A DNA stretch of 62,890 bases, the filler included, from Rhabdomonas costata (taxonomy: Eukaryota): NCBI GenBank assembly GCA_019059605.1. It is 55 parts of 55 records of this genome, joined end to end, with 100 filler letters (N's around TTAATTAATTAA, not from the genome) between each part and the next. Parts side by side here need not be neighbours in the genome. Positions count along the whole stretch, not along the records: positions 19,483 to 20,527 come from JAHMHO010031586.1; 54 more parts are not named here. One strand, 5' to 3'. Position 1 is the stretch's first letter. Each line of letters begins with the position of its first letter. Below are positions 1 through 62,890 of this stretch, piece by piece. Under the pieces are notes generated by a model, which saw nothing but the letters and a program-made list of their open reading frames with translations, searched no databases and was not told where the DNA came from. Made by a program: the position numbers and the translations under genes.

Positions 1-1045
1 TGGGGTTCTCCTTCGGGGCCACGGCAGAGCCCACGCAGCTGCTGACCCCTGCACTGGCAGCCCCACCCTGGCAGCAGGCCTGCGGTGTGGTGGGCGGCGG
101 CGCCATCATGGGCATCACGTTCCCAATGCATCGTAGCGCACCCTGAGACCCCAAACGAGAAAAGATGGAGAAGGGCCAAAGTGGAAAGGGAATTGGGCCC
201 AAGTCTTCACTTGAGAGGTGGTGTGGGATGCGGGAAGGGAGGGGGTCGATCGGCAGGAATCGAAGGAATGACAATGTTTGGCAGGTGAAGGCGAGGGACA
301 CGGGAAACACCACTCACAGGTGGATGGTCAGACACATTCGTATTTGCGTGTGCGGGAGATGCTCACAAAAAACCTATATCAGCAAAGACGACTATATATG
401 ACAGCAGAGGAGTCTGGATGTGTGGGTGGAGAGGCGTGATAACTTGGGATCTCAGTGAACAGGGCATTTCATCAGATTGCGACCAAGCGCCTGAGACACT
501 GACGGAACGTCTGCAACTGATAGAGAGACATTATCTTCAAGATCCCCCCCCCCTAAATTCCACGCTTCATGCTACAGGAGCAAGGCAGACACACCCCAGT
601 AGGAGGGAAAGCTCTGACGCCGGAGACCTGGGCCGCCATCGAAGAAACCTTCCGGGAGCCCACGCACACGCGAACCGGCAAACAGAGCTCAGCAAGGGAA
701 CGATCGCTTCCGACGCTTTGGCGGTGGTCAACACAACACAAAACAGCAGCAGCGACTGTAAGGGAATCGGTGAACCGGTCAATCAGATAAAGAGAGTAAG
801 ACAGAGAAGGCCTCTACGAATGTTTTATCATACGTGTTAATAAAAAGACCCACCATCCAGAAACTATAAAATCGAAACATTGCCGAGGGTACGGGGAAGG
901 GGCATCAGGGAACCCAGCAAAAGAAAAGCCCATAATAAGAACCAAAGCTGGATACAAAAAATTAATATTTAATATTTTCTCTACTTGTTTAGCGTTTTTT
1001 TGTTTTTCAGAAAAAAAACGCAGCGCAATGTTTCTCCGAACAAAC

Positions 1046-1145
1046 NNNNNNNNNNNNNNNNNNNNNNNNNNNNNNNNNNNNNNNNNNNNTTAATTAATTA
1101 ANNNNNNNNNNNNNNNNNNNNNNNNNNNNNNNNNNNNNNNNNNNN
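1046..1145. other. Artificial assembly spacer (first of 54), N44-TTAATTAATTAA-N44
   Basis: The same 100-nt block recurs about every 1145 nt to the end of the window. TTAATTAATTAA gives a stop codon in all six frames. Confidence 0.98.
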
Positions 1146-1567
1146 CCCTTTGAGACCCGCAATGATCAAAGGTTGGGGGTGGGGGGTAGGTTTTGCTGCG
1201 GAAGTCCTGCGTGATCGGCTCGCAGCAAGAGTGCTATTCCAGCTTGTCTTGCGATACGCGCATTCTGTACTGAATGGGATGGTGGTGGATTTGCTGCAGG
1301 GAAATCCACAAGAAATCCAGAAAAAAGCTTTGCGAAGTAGCCTGCGGCAACATGCCCTTAGTCAGCGGTATAGCGGTTCCGCTCGGACTTTTCCTCGCTT
1401 TGTTTTCGCGCGGGCAGGGTGCCGTTTTTCGGTCTGATTTCACAGCTGCGCTTGCACCCATTTTTCTTGCTTTTTGCTCAGCAGCATTCGTTCGTTGCAG
1501 CCCCGTTTTCGCTTGCCTTTCTTTTTCCCTTAAGTGATTTTGAAAAGAAGTCTACCTTTGGATAGTA

Positions 1568-1886
1568 ATGACAATAATGAGCTTCCCCTGGGTTCACCGG
1601 ATGGCCAGTGCAGTGCTGATCGGGTTGGTGCTGTGCTTTGTGCCTCCGACAATGGGAAATCTCCGCTTGGGCGGGGATTCACTCAGAATGGCCACCCATC
1701 CCTGGGTTGCGGAGGATATTCCCAACCCCTCGAAGGACCCAGTGGGCTGCGGTCGACCACGGGGACGGAAGTCGTGGATCTGTGACCCGGACCGGCTGCT
1801 GAGCCCGTCTGGGGCGGATGCTGTGGACCGTGAATTGAAGGAGATCCGTTCAACGATCACGAGCATGTGCGGGAATGCTCCTCGAG
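1568..1886 (+). CDS. MOLO1/TPM-domain secreted or membrane protein, first exon
   Basis: Hydrophobic signal-like N-terminus, then WVAEDIPNPSKDPVGCGRPRGRKSWICDPDRLLS, matching the MOLO-1 family W..PNP....CGR...CDPD.LLS motif. GT donor at 1887. Confidence 0.8.
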
Positions 1887-2291
1887 GTGTGCGTGGGTAT
1901 TATTTTTGCGTTTCGGATTTTTTGATGGTGTAAGGTGGTTTTAGCTGGTTGTGTTGCATCGTAGTTGGCAGGGTGCAGGTTCCGTGTGTGCGTGTGGATG
2001 TGTTGCGAAGCTCGTAACGGAAATGATTTTGTGATCCATCAAAATCGTCGGGGAGCTGTATTTTTTAGATTCGATGCTTCGCATCTCTCTCTCCAATTTT
2101 CACTTTGTCGTCTTTTTTGTATTTGCTGCAATGAGTATCGCGCCGAAGGACTTCCGACCAGAAGACCCCAAAAACCAACCACACCCAACACNNNNNNNNN
2201 NNNNNNNNNNNNNNNNNNNNNNNNNNNNNNNNNNNTTAATTAATTAANNNNNNNNNNNNNNNNNNNNNNNNNNNNNNNNNNNNNNNNNNNN

Positions 2292-3337
2292 GGTGGTCCG
2301 AAAGCGAGAAGCTGAAGCTGTCCTGCCCATCGTGCAGGGCGAAGGGTTGGTAGAACAGCTCAAGAGGAGGCCCTACTTGGGCTTGCGGGGCATCGTATGT
2401 CCCCACGAGCTGCACCGCGTTGACTTCGATGTAGGTCTGGGATTGACTGCAGTCGAATTCCAGTCGGAGGGTGTCTACGGGGAAGGGAGTAGCGCAGATG
2501 GGAATGGACCGCGCCACCGGGGCAAAGGCGTCCTCGGGCAGCGGCGTCCCCATCCACAGCGTCAGCCACTGCCCTGGAATGCTGGGGCTGGGGGTTCGCA
2601 CCCGCACCAGCGAGCGAGGACCATCGGTCTAAGCCAAAAACAAACCTATTGCAGGCATCTGGCTGGAAGCATGCACGTTTTAGGGTCCCCAAAGTCCATA
2701 CAAGCGCCAGCGAAGGGTTATCCCCAAAGCAGCATCACAGCAGTGTCGTCAGCAGCGCAACTATTAGCAATCAAAGTATATGAAAACGTGGTCGTTAACT
2801 CCTCTTACACGGCACCACACGGCACCACAGACCCGCCCGATTCCTTCGCACGAGTCGTAACGTTCCCATGCTTGCTCGGTGGATTTTGGTTGAAGGGAGC
2901 TTGCGCCATGCAACCACACGCCGAGAAAAAGCAGATGAGCGCCACATAGCACAGTCGAACGCACAGCAACCTCCACGATGACCATTGATGTGGGGAAGAC
3001 CTTCGCGACGAACCGCACCGTGATGAACTCGGTGTAGCAGAACTGGGCCTCGATGCAGGTGAAGTTCAGCCCCATGGTGTTCCAGTTGAGGTGGTTGTTG
3101 CCGTAGGTGAAGACGTCCTGCGGACCTACGATGTTCGAGGCGGGCATCAAGGGATACTCCGAGCTGAACCCTAGCACCTCCGCCGCCCACAGCGCGGTGG
3201 TGTTCATCGCGGGCACCAGCGAGCCCACGCGCTGGCCGTTGCGGTACAGAATCCCCTTCGAGGGAAGACTGGTCAGCACCACCGTGGTAACCTCCTGCGT
3301 GGCAGCCCCCAGCGCTCCCCTCATGGAGGAATACCAA
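2292..3337 (-). CDS. Extracellular protein fragment, two exons (2971-3337, 2292-2628): FBXL4-N/pappalysin-like domain flanked by the two halves of a Big_9/cadherin-like Ig domain
   Basis: WAAEVLGFSSEY..IVGPQDVF..W..FITVRF..IVE joins TDGPRSLVRV..WLTLW..FPVDTLRLEFD..IEVNAVQLVG across a phase-0 GT-AG intron (2629-2970). Confidence 0.75.
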
Positions 3338-4583
3338 NNNNNNNNNNNNNNNNNNNNNNNNNNNNNNNNNNNNNNNNNNNNTTAATTAATTAANNNNNNN
3401 NNNNNNNNNNNNNNNNNNNNNNNNNNNNNNNNNNNNNGTTTTTGGTTATGACACGCATCCTTTTGTCGGAAGCGGGTTGCTGGGCCGCAGCAAAAACGAA
3501 GACGGAGCCAGAGGCAGGTGAGACCGCTAGGGAGTGGGACCACGCCAAAGCTGACGACAGATTGGGAGCGCCCTGGCTAGTAAAGTCTAAGTCCTCCGAG
3601 GATACGAAATAACAAAAGGTCAAAGATTTCATGCGTTTCTCTTCTGAAGCTATGACAGCAGAAGGATAAGTGCTGGCAACACACGCAATAAACCAGCGCC
3701 GGTGTGGTGATGGTGGTGCCTACCTACGATCCACAATGTTTCGTCCTTTCCCTTAACGCCAGCTGCGATTATCTCTCTCTCTCTCAAGAAGAGATTCACC
3801 TTGGAACACACTGAAAACAACAAAACAATGTAAGCCACCGCGAAGCAAAACAGTGAAGTAATACAAGTGATAAGGAACGTGATAGGATCGAACACCACCA
3901 CCACATCACCACACATAGGATACATGCCACCAAACCATGGTCACCCACCCACGCGTATTCCAAAACCAAAACTTAGCCGCGACGCGTAGGAGAGGTACAC
4001 GACGCACCGCCACACACCCAAATGGGAAAAAGGCACACGCGCACATTTTTGCCCAATCATTATTCTCCAGGAAAGAGCAGCACCGCCAGGCCACCCGTCT
4101 TCCTGCCAACCATTGGGGGGTAACAAGGAGAAGAACTCACCCCCATCCCCACCCATTGGAAGGAAACACCGAACAGCACTGCAGCACCACACGTGAGAAT
4201 TCCTCCCAGCAAATAACGCCCCAAGTGCCTTACTCAGGCACACACGAGGTAGTGTACAAAACCGCACACCACGTTATATGAGAGAGCCCATGTGCGGCGC
4301 AGGGGGCACTAGAGGTGCGCAGCAATCCTTAGAAACGCCCAGGCTACCTTGCTCCAAATGGAGGGCAGGTTCCTGCGGAGACGGGGCCCCACAGCCACGG
4401 CCCGCAAGCACGCCCTGCAACAGAGCAAACATCGCCGCGGTGTCGATGGGTTTGCCCAGCACCGCGAGCATCCCCACACCACCNNNNNNNNNNNNNNNNN
4501 NNNNNNNNNNNNNNNNNNNNNNNNNNNTTAATTAATTAANNNNNNNNNNNNNNNNNNNNNNNNNNNNNNNNNNNNNNNNNNNN

Positions 4584-5629
4584 GGGGTTTGTGGTGCAAC
4601 GAAAGGCCGAGATCCGACGCGGAAGAGGCTGCTTGCAAGAACGATGCCCAGGCAGCGAGGGGATGAATAACCACGGGATTCTGAGCTCCCAAGCCCCCAT
4701 CTTTGATCGGTAGGTTAGCAAGAGCCCAGCTTGCATCTGGTAACGACGTGCCTACAATATCAGACCAAGTCTCGCAAAGCAAAACTTCGGCTCGGTGAGC
4801 AAGGAAATCCCCAGCCTCAAAGGGAAGAGCCCTCAGAAGGTAGGTCACCTTAGCAGCACTTAGACAATGTCGAGCAATGAGGCTTGCTGAATGAGTGCAA
4901 TGAAGCGTTGACAGCTTCTGCAGCGCCGTTTTGAATTTACAAAGGAATCTCTCCAGAAAAGAACCAGTGAAGCCTGGGCTCCCAGCAGGATCCACCACCA
5001 TCCCAGCAGTCCATGGGACAAACGGGATTTTCGATAGGTGAAGCAGCTCCAACGGGGGGGCTTCTACAGCGAAGTATTGACTTTTTTGTTTGTTGAGTTT
5101 CAAGCCGACGGCTGCTGCTTCTCTCTTGATGACTTCAAGAGACTCATTGAGCCTAGGTGGGGACCCGCATTGTGAAAGGTCGTTCAAATAGCTCTTCGTC
5201 CAGTTGGAGAATGCCTCCCTCAGAACTGTTTGCATCGTTACCGAGAAAAACAACGCACCGCAAGGGTCCCCTTGTTGGGTTCCTGAAGCAGAGGAGATGA
5301 CGAAGGAGTCCCCTCGTAGCTTGGCCGGCATACCATAGCAAAAGACAGCGTAGTTGTACTGGGCACATCTCTTTAATTCTCGGGAGCATTGCCTGGCGCT
5401 TGATTGAATTAAAGGCATTTGAGAAATCCAACACCAAAAGACCCTCTCCAATGGCGGGCCCGGGGGAAAGCATCCACTGCCGGGTCTGATGGACGATGGC
5501 TTCCGCTGCTCCAGGCACTCCGACACCCAGTTGCCACGGAAGAAGAGACGGAACAGCTTCTGGCTGGAAACGCGCCACCAAACACTTTCCAGACAATCGC
5601 CGCAGGGTTTCCCCGATGGCCCAACAACA
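4584..5629 (-). mobile_element. Decayed non-LTR retrotransposon reverse transcriptase, CRE/SLACS-like clade
   Basis: Motifs AIGETLRRL, QLGVGVPGAAEAIVH, LDFSNAFNSI, GTQQGDP, YLND (YLDD lost) and LPIKDGGLG. Frameshift near 5359. Confidence 0.9.
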
Positions 5630-7395
5630 NNNNNNNNNNNNNNNNNNNNNNNNNNNNNNNNNNNNNNNNNNNNTTAATTAATTAANNNNNNNNNNNNNNN
5701 NNNNNNNNNNNNNNNNNNNNNNNNNNNNNGGGTTGGGGGTCTGAGTGGAATGGAGGGCTTGGTTGCTGTGCGTATGGTAGGTTTTGTGTTCTGATTGAGC
5801 TTGAGATTGAGATCGAGATTTGGATGGGTAATGTGTGTGATGCTTTGTGTCGTGATTTCGGACTTGGTGGTTTCTGACGTGGGGGTTTCGGGAGTGGGTA
5901 TTGGTGCTGGAATTCCCGCTTAGTTGTGGATGTCATTTAGGGAAGTTATATGTGCAAATGAGCGTTTACATTTGAATTAACAAACAGCAGGAAACGGGAG
6001 ATGGTGAACCACTTTCCTCAGGCTACAGTGATTTCAGGCTTACCAAAAACACCTCAAAGCAGTCGATGTAAAAGCACTCCTCATTGCCTTCATTAAATGT
6101 CTGGGTGCGCATCTTGATTTTCTGGTCGCACAAAGCAAGTGAGAGGGCTTCGTCTCCCAAACCTCGTACTGGGCTCAGGGCCCGGTTTACTGATACTTAC
6201 GTACTTTACAAAATACGTCACTGATTTCGGTAGAAATTCAGTTTAAAGTCCTCTCTTTACCAATCCCAAAACAAAAGCGTTACAAGGAAATCAAACACAC
6301 ACACATGTTCCACGTTCACTTCGGAATTAGGAAAATAAGCGAATTGAAGGAAGGGAGAAGAGCGTGTAAAAACTTGGAAAAGGAACGCCAAGGTGCATGA
6401 AAAGAATGGAAAATATTTACAACAATTTATTGGACTAAGTTTTTGGGTCAAATCCGGTAGTTTTGTGGGGATGAGTTTTGGTCTAGCAAAAGGGGGTTTC
6501 CAATTAGATTCCTCTAGTTATGGTCTAATGCGGTAGTAAATTTCAAAACAAGACGGTAGTGTCAAGTGACCAAAAGGTCCGCGATGGAAAAGCGGTACCA
6601 AAGGAAACCAAAAGCAGGAAGAAAAGCACGAAAAAGACAGTGGCAATGGTCAAGGGGAATGACCAGAAAGGTCATTTGTCCGATGAAGTCGTTGGGTCGG
6701 TAGGTCGCGTTAAATCTGGCAGCTGAACAACAAAAAAAGCAATCAAAAGCTCTGAGACAACGCGACCCACCCAACNNNNNNNNNNNNNNNNNNNNNNNNN
6801 NNNNNNNNNNNNNNNNNNNTTAATTAATTAANNNNNNNNNNNNNNNNNNNNNNNNNNNNNNNNNNNNNNNNNNNNGGGTGTGGTTCTTTTCGGCAGCAGC
6901 CCCGAGCCGCGAGCAGGCACCGCGAGGCTTGGGGAGAGGTACCGCCCCTCAAAGGAGGCCGGAGGGGAGGGGCTGCACTTTAGCTCCGCAACCGCCAGCG
7001 AGCCCGGGGGGCTGCGAGGAGAGTGAGTAAGTCTGGATGGGCTCTCACAGGAATTTTGAAACTGAAATGTACCACGCACCAGCCGGAACGGACCTGAGTT
7101 CGGATGGACAAAGACTGCACCCCGCCCCATTCTTCCTCCCCCCTCTCTCTTCTGGGGCAAGTCTGCTGAGTCAAGCGGGCTCCTCTTCTCCTCCCGAAAA
7201 GAACCAGGCCCTAACCTTAGCACAAAATCAGAGTTGCACGTGGGAAGAACGCGACTAGGATACCATAAAAAGGCTGAGAAGTGGTGCACGCAAGGGAGCG
7301 TAAGATGCGGATAAAGAAGTCTCTCTGTCCCCATATCCATAAGAGCTTGATTACACCAAAAGTCATTAAATATGTCCCCCCGAAAGCACAGAGAC

Positions 7396-7921
7396 CTGGC
7401 AAGCTTCGCCCCGGAACCCACAAGCACGTCTAGGACCTCGGTCTGGCCGTACTGCCGCGCGATTTGAGCTGCGGTGCGGCCCTTGCGGTCTTTGGCTTCC
7501 AGGTCGGCCTTGGCGGTCTGGCGAGAACCAACCCACGTGTCAACCCAGCATCGCCCTACTTCGGTGGAGCGCTGTGCATGTTCGCTTCTGCTTGCTTTCA
7601 AGCCAAAGCTAGGTAAAGTAAGGTTAACAGAACGCTTCACAGTTGGGAGGGAAGGGATGCAATTTGTCGCGTTGATATGCTATTTTGTAAATAACTGGAC
7701 ACGTGAAAAAATGCAATCGTCGCTTATTTGAACTTAATGTATCCATTCAATACGGTCCAAAGACGTAGCAAAGGCTCACAAACCACGCGCAGAAAGGCCG
7801 CACACACAGACGCACAATAAGAATCTGGCACAGCTCTGCAGAGCCCTCCGTGGCGCAGAGGTGGAGCGCGGTGCGGCCCTCGCGGTTCACGCTGTTGACG
7901 TCGCACATTTGCACCACCCCC
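7396..7921 (-). CDS. Ankyrin-repeat protein, two exons (7816-7921, 7396-7517)
   Basis: CDVNSVNREGRTALHLCATEGSAELCQILI joins TAKADLEAKDRKGRTAAQIARQYGQTEVLDVL across GT-AG intron 7518-7815, giving a continuous ankyrin consensus. Confidence 0.88.
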
Positions 7922-8021
7922 NNNNNNNNNNNNNNNNNNNNNNNNNNNNNNNNNNNNNNNNNNNNTTAATTAATTAANNNNNNNNNNNNNNNNNNNNNNN
8001 NNNNNNNNNNNNNNNNNNNNN

Positions 8022-8477
8022 CAGCAGCTATACGTCGAAGCATTCCGGCCCACGCGGGGGCCCGCTTGACATAGCTCTATCCTTATCGGGTTGTCTAGCG
8101 GAAAGCTCAGGCTCAAGTCTGCAAAAGCCCAAAGCGTCCTTAGAAAGGGTTTTGGGCTCACAATGAAAGCCTGAACAAATGGGTCCACATAATTGTTTTC
8201 GCTGAGCCAGTAAACTTTACAAAATACAATGAGCTCCGCGCTTCTGGTGGGTATGCCACTAGTTTGGGATTGGGGTTGGTCTGGCGAGTGTGACATGTCC
8301 CCTGAATTTCTCTCCAGCAATGTCAAGAGCAACGACCAAAAACTAGCCGCTGCAGCAGCTATACGTCGAAGCATTCCGGCCCACGCGGGGGCCCGCTTGA
8401 CATAGCTCTATCCTTATCGGGTTGTCTAGCGGAAAGCTCAGGCTCAAGTCTGCAAAAGCCCAAAGTGTCCTTAGAAA
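8022..8477. repeat. 125-bp direct repeat (8022-8146 and 8353-8477, one mismatch)
   Basis: Direct comparison of the two copies. Confidence 0.95.
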
Positions 8478-8815
8478 CGAGGTCAAGTCGAAAAGGCCCC
8501 GAAAAGTTCTCCAGAAGCCTAGCAATGCACCCCATTATACGTCATATATGTCAGTCCGACGTAAGATGTAAATACGATACCCAAGATCGTATGTAGATTG
8601 AGAAAAAGAGACAAAAACACCCACAATTGCGGTAGGAAAATTACCCTGGCTTGGGCTGGTTTGCTGTAAGGGTAGGATTTCAGTCTTTCGCGGGGAAGGG
8701 GGGACCAAGGACCAAATAATTTCCGACCACATCCTTCACACAGTACAGCTTCGGTAAGTTACAGCATGGGTGCACGGGTGCCTCAGGCAGCGAGGAGGCA
8801 GGGAGAGCCACCCAC

Positions 8816-8950
8816 CGCTTGGCGAGTGAGGGCCTGCGTGAGCATCGCCTCCCTGTTGGCCAAGGCCTTCCGAAGCCTCTCTAGCTCCAGCTCCTTCGTC
8901 TGGCTCTCCTGTTGATCCCTCTGCAGCCTCTCCACGAGGTCCTGGCAGTC
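8816..8950 (-). CDS. Coiled-coil exon of an unknown protein
   Basis: DCQDLVERLQRDQQESQTKELELERLRKALANREAMLTQALTRQA, bounded by a ctgcag acceptor and a GTGGGT donor; GC-rich codons. Confidence 0.6.
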
Positions 8951-10869
8951 CTGCAGGATAAATGGGTCGGCGTCAGCGCACATACGTGTCTCTGTGTCAA
9001 TACAGTGACTGAATATACAAGTGTGACGGCAGGGACAGAAATCAGAGAAAAGGGCTCCACCCACCACNNNNNNNNNNNNNNNNNNNNNNNNNNNNNNNNN
9101 NNNNNNNNNNNTTAATTAATTAANNNNNNNNNNNNNNNNNNNNNNNNNNNNNNNNNNNNNNNNNNNNTGTTGTGTTTGCGGCAGTGCTGGGAAGGGCGGC
9201 AAACCACTCGGTAAGTCACGTCACCTCAGACGGGAGCCAGGTCTCCGTGCCTGGATGATGAGCTTGCAGCCGTGGAAGATGGGGAGCTTAACTTGGTGGA
9301 CAAATAGGACGAGGCTTACTCAGGATGCAGCAGGAAGTCCATGTAATGCGGCAACCTCAGCCACCCTCCGCATCAACACCCCCGCCTGGTGCGCTGATGG
9401 TTACTGGCGAGGAGCTTGAGCGGACTGCGATCACGGAGCCTGAGGTCACCTTCTGGATCCCCAGCGCGGAACTAGGCCTTGCCCCATGGCCCCGCGACTT
9501 CGTTCTGCTGCAAGGTTCTGCAAGGCCCTGCGCCTGTGGCAGCATTTTGTGTGCACGCCCCTGGGAAGCAGCGAGAGCAGCTTCCACTCACAACTAACGT
9601 CGGCGAGCTCAAAGAGCGGGGGGCGCAACTATGGGGCGTAGGGCTGCATGAGTTCTGCCCATTTGGGGTTTAACTTGTCCCCTCTTTTATTTTTTGTATT
9701 CTTTTTTCTCGTTTTTTTTTCTCGTTTTTTTTAGCTTTCCCCTGAGTTGTGGGTGCCCCCGTCCAACCCTCCGGCTGCAGCGGGCCAAGCGGCACAATAT
9801 TGTACAATATATATGAGCCGCCAAAAACGGAAGTGACTGGCCTGGGGTGCAAGGACAGCGCGCAGCCGTATCCTGTGCTTCGGCTTATTTCTCTTGCGGT
9901 GGTTGCGGGTGGAGTTTCGACGTGGATGTTTGGTAGTCACTTTGTTCAAGAAGTGGCTCTCTCCTCTTTGACGCAGAACTCTGTGGAATTTTTTTCTTTT
10001 CACAAAAACGCTGTGCGCCCCTTTTGGGTATCTTCGTACTACCCTAACCCTACTTGGACAGCCCGTCTTGTAAAGCTTCCTTTTTCCGCACTCCGCTCTT
10101 AAGTTGATATAATAATTTTGCGTCCCTTTTTGATTTGATCCGTCACCCTGACTCAAACCTGAAACCTTGTCCAAGCCACCAAAGCCCAGCAGAATAAAAG
10201 TTACAAACAAACANNNNNNNNNNNNNNNNNNNNNNNNNNNNNNNNNNNNNNNNNNNNTTAATTAATTAANNNNNNNNNNNNNNNNNNNNNNNNNNNNNNN
10301 NNNNNNNNNNNNNGTTGTTGGGTTCCTCAATAGGGGGACCTCACCGCACATACAGGGGCGCCTTGTCCATCAGCAAACATCAGGGGCTGGGGGCTACCTC
10401 TTTTCTTTTTCGTCACTGCTAGCATTAGCCTTCAGTGCCATGGGTCCGGACCACCTCCACTGGATAGCCCACCCACACAACTTTGGGTTGACCAAGTCAT
10501 CAAAATTGGCAGATACAGACCGACCGACACACACTCATGCGTACAAATCCCATATTTCACATTTCCCACACTTCGTTCGTCCCTCACCTTGCTTCGTTGC
10601 GGGAAAAGGCCCCCGAAAGGGAAACTCAAAAGGTGCCGTTTTTTCGCTAAGATCCGAAAAAGCGGCAGGTCATATCTCCTCCTCCATAAACAGGTACCTT
10701 CAGGTGAAGGAGGTAATGTGTTCAGAATAGCAAAACACGCGAACCAACCCTCCACTGCGGTGGGCTGAGCGATTTCTTGTCCGGTTTTACAAAAGAAAGA
10801 ACAGTGAAAGCAGGTCACGGCACATCGAGGGTGCAAAGACGGGGAGAGGGAAAGCGCGATGTCTTGTAC

Positions 10870-11089
10870 CAGCATGTCCATCCCGTGCGCCAGCCGGGAC
10901 AGGGACCTCGTCACCAGCCAGCCAATAATCACCGCGCACAAGAGCCCCACACACACCAACCCCCAGAAGCGCGGACATGTCTCTGTTAGTGCGGCGAATG
11001 TTGCTCAATTTGGACGCGGTGTCAGCCTCAATGGGGCCCATTGTCGAGGCGCGGTCCACCAAGAGGACCAGGTTGACGTGAAGGTCCAT
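10870..11089 (-). CDS. TM plus HAMP-start exon of a receptor-type (probably adenylate cyclase) protein, with a 1-nt frameshift
   Basis: MDLHVNLVLLVDRASTMGPIEADT..RDMSALLG / LVCVGLLCAVIIGWLVTRSLSRLAHGMDML. The AG-to-GT exon is 220 nt; removing one base from the C5 run at 10960-10964 restores the frame. Confidence 0.6.
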
Positions 11090-14000
11090 CTTTTGAAGCA
11101 TACCAGACAATACCACACTTTTTCCTTCTGGGCACCACACTTTTTTCTTCTTTCTAGGACCCCGCTTTCCTGAAGACTGTTCAACCACGCTTGACTGAAG
11201 TTCTGAGGGTACAAAACTGCACAAGCGCCCTCCGAAACAACAGCAGTAACCTTTGACCCCTCACTTCAAATTTTGAGTAACCTCTACCTTGAACCTCTAC
11301 CTTAGCATTCGCCAAACTCTTCAAAGATAGCACAGCAATGACCGATTTCCACAGGTAAANNNNNNNNNNNNNNNNNNNNNNNNNNNNNNNNNNNNNNNNN
11401 NNNTTAATTAATTAANNNNNNNNNNNNNNNNNNNNNNNNNNNNNNNNNNNNNNNNNNNNGGGTGGTTGGGTACTGAGAGAGGGGGAAAGAGACGTTTCCA
11501 GCCCCGGGCTATTACTCGTGAAGTTTGCTGTGGTGAGTGCACCCTTGTGGCTAAGGATACCTTCAACGTCACTGTGCTCGAGGCACTTACGGCAGGCGGT
11601 GCTTCATACAAAATTCAAAACCTCTGTGGGTCCCCTGGAACTGTATGCAAGAATACATGAACCCATTTCGTTTCATTTTTGTATGCCGTGCATTTGCATT
11701 TACGGCGCCTTAACGGCATCGCTTTAATCGACTTTAGCAAGTGCGCCACGTAAATATGAAAAATATTCACAGAATTTGGGTGGTTGTGACTCACAGAATG
11801 GGAAGGGCCTGTTCTGTTTGAGCCCGTGCTTTCGTTGGTTTGTTAGGATTGCGTCGTCTGGAATGGGGTGTGGAGGGAAGTAGTAGACGCTTGCGAATTC
11901 GGTGGAACCCTGCTGTGTGATCCCTAGCATGGAGGGCGATGCAAGTGTCCCCTGAAATAAGACTTCCGAAAGAAGACTTCGCAGAGGGTTGGAGGGATTG
12001 ATGGATTGATGGTTGGAGGGATTCCTATGCACTAGTTTGCTGGAGATCAGGTTTTGCGAGGACGTGATGGTAGGTTTCTTCGGCTTTTGTTTTCTAGCGA
12101 TCATTAGGAGTACCTGATAATAGGCCGAGACCTGGAAGACTATTTGCCGTGTTCCAGGTCGGGAGGGCGCTGGAAGGCCAGGCACATGATGGCCGGAGAA
12201 CCCACGAAACTTCGGGCGCTAACCCAATGAGGCTAGACCCCACCACCGATAGACCTGTCCATTGCTCAACCAAACCTCCCACCGACACCCTGCCTCCCGC
12301 TGGCTCCTTCTTTCATTCCTCGCAGCCAAGGCTGTGTCTGTGTACACAGCCCTTCTTCTGGTTCAGCAGGATCTGTTCTTTTCCTCCATATACTACTTGT
12401 CCTTGATCGGAGGAGATTGAACATGTCTCAAGCCCCATGGGGTGGCTTCACCTCTGGCCTGCTGGGAGGCTCAGACCTACCCTCCCCCTCCATCTACCAC
12501 ACACCNNNNNNNNNNNNNNNNNNNNNNNNNNNNNNNNNNNNNNNNNNNNTTAATTAATTAANNNNNNNNNNNNNNNNNNNNNNNNNNNNNNNNNNNNNNN
12601 NNNNNCGGGGGTTGTAATGAAGGCACCAAACAAAACTTTGAAATTCGTCAGCCAAAAGTTCGGACAAAAAACGATCAGCACAATGGAACCGATCACCGCG
12701 ATTTCGGCACGTGTAGAAAAATTGTAGAAAAATGGGTATTGTGATTTTCACTGTATCCAAAACTTAATTATTGACGGACATTTTTGCCATTTTATGAGGT
12801 AAGCTCGAAAATGCTGGCATATGTGAAAAACGTTGTGACCGCTACCCTACTCACTTGGAATCGGGTCCTTTTGCATAAATAATGTATGAAGACTTTTGAA
12901 AAAATATAAAAATTGATTTTAGTTGACCGTTTAATTATAAAACGATGACGCGGTATAACGGCAATTCCACTAAAAAAATTTATCAACCCATGTGTTGACA
13001 ATAGTTGCTAAAATCAGAACAGCTACTCATGTCCTGTACATTTTTCTGGATTGATGTCGGTTTTGTTGTTTTTTTTTTGGTTATCCGGTCATTCTGGGGA
13101 GTGATGCACCCACGCTCCTCTCCCCCTTTGTTCCTCGTTATGGTTGCCCTCGCGTGGACCCGGGCAAGGGGAGACGTTCTGTGAATCTTTTGTGGAAGTT
13201 TCAAAACCCATGGATGTGTGCAGCTAGCATGTGAACTGAACAACCTTTCTCAGTGGAAACAAGTCAAAATAATCCAGAAACGCCGTTTGATTCCATATTT
13301 CTCTCCTTAAAAGAATTTCTCGGGCGCAAGAAAAAGTGCAAGCATCGCCTCTTGCCACACGTGGCCGATAGGCAGACTTTGGGCCTCAGGCGGGTACAGC
13401 CACCATGTAGAGGGGGTCCCGCAACTTGCCCTTTCTAGCGCAGTCGCGCAGTCCCACACGCGCACCATTGTACAACTCGCCCACCCATAGCTGGGCCAGC
13501 TGTATAAAAATGCCCCTGGCCGAGGGCCCCCTGGACACCATATATATAAGGCAAATAATTCCCAAACTTTCCGGCACTCCTTGCCCCAGGGCTCGATCTG
13601 ACCCTACTACATTCCCCTCTCTATGAAATCGCTTCTTGCATCATGACCTTANNNNNNNNNNNNNNNNNNNNNNNNNNNNNNNNNNNNNNNNNNNNTTAAT
13701 TAATTAANNNNNNNNNNNNNNNNNNNNNNNNNNNNNNNNNNNNNNNNNNNNCAGCTGTACCCGAGTTGTTTGCAAGGCGCATTCTTGGATCATGTATTTT
13801 TTGACTTCTTCCCTCCGGTCAGTGGCAGTGAAAAATCAAACGGAGTGGTCATCAAAGACGAAAATAATGTTGAATTGAACCAATCCAACGGAAAACATGC
13901 CCCCTCTCCAACCACCCCGTTCTCGGCGGGGTGGTTGGGTACTGAGTGTAAGCATTTTTTTCGGTGGACCCCCCATTTGGTCTTTTTCGTGCCGGAAAGG

Positions 14001-16274
14001 GGAAAGCCGCTTTTATATCTTGTCTGCTCTTGCGTCCTTACCGCCCTGCGCAACACCCCCCTCTTTCTCCTCCGCTGTGCCCTTCGGCCATGGCTGTCCC
14101 GGACGTGCGGCTTTCCTGCCGGAAGCCGCTGACTGTGAGCTCTCGCCCGTGCCGTTTCTCGCTGCAGCCGACCTGCAGCCCCCGCGACCGAGTGTGACGA
14201 GTGTGACCCTGTGAGTGATTCACCTTAGGGTGACGGAACGAACCATGGCATCTGCAGGTGATCAACAGAACGCATCCCTTCGAGTGACCGAAACCGTGCT
14301 TATGCCGGTGGAGGGAACTATCGGTGAGCGTAAGCGCGTAGCCGTTGGAGCGAACCATGGGTGAGCGTAACCATCCTTACGGTGGTGGAGCGAACCATCA
14401 ACATCAACCACCATCATCCTTACCCTGAGTTGGAGGAACAGGAGGCTGAAGTGTCGAGTGTGACGACTGTTACGCCATCAACCCCTCTCTGTATCGGCAT
14501 CTCAACGTCAGTTCAACGTCAGGGTTAGCATCGTACGCATCATCCCTACATTGGAAGGTGGAGGGTACGCTTATACCGTTGGGCTTCACGTCTCTCTCCC
14601 TTCTTCACCGTTACGCTACGGTCTCACTCCCTCTACCGTTATCAGCAAACAGCATCACAGGTTCCCTTCTGCCTCTTTACCCTGCATGTCGGTCTCGGCG
14701 ACCTCCACTACGGATCAAGGCCTCAGGTGGGAAAGCAACCTCTGCCTGGATGCTACGGTGCTCCTCTTCCTCTGAGGCATCGTGTCCCTAGGCAGTGNNN
14801 NNNNNNNNNNNNNNNNNNNNNNNNNNNNNNNNNNNNNNNNNTTAATTAATTAANNNNNNNNNNNNNNNNNNNNNNNNNNNNNNNNNNNNNNNNNNNNGTT
14901 TTGGGGACTTTTGCCGACTTGGGACTTTGCAAGCGCGGTGAAAGAGGAAGTCATGGTTTTCTTTTTGCCTTTGTTCGCGTCACTCCGTCTCTTGGAGAGG
15001 GGCCGGGGCTGAATATCGAGTGCTTTTCCCGCTTTTATTGCTTGCGATTTTACATCGGGTGTGCCGTGCGTACGGGCAGGTTATTGTTTGTCGCCGTTGT
15101 GGTTTCTGCGTCGTAGCGGGACGCTGGTTGCTGGCTTCTTCTTTCCTGGGATCACCGCAGAATCACCTCAGAAGCGATTTGTGTCTCTTATTACGGCAGT
15201 GCTTTTTCTTAGCTCTATTTACCCCGCGACATCCAGTGACCTTTCTACGCCATCCTTTATGTCTAGCTCTGCGAAAGCAGAATCCCCTGACCCACTCCCT
15301 CGGGTGCTACACCTGGCCTACGCCTTCCCTGATGAGCTTCCTTCAGAGGTTGTCAAGCCCGACATCGCGCTTTGGATCGACCAGTGCACAAGTGACGCTT
15401 CGGAAGGTTGTTTAACTTCTTACCTCTGCTGTTTGGGCCTTTGTTTTCGGAACGGACTGTCTTTCTCTCTGACAATTGCATTCTTTTTCGTGCATACTTT
15501 TGTGTAAGCGTGCACGAAAAAGAGCAGACTTGGCCGCCGAAAAACGGCGAGAAATCGAAACAGAAAATTCGATTTGCCTTTCCATTAAAAGAAGTAGGGA
15601 AATTGGTAGGTGTAAGTAAAGCTTTGGAAGCGGAAAAAGTTGTCCAGTGTTGCCCGCTACATGGATAAAACTTATCTTTTGCCGATGCCTCAGGTAGGAT
15701 CACCCATGTGGTTCATAATTAACTCAGGGGTATCCATTGGAAATAAACTGTGTCGCGCAATTATGAAAAACGCGTGACTTTCTGCCAGAGTGCTGTGATT
15801 CACAATCGTGAAAAGGGTGTGCTGGAACCCTGGGTGAGCAAACACAACACAGCTTCGCACCTTCGCACCTTCTCCGCCGTTTGGCACCCCCTGCAAGTAT
15901 TCTGTCGTGCACTTCCAGGTGAATCCCGAATCCCCAACAACCCNNNNNNNNNNNNNNNNNNNNNNNNNNNNNNNNNNNNNNNNNNNNTTAATTAATTAAN
16001 NNNNNNNNNNNNNNNNNNNNNNNNNNNNNNNNNNNNNNNNNNNTGTGTTAAGTGTGTTTGGGTTTGTGGTTCTGCCTAACTCAGAGTGCGTAACTCAGAA
16101 CCACGTCACAAACACGCATACACACGCACGTCTGTTTCTCACCGAGAGACATAAAACTCTTCCATGAGTCATTGCGATTCGGACCCAATCTTTCTGTTGG
16201 ACAGATTCTGCATCTCTTTTCTCCAATATTGGGCAAGTTCGTGGCTCCATGGCACTTATGGACTTTTTGTCCAG

Positions 16275-16760
16275 GTGTCCTTTGAGGAGAACTTCACCAA
16301 CATGCGGAGATCCATGGAATCCCCTCTGGGGAGCACAGCTGTGACCATCGCAAACCCGCAGACCAAAGAGTTCCAGGTATGTTTTTTTGTGAAGAGACCA
16401 ACAGATACCAGAATTCAAGCCCTTTTCTCCGTCTCCCCCTTTTCTCCAAGCAGCCCATTCGATTTAGGAGAAATGAAAAAAGGAAAGTCTGTTCCAAAAG
16501 CCTTTTCTTTTTTTATTTTCATTTCTCACTAGGCTCTCATTGTTTTTACTTCTCAGTCTAGAGGAGGGAAAATGCGACGAAAATATGGGGTGAGGTTCCT
16601 GCGCTTTCCCCTTCTTTGGTGTGTTACAGATGGTGCGGCAGTCGCTAATTCCTGGGCTGATGAAGACGCTGTACGCTTCTCGTGCGAACCCAGTTCCCAT
16701 TCAGCTCTTCGAGGTGAGCGATGTCTTGTTCGTGGACCCTTCAAAGGACGTGGGAGCCAG
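16275..16760 (+). CDS. FARSB: Cytosolic phenylalanyl-tRNA synthetase beta subunit, two exons (16275-16376, 16630-16760)
   Basis: AVTIANPQTKEFQ|MVRQSLIPGLMKTL..PIQLFEVSDV..DVGAR matches the eukaryotic PheRS-beta core. GT-AG intron 16377-16629. Confidence 0.93.
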
Positions 16761-17195
16761 GTGCCAGGAGATCATCCCCCCCTTTCCCTGTTGCCTCAGC
16801 GAAGTTCTTGCATTGGGATGAACCCAAAACACAATCGAAGTTTCAGTCATGTCAAAGTTCTCCATTAGCGGGTGCGAACTCAAAGGGTCCAGTCGTGTTT
16901 ACAAGGCTATGTAACCAGATGGCCACTGGATGGGTTCGCCTGTTTTTGAGTTGGACTGAAACCACCAGCGGACAGATAGTATACGGGCGCAAGGCGTTCC
17001 CAAGGCGTTAGCACCCTCACCCCAGGAAAAATGCGCTTCGGACCCCTCTTTGCATCTGTGGCAATGTTTTCGCTACAAAAACCAACCAANNNNNNNNNNN
17101 NNNNNNNNNNNNNNNNNNNNNNNNNNNNNNNNNTTAATTAATTAANNNNNNNNNNNNNNNNNNNNNNNNNNNNNNNNNNNNNNNNNNNNGGGGGG

Positions 17196-17343
17196 GTGTC
17201 CTTGTGCTGCTTGTTCTGCACACCTGTTGGTTTTTTGGCGCACACTCTCACCCCAATGCCCTTCGTGTCGTCCAGCACGAACAGCAGCACCGCGAACGCG
17301 CCAAAAAACCAACAGGTGTGCAGAACAAGCAGCACAAGGACAC
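17196..17343. repeat. Perfect 46-bp inverted repeat at contig start (probable WGA fold-back)
   Basis: 17196-17241 is the reverse complement of 17298-17343. Confidence 0.9.
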
Positions 17344-19189
17344 GCCACAGCACACCGCGCCAAGGCGCCATGTGTGTGTGTGTGCTTTTGACTGCCTAAT
17401 GACTGTGGTGTGCTTTGGCTTAGCCCCTTCTAACACGCGCACTTCAGGGTGTGTGTGAGTGTGTGTGCGCGCGCGGGCGTGTGTGAGCCCTTTGGCCTTC
17501 CACAGCTTTCTTCTTCTGCGGAGTGCGTAGGAGAAAGGTGAGCACAGCAACAGCCAAAAAGTGCGAATCAAGGCAAAGGCGCGCTAAACACCGCACGTCT
17601 TACAATACACCGCTCCACAGCCCAAACCTTCAAAAAACTTCTGGCGAGGCACCCCTACAACCAAAGCACAAACGAATGCAAGAAAAAGATTTTAAACACA
17701 CCACACTTCAACCCACTGCGTTACGCAATTATCAACCTCCTATTCCAACACGTCAGGTCAAAAAGCCAAAAATCACTTCCAAAGCTCTTTTTGATTCGGG
17801 GTCTCGATGTAGAAGGTCCATTCTCGACCATCACCGCATGATCCTCGGAAATTCTTTGCTCCACCGTGTTCTCCTCGTTGAACTCTTTCACGATAGTTCC
17901 TGTACGATTGCAAACTCCTCCGCTTTCAACTTTCTAATTGCGATTTGATTTCTTTTCCCGCCGCTCCCTGTTTCCTACTGAGCCTCCGGCGCTCGAACTC
18001 TGCAAAAACCACCTCTCTCACCTCGATTTCTTTGCTGTTTTCTCTTCCCATTGCTTTCCTTCGTCTTACGAACCTGAAATCTTCTGAAAACTCCGCTTCT
18101 TCCTTTTGGCTGCCATTCTCTTTGTCTCCTGGCTTCTGTTTTGCTCGGCTTTTTGCTCAAACTCCGCCTTTTGACTGCTGCTACTGCTGGATCTTTTGCT
18201 TCTCTTTTGCTCCCTCCCTTTTTATGCCTGCTTCTCNNNNNNNNNNNNNNNNNNNNNNNNNNNNNNNNNNNNNNNNNNNNTTAATTAATTAANNNNNNNN
18301 NNNNNNNNNNNNNNNNNNNNNNNNNNNNNNNNNNNNTTGTGTTGGGTTGGGGTGTTGATGCAAATTGCTAATCGATAGAGCTAACGGGATTCATCGAGTC
18401 TGCGTTCCAGCCTTTTTTTCGCTTCGTTTGCGGAGAGTCGACTGGCTACTCTGGATTGGGGGGCCGGGGTTAGGTGACGGTGCCTGCGCAGACGTTTCCA
18501 CGGTTGCTATCTTTGTACAAGGGAAGCGTTGCTGCAGCCCAGTCTGCGAAACAAGGGTCAGCAAGGGCAGGACTGTAAGTAGTAGAAGCTCCCGCCTTGA
18601 GGCAGTCACCGTGAGTAGTAGCAAGAAGTTGCAAGGCGGTTGGGAGGATCGGGGACAAAAACCGTTTGCACGTGACGCTTTGCTAGATTGCTGTCATGTG
18701 CAGGTTTGTTTCACTGATGATGGTCCTTTTTGTTTGCCTCGCGTGCATGAGGGAGACGAAAGCGCAACCACCACAGGAAAAGCGAGCGCTTTAGTATTAA
18801 CGGTGTCTAAGTTCCACAAAACACAAACAAGCAATTTACAGGGATAACTCAAGGTTAATGGCTTACAGGGAGATAGGTGCACCTGCACCGCGGACACTAA
18901 CACCCCGCCTGCTGGGGCATAGGGCTGGAGTGTTGTGCAAACAAAATCCATAGGACAGAAGAACGGGATGGAGAGAGGAGAGGAAGAGGGAGTGGTGGCT
19001 ATGGAGAAGGAGCCATTTAGAAAAGCTACAAATGCTGTGGCTTCGCTTGGGCTGCCGCGTTTTTCGCCGTACGGTTTCCACTTGAAGTGGGGACGAGAGC
19101 TCTTTAATGTCGCTTGCTGGTAAACCGAGCCGCCCCCCGCCCCCCAGTGTTTTTTCTGCCTCTCACAAACCTGTTTTCCACGGATGCAG

Positions 19190-19286
19190 GTGCGACAACA
19201 TGCTTGTCCAGACCAACGGTGTGGTGAAGCTCGCTGACTTCGGGCAGTCCAAGGAAGCCTTCCTAATGCGCACAGTGACTGGAACG
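19190..19286 (+). CDS. Ser/Thr protein kinase exon (subdomains VIb-VIII, STE11/MAP3K-like)
   Basis: CDNMLVQTNGVVKLADFGQSKEAFLMRTVTGT, between a tgcag acceptor and a GTATGT donor. Confidence 0.9.
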
Positions 19287-20012
19287 GTATGTATGGGGTT
19301 GTTTTCTACCATGTTCCACGGCTGATGACGCCTTGCTGAAGGACTTATATGAGTGTGGGTGCCAGCGTAAACGTAATGCCGTNNNNNNNNNNNNNNNNNN
19401 NNNNNNNNNNNNNNNNNNNNNNNNNNTTAATTAATTAANNNNNNNNNNNNNNNNNNNNNNNNNNNNNNNNNNNNNNNNNNNNGGTTTTGTGGTGCTCTTT
19501 TTGCCATTTTTCTGCTTTCCTGACCTTCCATGTGCAGTTAAGGTGACGAAACGTTTGCGGTTTGCGATGTTGAATCGGTGGAGCTATTTTTTTGTTTCTC
19601 TTCGTGGTTTTTGTTCGCATATTGTGAATTTTCAGAATCAGATTTCGTTCACTTCGCAAACTTTTGTTTCGCCAAAGAGGAAGACAGGAAGCAAACTCGT
19701 CTCGTAACCAGAAGCCAGGCCATGGTCCAGCACAAAGTGGTGCCGTGGCCCTAGCATATTTCGAAACATGTTTCTGGGGTGGATGGGAGAGGGTTCCGGA
19801 ACACAAGGGGCAGTTTGTAATGCGATCGGTATGGGGAGAGTCAAGGTGAAAGCGGGAAACATCAGTTTTACCGATTTATGTTCCGTGTATTCACCTTTAG
19901 GGTTTTCTTGGTGACACTTGCCATCTGGCTCGCCTCAGTAACTCTGCGTTGAAGCAGGCTGTGATGCAATCGTTGAATGCACTTTGCCATTTTTTCCTCG
20001 GACCCTCTTCAG

Positions 20013-20527
20013 CTGATCCCCGTCCCAGCCCAAACGTCCTATTGCAATCTGGTTCGGAAGGACCTGCTGTTCAAGTAAAACGACTTTGTCAACTACACCG
20101 ATACCTGAACAGAACTGACGGGACATCCCAGACGTCCTCCGCTGACATGGATGGCCCTGAAATGTTTTACTCGAAGTTTTGGCGATCTCTTGGGGAGCTG
20201 CTGAGTAGAGTCGAACAGCGTGGGATGCACATTGAGCTTGACCGCCTGGAGAAGCTCCGGAAGAGCACAGGCAACTCGCAGAAACTGGACGGTTTCTTTC
20301 GATCCTGTGTTTCCGGCCTCTATACGCGGCTTCACTGCACTCTGAATTTGGGCTCGCGCACCGGACGTGTCAAGTCGGAAAACCCAGATCTTTGGAGCCC
20401 TCAGCTTTCCCAGCATCGCCACGTTCTCACTGCTCCGCCTGGAAAACGTCTCGTGGTGGCGAGCTACCATCAGCTAATGTTTCGCTTTTTGGCGCATTTC
20501 TCGGGCTGTCTTCAGTTGCGTGGCATG
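20013..20527 (+). CDS. Family A DNA polymerase (POP-like) homologue, predicted catalytically inactive, thumb largely deleted
   Basis: FYSKFWRSLGELLSRVEQRGM, RLHCTLNLGSRTGRVKSENPDL and LTAPPGKRLVVASYHQLMFRFLAHFSGC align with POP FY..W.PFGELL..ME..G, RVHCSLNINTETGRLS..PNL and APG..LIVADYGQLELRILAH..C. Confidence 0.8.
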
Positions 20528-20837
20528 NNNNNNNNNNNNNNNNNNNNNNNNNNNNNNNNNNNNNNNNNNNNTTAATTAATTAANNNNNNNNNNNNNNNNN
20601 NNNNNNNNNNNNNNNNNNNNNNNNNNNCCAATTAAGCTTGATTTTTGTTTTATGGATTGTTGAATTTGTGGGCTTTCTGTTTTCCTTTGAAACGCCGGGT
20701 CACAGCCCCTTTCCTTTGAGTTGTTTCTTCTTTCAATGTTTGACGAACCGAGCTGTACGGTTGAACCGACAAATTTTGGATTTACTGTAGCTCCTAGCGC
20801 TTGTACATCAGATTTTTTGTTGATCCTGCAAACCTCC

Positions 20838-21668
20838 CTCGTCAACACCTCATTCACCACCTGCACTTTGCCTGAAAACGTCCAAGGGCCTGGCGGCATG
20901 GAAACGAAATCCATTGAAATGGATTCCAATTTCCTCACGGGAACCTCCAACACCTGTGTATGGCCTCTTGGCAAATGGTGGTCCGCTTTGCATCTCTGAC
21001 ACACATCACAGGTACGCTCATAATCTCGCACCTTTCTCTTGATGTTCTTGAACGTGTAAGTGCGCTTAATCAAGGCGGCCGTCATGGACACTCCACAATT
21101 CCCTGCTGCGGGATAATCGTGGTACCGCAAAATAACCTCTAAATCCCTCTGGAAATGTACCACAATCTTCCCCAGATCCCAAAGTGTACCACAATGCCAC
21201 TTTGTAGGGTCCAACAACTCTGCAGTGGTCAAGTTGAAATACCTCTTCCGCACTACTGGGTCAAGCCAGTAGTTGGCCCACCAATCCTCTGGCTGCCACC
21301 CTTAAAGGTGAATAGAGCTGTTCATCGAACCTCAACGTCGCCAAACTCAACAAACACTCCATCTCTGGAAATCCCAGACTCGCCTCGTCCACTGGGTGCC
21401 TAGACAAGGCATCCGCAGCGACATTTTGCCTTCCGGGAATGTGGGCGATCTGCAAAGTACCTCTGCAATCTCTCCAACCACCGCACTTGCCTTGGCGAAG
21501 TCCGGGGTTCTTCTGCAAATAGCTTAACGCCGAGTTGTCCGCTTGAACTCTGACATCTGAACCCAGCAAGTAATGTCTCCATTGTTCCAACGTGTATGCC
21601 AACGCTAGCATCTCCTTCTCGTGCACTGGGTAGTTTTTCTCTGCAGTGGACAGCTTTCTGGAACAACA
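20838..21668 (-). mobile_element. Decayed Ty3/Gypsy pol fragment (RNase H, integrase zinc-binding domain, start of core)
   Basis: SRKLSTAEKNYPVHEKEMLAL..WRHYLLG..DNSAL, HIPGRQNVAADALSR, HD..AGN.G..CDVCQRCK and SISMDFV. Frameshifts present. Confidence 0.93.
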
Positions 21669-22920
21669 AACCCANNNNNNNNNNNNNNNNNNNNNNNNNN
21701 NNNNNNNNNNNNNNNNNNTTAATTAATTAANNNNNNNNNNNNNNNNNNNNNNNNNNNNNNNNNNNNNNNNNNNNTTTGTCATTGTGTCAGGTTTTTGTGG
21801 CCAGTTTACCTCGTCCAGTATACTACCGAGGCATTGCCCGCGCATTGTTCCAGAACTGGGACGTTCTGGGTGGAATAAGGCTTGCTTCTAAATCACAGCT
21901 TACTAACCAACAGATTTCCATTAGCACCTCAACCACACAATTGATGGGATGTATTTCCTCACTGAGCACGTCCTTTCGAGGGTGTTTATCCATATTTTAA
22001 TGCAGTCACTTTCACAGCTTTTCGGAGCGGTGGAATTTTCGTTGGATTTACTGTGATGAGACGGTGTGCTAGGCGGTGGGCGGCGGTGCCATCGTGATGG
22101 GTGATGCTCTGTGATGCCATTTCCCGGTGCGCTAGGCGGCATGGTGGTCGGCTGTGCCTCTTGTGTCTTCTTCCCTTGTGTGGGCGGGTGCGCCGTTATG
22201 TGCCGTTTTGTGGGAGTCAGGGGTCGGTATTGGGCCGCGGTGGTCGCAGGGCATCTAGGGAAAGACTGGTGTTCTAAGGCACGCGCCCTTGGGCCCCCAT
22301 GGCAATCAGACAACTCAGACGTAAGTCTTGTCGTTGTAGAAAAGCACAACAGTTAAGGGTCTGCTGATTCTTGCCTCGGACCGGTTCCGGCCACCGGGGT
22401 ACCGTAAAGGGGCTTTTGGCGTCGGGCTGCCGTCGACGTCGGACCAAGACGCCTGAAGGCGAAGAACCGCAGCACCAGCACAAGGTAGCAGCAGTAGCGA
22501 AAGAACATTCCCCAAAGGTTGCACGCGGGATGTCTTGGCTCACAGCTTTTCGAGATCGAAGGAAACCCACCCGCCACACTTGGTTCCGCACGCTTGCTTG
22601 AAAACACGAACCGCTTTGTCTGAAAGGAGTGGGCGGGTGATTGAGGGTAGATAAGGGACACGCCGAACGGAGACAACACGCAAATTACGAGGATATAAGT
22701 ATGAGGAGAAAAACGCGCGCCCCCTTGGGAAAAGGCCCACCCGACATGATTCGGCGTAGTTCTTAGAATTTGGGACAGAAGCCGAAAACGAGAACCCAGC
22801 ACCCTGGCGCACCAACCACANNNNNNNNNNNNNNNNNNNNNNNNNNNNNNNNNNNNNNNNNNNNTTAATTAATTAANNNNNNNNNNNNNNNNNNNNNNNN
22901 NNNNNNNNNNNNNNNNNNNN

Positions 22921-23218
22921 GTGGTTGTGGCAGGCACAGACAGATTCCGCCATAGCACCCGCTGCTGTCTCGCATGGGGCCTCGGCTGAGGAGACGGCAG
23001 CCAAGGAGACGGCGGCCAAGGAGACGGCAGCGGCAAAGGCTGCGTTCGTGGAGTGGCTGAGGAAGTGCGGTGTGTGTGTACAGGTGCTTACCCGCGAGTA
23101 CATTCAGGGCAAGGCCCAGGCCTTCGCCGAAAAGATGCCGCAGCAGCCCACAAAGCTGAGCCGAGACAACATCGAGGCGGTGCACTCCTACACTATGGAG
23201 ACTGAGATTTACAAAGAG
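22921..23218 (+). CDS. Probable NAD(+)-arginine ADP-ribosyltransferase-like protein exon, preceded by ETAAK repeats
   Basis: LSRDNIEAVHSYTMETEIYKE resembles the L...E..A...YT.E..LY..LN..LR helix of ART-family domains. GT donor at 23219. Confidence 0.5.
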
Positions 23219-24399
23219 GTCTCCTCCGTACTGCTGGGGAACGGAGTGAGAGGGGGGTGTCCAGGTGTCTGAGATGTGACAATTCACCGAACTCTGGCAG
23301 AACGTCTCAGTGATATTCAAAGAGATTATCGGCCCAAAAGCATACCCGTGCCTAGGAGTAGGTTTAGAGTGCCTTTTCTCCGGGAGAATTTCCAGAGCCC
23401 GCGCATTTTGTGTCCTGCCTCCGATATCCCCCTAAAACTTTCCTGTTAGCATTCATTGGGGACATCGCCTGATACCGAGTGTGTCCTATAAAATGTCCCA
23501 GTATGACTTTTGAAGTCAACGCATACCCCAGCCTCTACCCAGGGCACCAAGCTCAGAGCAACTTTCGTTCGAGAGTTTCGTGCTTCTCTGTATCTGTGCC
23601 GTGGACCAAGTTTGATAACTGTTACTACACAGCTTAGAGCAACATTTTGCTCAATAATCATATTGGGACATTTTATATGGGGCACCCGGTATCCTTTTCT
23701 TTAGAGGTTGTCTGGCACCCGTGTTAGCCAGATGACTTTGTGATATTGTGATGGGGGAAGTTGGTCTTAGCGTGCCATGCATCTCTCTTCTTAAGGAGCA
23801 CCAGGGAGCACCAGTGTAATTTGCGCACCTTTTCACATTGGAAGCGGATACCTGTCCCCCCCTCTCGGGTCCACCCTAAGCTTCGAATGCCCATTAGACT
23901 GAGTTGTCTCAGCCTCTTGATTCGGCTGAGGCGCACTCGGAATGCTTGAAGACCCCAAACCCNNNNNNNNNNNNNNNNNNNNNNNNNNNNNNNNNNNNNN
24001 NNNNNNTTAATTAATTAANNNNNNNNNNNNNNNNNNNNNNNNNNNNNNNNNNNNNNNNNNNNTTGTTTTGGTTTGCTTTCGTGTTCCTGGAAATTTTTGC
24101 AGAATGGTTTCTCAGGGTGGTGTTTGTTTTCGGTCGTCCAACTTCACGCGTCACCCAGTACCGCGCCTGAGCCGTTCGAAGCCATTGGCCCACATAGTTT
24201 ACTGAGGTCGCAATCACTGTGACTTTTTGAGCCTTATTAACCGAGGAGTCGTGCTTTGCGGTAACAGCGGGGCAGTGAGAGGTTTTCGTCACCTTAAACT
24301 GTATGAGAGTATTTTTTGCGATGGGTCGCTTGGTTTCATTGTGCAGCGGTGCCACGTGAACTGTGCTTTTGCACAGCTGCTGCGCGCGATATTATATAA

Positions 24400-25108
24400 G
24401 GCATAACTAAAAATGACGGGCCACAAGACAAAGGCGGAAGTCAAGAAGTAGTCACTGGAAGAAACCGTCTCGTACACAACACAACAACGCAATGAAAGGA
24501 TCAGCGTCAGGGAGGTTCTGACGCCACTGGAACTCCTTGACATGAGATGGTCAGTATATACCCCACCTCTTGCTCTGAGAAAGGTCTTCAGCGTACCCCA
24601 GGTTCCATCAATCCCCTGGGTGGACACTCGCTGCCCCCGAACAAACTCTCCACTGGAATGGTCAACAGAAGACCACATCAAGTGTCGCTCCCTGCAAAGA
24701 GACTCATAAGCGCAGTGTACAGGATAGAACCATCTGCAACTTTGTCCAATTTTGTCGTGGTTGATGTCACCACAGGTGTAACAACCTCTTCTCTTTTCTC
24801 TAACGAACGTTTGATTCCTGAAGGAAGCCTCAGCAAATGGACTCCCCAGGGCTTCTGCGCTCACCGCAACCCAACCACTCGACCTCGGAGAGCGGCAGTC
24901 CTTCCACCGTACCCGCAAGCCCGGGCTCGGGCTCACTGCCGGACGGCTCCGCTGTGGACGCGAGCGGCGGTTGCAGGTCCTCGTGTCCGTGCCACCGACA
25001 TGTTCCATGCTGTGAGTGGACACTTCTGTGTGAAAGCGTCCCTTCGCAGCTTTTCGAGGCTCAGCTGTTCTCTTTCTCTGCCGCCGTTTGAATCGTTTAA
25101 ACAACACC
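24400..25108 (-). mobile_element. Decayed Merlin/IS1595 (ISXO2-like) DDE transposon, 3' part with candidate terminal inverted repeat
   Basis: AYESL..VDHSSGEFV..VSTQGIDGTWGTLKTFLRARGGVYTDHL, then after a frameshift VKEFQWRQNLPDADPF. GG-starting end at 24400 next to TTATATAA. Confidence 0.82.
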
Positions 25109-25479
25109 NNNNNNNNNNNNNNNNNNNNNNNNNNNNNNNNNNNNNNNNNNNNTTAATTAATTAANNNNNNNNNNNNNNNNNNNNNNNNNNNNNNNNNNNN
25201 NNNNNNNNTTTTGTTGGTGATCTTTTCTGCTGACAGAGAAGATCACCGCAAAGCAAAAGGAAAAGCTGCACATGACTTGTGCAGAGCTGGGCTCATTTAA
25301 TGAACAGACCATCGTGTTGGGATGAGTGTTGGGTTAAGGTGAGGGTGACCAGTTTTTTTTAGATGAAAGGAATAGTAGACGTGGAGGTCCGTTCCAGTGG
25401 GCATTCCAGATATACCACTCAGCGCGGCTGGCATTGGTCGGTGTTGCGGCAGAGGCAAGGGGGGCGGGGGAGTGGACAC

Positions 25480-25623
25480 CTCCTCCGCCTTGATACTCCA
25501 GTGGGTCACCTCGTGGATGAACAGGTTCCTCACCACGCCGTACTTCGCAACCTCAGCGTGGATCTCGTTCTTCAGCTCCGCGTCGACCTCCCCTGGCCCC
25601 ACCAGGTTACGCAGCAGGACGAC
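25480..25623 (-). CDS. RBM17: Splicing factor 45 (SPF45/RBM17) UHM-domain exon
   Basis: VVLLRNLVGPGEVDAELKNEIHAEVAKYGVVRNLFIHEV matches the SPF45 UHM consensus (PUF60 is less likely). 144-nt exon bounded by AG and GT. Confidence 0.75.
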
Positions 25624-26399
25624 CTGTGGTCCGAAAAGGTTACAACGCACACATGTCACAGTGGAGAGAGAGCGAGAGCCAGAGGAACAAAAAAGCGGGA
25701 GCCAGCGTTGCTGGCAAAGGGTTTGAGCAGACCCTGCCTCAGAATCTTACAAGGCACCATTTGGAAACGACTCAACTCCTATTCAGTTGTTTCAGGCGTT
25801 GGATCTTGCTCACCTGAATAGTGAGCAGCGGTCATCAGTCAGCATCGCACGGGCGTAGGAGAAGCAAGGTTGAGAGGGCAACCGTGTTGGAGAAGGGTCA
25901 AAAATGGCGTATGGGGCCGCATCCGACCTTCTGACCCGCCACAGAATGGAGATGGGCATAACATTAAGAAGAAAAACGAATCCCAATTCTTAACCGCAAA
26001 GCAGTGCCACGGTAGACCAAGCAAAGAAAATCGGCCGACTCCACACAGAATCAGATCAAAGCGGACATATGGGATACCGCTGTGGTAACACCGCGCTGGG
26101 ACACAAAGTGCACGTATCTGTGCAAGTGCGCACTGCCACGTCGCGGAGCTTAGGGTCCACTCTCTGATGGGCGTCCTCCAGCACACACATCAGGTCCCAC
26201 GCAATACTGCGATGATCCCCCGCCCCCAAAGAAAAGTACCCATACTACAAACCANNNNNNNNNNNNNNNNNNNNNNNNNNNNNNNNNNNNNNNNNNNNTT
26301 AATTAATTAANNNNNNNNNNNNNNNNNNNNNNNNNNNNNNNNNNNNNNNNNNNNTGTGGTGGTTGCGATTGATGAATCAGAATCAGGTGGCGAAAACTC

Positions 26400-27000
26400 A
26401 AGTGATAACAAGAGCTCTTGACAAGTTGACAGAGATTACGAACCAAGAGAGTGCAGTTCGAGAGACACAGTAGCACTGATGAAATTGCAGGAACGTGGCC
26501 CAGAGTTCCCGCCATACGATGGTAACCCAGAGAATTTCCTGCCATTGATAATTACGTTGGAGGAGAAAAAGATGAACCGGCGTCTTTCTGACAAAGTTAC
26601 AATCATGTTTGCGGTCGGAGCGATGGGACAGCACGCTGGAGGCACAGTGGGGGACGCTCAGGCGTTTGAGACGTGGGACGATTTTGTAGATTACTTGAAG
26701 ACCAGGTTCTGTTCGGACACTTTTGAGTGCAACATTTTGTGGAGATTGGATAAGTATTTCGTGTATCACTGGGAGCCAAGCTACTGAGAGGTTGTACTTT
26801 TGTTCATGACTTGCACTTGAGGTACCTATTCATTCAAGTGTTGGAGACAGAGATGCAGGCAGAGCTGATGACGAAAAAGCTTTTAAGTTTGCAGGGAAAC
26901 GTTGATGCTGATGTTGATGATCATTGTTGTCTCTCCGCCAGCAGAGAAAGCGACAGCGAAACCGACAGGAATGGAGCTAGATTACATGAGATACGGCAAC
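26400..27000 (+). mobile_element. Decayed Ty3/Gypsy gag fragment
   Basis: PEFPPYDGNPENF..TWDDFVDYLKTRF and the PTGMELD (P.PMELD) gag motif. Stops and frameshifts present. Confidence 0.75.
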
Positions 27001-28667
27001 TCGCCGTTTGGAGGGGCGCGGTACTTCGACCAACCACCCGTACAAATTCAATCACAAGATTCAGAGAGTGCGTTGGTGGTCAGTGCAAGATCGAGGGGCC
27101 TGAGTGTGACGTCGGTTGACTGTGGTTGGGACGCCATGATATCAGGAACTTTTCTGGGGCGATCGCGTCTCCTCCCAGAGTGGTGCTGTTTGTGGAACGT
27201 GGAGAGGCGCAATCCAACGCAGTTAGGACCCCGTCACCTAGACCCCCATACCCAACGACCAGAGTTTACCCCAGGGGAAAGATTTTTAAGCAGGTGAAGA
27301 GGAGGAGTCCACAGAACCGTTTCACCGGTTAGAGACAGACGGTAGACAGGTGATGGGACAGAGGTCTATCTTGTCAAGATCACCGGCGACAACAAACCCC
27401 NNNNNNNNNNNNNNNNNNNNNNNNNNNNNNNNNNNNNNNNNNNNTTAATTAATTAANNNNNNNNNNNNNNNNNNNNNNNNNNNNNNNNNNNNNNNNNNNN
27501 GGTTGGGTGGGAATTCGACACCCCTCCACTCTCCCTTCACACTCCCCTCTTGCATCTCCAGGCCTCAGGCATCGGTAACATACTCGTGTCACCTTGCAGC
27601 AGAGGTTGGGCTTACGTCACCAACACGCATCCTGCCATCATCCATCGCTGGAGTGGGGTCATGCAGTGGTGGAGTGCCAACATGCAGTACCTTGCTCACC
27701 TTGTAGGGTTAGGGTCGGTAGCTTTCACCCTCTCACGTTGCATGCTGGGCTCCGCTGGACCATCCCACCTTCCACTACAAGGGGGCCTGGGATGCATCAC
27801 CCTATGGATGTTGGCATCGAGGCATCGGGTTGACGCTACACCATGACATCACGGAGGGTGGAAAGAGTGAAGCTGAAGCTGAAGCAACGTACCGGGCATG
27901 TCGGTCTCGGCGACCTCCACTACGGCACATCGACCCCAGAGGCATTCATAGAGTACACTACGCATGAAGGAGGTGAAGTGGGTCAGAGGAGGAGGCGGAA
28001 GAAACACACGATCGGGCTCATCGCTACGACACGAATGCCAACCGGTGCACTCTCTCCACCACCACTCCTCGCCACGACAACCATCACGACATAGTCATCA
28101 TCATCATAGGGTGTAGCATGTGTGATATGTGTAAGGTCCGTTAGCGGGGGGTGTCCAAAAGATGTTCGGTCGGTAAGTCCGAGCATCAAGGAACCTCTCA
28201 CCACGACAACCCTACACATAGCCACCACGTGACGGTCTACTAACTGGGTAACCATGCCCCAACGTTGGACCACCGCACGATGACCGCATGTTCGTACCGA
28301 CACCACACACAACCGGACCTTCTACAAGATGTGTACGACCTGCGACGTCACCGCTGGAAGGCAGATAGTGTAGATGCAGACACCACGGTCGTAGGTATGG
28401 CACGAAGCGCAGAAAGCACCCAGCTGATGGTGGTCTGACCCACCTTCTCCACGTGGTGCCAACAACCCTCCTGATCCCAACCAATGAACGCACTCCATCC
28501 CAACTGTCTCGCCCTGGTCTGACGCTGTACCAAACCACCAAAACAANNNNNNNNNNNNNNNNNNNNNNNNNNNNNNNNNNNNNNNNNNNNTTAATTAATT
28601 AANNNNNNNNNNNNNNNNNNNNNNNNNNNNNNNNNNNNNNNNNNNNTTGTGTGTTGTTTTGCTTTGT

Positions 28668-28704
28668 TGTGCTGTGCTGTGCTGTGCTGTGCTGTGCTGT
28701 GCTG
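28668..28704. repeat. (TGTGC)n microsatellite
   Basis: About 7 tandem pentamers. Confidence 0.9.
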
Positions 28705-29506
28705 GGTTACGTTGTGGTGTATGTGTGTTGATCGCGGACCCGGAACATCGCCCGGCATCGCCGACAGAGGTGGTAAGCCTGGGCGGAGCCCTCGGTGTCC
28801 TCGAGAGATCCCTCCATCGCGTCCATCCTCAGGGGAGGGGGCCCTAGCTCACAGTTTTTGAAGAGTGAAGACCATCAGATGCGCGGGCGTAGCCACATGC
28901 GCAGAATAACAAGAACATCAAAACGGACACAGAACACAGCGACTTCATGAAACCGGGGCAAAAACTTCCAAAACCCCGCAATACAGGCACCCTATTGTTG
29001 TGTGTGAGGGGGGGATTGGGCACTGAATCTCCACGCCGACAAGTTTTGCTTTTGATTGACAGCGTTGACGAACACCGCTGAGGGTCCCTCGAAAGAGCGC
29101 ACCCTTCCATTCACGTCAAAAGCACACGCGACCTTCCTTCTTTTCATAATTCATTTCGAAAAATTTCCGCAGAAGCAGACGTCTCTGTCAAAGAACAATT
29201 CCGGGCGTCTGGTGGCGCAAGCCGAGATGCCAAAAAAACAGCCAGAAATGAACAAATTAAGGCAGGTACCGCACAAAACATGGGAAGATTGGTTGGTGGT
29301 GCCTGACTTGAGATTCGGTCTCTTTATGAAAACAAAGAATGAAGGCCAAGAAACCAACATTCTACCGACACGGTACCACAGGGTCGGAGCTCTTATCAAT
29401 ACACAGAGGTAACACTCATCACGACCAAACACTTTGCTCAAGCGAAAATCTTCCTTCAGCCTCACGCAATCACACTGCTCGCTTTCACCAGCAGCCACGG
29501 CGTCGC

Positions 29507-29692
29507 TCAGTCCTTGCTCATCAGTAGCGCTACCCCGGCAAGGATCCACTTGGTGGGGGGCTCGGAGGAGCGGAGCTGCGCGGTGAACGAGTAAGCCGGC
29601 CCTCGGGCACGCGTGAGGTACACCGGGCAGTCATAGACGTTCTTTTGGTCCCTCCCACCTTCCGCAGTGACACGAGGCAGAGAACAACCCAC
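29507..29692 (-). CDS. Axonemal dynein heavy chain C-terminus (outer-arm beta-like)
   Basis: YDCPVYLTRARGPAYSFTAQLRSSEPPTKWILAGVALLM-stop matches the dynein heavy chain C-terminal Y.CPVY.T..RGP...KW.LAGVALL motif. Confidence 0.92.
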   Translation of the reverse strand: MGCSLPRVTAEGGRDQKNVYDCPVYLTRARGPAYSFTAQLRSSEPPTKWILAGVALLMSKD

Positions 29693-30303
29693 NNNNNNNN
29701 NNNNNNNNNNNNNNNNNNNNNNNNNNNNNNNNNNNNTTAATTAATTAANNNNNNNNNNNNNNNNNNNNNNNNNNNNNNNNNNNNNNNNNNNNGGGGGTTG
29801 GGGCTTCGAACGGATAGTGCCCTTGAAATGCGCACAAGCGTTTTCATTTCAAATAGTTTAGCGCTCTTTAACACTTTGGCAGTTAGCTTGCTGAGCATCG
29901 GCTAGGCAGCGAGAAATGCGTTTCACGTAAGCACCGCCTCGCTAGCGTCGTTCATCTTCGAGTTATGAGTCTCTCACGAATGACGAGTAGTGTTGTGCAC
30001 CTCAGGGGGGTCATATATGTGTAAAGCATGTAACACTCCAACAGATGGAGAATAGTGCGTTAACGAGTTTTATTGGGTTTTTGGTGACCTTCAACCGCTG
30101 GCTATTGCCGCGTTCGGTCTTGTTTGTTTGACCGATAATTTCCAGGTTCTGAGGTTCTGAGGTGTTCCTGCGATGTCTCTCCAGTATAAGGCCCATTACC
30201 ATAAACACATGGCACCGGCTTTTTCCCTCGTGGTAGTATCCCTCGCCCCGGAACACCTGGAACATTCCCTGCCTGGCCTTATTATTTTTTGGGTACGTTA
30301 CAG

Positions 30304-30836
30304 GCGGTCTTCCTGGAGTGGGCGGAGGGTCTACGGGAGCAGAAGGACCAGCAGCAGCGAAATCTTTCCGATTTGCGGTGCGTCCGACTCTGCCACATGT
30401 CTGTCTTGGTGCATGCTACGATCCCCCTTCCTCCACACCATCAAGTTTCTGCAATTCCATATGCCCATCTGAAAGAGGGGGGCAGGTGATTCAGTCTGCG
30501 CTGTCTATCTATTTCGGGTTTTACCCCAAACTTGGGGCTTCAGCTTCACCAATGTACGAATCACGCCAAACTGGGGAGGCACTGATTGAATTTTAAGCAC
30601 ACAGCCCTCCATCCTTATTCGAAACCTCGTTGTCTTCCCTTCGTTCTTCCGGTTATCTGCTATAAGGGTCCTCGTATTTGAACGCAGGCTGTAGCCCCTT
30701 TTGGTTTTTGCTGTCCAGGGAGATGCGGAAGACGACCTTGGACCGGCGCCAGCAAAGACAGGACACTGTGGACGCTGAGCAGCGCACTTTCGCCGCGGTG
30801 GAGCTGCAGCGAACCTGGCGCGGCTTTGTTGCGCGG
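30304..30836 (+). CDS. IQ-motif coiled-coil protein, two exons (30304-30377, 30719-30836)
   Basis: A phase-2 GT-AG intron (30378-30718) joins ..NLSDLR|EMRK..; the exon ends AAVELQRTWRGFVAR, an IQ motif. Confidence 0.75.
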
Positions 30837-31328
30837 NNNNNNNNNNNNNNNNNNNNNNNNNNNNNNNNNNNNNNNNNNNNTTAATTAATTAANNNNNNNN
30901 NNNNNNNNNNNNNNNNNNNNNNNNNNNNNNNNNNNNCGAATATGAGAATTCCCCCAGATGTAGGGCATGAATTCTTGAATTGTCCGAGGTCCTTCAGGTG
31001 TCATGGTATGTAATTCGTTCCAATGTATCGTTGTGTCCAGTTCGCTCCCAGTCGGTGCACGCACCTGGTGTGCGTGCGAGCAAGCTAGCGAATAACCAAT
31101 TTCAAGCATTCCCGCTCTTGTGCTCAAGCCAACACCTCGAGCGGGTCTAATTTCTATCGCGGACGACTCCACAAGGAAAAGGAGACACCCTATCAGGCAC
31201 ATATACCACAGGCAGTAAATTGCATAGCGTTCTCACCACTCCATTTTGATACAGAAAACGCAATCGTGTTTTTTTTCCAAAGAGCGAGTTTAAGCATGGC
31301 TTGGTGGAAGAGAGAGAATGAAGCACAC

Positions 31329-31643
31329 CTTTCCGGGGTTTCGTTCACCCTGAATGGATACTGCAGGTGTTCAAGCCATTCGCTAAACGGCAGCATGCTC
31401 TCCTGGTTCACCTCTTCCTTTTTCTGTGGTGGTTGCTCTTCCTTCCTCTCAAACTCCTCTTTTTTCTTCCCTTTCCCTTTATCCTTCCCCTGCTTCTTTT
31501 TCACCTTCTCCTTCGCTTTCTCCTTGTCCTTCTCTTTATCTTTCTCGTTCTCGTTCTCCTCCTTCTCGTCCGCCTTCTTTTCCCCCTGCTCCTTCTCGAC
31601 ATTCTGGGCTGCTTCTCGCTTCTTTTCATTGGCGTGATTCCAC
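31329..31643 (-). CDS. Lys/Glu-rich low-complexity exon of an unknown protein
   Basis: 315-nt open stretch bounded by AG and GT: ANEKKREAAQ..EKDKEKDKEK..EWLEHLQYPFRVNETPER. Confidence 0.55.
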
Positions 31644-32311
31644 CTTCACGAAAAGGTGAAAACAGCGTAAGGACAACAGCTCGAAACGTAAGCAGAAGAG
31701 ACCATTCGTCACTTCCATTGTCGAGAGGGCCAGGTGAAAAATTCCACCGGAAATTATTGAGGAAAAATTTCCCCGGAATCCTGGGAAGCGTGCATCGCCT
31801 GCTGCTCGCTTATCCCTAATGCGGCCCGAACTAAGTTCAACATTCAACTCGTTTTCGTCAATACGGGGCATAGAGAGCCGCGGCATATCTCCCGAAACGC
31901 TGGGTGGTCCGACCGAGACTGGTTCGACCTAAACGATACACTTGCGACCAGCGACAAGCTCGATCTCAGACACAAAAAAAANNNNNNNNNNNNNNNNNNN
32001 NNNNNNNNNNNNNNNNNNNNNNNNNTTAATTAATTAANNNNNNNNNNNNNNNNNNNNNNNNNNNNNNNNNNNNNNNNNNNNTGTGTTGAGTGTGTTTAGG
32101 GTGGGAGTCGAAAAGATCTGGCAGAGACCTTCCTGAAGAAGAACGGGGTGTTGTTTTCCTGATTTGGGTTTGCGAGTTCCTGCACAAATAAGTGTTGCAG
32201 GGCCCTGCCCTCAACCTGTGAGTGACACCCACCCCACCCACCTACACACGCACACACACAGGAGGTTCCGCGGAAGAGGGCAGGAATGGCCCCCAACGCA
32301 ACTATAGAGTG

Positions 32312-32654
32312 ATGTGCTGGCACGGCAACACCTAACGCCTGTAGATACCGTGCTGCCCGTTCACCCATTCGAAAGAAAAGCTTAAAGGGTCGTTCCCGCG
32401 AGCAAAGGCCTCAGCCCCCCAACGAAGGAGTGTGGAGTCTCAGAAACTGGAGCAGCAATGCAGGTAGCCGCCAGAAAGGAGCAGCTGCACGACAATGGCC
32501 CGGGACCCATGAGGCAGAAGGGAGGTTACCATATGTGGAACGTTCGGCGGTGAGCCGATTCCGGTTCCCCACGACACCGTTTGCTCCAACGGTACCTCTC
32601 GCAAGCACCCGTGGCCAACAGCGCGTACGCCCGTCAGTCCACAGTGGTCACCAA
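32312..32654. repeat. Dispersed repeat of about 340 bp, copy A
   Basis: Aligns co-linearly, same orientation, with 36219-36560 on another contig (roughly 80% identity by eye). Confidence 0.9.
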
Positions 32655-33949
32655 CAAGCAAGCAACCAGTCAACCAGGCAACAGCCAACAATCAGGCAAC
32701 CAGGCAACACTACACGGGGACAAAGTTGTTGAACCCCTTCGAAAAACTGCCTTTTATTTTGCTGGGGGCACACATACACACCTGTCTCGACAGGAAATGT
32801 GCGGGGCACAACCTCTGCATAGGGAAAGCGTCGGTTTTGAGCTCTCGGAATAGGGAGAGATTATATAGTCAGGCAGGTATCGTACTAGTCACCCACTAAT
32901 AATAGGGGAATGATAGGGGTGCGGCTGGTGTTGGCGGTGGTCTTGGCTCGGGACCAGATGAAAGGGGTATGGTTCCCTCGGTGTGTTTGGTGGTCTGATG
33001 GAAAAGAACCTGGTGTTCCTCGATGTGTTCTGACATGGCTTTCGACTGCCGCGATCCATCGCCTTGATCCCCAACTCACAAAAAGGTTGTGGTGGCTCTG
33101 TCCGCGGCAGCCTCCCTGGGGACCTTCNNNNNNNNNNNNNNNNNNNNNNNNNNNNNNNNNNNNNNNNNNNNTTAATTAATTAANNNNNNNNNNNNNNNNN
33201 NNNNNNNNNNNNNNNNNNNNNNNNNNNGTGTGTGGGTGCGCTGGTGGTCGCGGTTGCGACGGCTTTTTGTGCGCAGAGCGACAGTCCTTCCCGCGCGTGA
33301 TGCGCGACAGCACAGTGATCGTGTTCCCCCCCTCTTTTCCTTGTACGGCTGCTTGCACAACAGAAACCGATGTTATATCTGCGTCGCAGGTTGTCGTCCT
33401 GTTGAAGTTATGCTTTGCTTTTATTTTCGTTTCGTGAGTTGGCAATCCTTCCTGCCTTCTCGCTGCGACCCCGAAATCCCTGGTTCTTGGCCTTGGGTTG
33501 TGTCATGGCGTCGTTGGTTGTTGGGTGGATGGCTGTTGGTTTTTGGTCTCATGGTTGGTCTGGCTCTGTGTGTTGTGATGCGATGGTTGGTCTGCTTGGT
33601 GCGATGGTTGGGCTGTGTGTCGGAGTGTGGGCTTAGGATTGTCGATGCTGCTGTGGGGGCGGTGTTGGTGCTTGGTCATTGCTGTCTGGCGTCGTGGGGT
33701 GTCGTGGTGACCGGTGTCCGGTGTCCGATTTTGGTGGGGTGGTGATTCTCGAGTGAGTGGTGCATTGGCTGTATGGATGTGGGGATGTGTGTCAGGGTGT
33801 GGGTTTTGGTGTGTGCGTGACTTTTGGTGTAGGTGGCTTGACGGTGGGTGGTTGTTCATGGCGTGTTCGTGTCTTGGCTGTTGTGACTGTGGAGTGTGCG
33901 TGGAGTGTTGCCGTTCCTGGTGGTTACTTTTGGTGTTGGTGCGTGCCAG

Positions 33950-33952
<3 letters not shown>

Positions 33953-34002
<50 letters not shown>
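33953..34002. repeat. (AC)25 microsatellite
   Basis: Seen directly. Confidence 0.97.
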
Positions 34003-34004
<2 letters not shown>

Positions 34005-35522
34005 CGGGTATAACTCCTAGTAGTAGTAGTGGTGGTGGTGGTGACCAACCAGTCACCGGATGCTGGTGCTAGCGTTGATGTCAGCTATCCCTACGGTGTT
34101 GGTGGTGGTTGACGGAGCCAGCAGTTGTGTTGATGCTAATATCCCACTGTAATGGTGATGCTAGTACTCAATGCTAACTGTGGTGGTTGATGTTGCTACC
34201 CGTTGATGCTGACCAATGGATGCAGGAACTGCTTTGCCTTGCCTCCAAAGCCTTCTTGGCTACACCCCGTAGGGGCNNNNNNNNNNNNNNNNNNNNNNNN
34301 NNNNNNNNNNNNNNNNNNNNTTAATTAATTAANNNNNNNNNNNNNNNNNNNNNNNNNNNNNNNNNNNNNNNNNNNNGGGTGGTGGTTTGGCATCCGAAAG
34401 CACCTGAACTGCGCCCGTATTTTTGATTTTGGGTCTCTCATGTTTGGTAAGAATTTTTTGTTAGGTGTGCACTAGCATCAATTTGAGTTCGCCATATAAA
34501 AGTGTCCGCGCAATTTGATGTGTTGCAATTGCTTCTGACCTTCTTCAACAGAGGTGTTCCTTCAGTTGCCTAACTGTTTTATTGCTGTGCAAAATTGGTG
34601 CTTTTCCCGCACCACTCCAACCGTTGTGGGGTGCTTGGTGTTTTCCCCCTGCCTGTTTTTTTGTGTGCTATTCCTTGCACCGAGCATTGCCGCCCCCCTT
34701 CCTCGTTGCTGGGCACTGTTTGGTTTTTTGCCTTGGATGTCGTCAGTGCCCACTCCGATCTTCTAAGACCTCCAACGCGGAGGACGAAGGTGTGCATACC
34801 TGTGTGTATATACATGTGTGTATGGTTTGGACAGCCCCCTTGCTGTCGTTGAACTGAATGTTTCTGTTCTCGGGCGTTTGTGTTAACGGATTTTAGTAGC
34901 TCCTTTGGTCCATTTTATTGCCCTGTTGACTTCAGTCCCGAGAGGCTGTGGACGATTGTGGGGCTGCAGCGACTCTTTAGAACCCCCCTCTCCTTGCTGT
35001 TCTTGCGTTGATGTTGATGCGGAGTGGTGTGAGGTTGAAACTCGACCACCCGCAAGCCCCTTTTGGTTCACCTCGTGAACCACAAATGTGCAAAGCGACC
35101 CTGCGTTTACGAAGTTCTCTTGTCCTCCTGCAGCTCCGCGTTCCTGAATTTCCCTTCGCTCTCTGCGGTTTTACTCTCTGTGCTTAATTGTGCCTTGGAG
35201 GATGCTGTGATGTGTGTGTGTGTGTGTGGCAGAAAAAGACTTCAAACCAATGGACGCTTGCACCGTGAAGTGAGGACGTCTTCTTTGTTCCTCTGAGCCT
35301 AACTCCTGCATAGGGATTGAATTACATGAGACCCAGAGGCCAGTCACACTCCCGAGTTGTGCCCACACCCTGGGATACTTTCTAAAGATCCTATTCCCAT
35401 TCGCAGTCAGTTCACAAAAACANNNNNNNNNNNNNNNNNNNNNNNNNNNNNNNNNNNNNNNNNNNNTTAATTAATTAANNNNNNNNNNNNNNNNNNNNNN
35501 NNNNNNNNNNNNNNNNNNNNNN

Positions 35523-35929
35523 GTGGGTGGGGGGTTCCTGGGGTTCTACCTGACCTACGTGCAGAGCCAGCAGAGCCTGCGGGACATTGCGGAGGTGGAC
35601 ATGCAGGAGGCCGCGCACAGCGTGATGAACGTGATTGTTTCGAAGTTTGAGATTGGGCACATGCTGAACTACGCGGAGTCAATGTACTTCCGGCAGGCAG
35701 GGCTTCGGATGGACAGCTTTGCGAATGCGATGAAGTATTGGTGGCCTTTGACGGTTCCGCACATGCTTGGAGTGGTGGATACGTACTACGCGTCGACGTT
35801 GATCTGGCCTGGGCTTCCCGGGCATGGGCGGTTGGTTTCGTTCGGGCCTTCTGTGATGCTTGCGCAGTTCATCTCGCTGAACGCCACGGTGTGCAACGAC
35901 ACGGTGAACTTCCCGGGCAGCAACTGCAG
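35523..35929 (+). CDS. N-terminal TM plus extracellular sensor exon, probably a receptor-type cyclase
   Basis: GGFLGFYLTYVQSQQSLRDIAEVDMQEAAHSVMNVIVSKF shows the TM plus long helix that opens Cache-type sensors. Strong coding bias; GT donor at 35930. Confidence 0.5.
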
Positions 35930-36218
35930 GTTGCGCTGAATGGATCGGGAAGTGTTTAGTTCTGCACATGTGTGGAACGGGTTGTGAGATGGTGTATGGT
36001 TTGAGGTTGAGGGCAGTAACTCATTCGATTCGTTGCGGTACACATCGAGAGTGGTGTCTGATGCGGCGAAGAAGGCACAACGGCGAGTCAAGCACGTGCA
36101 GTGTGGTTGTTATCATGCACGATGCGTGTCTGTGCGTCGAGGCACGTGAACAACGGAGAGAATGCGGCGTGCGTTTGGCTCCGCGCGCGCGCACACACAC
36201 ACACACGGACCAGGAATA

Positions 36219-36560
36219 ATGTGCTTGCACGGCAACGCGTGTAGAAACCGGTGCTGCGCGTTCACCCATCCGAAAGAAAGCTCCAGTGTCGTTTCCGCGA
36301 GAAAAATCCCCAACCCCCCAAGGAAGGAGTGTGTAGTCGCAGAGACCTTAGCAGCAATGGAGCAATGCAGGTAGCCGCTGGAAAAGAGCAGCTGCGCGAC
36401 AAAGGGCCGGGACCCATGGGGCTGTAATGAGGTTACCATATGTGGAACGTTTGGCGGTGAGCCGGTTCCAATTCCCCACGGCGCCGTTCGCACCAACGGC
36501 ACCTCTCGCGAGCACCCGTGGCCAACAGCGCGTGCGGCCGTCAGTCCACAGGGTCACCAA
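36219..36560. repeat. Dispersed repeat of about 340 bp, copy B (intronic)
   Basis: Homologous to 32312-32654. Confidence 0.9.
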
Positions 36561-38722
36561 AACCCAACNNNNNNNNNNNNNNNNNNNNNNNNNNNNNNNN
36601 NNNNNNNNNNNNTTAATTAATTAANNNNNNNNNNNNNNNNNNNNNNNNNNNNNNNNNNNNNNNNNNNNGTGGTTGTTGAGGCACTGAGCGGGATCTGCTC
36701 GTTGGCTTGTTCTGCGATGTACTCAGTTTCCGGGGGGTCGGACTGTGAATGTACACCTAATCAGGAGTGGGTTGACCCCACACGGCTTTCACGCCGACTC
36801 CCCAGATGGGAGCCCCCGGGCTCGCGGCACCACCATTGATGGGGTACGCTGTTACTCTCCTTGTGAGTGTGCTTGCGTGTCAGCAGTGCTGCAAACCAAA
36901 GGGAGCATGACGCCCCATGTGTGCCCACTTAAACGGGGCATCTCATTGCTGCAACGCGGTTGCCCAGCGCGCAAACGTCTTTCGGCAAACGTCTCCAAGC
37001 ATCCCGCTCCCTTTTGTCTAATTGCAAGTGGCTGCGCAGAAGCCGGCAGAATGTCTTCTGTGCGTGGCGCGGAGTCAACAGGGCGATGTTGGTGACCCCG
37101 CGGGGGGTTGGGCGATACACATCACTGCAGAAGGTTTTTCCATGGACCCCAACCTTCGACTCCAACCTTTGCACAGACATACAGATATGTCCTATCCTAT
37201 CTGTATATATGCATCATATATGCAGTTGGATGACTCGCTACCGCCCATGGGGAGAAAACTCAAAACAGTTTTAAGCGCTTTTTTACATGTGATTACGGAG
37301 GGGAGAACTGGTAACGGTAACGGTTACCGCATAATAACCACACAACTGTCTGACCATCACTACATTCCCGTCTAACCTCACTGTGATGGTCAACCACGGC
37401 AACCGTGATAACCACAAGTCCTTTCGGGCCATGGAGCCGAACATACGTCTTCGGGGGAGTGGGCCCGGTGGAGGAACTGGGGTAATCCCCGGTTTTCTGC
37501 AGTGTGAGCATCGTGGAGGGCCTCTCCTGCAGCCCCTTGAGAGCCTCAAGGAGCCTGCGAGCTGGGGCGATCTGTCCCCCACCTCGGTGCCTTTCATCGG
37601 AGATGGCCGAGGTCGCGCTCCTGAGATACTGCTCCAGCAGGGACACAGCCTGAGAGCTGCCTGAGCGTGTGCGCCACTCCGACGTGCGGACCAAAGCAAG
37701 GGCAACCACACAACNNNNNNNNNNNNNNNNNNNNNNNNNNNNNNNNNNNNNNNNNNNNTTAATTAATTAANNNNNNNNNNNNNNNNNNNNNNNNNNNNNN
37801 NNNNNNNNNNNNNNTTTGTTGGGGAGGGGAAAGGTGGTGCATTGTTCTAATTGTGGTCCAAATAGGGTGGCTTTCGTCGAAGAATTGCACTTAGGCGTGG
37901 AGCTTGCTTCAGTGACACATACAAGGAAGGCACTTGCTACGCGACGATGCAAAGCGGAGCGGGTTGCAGGGATTGGGGTAAAGAAATACTTTAAAAAAAA
38001 AGACAACTCGGATCGGCGCCAAAGTGCCCAAACAAACACAGCGGTAGACATCGAAAGTGTGACCAAGCGGAGAATGCCTCCCTCCTGACGTTATCTCGCA
38101 AGGACTCAGAGAAAGTGAAACCCACCCCTGGAGCGGACCCGTAATCCAAAGAAGAAGCGCACACAAGGAAAGGCTCATCTAACCCAAACTTACAGCGACG
38201 CTTACCACAAATGCCCATCAACCTGCGCATACGACTCACGTGTGAGGCGGGGGGGGGGGCTGTGGGGGAATCAATAATATATTACAGTCTAAAAAGGAAC
38301 TGAGGTGTTCAATGCACTTGTTTGGTTGTCGCAATCTGATGGTGGTTTCATGGTTATGTGCAGGAAAATCACCGCAGCCTTCACCTGCTCCTCGCCCGGC
38401 ACCACCCGGCAACGACGCCCAAAGTCCAGAGCCCGTGTGCCGCAGTGATGCTGCTGAGGAGCCTAACTCTTCTGGCGAAGCTCCTAGTGTTTAATATCCT
38501 TGTCCATGACTCTTCGTTGCATGTTCGCGGGTGAGGAGTGTGTGCATGGACCTCAGCCTGTTCGAAGAACTTTATTGTTGATGGCGATTCCGTTTGCGCT
38601 GGCATATGCACCAAATAGCAACGCAGAAACACTTGACAGTCAGCTTCCTCAACCTAAAATAAAAAGCGCGCCAACGGCGCCGTGGAATGGCTTGATGTAG
38701 ATCGGGTACCCCGAAAAGTTCC

Positions 38723-38852
38723 TTGTGTGGACTTATGCTGAAGGAGTGTTTCCGATTGCAATGAGTTTTATAATAAAAATATCGGCGTGGTTGTATTTTT
38801 ATTATAAAACTCATTGCAATCGGAAACACTCCTTCAGCATAAGTCCACACAA
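38723..38852. repeat. Perfect 59-bp inverted repeat at contig end (probable WGA fold-back)
   Basis: 38723-38781 versus 38794-38852. Confidence 0.9.
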
Positions 38853-40201
38853 CCACNNNNNNNNNNNNNNNNNNNNNNNNNNNNNNNNNNNNNNNNNNNN
38901 TTAATTAATTAANNNNNNNNNNNNNNNNNNNNNNNNNNNNNNNNNNNNNNNNNNNNGGGGTTTGGGTTGAGCTTAGGCTTTCCGCGGGGCTCGGCGGGTC
39001 GTCGGGCACTCTCAGGGGCCGGGTTTAACACAGAGGACGGGGCTGAGCTCACTACGTTGCATAGCAGGTCCAGCGGAGACAGCGCGGTGGACGGGGAAGA
39101 GGAAGGAGAAGGTGCGGGGGCTGTGACTTTGCAGTGCCGTGATCGCCGCGATCCGGAAGACTTTTGCCGTGACATCTTCGCCGAAGAAGTGGCCTGAGGG
39201 GCACCCGCTCCGCGGATTTTTTCGAGCAAACAGTCAGCGTAAGAGGAAGAGCCGGTCGATGGCGAACGCCGATGGCGCTGCCTTGACGTCGTTGACAGCG
39301 GCCTCTGCACCACCACTTCCGTAGCATTTAGACGAGGAAGAAAACCAGGGACAGCCTCCAGCTGCACCTCTGACAGGCGGGGCAAAGGTGACGTGACAAC
39401 TGTCGATGCAGGAACTGCAGCAGGCGCAATAAAAGTTCGGGATGCTTCAGCGGAGCAGGAGCTCCGGGTGAAGCACGGCGGAGTGAGGGGTCTCCTTGCA
39501 AGTTTGCGACGACAGCCGAGAAAATCTGCTTGAACTTGACCGGCAAGAGGTTTTCCATCCTTGGTCGTCGGCCTGCAGCATTGCCGAAATGGATAAAAAT
39601 GAAACCACACACCGATGTGAGGCATTCAGCATTCTTGTCATACTGACACCTCCATCACTGTGAAACAACCCTGCTTTAAATCTAATTTGTCAACACTGGG
39701 AACCCCCTCCCACACACACAGACCAAATTCTCACATTGTTCGAATGCTTTAACTGAAGGTTCTGCTGTTAAGCAACGAAAGTGACATTTGAGGACAAGGT
39801 GAACCCCCACCGAAAATTAAAGGTCTATTCCCAGCAGCGAATTCCAGCGGTAATGTGAAGGAAAGTTCTGGGGGTTTGACTCTTCCCAATGCCTAAAATG
39901 TCCACTTTTGGTGTTTTGGTGGGACCAACATTATTTCCGACCCAAAATCCCACAATAACAAACCCAAACGGTAATTTGGAAACTCTTAAGAACATAAAAA
40001 TGNNNNNNNNNNNNNNNNNNNNNNNNNNNNNNNNNNNNNNNNNNNNTTAATTAATTAANNNNNNNNNNNNNNNNNNNNNNNNNNNNNNNNNNNNNNNNNN
40101 NNTTGTTTTGTAACTGGCGCTTTGGGGCTCTCCATCCTTGAGGCGGCCCTGTCCAGATGCCACATATTTTGCACAACGGCATTCTGTGGGGATGCCTGCA
40201 G

Positions 40202-40829
40202 GTTGATTCTGTGGTCTACGTGGCCTGTGTGGCCCTCGTGGCAGCCCCGATTTACTCCTTCCTCGAGTTCCGGGGGTACGGCAAGCTTCACAGCGGTCTC
40301 AAATCTCCGCAGGTGGCAAGCCGCGGCGAAACTCCTCTCCTATGAGTTGCTCTCTTGGAGTGCGAAGCAGAGAATACTGACTTCATTGCGTGAGTCGTAG
40401 AGATGGAGACGTAGCCTGGGGCGTAGATTCGGGCCTTGCCTTGTGACTAATTGGGCGCGTATACATCCCCTTTTGCGAGAGTTTTATGGTGGCGTGGCTA
40501 ACTGCATGTAAGGTTTGTGCTTGTGACTGCGTTGGGCTGGAGGTTGGTGGGTAGTTGTGTGTGTATGCTCAGCTGGCCAAGTTGGCGACGCTGGCCTCGT
40601 GGTCCTTGCTGTGCACGCTGCTGTGGGTGATGGCACTGGCCCGGCTGCACCCCTTGCGGATGGTTGTGGGGGAGGCCCTGCAATACTTCTTCTTGCTAGT
40701 TTTTGGGCTGTGGTGGGGCTGGAGGGCCTCCCCGGGGGCCCGGCCCCCCTCGCTTCGCACCGGCCGCAGGGCCTGTGCCGCCTACCTCGCCGGGCTGGTT
40801 CTCCTGGCGTGCGCTCACAACTTGTTCCG
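40202..40829 (+). CDS. Multi-pass membrane protein, two exons (40202-40312, 40573-40829), family unknown
   Basis: Hydrophobic helices and GC-rich codons; in-frame phase-0 GT-AG intron 40313-40572. Confidence 0.6.
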
Positions 40830-41247
40830 GTGTGTGGTTAGCTGACAGGTGACATGCCGGCAACGGCGAAAAGAAGTTCCAAGAGTAGAGTGAAGTCGAC
40901 AAACTTGATCGCTTTTGCATTTGAAAAAGGCGGCATACCGCAGAAAAGCAAGGCGGACCCTGACTGCATGTGAGAGAGATGCCGCTGTGCAACCTGGCTC
41001 GTCCTGGGGACCTTCGCATCCTAGGATTCGACCCGGTGTGAGTGTGGACCTGGACGCCAGCATTGTCCACCCCTTGCTGCTCACCGCCAACTTTACACCA
41101 GAAGTGGCGAATGCAGCTGGGGTTCGGCACAAAGTACAAACAAACAANNNNNNNNNNNNNNNNNNNNNNNNNNNNNNNNNNNNNNNNNNNNTTAATTAAT
41201 TAANNNNNNNNNNNNNNNNNNNNNNNNNNNNNNNNNNNNNNNNNNNN

Positions 41248-41790
41248 TGTGTTGGTGTACGCGCACCCAGGTACAGCGTGGATGGAATTGGTGGTGCTGA
41301 CCCAGATTGCGATAAACAGCGCCACAGTTTCCAACACGTAGCACAGCCCTTTTTACCTCAACTATGGGTACCACCCTGTGTTCTGGTGGGATCTTCTGAA
41401 AACACCAGAGCCAGGTCCAGGAGCTAAAATGGAACCAGTGCATTACCAGGTAAAAAAGATGAAAGCTACGTGGAAACATGTTAGAGCAGCGTTTGAGAAA
41501 GAGAAGCTAAAGGCAGCAGCGTAATCGAATCTGAAGAGAGAGGATTACCAGTTTTGTGTTGGAGAAGATGTACTGATTAGCAAGAGGAAGCACTACGGAG
41601 GAAGGTTTGGAGATCCTTCAGAGATGCTGATGCCGAAAGCCGTAGAACATTTTACCATTGTAAAGAAGATTACTTACACGACTTTTGTTCTGGATATACC
41701 GAAGTATCTGAGAGAAAGATCACATCCAGTGTTCCACTCGAGCGACCTCATCCCTTACGAGACGCGAGCTTTTTTAGATCCCGTGGGGAT
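41248..41790 (+). mobile_element. Decayed Ty3/Gypsy integrase C-terminus (GPF/Y, SH3_Tf2-like)
   Basis: AINSA..SPFYLNYGYHP, FCVGEDVLIS and FTIVKKI..FVLDIP..HPVFHSSDLIPY. Stops present. Confidence 0.85.
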
Positions 41791-42393
41791 GTTGCCAGAG
41801 GAGAGTGAAGATGAAGGTGGCAGTCAAGGACCCGATGAGCCAAGAGACGCGCCAGACCCAGGTGAGGATGGATATCCCTCGGTCGAGAGGTCGAGATCAG
41901 AGAGTTCAGTTTCGGAGTCAGAAGGAGATTTAAAACGTGGTGGAGCGGGATGAGGTGTCTTCCACCGATCGAAGTCGAAAAGGTTTAGAGGAAGATAAAG
42001 GTATGGATCCATCGGAGTTTCAAGATAAATTGAGAATATCGACTCAAAGGAAGGTTCACGAAGAAGGGATGGAGAGTCCTCTCAACTCAGAAGATGAGTA
42101 CAAGTCAAGTGGAAGTCAAACGCCATTGAAAAGACCAGACAAAGAGGACTAGGAATATAATTTCGAAGGACTGGACCCAGTGTGGAGTCCAAAAATCGGA
42201 AGAGGAGGTGGTTGAAGAGTTGTCAGAGTTTCCAGTCCCAGCTTGACCAGTGGAGTACGACATTGAACAGGAAGACAACTCTTCAACAACCCCNNNNNNN
42301 NNNNNNNNNNNNNNNNNNNNNNNNNNNNNNNNNNNNNTTAATTAATTAANNNNNNNNNNNNNNNNNNNNNNNNNNNNNNNNNNNNNNNNNNNN

Positions 42394-42708
42394 ACAATGG
42401 CGTCGCGCTTGTACAGCCCCAACGTCATTGCTGTTGGGAGCAGTTTGAAGGGCGAAAACTCGTATTCGTACACCACCGACTATGCTGTGGGTGTGCCCCT
42501 CATCGATCGATATACGCGTGTCGTCTTGGAGTATATGGAAAAAGTGACGCGAACGTCGGCTCAGACCCTGCAAGAATTGTTTTCAAGTGTTGGCGAGGCC
42601 AGGACGTACTCAACACAGTTTGTCCGCTCTGACCTATTTCATCGTCCGTTGGACGAGGTGCGCATCACCGACTTTTTGGGGTGTGTGGCACAGGTGCAAC
42701 TGACGTAG
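42394..42708 (+). CDS. GPI8: GPI-anchor transamidase catalytic subunit (Gpi8/PIG-K), 3' end, fungal
   Basis: LYSPNVIAVGSSLKGENSYSY..VGVPLIDRYT..VRSDLFHRPLDEVRITDFLG matches the fungal Gpi8 C-terminal region. TAG at 42706-42708. Confidence 0.88.
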   Translation, partial: TMASRLYSPNVIAVGSSLKGENSYSYTTDYAVGVPLIDRYTRVVLEYMEKVTRTSAQTLQELFSSVGEARTYSTQFVRSDLFHRPLDEVRITDFLGCVAQVQLT

Positions 42709-42756
42709 TCATGTTCCGCACACGTCCCTCTCGTTGTGCTATGGTATGCTCTACGT

Positions 42757-43438
42757 TTACTTGAACTCTTCGGTGGATCCTGTCTGTGGAAAGCGTCAGC
42801 ATGCAAAACGCACGTACCATAATGAGGCCAACTGTTGCATGTTAGTGCGCATGGTACGTACCAATCAAACCAAACAACCCAAGAATGCTGCTGAATACCT
42901 GTGCGTCGTAAGTCATGCACCATGGACATACCTCAACCACAAGAATCTTTACAAACAGTTGTGGATCGGCTGCATCAGCGACCGCGGCATTCGCACCGGT
43001 GATACCGACCGATACACCGCATACCACATTGCATAGACCCACCGTCAGACCACCCCAGAATAAGGCGTAGCCCGTGAAGTAGTTTTGCGGCGTCCATAAA
43101 CCATCGGCACCATCCTGTAGACGTCCTGATATTTTAGCAGAAAACACAATGGCCATGATAACACCGTAGATGGCCACAACTTCACAGAAAATAATGCTAA
43201 TCAAGTTCTTGGTCGTGATACGTGGCGCGCGTACACCAGCACCCAGGATCGATGATCCAGTTATAAAAATACCCCAGGCAGCACCAACCACGCTGAGACC
43301 AATACACAGGCCGATACCCGTGTTGGCCCACACGTACGGGCTCGTTTGCTCTAGGAAAGTGCCAACGGCAAACTGGTCTCCCGAACCTAAAATGAGCAAA
43401 CATACACGTACCAGTCAAAATTAGGTATCCAACACCAC
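42757..43438 (-). CDS. VMA16: V-ATPase proteolipid c'' subunit, fungal; exons 43412-43438, 42932-43386, 42862-42898, 42818-42831, 42757-42783
   Basis: [71 protein letters not shown]. Four GTAYGT...YAG introns restore the canonical sequence. Confidence 0.96.
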
Positions 43439-44395
43439 NNNNNNNNNNNNNNNNNNNNNNNNNNNNNNNNNNNNNNNNNNNNTTAATTAATTAANNNNNN
43501 NNNNNNNNNNNNNNNNNNNNNNNNNNNNNNNNNNNNNNGTGGTTGGTGGCAGTTTTACACTCAAGCGCTTAACATCGAAAAGAGTGATACGGTGATGCTG
43601 TATCATTTTTGACACATTTTTTTGACGGTCCCCTTTTCTCAGTATGATCCTACGTCACCACCCGTGGAATCTCAGTGCAGTCGTGCGATGCAAAATGGAT
43701 GAATCCAACCTTCGTCGTAAGCCTTAGTCCACAAAGTAAGGCATCAAAATGAATGCCAGAGTAAAAAACCCCGCAACAACAAAGCAATGACAAGCAACCA
43801 CCCTTCGTTTTTTTCATTTATGTGCGGGGTGGCGTCACACGAACCGCCGCCAAGTGATTGAGGTCCCGTCTCATTGTCATCGCTGATGGAAGGGCTCGGG
43901 GGAGGCTTTCGACGAAAACACAGGCTGGCTGGCCAAGTTCCAGCAGGGCATCCCTTGTGGCCTGGGCTTCCCAGACGGCAGCAAGCGCCACCTGGCGCTT
44001 AATGGGAAGTTCCGAGGCCGAAGGGGGCACACCAGCAGGCATGCTGGGCAAAGACGCGGACAAGGACGAGTGGGTAAAGGACCGGGCCTGCATCCGACAG
44101 GGCAGGCACTCAATGGCAGTGAGCCTCGGAACATCCCAGATGAGGCAAACGATGGAATGCCTCCGCATCATGCGTGCAAACGGGTCAACGACGTGCGAAC
44201 TGAGCATCGAAAAAATAATACAAGAACCGAAAGCCGGTTTCGACGGAAAGAAGAAAACAAAAAAGCCGCCTGCCTCGCTAATATGGAAACCCTGCAGCAG
44301 TGGCAAAAAAAAAAGAAGTGACACCCATTCACCAGGTAAGAACTTCAAGCTCAGTCTCCATATTTTCTTTCCATGCAGGTTTGGGGGTCATCGTA

Positions 44396-44571
44396 GGCGG
44401 AATTAGTCGCACCATTCTGCAAGATTTGCCCTGTGTCACAAGCTATTGCTCATGGCAGCATTCGGCATCTTTCTCTCTTTCACTTGGTGATGATAAAGAT
44501 GCCGAATGCTGCCATGAGCAATAGCTTGTGACACAGGGCAAATCTTGCAGAATGGTGCGACTAATTCCGCC
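44396..44571. repeat. Perfect 77-bp inverted repeat at contig end (probable WGA fold-back)
   Basis: 44396-44472 versus 44495-44571. Confidence 0.9.
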
Positions 44572-45010
44572 CACAACACCCACNNNNNNNNNNNNNNNNN
44601 NNNNNNNNNNNNNNNNNNNNNNNNNNNTTAATTAATTAANNNNNNNNNNNNNNNNNNNNNNNNNNNNNNNNNNNNNNNNNNNNAGAAACGTAAGGCGTAC
44701 ACCATTTGTGAATGACCATTCAAACCACCCCCAGATGCGCAACTGAAGCTTCCTCGTGTCCGTCCTTTCTCAGAATCTTGAATGTCCTTCCTTTCTCGGG
44801 CCCTTACCCTTTTCTCCTTCTTTTGCCTCATCTATGTTGTTCCACCTCAGATCTGCAGTCGATTACTGCCACTACTATCTGCTGCATTCAACTCTCAAAG
44901 GGGTGAGAAAGTTCAAGCTGTTGGATGGGGAAATGAACGTTTCCGAAGGAAACTTACCTTTCCACTCTTGGCAGTGGGTCTACCTGCTTCCTGCCACCCC
45001 TTCCTCACAC

Positions 45011-45279
45011 CCGCAGGGTGGCGTTGTAGGGGCTCCCGACGATCGTCAGGTTGGCCACCGTGGTGGCCAGCCAGTCTGGGCCCCAGCTGCGCGCCACGAA
45101 GCCCCCCAAGCGGTACCCGGTGAGGTTGTTGCTGACCACCCAGGCCATCTGCGAGCCCTCTAGGCGGCGATTGCCCAGGAGCTCCCCAGTCGGGAACCCC
45201 ACCATATAGTCCAGGGCAAGGGGCATCAGCGAGGCCCCCAGTAGGACCTGCTTCCGCAGCTCCACCGCAGTCACATCCC
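45011..45279 (-). CDS. Exon of an unknown, probably extracellular protein
   Basis: GC-rich open stretch bounded by AG and GT, DVTAVELRKQVLLG..TIVGSPYNATLR, with N-X-T sequons. Confidence 0.5.
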
Positions 45280-46299
45280 CTAAAAGAGGGCGCAACCGAT
45301 GGCGACATCGTCTGTCAGGGGGCCTCACCGCACCACGGCAATTGGGCCACCGGTGAGGAGCGGGAAGCATGTACGAGTGTACTGCCGAAAGGTCTCTTCC
45401 ACCAAGACCGAATTTTACAACTCTCCAAGCCGTGAGTTTGGCTCCTGTTAGCGACAGCGTGTTGCGTCGCGTCGCTTCCATCCGCGCAGGAGCAAGGAAA
45501 ACAAAAACGATGCACCTACATGCACCTACCCGAACTGTGAATGACGGGCGGGTCGGCACCAAAAGCCGAAAACAAGGAGTTTCCGTAATCTACCCCCCTG
45601 TCAGTTCAGAAGCCGTTCCCACCATCATTCAGACCACCACAGAGTCCAACAGGCAATTATTGAGGCCATAACTCAGTGAATGTCCAGGTCAAGGGTCCTC
45701 CACACACCGCCGCACAAAAAAAACCCCCNNNNNNNNNNNNNNNNNNNNNNNNNNNNNNNNNNNNNNNNNNNNTTAATTAATTAANNNNNNNNNNNNNNNN
45801 NNNNNNNNNNNNNNNNNNNNNNNNNNNNTAATTCGTGAAACATCTCCAGTATCGAAACGACGGGATAAAAAAAAGGATGCAAAAAACAGAAGGCTGACAG
45901 CATTGCAGAAAAAGACAACAACCATATGTTCCCAGGTGGCCGACCCCCTCCCCCAACATCACAAGCTCAGTGGTAATGCGATGCTTCGTTGGAACGTTAG
46001 CGGGGAGAAAATAACGCAGAGACGAAACACAAAAAGCTGTCGTTTGGTTAGCATATAACATCACTCTTTTGGAAAAATGGGGGTGGGAGATCACGTCCAT
46101 CAAGCCATATGGTAATAATATTTGAATTTTGGACGACCGAAAGAGGGTCACCAGAGGCTGTGTGGTGAGCATGGGCTGCTATCAATGGTGACCTGACGTA
46201 CCACGAGGTGCGCGGAGCTTATGCAGGTAACTTATTGCAGAACCATCGACACCTCTCTCTCTCTCTCTCTCAATCTCTCGCTTTTCTCTCTTTCACAAC

Positions 46300-46527
46300 C
46301 TCCGTGCACGATGCCCCCAGACATCGAGGCATCATATTCCACCCCGAGCACCGCCATCAAAAGGTACTCATCCCCACTGTGCAGCGTGATCCGCACCAGT
46401 CCTCCATGGCCACCGCAAGCGCCGTCCGAGCCCCGGCCGCCATCCCCACCGTGCCCCCCGGGTCCCCCGTTGGTGCCGTGGCTGTACCGGGTAGCGTCCA
46501 TCCCGGCGTGGCCCCGGGCCCCGTTGC
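46300..46527 (-). CDS. Gly-rich (GG.GG.GG, PE-PGRS/collagen-like) exon
   Basis: NGARGHAGMDATRYSHGTNGGPGGHGGDGGRGSDGACGGHGGLVRITLHSGDEYLLM. 228-nt symmetric phase-1 exon. Confidence 0.65.
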
Positions 46528-48120
46528 CTGCGCAGAGCCCGATTTTCATTTGACACACCATATATCATGGTACAAAATAACGAGAAAGAATGCGCACAGT
46601 ATCACAACAGCGTTTCCATGAGAGTCTCAAAAAGTGATCCTTAAGCCTCATCTACGTTAAATGTACCGAGGAAGTTCGGTACAGATAGAGACTGAAACAC
46701 ACTGCAGAAGAAGACACTATACCATCGCCTTGTGACGTCCGAAGAGTGGCAGAAAGCTGCATCCTATATCGGCACCACTCTGGACATCTGCTAGCTTTGG
46801 TCTCAATGTAAGTGACCAAACGTGTAATACTTGGACACCGGAAGCCTCTCTGCCAACGCATCCACCCTNNNNNNNNNNNNNNNNNNNNNNNNNNNNNNNN
46901 NNNNNNNNNNNNTTAATTAATTAANNNNNNNNNNNNNNNNNNNNNNNNNNNNNNNNNNNNNNNNNNNNGGTGGTGGGGGGCGTAAGGCAAAGGCATATGA
47001 GAAAGCGAGTAAGTTCAACGAGCACAACAAAGGAGAAGTCTCTTGGAATGTCGCAACAGCAGAAGTGTGAGCGTGTGTGTCTGAAAACCGGTATTTGTTT
47101 CCCATGTCCCGGTGGAATGTTTGTTAATGGTTCCTGGTGAAGGGATCCTAACCTCCTAGCACACAAAAAAAAGAAGACCATTTTGAAGGTGCTGGCAAGG
47201 CTCAATAAACCACACAACCTTAATACTGTGTTTCAATTGGTTTTCGATTATCAGCCCAATTGCTGACCGATCAACGATACCAGTTTGCCTAATTTCATCC
47301 TTCCGTCTGAATACTCTCTCTATCTCTCACTCTCTCACTTTTGCGTGTCTCTCACGAACGCAACATCTGAAACGGAGGTTACCACCCCTTCTCAAAGGTC
47401 AATTGCGTGGGATGTAACGATATAGCAAAATTCGGCGCGAAGAGGGAAGCCAGGCGAAGTTCTCTGCATGGAAACGCTGCAAATGAGGCGTGGCATCAAC
47501 CACTGGTTCTTTTTTTGTGTGTGTGTGTGCAGGGGAGACCGCGCTTGAAGAACTAAAAAAAGAGTACCAAGGAATCCCATTGGCATTTGCAGAAAACCCC
47601 GCCCATTACATCCCTTGTCAAAAACCACAAGAGCTTGTGGGTGGAAGAGGAAAATCGGGGGTGAAGGAACACCTGCCGTGCACGTGCGAGTGCGCATGCC
47701 CATACACAAACGCGCTTTGGTGGAGGAGAGGGGGGAGGGAAGGCATGCAATACTCCAAGTGCAGTAGGTTAGCCTCCTCTGCCGCTTCTCATCCATGTCC
47801 ACCTTGGCCAACTCCCGCACGAAGTCGCGGAAGGCGCTGGACGGGTCAACGTCCACCGGCCGTCGCTCCATTCTTTCTTCAGCGAAGGATGGGAAAGGAG
47901 CGTGACCCCGTCCGCACGCCCCACGAGCCCTATCCGCCCACCAAGATCACGTTTGCAGAAGGAAAGGAAACACGCAACCAAAGGAGTCTGCTGAAAAAAT
48001 AGGAAAACACAACNNNNNNNNNNNNNNNNNNNNNNNNNNNNNNNNNNNNNNNNNNNNTTAATTAATTAANNNNNNNNNNNNNNNNNNNNNNNNNNNNNNN
48101 NNNNNNNNNNNNNTTTTTGG

Positions 48121-48195
48121 TGTATTGCAAAGGCGCAAGCGGTTCGGGTACGAAGATCCCCTTCATACCCGAACCGCTTGCGCCTTTGCAATACA
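48121..48195. repeat. 30-bp inverted repeat at contig start (probable WGA fold-back)
   Basis: 48121-48150 versus 48166-48195. Confidence 0.88.
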
Positions 48196-48327
48196 GCAAA
48201 ATGCGTGACACTGTGCCGCTGCGCTCCTGGTTTTGGTGATTATCCGCCATCCTTGCAACCCAAAAATAGACTCCACGGCAGAGGCATTGCAGAAGACGAT
48301 GATGTGTGACAGTGGCTGTGGTGATGG

Positions 48328-48956
48328 TCCCCACCCAGACCCCGCGGGTACCATGCTGGGACGCTCCGGGGACTCGATGGGCCTGCCCATTGCCGAGGCC
48401 TCGTCGCTGTGCTGCCGCAGAAGTCCTACAGCTGATCCTTCGGGGAAAACCCTCCCTCGCGAGGGGACCTGCGGAAGTGCAGGTTGTGGTGCGACTGTGC
48501 GTGGGTTGAATGTGTTGCCTCGCACGCTACGCTGTGCTGTGGATGCGAACCGGCCTGTTGCCAGTAGCAGATAAGGTAATCGCAATGCCCTGCTACAAAA
48601 AAAAAGTGAAATCCGTGCGACGGTAACGCTGCGGTTGTGCTCCTTTCTCTTTCAATTCTTGCTGCATGGTTGTCCGTGTAACCAGAACAAATCATTCTTT
48701 CGCAAGTTGTCGAACTGTTGTGGCTGTGATTTGTGATTTTGGCATTGCCGATGACTTGGATATGATGAGTGTGGTGGAAGTGGAGTTGGAGGAGGTGGTG
48801 GTGGTGGCGGTGATCCCCACCCAGACCCCGTGGGTACCATGCTGAGACGCTCCGGGGACTCGATGGGCCTGCCCATTGCCGAGGCCTCGTCGCTGTGCTG
48901 CCGCAGAAGTCCTGCGGCTGATCCTTCGGGGAAAACCCTCCCTCGCGAGGGAACCT
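48328..48956. repeat. 143-bp direct repeat (48328-48470 and 48814-48956, five mismatches)
   Basis: Direct comparison of the two copies. Confidence 0.95.
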
Positions 48957-49264
48957 ATGGAAGACGGGATGTGTCGCGTGTTTGCGCACGTAAAAGCAAA
49001 GCATGTGAGGAGACCAAAATAATGTAGGAGAGGCGGGGTGGGGAGCACCAAAACCAACTTCCTCCCCGACCACTCCGACGTGCACCGTGCTTTGCGACAA
49101 TCGCTGAATTCTGCAACTTTCCCTTGTTGCTTCTATATACTTCCTTCGCAAAAACAACNNNNNNNNNNNNNNNNNNNNNNNNNNNNNNNNNNNNNNNNNN
49201 NNTTAATTAATTAANNNNNNNNNNNNNNNNNNNNNNNNNNNNNNNNNNNNNNNNNNNNGTTGGT

Positions 49265-49401
49265 GTGGGTGAGGTGGCTGCATCTGAGGTGACACCTGAA
49301 ATGAAGGCCAGCATCGCTTTGCACCCGACCATATGCCCCGGGTGCAAAGCGATGCTGGCCTTCATTTCAGGTGTCACCTCAGATGCAGCCACCTCACCCA
49401 C
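49265..49401. repeat. Perfect 63-bp inverted repeat at contig start (probable WGA fold-back)
   Basis: 49265-49327 versus 49339-49401. Confidence 0.9.
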
Positions 49402-52400
49402 TCTCAAGGCCACAACTCATCCCACCGTAAAACAAGTTGCCCTGCGGTTGCGGCTTCGATCTAAAGGCGCCCCCTGTGCCTCCTACTAGCACCTGCCAGC
49501 CTAGCAGCACACTGCCGTTGGGATTTACAGAAACGGGGATATGGCGTGTCCCCAAGCATCAAACTGGAAGTCGGAGGTCGAGAACAGGTGGGGAGTGAAG
49601 AACAACTCAATGCAGATTTCGCTGCATGATGGGCGGACACGATCTGTCCTTTCACAGTCAAGCAAAAATGCATGCTACTATGGGGGACACACAGCTCTCG
49701 ATTGGAGACCGCACACAAAGGGAAAGTTGAGGCGGCGACGAGGGGGAGGGAAATAATATCACGAAGAGGCACATAAAGGAACGAATCGAGCAGAACATCG
49801 CCCCACGAGCTCCACCACCAAGGCCCCAGAGGCCTAAGCAGGCCGAGTTGATGCCCTCCTCCCGAATCCGCCAACACATTCTACCTCATGTGTCACCTCT
49901 TGGTGTCCCCTTCTCGAAAGAAAAGAGCTTGACATAATTTCAAAAAACACATTCATTGAAAGGCAAGGCAAAAAAATAAGGCTAGTAACACCCCGAAACT
50001 GAGAAAGTCTTTTTAGCCTAAATGTATGCCGGTGGTCCTTCGCGGCATCCTGTTGTGTACCGTGGTTAAAAACTCTCAGTTTACGGTGTAACCTGCTATA
50101 CGAAAGTATGTGACGAAGAGTTTGTTTAGCTATCCGCGCCGAAGGCGCAGGGCGTTTTCCGAATATGTCGCCGTGAGGGTTACCTGCGTGTTCCCACAGC
50201 TTCTTGATGTTTCTGTGCCCGCGGCGACAACAAAAAAATATACAGCTGTTTGCCCGAAAAATGCACGGCAATCCCGCGCAAAGTGGTGAGAAAGACCCCA
50301 AAAANNNNNNNNNNNNNNNNNNNNNNNNNNNNNNNNNNNNNNNNNNNNTTAATTAATTAANNNNNNNNNNNNNNNNNNNNNNNNNNNNNNNNNNNNNNNN
50401 NNNNCGACAGTAAGACGGCAAGACGTGCAAAGATGTGCCGACGTACCAACATGACAAGCATCGTTTTTCCACGGTCCCCATGATTTCACGAAATCAGCGC
50501 GGGTAAAAAAGGCAGCTGCGTTTCGACACAATGGTACGCATACATTACGCTCGAATACTTCCTTCACCATTGGCACTTTTAACACGTCCGTGGCCAACAG
50601 AAACGGGAGAAAGGAAAGAGTAGCGAAGAGAAAGAGTCAGTACGTGGCATGGCTGAATAAGGCCCCAGGGAAAACACCAAAGCGAAGCTTGCGGACAGCA
50701 CTTATGGCAAATCGGGTGCACAAAAAGTGGGAAGGGGAGAGCGGAAGAAGTGAGGCGAGGGTGGCAGCATGCACATGCACCCTGGCGCTGAGGTTCAACA
50801 CCTCCCGCTGGGCCTGCAGGCGGGCCTCGGCAAGCTCGTCGGCGGCCTTCCTGACCACAAAAAGATGACACCGTCGCTCCGAACAAAGCGAAAGACCCAG
50901 CGCAGAAATGAAAGCGGCCTTGGGTTGAGTTGCGGGGGGGGGCATCGGCTCCCGATTCGCAACGGTAACTGATACCACGAGTGAAAACCAGTACAAGCAG
51001 CAACCAATGCCATTGAACGACCGAACCGCTCACACAAGGAGCGAGAGAAACTGACTCTTAGCCAAGGAGAGGGCCCGGGACCTGTCGAGCCAGAAGCACC
51101 GCTCGCTGCAGCTCCCTGTCCACGATGGGCACCGGAGAGCCCACCGCGGCCAGCCTCTGCAGATTCAGCACGTACATCCCGCCCTGCACGCTGGCCTTGG
51201 AGTGCCGCCCGGCACGTACAGCCTTGGAAAAGGCTCCTTTACGGAGGGAAGGGAGTGAGGGTGGCAGCTTGAAGTAGGTACGACTGCATTGTGAAAGACA
51301 GTACCTCGTAAGGTTGTAATTAGTGGTAACAGAAATCCTGGTAACTCTGATTATACATGGTCAATGAAAGCTGAATGAATACAATGCTTTTATAATATAA
51401 AGGGGTTTCATAAACAGCGTTAAGGTGAGACAAATAAAAATACTGCTGGNNNNNNNNNNNNNNNNNNNNNNNNNNNNNNNNNNNNNNNNNNNNTTAATTA
51501 ATTAANNNNNNNNNNNNNNNNNNNNNNNNNNNNNNNNNNNNNNNNNNNNGTTGTGGGGGGTTAAACTGTGAAACGACGTTATTTGCCATAACGTTGTCAT
51601 ATGAAATTGTTCCGCTCCTGCTATGCACAGCTGCTCATGAGGGAAGCCGTTTGGCCGAAGGACCCACCACATAAGCGGTGTGCACCACGGCCAGCGCCAC
51701 GCCGCCCCATTTCGAGGTACCGCTTGTTATTGAGGCACTCGTCCTCTTGTCCTATTGTTTTGTCTCTTCGTACATCCAGATTTCTATTGTAGACGTTGCA
51801 AACCCGTTGAACCGAACCAGATGCCTCTCTCTGTCTCAGCCAGTCATGAGAGCAGGGATCTGGGGTGCGGAGCCCTCGAGACTGGTTTCACACTTGTGCC
51901 GTATGTAATATTAATACCGTATAACCACGTCAAACGACGGAATACCGTACATAACGTGTAATGCCATCATTCAGTGTAACCTCCCACCCCAATACCTCGT
52001 GAGATTTCCCAATTTCACTGCTGCGGGCTGGAGGGCTCCGTGTGCTGCTATTACAGATCTTGCGTTTCCTTTTCTCAAAACAAACACATCTACGGATCGC
52101 TCGTGAGGTGAAGGTCAAAACTCGGTGCGGACAAGCGTCACCAGTCCCCCAAGAATATACTGGGAGGAAGCCTCTTCATCGGCAACTCTAAACTGGCTCG
52201 TCTTGTACATATCAAACAAAATGGGAGTACAACACCCGATCACCCGTACTCTCACCCAAAACAAAACCTTTTGCAGTTCAATTTGATAAAATCTTGCTAA
52301 ATACTGTTCTGGGACACCCGTCTCGTTGCCAAACTTCCTTAGGAGTGATCGGCACAACTCCAAAAGTCTACCACAGAAGGAAAGGCCGCTAGGATCTAAA

Positions 52401-52459
52401 TGTCATTGAGGGAGAGGAAAAAGAGATTGTCCAGAAGAGTTTTGTCCTGACTGTACAAG

Positions 52460-52590
52460 CCCAGAAGAGTCAAAAATCTGTTCGAAAAGGCTCATCGAGT
52501 GGTTGAGGATGCTTGCATTGTGCCTCCAAGCGAACTCCGCCAAGTAAAAGGGCTGGTGTTCGCTTGGAGGCACAATGCAAGCATCCCCAA
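52460..52590 (-). mobile_element. Second Merlin/IS1595 transposase C-terminal remnant
   Basis: EHQPFYLAEFAWRHN..SLFEQI matches the H...YL.EF.WR.N..F..I end motif. Confidence 0.6.
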
Positions 52591-52698
52591 CCACNNNNNN
52601 NNNNNNNNNNNNNNNNNNNNNNNNNNNNNNNNNNNNNNTTAATTAATTAANNNNNNNNNNNNNNNNNNNNNNNNNNNNNNNNNNNNNNNNNNNNGTGT

Positions 52699-52893
52699 GG
52701 TTCAAGGAGAAGCCAGGTTGTGGACGGATGCCTGTGACTTTGCAAGTGACCAGCAGCACTTAGGAATTCAAAGGTAACACCCGATTAAACAACCTCGGAA
52801 ATCAGTTACAGGCACGACCTTTGAATTCCTAAGTGCTGCTGGTCACTTGCAAAGTCACAGGCATCCGTCCACAACCTGGCTTCTCCTTGAACC
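52699..52893. repeat. Perfect 77-bp inverted repeat at contig start (WGA fold-back that copies part of an exon)
   Basis: 52699-52775 versus 52817-52893. Confidence 0.92.
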
Positions 52894-53449
52894 GCACCAG
52901 GGCGGAACCCTCGGGGACGTGCTCCCCTGCGACCTCAACAAACGCAACGGTGCCAAAGCGGGCAAAGTACTCCCGCACCGCCTGGCGGTCCACCGGGGCC
53001 TTCAGCCCGGAGCAGCTTACCACAAGTCCGGGCTCGAAAGTACGAGTGGAGGCGGGCGAAGCCGCAGCAGGGGCGCCGGGAGCCGCTGCCGTCTGCCGCA
53101 AGAGAAGGATAGGCACGGGAGCGTTGGTATGCGCTTTCGACTCATATAAGCTTAATTACTGGAAAGCGAGTTACTGCCGTTTACCAGTTCCTGAACGGGA
53201 TCCAGCCGATCGAACAAAAACCGAAGAAGGTCGCAGCACAGGTTTTGGGCTTGGGAGGCAGGATGGCACGCCTGGGGTGGCAAAGGCCATTCCACGGTGA
53301 CCTCGACCTCCCCTAGCCCCTCGCCCGCCTTCAGCCTTTGCTTCGGCTCCGCAGCCGCCGCAGCGGCCGCCGAGAGATAGCTCCGATAACGTACCAAAAA
53401 GCCAGCCTCGCCCCCTGGAAACGACTCCACCACCTCGATCTCGCCAAAC
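52876..53449 (-). CDS. Multi-RRM protein with La/LARP7-type RRM2 (xRRM-like), two exons (53272-53449, 52876-53092)
   Basis: FGEIEVV..GFLVRYRSYLSA and FEPGLVVSCSGL..DRQAVREYFARFGTVAFVE..ALVRFKEK, joined in frame by a GC-AG intron (53093-53271). Confidence 0.65.
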
Positions 53450-53839
53450 CTGTGGGATTGAGGTCACAAATGGGCCGGGGTTGTATTGGGCGGTGATGGG
53501 CAAAGGCATACGCACCAAGAGCAAATTTAGAGTATCCTTTCTGGACGCTCACTCTCCGCGTTCGCACACACACCCCAGGTGCGAAGTGTCCCCCTCACAC
53601 AGCGCATCACCGACACACTGGCGCGAAAACGTCTGAATGAGCAGCTTTTATCGCCAGTCCAAGTTTACCAACACCAGCGCAGCCCACCCAAACCCTACAA
53701 ACACGTGCTTGCTGAAGTGCTCCTTCACTCCCAACACCCNNNNNNNNNNNNNNNNNNNNNNNNNNNNNNNNNNNNNNNNNNNNTTAATTAATTAANNNNN
53801 NNNNNNNNNNNNNNNNNNNNNNNNNNNNNNNNNNNNNNN

Positions 53840-54263
53840 CTCATCCGCGTGCAATCTTACTGACTGCTGCACAGGTGCGGGCAGCGCAGCTTTAGAGTTA
53901 GCTCGGCATCTCTGTGAGAATGGGAGTCCTTTTCGTTTTTTGTGGGGTGGAGAGTTGGGAGGGAGCAGTTCGAAAAAGGGGGAATGAGATGGTCGTTTTG
54001 GTGGTGGCCGGAAATGAAATGTAGATTGCGCCATTTCTGTGCATAACGCGCCATCTTCATGTGGCAGGGTGTGTTTGGGAATGGGTCAGATGTGGTTGCG
54101 CTTCATTGTGCCACCAATAGGTGTGCTTGAGGCTTTCTCTTCTTCTGTGCAGCCAATTTCGGGTGGACTTGTGCGAACTACACCTGCCCCTCGGGCTACG
54201 TGGCCAAAAACGCCACCACGCCGTGCCCTTCGTCCGGATGCAACGACACCGACTGCTGCACAG
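53840..54263 (+). CDS. Cys-rich tandem-repeat surface protein; exons 53840-53874 and 54153-54263
   Basis: ..SSACNLTDCCT| and NFGWTCANYTCPSGYVAKNATTPCPSSGCNDTDCCT|. Symmetric phase-1 exons, one 6-Cys repeat each. Confidence 0.8.
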
Positions 54264-54486
54264 GTGTGTGTCGTCACAAGTTTTACCGCAAAACATTTCC
54301 AGCCGTTGCTCTTTGACCTTCGCCCGTGTTGCTGTGGGAGGTGTGGGCTGTCAGTCGGCCCAAACCTTCTGTAGGGTGAGATAACTAATGCCAAGGCATC
54401 TCGGTCCCCTGACTGGTAGAGTGTAAAGGGGGTTGGTCAAACTGTGCCATCGCTCCCAATTTGAATTTGCTTTTGTTGTGTGTGTG

Positions 54487-54566
54487 TGAGGGGCACTGCG
54501 TGCTGGCAGCTTTCGCTTCGTACCCCTGAGGGCAGGAGTAGCTCATGCTGCCACAAGTCGGATAAG
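54487..54566 (-). CDS. Inverted 5' half of a Cys-rich repeat exon
   Basis: acacag|CT TAT.. encodes YPTCGSMSYSCPQGYEAKAASTQCPS, ending in CTCA, the first four bases of this contig. Confidence 0.75.
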
Positions 54567-55932
54567 CTGTGTCAACGCACGCATACACACACAGTACAAC
54601 GGAATTTCCGCACCATGATCCCAGCAGGACGCTGGTTGAGGAGCTTCTGCCCAGAAAACTCTGGCCTGTAGCACTTCCAATCATCCGAGATCCGCAGCAG
54701 CAAAAACAGATTTCAGATCGGAATTTCAAACAGGAATATCTCCGTTTCCCGGTCGAGCTAACCTATGCGTAATCGCTGTAATAACTCATCAGTAAGAAAA
54801 AAACAGATCAGGCAGAAGCAGGCGGAAGGTCTTTCGGATAACAGCAAATACTCCTTGGAGTCAGGCCAGTGGTTTCCAGTCCCCNNNNNNNNNNNNNNNN
54901 NNNNNNNNNNNNNNNNNNNNNNNNNNNNTTAATTAATTAANNNNNNNNNNNNNNNNNNNNNNNNNNNNNNNNNNNNNNNNNNNNTGTGGGTGTTATTTTT
55001 CAGGGCAAGTAGTTATTTTCCCATCTAATTGAAATGGTTCTGGGGCAGCCGCCTGAGTTGTCTCGAGATGTGGCAAGTTATAAGGTCTCTCTAATGAGCG
55101 CAAATCCCGGTGCGCTTGTCTCGCAATCCTTAAAGTGTGCAAAGATCGCGGGCTATCCGTAGACTATCGTTGCTCACAGATTGACCCTCCTCACTGGGGA
55201 TTAGCGCAGTTACCCCCCGCGGTGGCTGCGCTGGTTGAGCTGTACACCCACGCTTACGAGACATGGGGCTCGCGTTCTTCCCTGCAGAAGGGACTGGCTC
55301 AAGCCAAGGTTCTATTGCAATGGGTGGAGGCCCTTCGGGCTCCTTCCATTCGAATCTGCTGCGATTGCCCCGGAGGTATGGCTCCTTCCTTCCTTCCTTC
55401 CTTTGGTCCGCGTGGGCCTTAACTGGAGAGATCGGCTTTGGGAGATCCGGCCATTTAATCTTGCAGCAGATTCGGTGAGCATGTGCATTCTACGTCGCGT
55501 ATGCATATCCACGCGTGGATTTTGTCGGTGCCTACCGAACTGAGCTTCAGCAATCCCAGTGCAGCAGCCACAGAGTTTGGTCGCCTGCTTTTGGTCTTTG
55601 CGCTCAGCTCTGTGTAGGTATGTAGGTATATGTTTTCATGGAGAGAGTAGCGCAGGTGCGGTTGTTTTGCTGTTGATTTTGCGTCCTGTGCTACACAGCA
55701 ACACCTCGATGGTCTGATATGGAAGGGGAGCACACCCCTGGCCTTCTGAAGTGCCTCCGGCAGCTTCTTCTTGCCCTCCTTAAGGCAACTAAGCCTGCCA
55801 CAGCGGAGCACTCCTTGGCTCGAGAGGCTTACGAACTTGCGTTGAAGCCCTCTGGATTAACGCCGGTTCTGAAAGCGATGCTTCGGATGCGGTTGGACGC
55901 GGGATGAGTTTGCACGTCGGGGTTTTGCCCTC

Positions 55933-56024
55933 GTTGTATTGTTAGGTTCCATTTCCCGCTTGCCATCTCCGTCAAGCTTTGCGTGGCCGAGTGGCAAGCG
56001 GGAAATGGAACCTAACAATACAAC
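55933..56024. repeat. 33-bp inverted repeat at contig end (probable WGA fold-back)
   Basis: 55933-55965 versus 55992-56024. Confidence 0.88.
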
Positions 56025-56137
56025 AAAAANNNNNNNNNNNNNNNNNNNNNNNNNNNNNNNNNNNNNNNNNNNNTTAATTAATTAANNNNNNNNNNNNNNN
56101 NNNNNNNNNNNNNNNNNNNNNNNNNNNNNGTTGGGTG

Positions 56138-56292
56138 GTGTATTTAAACGTTTTGGTTCCCAATGCCAGCACCTCCTTTCTTGTACTGCTCAGTGGCAAA
56201 GGCAAATTTTACCTGTGCTGATATTTGCCTTTGCCACTGAGCAGTACAAGAAAGGAGGTGCTGGCATTGGGAACCAAAACGTTTAAATACAC
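56138..56292. repeat. Perfect 70-bp inverted repeat at contig start (probable WGA fold-back)
   Basis: 56138-56207 versus 56223-56292. Confidence 0.9.
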
Positions 56293-57346
56293 TGCCCCCA
56301 AACCTCAAAATCAAAACGAGCAGTGTAAAATGTCAAGGGCAGTTTATAAAAAAGAAAAACTTTCTGCAAATAACTGGCTGTTTGTGGAGAAGGGTACGTA
56401 TAAGTCCGGTTTAAACCCAGCTTTGCAGCCATGCGTTGTGGTGCAGTTCTGAGTTTACGGCTTGACGTACTTTGCGATGCTATGTGACGGATTTGGTCAC
56501 GTAGCGAATTTTTTAAAGGAAAATCTAGTTTTGTAGAAAAAATTTTCAGCTCCTAAAGCCGAAAAGTGCTTGTTTGCAGGTGTCACTGGAGAAGAAAGTC
56601 AAAATACCAGCGGCCCAAATATGAGCACGTCACGCAAGCGATGGAGCATTATTCGCAGCAGTTGCAACGTTTGACAACAATTTTGAAACTCTCACTTCTG
56701 TAGTGGCGCAGGCAATAGAACGACAGAAAAAAGAAGAGGGATACCTGCGCCCATACGACACTTGCCATCGCTGCCTGCCACTGCGCGCACAGCTCTAGCC
56801 GCAGCCTCTGTTCCACCTGCAGGAGCTCATCCACCTGGATGGCAACCCACAGAGACCAACCCGCAGCGCTGCGGCGGGACCGGGCACCCGCACACGCCGC
56901 TCCAATCGCCAAAGCGGTGCAGCACAGCAGGGCCGAAGTCCGAATCCGGCGCCTCACGGAGACGAGAAGGAGCCCGGGAATGTCCCGACGACGAGAAAGA
57001 TGGCCCCGACCAACCCGCTGGAGTGCGGCAAAGAGCTGCAAGCCAAATAGGAGTAGGGGGAAAAGTACAAGTCCCCTTATCACCCAACGCGCAAAGCAAA
57101 GAAAAATCATGACATTACGGTACATGAAAAACCGTTCCCGCACCCCTTCTCACCCACACTAGACCCCCCCCACANNNNNNNNNNNNNNNNNNNNNNNNNN
57201 NNNNNNNNNNNNNNNNNNTTAATTAATTAANNNNNNNNNNNNNNNNNNNNNNNNNNNNNNNNNNNNNNNNNNNNACTACTATTTCCCACAGGTAACAACG
57301 TTCCCACTCACCCGTGCAAGACCGCCTGCAACTTGCCACTACTCAG

Positions 57347-57697
57347 CAATCCCCAATGCTCTATGAGCCCCCGAAGGGGGAGGAGGAAGGAGATGCACCT
57401 CTCCCTTACGTTTTGGCGGTGCTGGCGTTATTTTTTGAAGGTCCAAAAATGCACCAGCGATATGAGCAACATTCCCGCACTGCCACGGAGCATGGCGAAT
57501 CTCCCGTGCTCGCATCTGTGGTAAGATGACGAAACCATCGGAGAATCCCCGGCTTCGTGGGGGCGAGGGGGATTGGAGGCAGAGTGGGTGCACGCTTTCC
57601 AAACCAGATCAGCTTCCTGACGAAGGTCCTGCTGGACTCCGGAGCGGGCCCGAACTATCCCTTGCGACTGGAGGGCGAGCCCAATGCCCCGGCGAGG
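57347..57697 (+). CDS. Unknown protein, two exons (57347-57520, 57608-57697)
   Basis: An 87-nt phase-0 GTAAGA...CAG intron joins ..GESPVLASV|ISFLTKVLLDSG.. in frame. Confidence 0.55.
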
Positions 57698-60396
57698 GTC
57701 CGCACCCCGCTCTTTCACTGCTTGGAGCTGCCTGGTTCCCCTGAGGCATGCCTCCCCACACACATACTCGACTCTCCATAGTTATGTGTTCACGCCACGG
57801 GGGGCCGCTCCGCGCTTTACAGAATCTAAATCACTTTTACTACAACACGCGCTTCGTTCCGTTGAAACGGCTTTTTTTCTGTCAGACGGAATGGAACGAA
57901 CTCCACACGGTTACGCAGCGGTATTTGAGCGCGATTTCAAGGGTCAAAGAGGAATCCCACCATGGTGTGGTGCTAGGGGGTACCTGCCAAAGGTATGGCA
58001 CGAATGTGACGCGACGCAAGTGTATGGAAACGGAAACGCCCTCCTTTGTCTGCATTCTTTTGAGAACGCCCTCCTCCCCTTCATTCCATTGTTTGAGTCG
58101 GTTCCCACCCCGGCAAACACCTCTTTTCCCTTGATCCCTCTGACGATAAGACAAGTTACTGCTGGCTACACATTATCGGTCTGTCATCTATAATCATACC
58201 GTCACCAGTCGCCGAATCTCCATTAGCACAACCATGTACGCTGTAAACCATACCAGTTCGTTCCAAAGCAGCTCCGTCCTCCAATCGATGAGTCACTTCT
58301 GCCTCTTCAACAAACCCCCNNNNNNNNNNNNNNNNNNNNNNNNNNNNNNNNNNNNNNNNNNNNTTAATTAATTAANNNNNNNNNNNNNNNNNNNNNNNNN
58401 NNNNNNNNNNNNNNNNNNNTTGTGGGTCGATTGTGACCATATCAGTTTAAGGGCGGAAATTCTTCCGCGGCGGCTCGGCCTGAGCGGACGGATGAGGCGG
58501 GGACGTGCCTGGGGGCGTCTTCCAAAATTTGACTTTTGATATTTAATAGTGGAGGTTCAGCAGTGCAGCCCCGACCCGTCGATAAAGTCAAGAATACAAC
58601 CTGGTGGTGCGCTTCAAGAACTCCTGTCTGTGTTGCAGTGCCGTGACTTGCTGTTGAGAATAAAACCCCTAGCATATGGTAAGCTGGCACCTGAACTAAT
58701 CCGGGTTAGCAACCGAACCTAGATTAGGGCGAGGTGGTTGGGGCATCCTGAACATCGGGGAATGCTCCCGGAAACCTTCAGATCTAATCCTCTGCAAAAG
58801 CTTTTGCAGTCCCAAGGGACACATGCATCGCCCCCTGACCAGCAAATTCTTGCATTACCTTACTATTGGTTTCAGCAGTGGTAGAGGAGAGGTAGAGTAG
58901 TGTATAATTGTCCATCGCCTGGTATTCTTAAGCCCCAATCGTGCTTTGGTTGTTTCTGGGGTGTTTGCTTGCGGAAGTCAAGAATAGTGCTCCCTCGTGA
59001 CTGATAAAATTAAGAAATAACCCACGCACACCTCACTAATTCATTCACCCCCTTTCTTACGCTTCGTCTCACAAAGGGGAAGAAAGACCACAAATATACA
59101 TCTAAACTCCTCAGCTGAAGGCCAGCAGGCCGCTGGGAAGAGTGATGAAGGATTCCCCTCACACACTGAAGAGAACACAGCAAAATCGGGCCGAGGTGGG
59201 GGGCAAACGTGGGGAGCCACAGCGAGCGTCTTGTCCAGGCTGTTGATGTCCACGCCCTGCTGGAAATCAACAAGCAACTCTCCTCCACGGACCTCTGCAC
59301 CGATTCTAGGAGTCTTGCACATCGTCGATAAACTAACGCATCCCGAAAATAGAAAATCTTCAGCGAAACGCACCCCGGCTTACATGGCGCAAGCAGAGAG
59401 GATATTCTGAATCACTCGCATCCACGTAGCATAGCAAGCATCCTTTGACCTCCCAAACCCCCACNNNNNNNNNNNNNNNNNNNNNNNNNNNNNNNNNNNN
59501 NNNNNNNNTTAATTAATTAANNNNNNNNNNNNNNNNNNNNNNNNNNNNNNNNNNNNNNNNNNNNGGTGGTGGGTTAGTGCACGGCAGTCTCCGAAAGGGT
59601 CCCCGAGATGAGTTTATTTGGTCTCGCAGGGGACAGGGGGTTAGATGGCGGTGCACATTTTTCGGCTACACATTCTTTTTGCAATGCTATGAACTTTTCA
59701 TCAAAGCATTATATAGCGTCGCCATAAAAATTTCGAATTTTTTATTTTGAAGCTATAGTAAATTTTTTCGTTGGCTTAGAAACCAATGGAAATGAGCTTA
59801 TTTAGAAACAACGGAACCCATGCACGTTGTGGTTTTCTGATGGTCGTGAACGGCGTTTGCTTCACTCCGACGCGCCTGCGCCTTGTTTTCCTTGTTTTCC
59901 GTCGACATTCCTGCTCCTGCACCTCTTTCTTTCCAGTCTCGTTGCGGAGCAGTGAGCCATTCAAAACCAGTCCCGAGTTGAGTGATCAGTTCTGGTTCAG
60001 ACCCAGAGCGGTGGGAGACCTGGTGTCTGTTTTTCGACTTGGGGCAGAGAAAAGAAAAAAGAAAAGAGGATAACTGGAACCAGACGTGAATGAAAAGAAG
60101 AAAACAGATGTCCAGCGCATACACGGGCACTGCTTGGGTGCCTCCTGAGTACACCCTATAAGCTCAGCGGAAATTCGGGGCACTTATTTCGACCCGAAAA
60201 CGCCGTCCAGTTCCTAGGCGACCCCTTAATTACTCTGATTCGAGTGGCGGGTCGGTGCTCATATTTGGTGGTGTGGCTTGATCGAACTCCAGAGATGAGT
60301 TTGCTCACCTCTCAACCACTTACCACCGGGTCCACACCAGCTTCGAATGACGTGCCCTCTTTTTTTTTGGTGTGTATGTGTGTGTGGGGTGCTCAG

Positions 60397-60560
60397 ATTG
60401 TTAAGCTTCGGGAGTCTCTGCAGACCATGACGAAGACCACCAACCCCCTGGGCAAGGCCATGGACTACATCCATGAGGACCTGGACAGCATGCAGCGCGA
60501 GCTGGAGATGTGGCGGGTGGAGACCCGTCAGCAGCAGACCGCGTGGGCGGATCAGCAAAG
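60397..60560 (+). CDS. IFT54: Intraflagellar transport protein 54 (TRAF3IP1/MIP-T3), C-terminal coiled-coil exon
   Basis: IVKLRESLQTMTKTTNPLGKAMDYIHEDLDSMQRELEMWR matches the I.KLR..IQ.L....PLGK.MDY.QED.D.M..EL..W signature. Confidence 0.92.
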
Positions 60561-61172
60561 GCACCGGCTGCCCTCCCTCCCTCCCCCAAACACGCACATC
60601 CCACACACCNNNNNNNNNNNNNNNNNNNNNNNNNNNNNNNNNNNNNNNNNNNNTTAATTAATTAANNNNNNNNNNNNNNNNNNNNNNNNNNNNNNNNNNN
60701 NNNNNNNNNGGGGTTTTGGCCAAGCTAGAGTGAATCCCTCCCCCTTGTCCTGCTCAGCCCCCTGAGGTTTATCTTTGGGATAAAATTACAGAAGGTGTGG
60801 GCTTACTGCGCTTGGGTTTTTGCAATTTGAGAATTTTTTTGGGGTGTGCGAGGGAACAGTGCCCATTTTTTTTGTATCACTGGTTATTGCTTTCTGCTTT
60901 ATTCTTGATTTCTTTGTAATTTTCCGTACCAATACGGGGGCGCGTGAAAGAGAGGGCTGGGGCCGTTGAGGCCTTGAGGTGTTGCGGTTAGGGAGTGGGG
61001 TTCTCTGGTACTCTCCGCACGCATGCACCCCACTCCCAACCAAGAGTTGCGCTGCATTATCGGTGAACAGTATCCCTCTCTTCCTCCCTCCACTCTTCAC
61101 AGCCCGTATGCCCGTCGGGTGGCTTGTGCCCCTTCTTTTCTGGTTTGCTTCCTTTCTTCTTCTTCTTCGCAG

Positions 61173-61373
61173 AACACGACAAACCGGATCTTCGTGGGGC
61201 GGCTCCCGCCCACGGTGACCAAGGAGCACGTGGTTGAGTACTTCAGCCAATACGGCGAGGTCACCGACTGCTTCCTGCCCACCAACCATGCCACCCGCCA
61301 GGGCCGGGGCATCGCCTTCGTGACCTTCGCCCAGGAGGGTGTCGTCGACTTGGTCATGGCGCAGAGCCACCAG
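61173..61373 (+). CDS. RRM exon, hnRNP A/Musashi-like RNA-binding protein
   Basis: RNP2 RIFVGRL and RNP1 RGIAFVTF; polypyrimidine tract plus cgcag acceptor. Confidence 0.88.
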
Positions 61374-62890
61374 GAACGTCCCCAGCCCTCCGTTATCCCA
61401 TCTTCCCGCAGCATCCTCTCATCTGCATGCTTGGGGGGGGGGGTTCCTATTGTCTTCGCTCTCACTACCTTTGGGCTCAGTGCTCAGCGGAGGCAAACGG
61501 AGCTCGATAAATGCTTTTCACACTCTGCCTGCACAGGCCTGCAGCCTCTGCTTTTAACTGTTATCACGTTCGTTTCTGCAAGAATCTACCACTTGAGAGT
61601 GGGAGCCGACGAAGTGCTTCGCAAAGTCGTCGGCTTTACTCTTGACGAAGTCGATGAAGGCTGCCCAGTTGGATTCCCAGGAGCGTTAGCGGATCACCTG
61701 CGAAAAAAAATATTGTGGGAGTGGCTACCCCCGACAACCCTTTCTTTTGCGCGCTGNNNNNNNNNNNNNNNNNNNNNNNNNNNNNNNNNNNNNNNNNNNN
61801 TTAATTAATTAANNNNNNNNNNNNNNNNNNNNNNNNNNNNNNNNNNNNNNNNNNNNGCAAGATGGAGCGCGTAATACACTTCACATGGTTGTCGCGGTCA
61901 ATCATGGAAACCATCAAGACACAACGGAGCAATATTTATTAAGACGGCAACTGTAGCGAACTCCATACACAAACGCACCGTAACCCACATTCAGATATAC
62001 GCGCACACAGAAGGCCATAACCAGCAGAACCAATCTTCACATTCACTCAGTAGTTGTCATCAATCCCGCTCCAAATGAAATGTGGTGCTTCCATGACAAG
62101 CCTCTGCGCTGGTCAGTGGTTCCGTACATGCCGATAGTTATGACAAAGTCCAAGTGTGTGGGAAGGAGCGCATCGTCTCCAGCTTGAATCTTCTGTATTA
62201 GTTAGGTCAAACATTCGGCAAGGGGGCGCGTCGGCATGGCAAAACAGCATTGCTTTTGAGACATTTCACCAGAAGTTTCCGTCTCCGAAGTTTCCGTCTC
62301 TGTCACCGAAACCTTTTCAGGAGCAACCGGTTGGGTTCCAATCACGAGAATGATTGACTCAGGCTCCACAACCCGCTCCTGAGCTGCAGGATTGGGAGTG
62401 GGCTCAATGGCATTTAGTTGCTGGATATGCACATCTTCGGAGGGGAGACCAGGAGGGATGATACTGAACTACCCGATTGATTTGTAAAAAGGAACATGAG
62501 TAAACATCTTTCACATCTTAATCGGTGCTCTACTCTTCACCCAATTAATCAAATGGTTGGATGCAGGAAATGATAACCCAACACAATTGCTAGAGGAGTC
62601 ACAACCACACGCCGGGTCACTGTCAAGGTATTCCTATAAGCGATCACTACGTAGCCTGCTTCACGCACCACGTCCGCATTGATGAACGCGTCCGAAGCTT
62701 TTAAGTCCAGGAAAGCAAAGTGTTCCGTCGTTCAAACTGGAAGGCCGGAAGGCTTCTACACGCAAACCAACCCCCGATACTACGGCGAAACACACTCCCA
62801 AAGCTACGTCCGGCCGACGATCCGATAATGCCATCACCACGGTATAGGCCCACGAAGATTGATCGACCGAAAAAGAAGAAACCACAAAAA

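Follow-up and report, generated by a model that had tools for sequence, protein, structure and literature searches.

A probable thumb-less, non-catalytic relative of the POP-type DNA polymerases in Rhabdomonas costata

Results

The locus and its open frame

The gene fragment that concerns us sits on a 1045-bp piece of DNA (positions 19483-20527) within a window, the whole stretch that was analysed, of 62,890 bases made up of 55 unrelated contigs of ~1045 bp each, linked by N/TTAATTAATTAA/N. The pieces to either side tell us nothing about this gene, since the pieces are not neighbours in the genome, and Rfam and tRNA scans of the whole window gave no matches. The piece itself holds the following features.

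19483-19900, plus strand: upstream part, a probable intron, with a pyrimidine-rich tract and then AG (…ttccgtgtattcacctttag) at 19899-19900
19901-20527, plus strand: open frame, a fragment of a thumb-less, POP-derived homologue of the family A polymerases (phmmer, tblastn)
19901-19936, plus strand: GFLGDTCHLARL, a conserved segment of an exonuclease-like N-terminal domain, between the ExoII and ExoIII positions (aligned to protein P0001)
20066-20098, plus strand: AVQVKRLCQLH, a helix at the ExoIII position without an acidic residue (alignment)
20165-20248, plus strand: FYSKFWRSLGELLSRVEQRGMHIELDRL, the conserved segment before the thumb (P0001 295-322, P0002 63-90, Taq chain 137-166)
20249-20326, plus strand: EKLRKSTGNSQKLDGFFRSCVSGLYT, a thumb stub of 26 residues (alignments to Taq, P0001 and relatives)
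20327-20398, plus strand: RLHCTLNLGSRTGRVKSENPDLWS, a degenerate RxH…TGRLS…PNLQN segment (Taq alignment from 266; column comparison)
20453-20485, plus strand: LVVASYHQLMFR, motif A, reading VVASYHQLMFR (Taq, P0001 and 74-protein alignments)

The stop-free frame on the plus strand runs for 209 codons (19901-20527), and it stops at 20527 because the contig does, which places motifs B and C, as well as the N-terminus, off the contig. Of 2000 mononucleotide shuffles of the contig, 6 gave a frame of at least 209 codons when all six frames were counted, and the real one ranks ninth in length among the 55 pieces. Its G+C is 54% (57% at third positions); by region, the figure is 46.6% in 19483-19900 vs 54.2% in 20015-20527.

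Where, then, does the coding part begin? The segment GFLGDTCHLARL aligns to residues 200-211 of P0001 (GFAADTLHLARL), its G, D, T, R, and L fall at columns that are at least 85% conserved in 74 other proteins, and it follows directly on ...cacctttag, with the TAG at 19898-19900. Judged from these letters, an intron-exon border at 19900/19901 is likely. An earlier note on this DNA had described about 170 stop-free codons from position 20013; the open frame is there, and its start and length have to be moved, to 209 codons and to homology that begins at 19901, which means that the “cag” at 20010-20012 need not be an acceptor. A further exon upstream on the same contig was considered and ruled out: in 19483-19900, no frame matched P0001, P0002, P0084, P0015 or P0006 at E<=10.

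Homology to the POP-type polymerases

How secure is the placement in family A? The profile by itself might leave one hesitating, since Pfam PF00476 gives the frame 22.2 bits (E 7.7e-5, profile positions 93-173) against a gathering score of 34.3. Despite this, the homology is secure from the phmmer matches: among 1.84 billion representative proteins, 185 matched at E<=0.001 and 16 at E<=1e-10, and the relatives discussed here were drawn from the best 150 of those 185. The best of all is P0001 (794 aa; E 4.2e-18), to which frame residues 1-133 align at 200-340 with 31% identity, and residues 113-207 at 462-563 with 40%. By tblastn on the contig, P0002 comes in at E 2.9e-22 and P0001 at E 1.7e-13 and 2.1e-12, and chains of Taq polymerase match the frame at E ~0.07-0.1. 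Word-index searches with the frame as query, run on 5.8 billion proteins, gave 1113 + 24 candidates, none at E<=0.01, from which it follows that the exact gene product is absent from the predicted proteins there.

Short motifs in the supplementary alignment of PMC7238167 identify P0001 and P0015 as POP_Rhabd1_LC516831 and POP_Rhabd2_LC516832; for POP_Rhabd1 roughly half of the row, from its start, was compared, and for POP_Rhabd2 most of it, with agreement in both cases. Harada et al. (2020; PMC7238167) present POP_Rhabd1 and POP_Rhabd2 as the two POP homologues of Rhabdomonas costata, a heterotrophic euglenid, and describe them as mitochondrial by prediction and seemingly without an exonuclease domain. 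The frame has in common with them the segments FYxxxWRxxGELLxxxExRGMH, APPGKxLxVA, and SxC, as well as an exonuclease-like region at the N-terminal side in which the acidic residue of ExoIII is missing. They differ from it in motifs A (ADYSQ.ELR), B (RxAKTxNFAVLYG), and C (QVHDE), all intact, where motif A of the frame is altered, and in having a full thumb. The plant POPs (AtPolIA and AtPolIB of Arabidopsis) belong to the same broad family, and plant-type POP-like proteins (P0003, P0006) are among the best matches.

The missing thumb

The thumb is the main duplex-binding element of the polymerase, and in the frame there is very little of it. Between GMHIELDRL, which ends at 20248, and RLHCTLN, which starts at 20327, there are 26 residues, just as an earlier count of about 25 had it; the equivalent region comprises ~100 residues in Taq and ~160 in POP_Rhabd1. 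Against Taq, frame residues 89-118 align to chain positions 137-166 and residues 142-203 to 266-333, with ~76 residues missing; against P0001, the frame aligns to 200-~325 and to 462-563, with ~136 missing. The effect of such a loss on a family A enzyme is illustrated by a Klenow mutant that lacks the thumb tip: Minnick and colleagues, in 1996, reportedly found that deleting 24 residues there weakened DNA binding and lowered processivity. Klenow mutants of this kind are reportedly still active. They were engineered with the active site intact, whereas the frame is short of some 76-136 residues and its catalytic residues are changed.

Might an intron conceal the thumb? That can be excluded, as the junction lies within one unbroken frame and two relatives, P0002 and P0084, have the same gap in their proteins; the clean in-frame loss that had been proposed earlier, with no hidden intron, is in this respect upheld. 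A more troublesome thought is that the gap is an artefact, a deletion made by an amplification or assembly chimera, or that the contig comes from a contaminant. The contig is short, whole-genome amplification is a legitimate concern, and the DNA behind one published euglenid draft, conceivably the source of the window, had been amplified (PMC8219788). Yet the junction is in frame, the frame begins at what looks like a eukaryote-type acceptor, the nearest relatives are euglenid POPs and not bacterial or phage enzymes, and a chimera cannot account for a gap that recurs at the same place in two proteins from other contigs. We regard an artefact as scarcely credible.

For Baruch-Torres and Brieba (2017; PMC5737093), what defines a POP is an active 3'-5' exonuclease together with three insertions, of which the thumb carries two, and they report that AtPolIB mutants with single insertions deleted remained active. 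Both of these thumb insertions are absent from the frame, where the whole thumb region is gone, and the frame, unlike those active mutants, is additionally without the motif A Asp.

Two relatives with the same gap

Across the junction the frame is co-linear with two proteins, P0002 (408 aa; phmmer E 5.7e-15) and P0084 (381 aa), whose own frames stay open over all of the polymerase domain, motif C included. Both carry the source label “ena” and come from single contigs, of 2653 and 1951 nt. Neither is a near copy of the frame, which has 42% identity to P0002 by BLASTP (47% in the MAFFT alignment) and 30% to P0084; the two are 32% identical to each other. Pfam PF00476 scores both above threshold (157.4 bits for P0002, profile 89-381; 91.9 bits for P0084, 105-378), and both matches are without the thumb part of the profile.

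To put a number on the gap, we used the anchor distance, from the FYxxxW segment to the SRIH segment, with phmmer anchors; both anchors were present in 106 of 156 stored proteins. This distance is 65 in P0002, 68 in P0084, and 66 in P0016, and in the remaining 103 of the 106 it runs from 127 to 655. A hand count with the same anchors gives 55 for the frame, compared with 199 and 194 for POP_Rhabd1 and POP_Rhabd2. The sequence of P0016, which is of plant type, skips over the thumb region, and we suspect that a gene-model error lies behind its short distance.

Are there more? A profile built from the three thumb-less sequences matched eight proteins, of which P0002 and P0084 are thumb-less and the other six are ordinary family A polymerases. 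Scanning metagenomes with the same profile gave 267 pattern matches, which reduced to three loci (L001-L003) at 22-27% identity that are no kin of the thumb-less proteins. An ESM Atlas search with P0002 returned generic family A clusters only, mostly viral.

An AlphaFold2 model of P0002, made from a 77-row alignment, has a mean pLDDT of 87.3 and a pTM of 0.88, and Foldseek matches it to the Bst and Taq large fragments at E ~1e-22 (TMq 0.72-0.74). At the position of the thumb, the model has two short helices, 87-99 and 106-122; a helix at 12-38 occupies an ExoIII-like position. On this model, we say confidently that the palm and fingers of P0002 are intact as a fold and that its thumb is a stub.

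Catalytic and substrate-contacting residues

What has become of the active site? At the motif A position that we take to be Klenow D705, the catalytic Asp, the frame has Ser (20462-20464), and all 74 of the other aligned family A proteins have Asp; at the motif A Glu (20477-20479) it has Met, in a column where 92% of the same 74 proteins have Glu. Both losses had been read correctly in the earlier note. Further upstream, in RLHCTLNLGSRTGRVKSENPDLWS, TGRLS has become TGRVK and PNLQ has become PDLW, so that L->V, S->K, N->D, and Q->W all fall at columns 88-96% conserved; the Arg of TGR is kept. These two segments, TGRLS and PNLQN, are presumably the ones that contact DNA.

The exonuclease is a different matter. 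The contig covers only what follows ExoII, and the helix at 20066-20098, which by its position we take to be that of ExoIII, has no acidic residue. It aligns to ...VKQLQQLFLKL in P0001 and ...VRQLRRLFLTL in P0002. The missing acidic residue, which had been offered earlier as one more sign of lost activity, is indeed missing, and it is no peculiarity of this gene, since P0001, with motifs A to C intact, lacks it too.

The other two thumb-less proteins have lost different things. P0002 still has Asp and Glu in motif A; its motif B Lys is Met, its motif C HDE is SSL, and its TGR Arg is Gln. P0084 has Lys for the motif A Asp, has G, R, H, and R for the R, K, Y, and G of motif B, keeps motif C as QDE, and has Leu for the TGR Arg. 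None of the three, then, has the full pair of metal-binding Asp residues; the pattern of loss differs from protein to protein, and the TGRLS and PNLQN positions are altered in all three.

Alongside these losses a good deal has been kept. Of the 105 columns that are at least 85% conserved in the 74 other proteins, among which a few at the ends are artefacts of alignment, the frame covers 44 and has the conserved residue in 34; the corresponding figures are 60 of 85 for P0002 and 38 of 77 for P0084. Scaffold residues had been said to be retained, and in the frame this count agrees.

With the thumb gone, the DNA-contacting segments degenerate, and metal ligands lost, neither synthesis nor tight duplex binding is to be expected. 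One could nevertheless imagine a protein that is still an enzyme, a polymerase or nucleotidyl transferase that works through other residues or is handed its missing parts by a partner. P0002 does keep its motif A Asp and Glu, P0084 does keep the Asp and Glu of motif C, and Klenow, as noted above, reportedly tolerates the loss of its thumb tip. Against this, none of the three has both metal-binding Asp residues, P0002 and P0084 alike have an altered Lys in motif B, and the losses vary by member, unlike what a conserved alternative active site would show. We consider an enzyme of any such kind very improbable.

A second possibility, which the earlier note had put forward, is that of a retained pseudo-polymerase that binds nucleic acid in the organellar nucleoid. 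The palm-fingers scaffold is kept, which suits such a role, and POP_Rhabd1 and POP_Rhabd2 are, in PMC7238167, predicted to be mitochondrial. The DNA-contacting residues are, however, among those lost: TGRLS and PNLQN are changed in all three thumb-less proteins, the TGR Arg is gone from P0002 and P0084, and the element that does most of the duplex binding, the thumb, is gone as well. For these reasons the nucleic-acid-binding role seems improbable to us.

Phylogeny

Trees were made from rows hand-picked from the top matches, without a bacterial outgroup; P0016 was left out, and P0151, P0152, P0153, P0155, and P0156 were dropped when an anchor was not found in them. In a quick tree (LG+G4, 28 rows, 524 columns), the frame, P0002, P0084, P0001, and P0015 form one group with support of 99, and the three thumb-less proteins come together at 82. 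A more careful tree (LG+C20, 19 rows, 513 columns) recovers the same five as one group at 100/99; in it, the frame and P0002 (82/73) join P0001 (88/68), and P0084 stands apart on a very long branch. A single clade of the three thumb-less proteins was not rejected by the AU test (p 0.394, delta lnL 0.34).

These branches deserve caution. In the quick tree the branches of the thumb-less proteins measure 1.3-2.2 changes per column, in the careful one they reach 2.8-6.6 (1.6-3.2 for the terminal branch of the frame across the two trees), and with all three so long, long-branch effects cut both ways. Relaxed constraint would also give branches of this length.

The grouping with POP_Rhabd1 and POP_Rhabd2, together with the phmmer matches, bears out what had been proposed about ancestry, namely a POP-type family A homologue of euglenozoan affinity: its nearest full-length relatives are the Rhabdomonas costata POPs. 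A bacterial or phage contaminant is ruled out by the same trees.

Discussion

We are left with one exon of a gene, two more complete proteins that resemble it, and the question of what, if anything, such proteins are for. Most likely, to judge by sequence, the frame belongs to a small and undescribed lineage of thumb-less, dead POP paralogues in Rhabdomonas-type euglenids. Three frames that are open at 30-47% identity, that have lost catalytic residues, and of which one, P0002, keeps the fold in its model, present the pattern of a pseudoenzyme. That the lineage as a whole has been retained under selection seems to us fairly probable; whether this particular copy is a working non-catalytic gene is a question on which we stand evenly divided.

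The skeptic will say that we are looking at a relic. Suppose that the frame is a decaying duplicate, a pseudogene of a POP-type gene, that its thumb loss and active-site changes are neutral decay, and that it is open only since so little of the gene is visible or since inactivation was recent. Much about the frame would fit: one exon alone can be seen, its end branch is long (1.6-3.2), its PF00476 score is under the gathering threshold, it is unmatched among predicted proteins in the word-index searches, and euglenid draft genomes are described as fragmented (PMC8219788). What fits poorly is the company it keeps. P0084 and P0002, with the same gap, hold frames of 381 and 408 residues, and three open frames at 30-47% identity are not what neutral decay should leave; at 40-42% identity to the nearest relatives, drift should already have brought stops and indels, and yet we find 209 open codons (matched in 6 of the 2000 shuffles) with 34 of 44 conserved columns kept and nameable losses at catalytic positions and in TGRLS and PNLQN. 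We think decay rather unlikely, while taking it seriously as the strongest of the competing readings. The earlier preference for retention over random decay accordingly holds for the lineage, with the open frames and differing losses of P0002 and P0084 behind it, and is less firm for the frame's own copy, which, with a single exon visible, could be a recently dead member.

If the lineage was indeed retained, how might it have come about? A single in-frame deletion in an ancestor may have removed all of the thumb except for a short helical stub. The catalytic losses differ between members, which suggests that the thumb went first and that catalysis was then free of selection; the catalytic and substrate-contacting residues would afterwards have drifted separately in each descendant, with no selection for polymerase activity. 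In the frame, this would have produced the Ser and the Met of motif A and the degenerate TGRLS and PNLQN segments, while the palm-fingers scaffold and the open frame would have been maintained, perhaps by selection for the frame itself. The product may then be a non-catalytic pseudo-polymerase that serves as a protein scaffold or adaptor and not as a DNA binder, possibly as a partner of active enzymes of the POP_Rhabd type, although both suggestions are speculative. We favor a scaffold or adaptor because the palm-fingers core is conserved when synthesis and DNA binding are unexpected; a retained, non-catalytic POP paralogue in that role has, in our estimation, about an even chance of being the right description of the frame. 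A complex prediction for P0002 with residues 290-794 of P0001 scored 0.27 (mark 0.34), with controls unfolded and custom alignments unused, and it weighs on neither side of the question whether the two bind.

Is there precedent for keeping a polymerase that does not polymerize? There is, in other families. According to PMC12926913, the bacterial ImuB has no catalytic residues, often has structural elements deleted, and is kept as a scaffold of the mutasome; as a polymerase homologue without catalytic residues, it is the model that we propose for the thumb-less POPs. The differences are plain, since ImuB is bacterial, is of another polymerase family, and keeps its thumb, whereas the frame has lost its thumb and has no known partner. 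Likewise, Pol epsilon has an inactivated polymerase-exonuclease module that is kept for structure (Tahirov et al. 2009, PMC2669801), as we propose here; this module is nuclear, belongs to family B, and is joined to an active one, unlike the frame. Within the portion of the literature covered, where papers on inactivated polymerases concerned families B, D, and Y, the retained inactive homologues were of families B and Y, and none surfaced for family A. Two surveys deal with euglenozoan or organellar family A polymerases. The words “thumb,” “inactive,” and “pseudogene” have no occurrences in the main text of PMC7238167, nor do “thumb,” “inactive,” “truncated,” and “pseudogene” in PMC10877234. 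A reclassification of family A (PMC10201439), in the sections seen, has broken or extended thumbs and no thumb-less class.

A mitochondrial location for the frame's product is speculative. Going further, one might propose that the thumb-less dead POPs are obligatory non-catalytic subunits of the machinery that replicates or repairs euglenid mitochondrial DNA, a proposal that we ourselves hold to be doubtful. If it were true, they would be the first family A pseudo-polymerase family, a counterpart of ImuB and of the inactive half of Pol epsilon. Such proteins are readily put to the test, being small and having clear active paralogues for comparison. A lineage of thumb-less, dead POPs, with its several divergent members, would bring something new to the mitochondrial polymerases of the Euglenozoa, a set that is unusual as it stands, and it would offer a natural experiment on what the palm-fingers core of Pol I can be used for without catalysis.

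The window and other features in it

In the window (1-62890), 55 contigs, each of 1034-1049 bp and with a G+C content of 44-59%, have been strung together artificially by linkers in which runs of N flank TTAATTAATTAA. Since neighbouring pieces here are not adjacent in the genome, any gene-order finding that spans a linker is void. Features on two other contigs are:

19086-19325, plus strand: short open frame containing ...NGVVKLADFGQSKE..., on contig 18337-19382
20628-21674, minus strand: LTR-retrotransposon pol gene fragment, with Pfam domains PF17917 and PF17921
21261-21674, minus strand: RNase H domain of that fragment, PF17917 (E 2.6e-16)
20630-21301, minus strand: its integrase zinc-binding H2C2 domain, PF17921 (E 1.2e-11)

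What sort of element is the pol fragment? Its RNase H and H2C2 domains lie in different frames that overlap at about 21261-21301, which suggests a dead copy carrying a frameshift. In the short frame, NGVVKLADFGQSKE has the look of a protein kinase exon's DFG segment; the 79 residues gave nothing against Pfam at E<=0.01.

Homologues of the thumb-less polymerase-like frame

The plant-type POP-like protein P0016 (944 aa) also has a short anchor distance, of 66, and its sequence runs ...VAKAEH and then jumps to DDDYIDSLISNF... Its gene model probably skips the thumb exons, and the protein is probably no kin of the euglenid thumb-less group. Our trees were built without it.

In the full-thumb relatives P0001 and P0015 (that is, POP_Rhabd1 and POP_Rhabd2), a by-eye comparison with the plant-type P0006 finds neither the ExoI DTE (TVSA in P0001 vs CDTE in P0006) nor the ExoII Asp (HNYSVC vs HNYSFD). 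These losses fit the remark in PMC7238167 that the exonuclease domain is seemingly missing from both proteins; the homologous N-terminal region is nonetheless retained.

The thumb-less P0002 is shortened at residues 213-235 of the fingers region, where its relatives carry POP insertion 3, and this is also the lowest-confidence part of its predicted structure (pLDDT about 52 at residues 221-230). With the fingers region shorter as well, the reduction in P0002 extends beyond the thumb.
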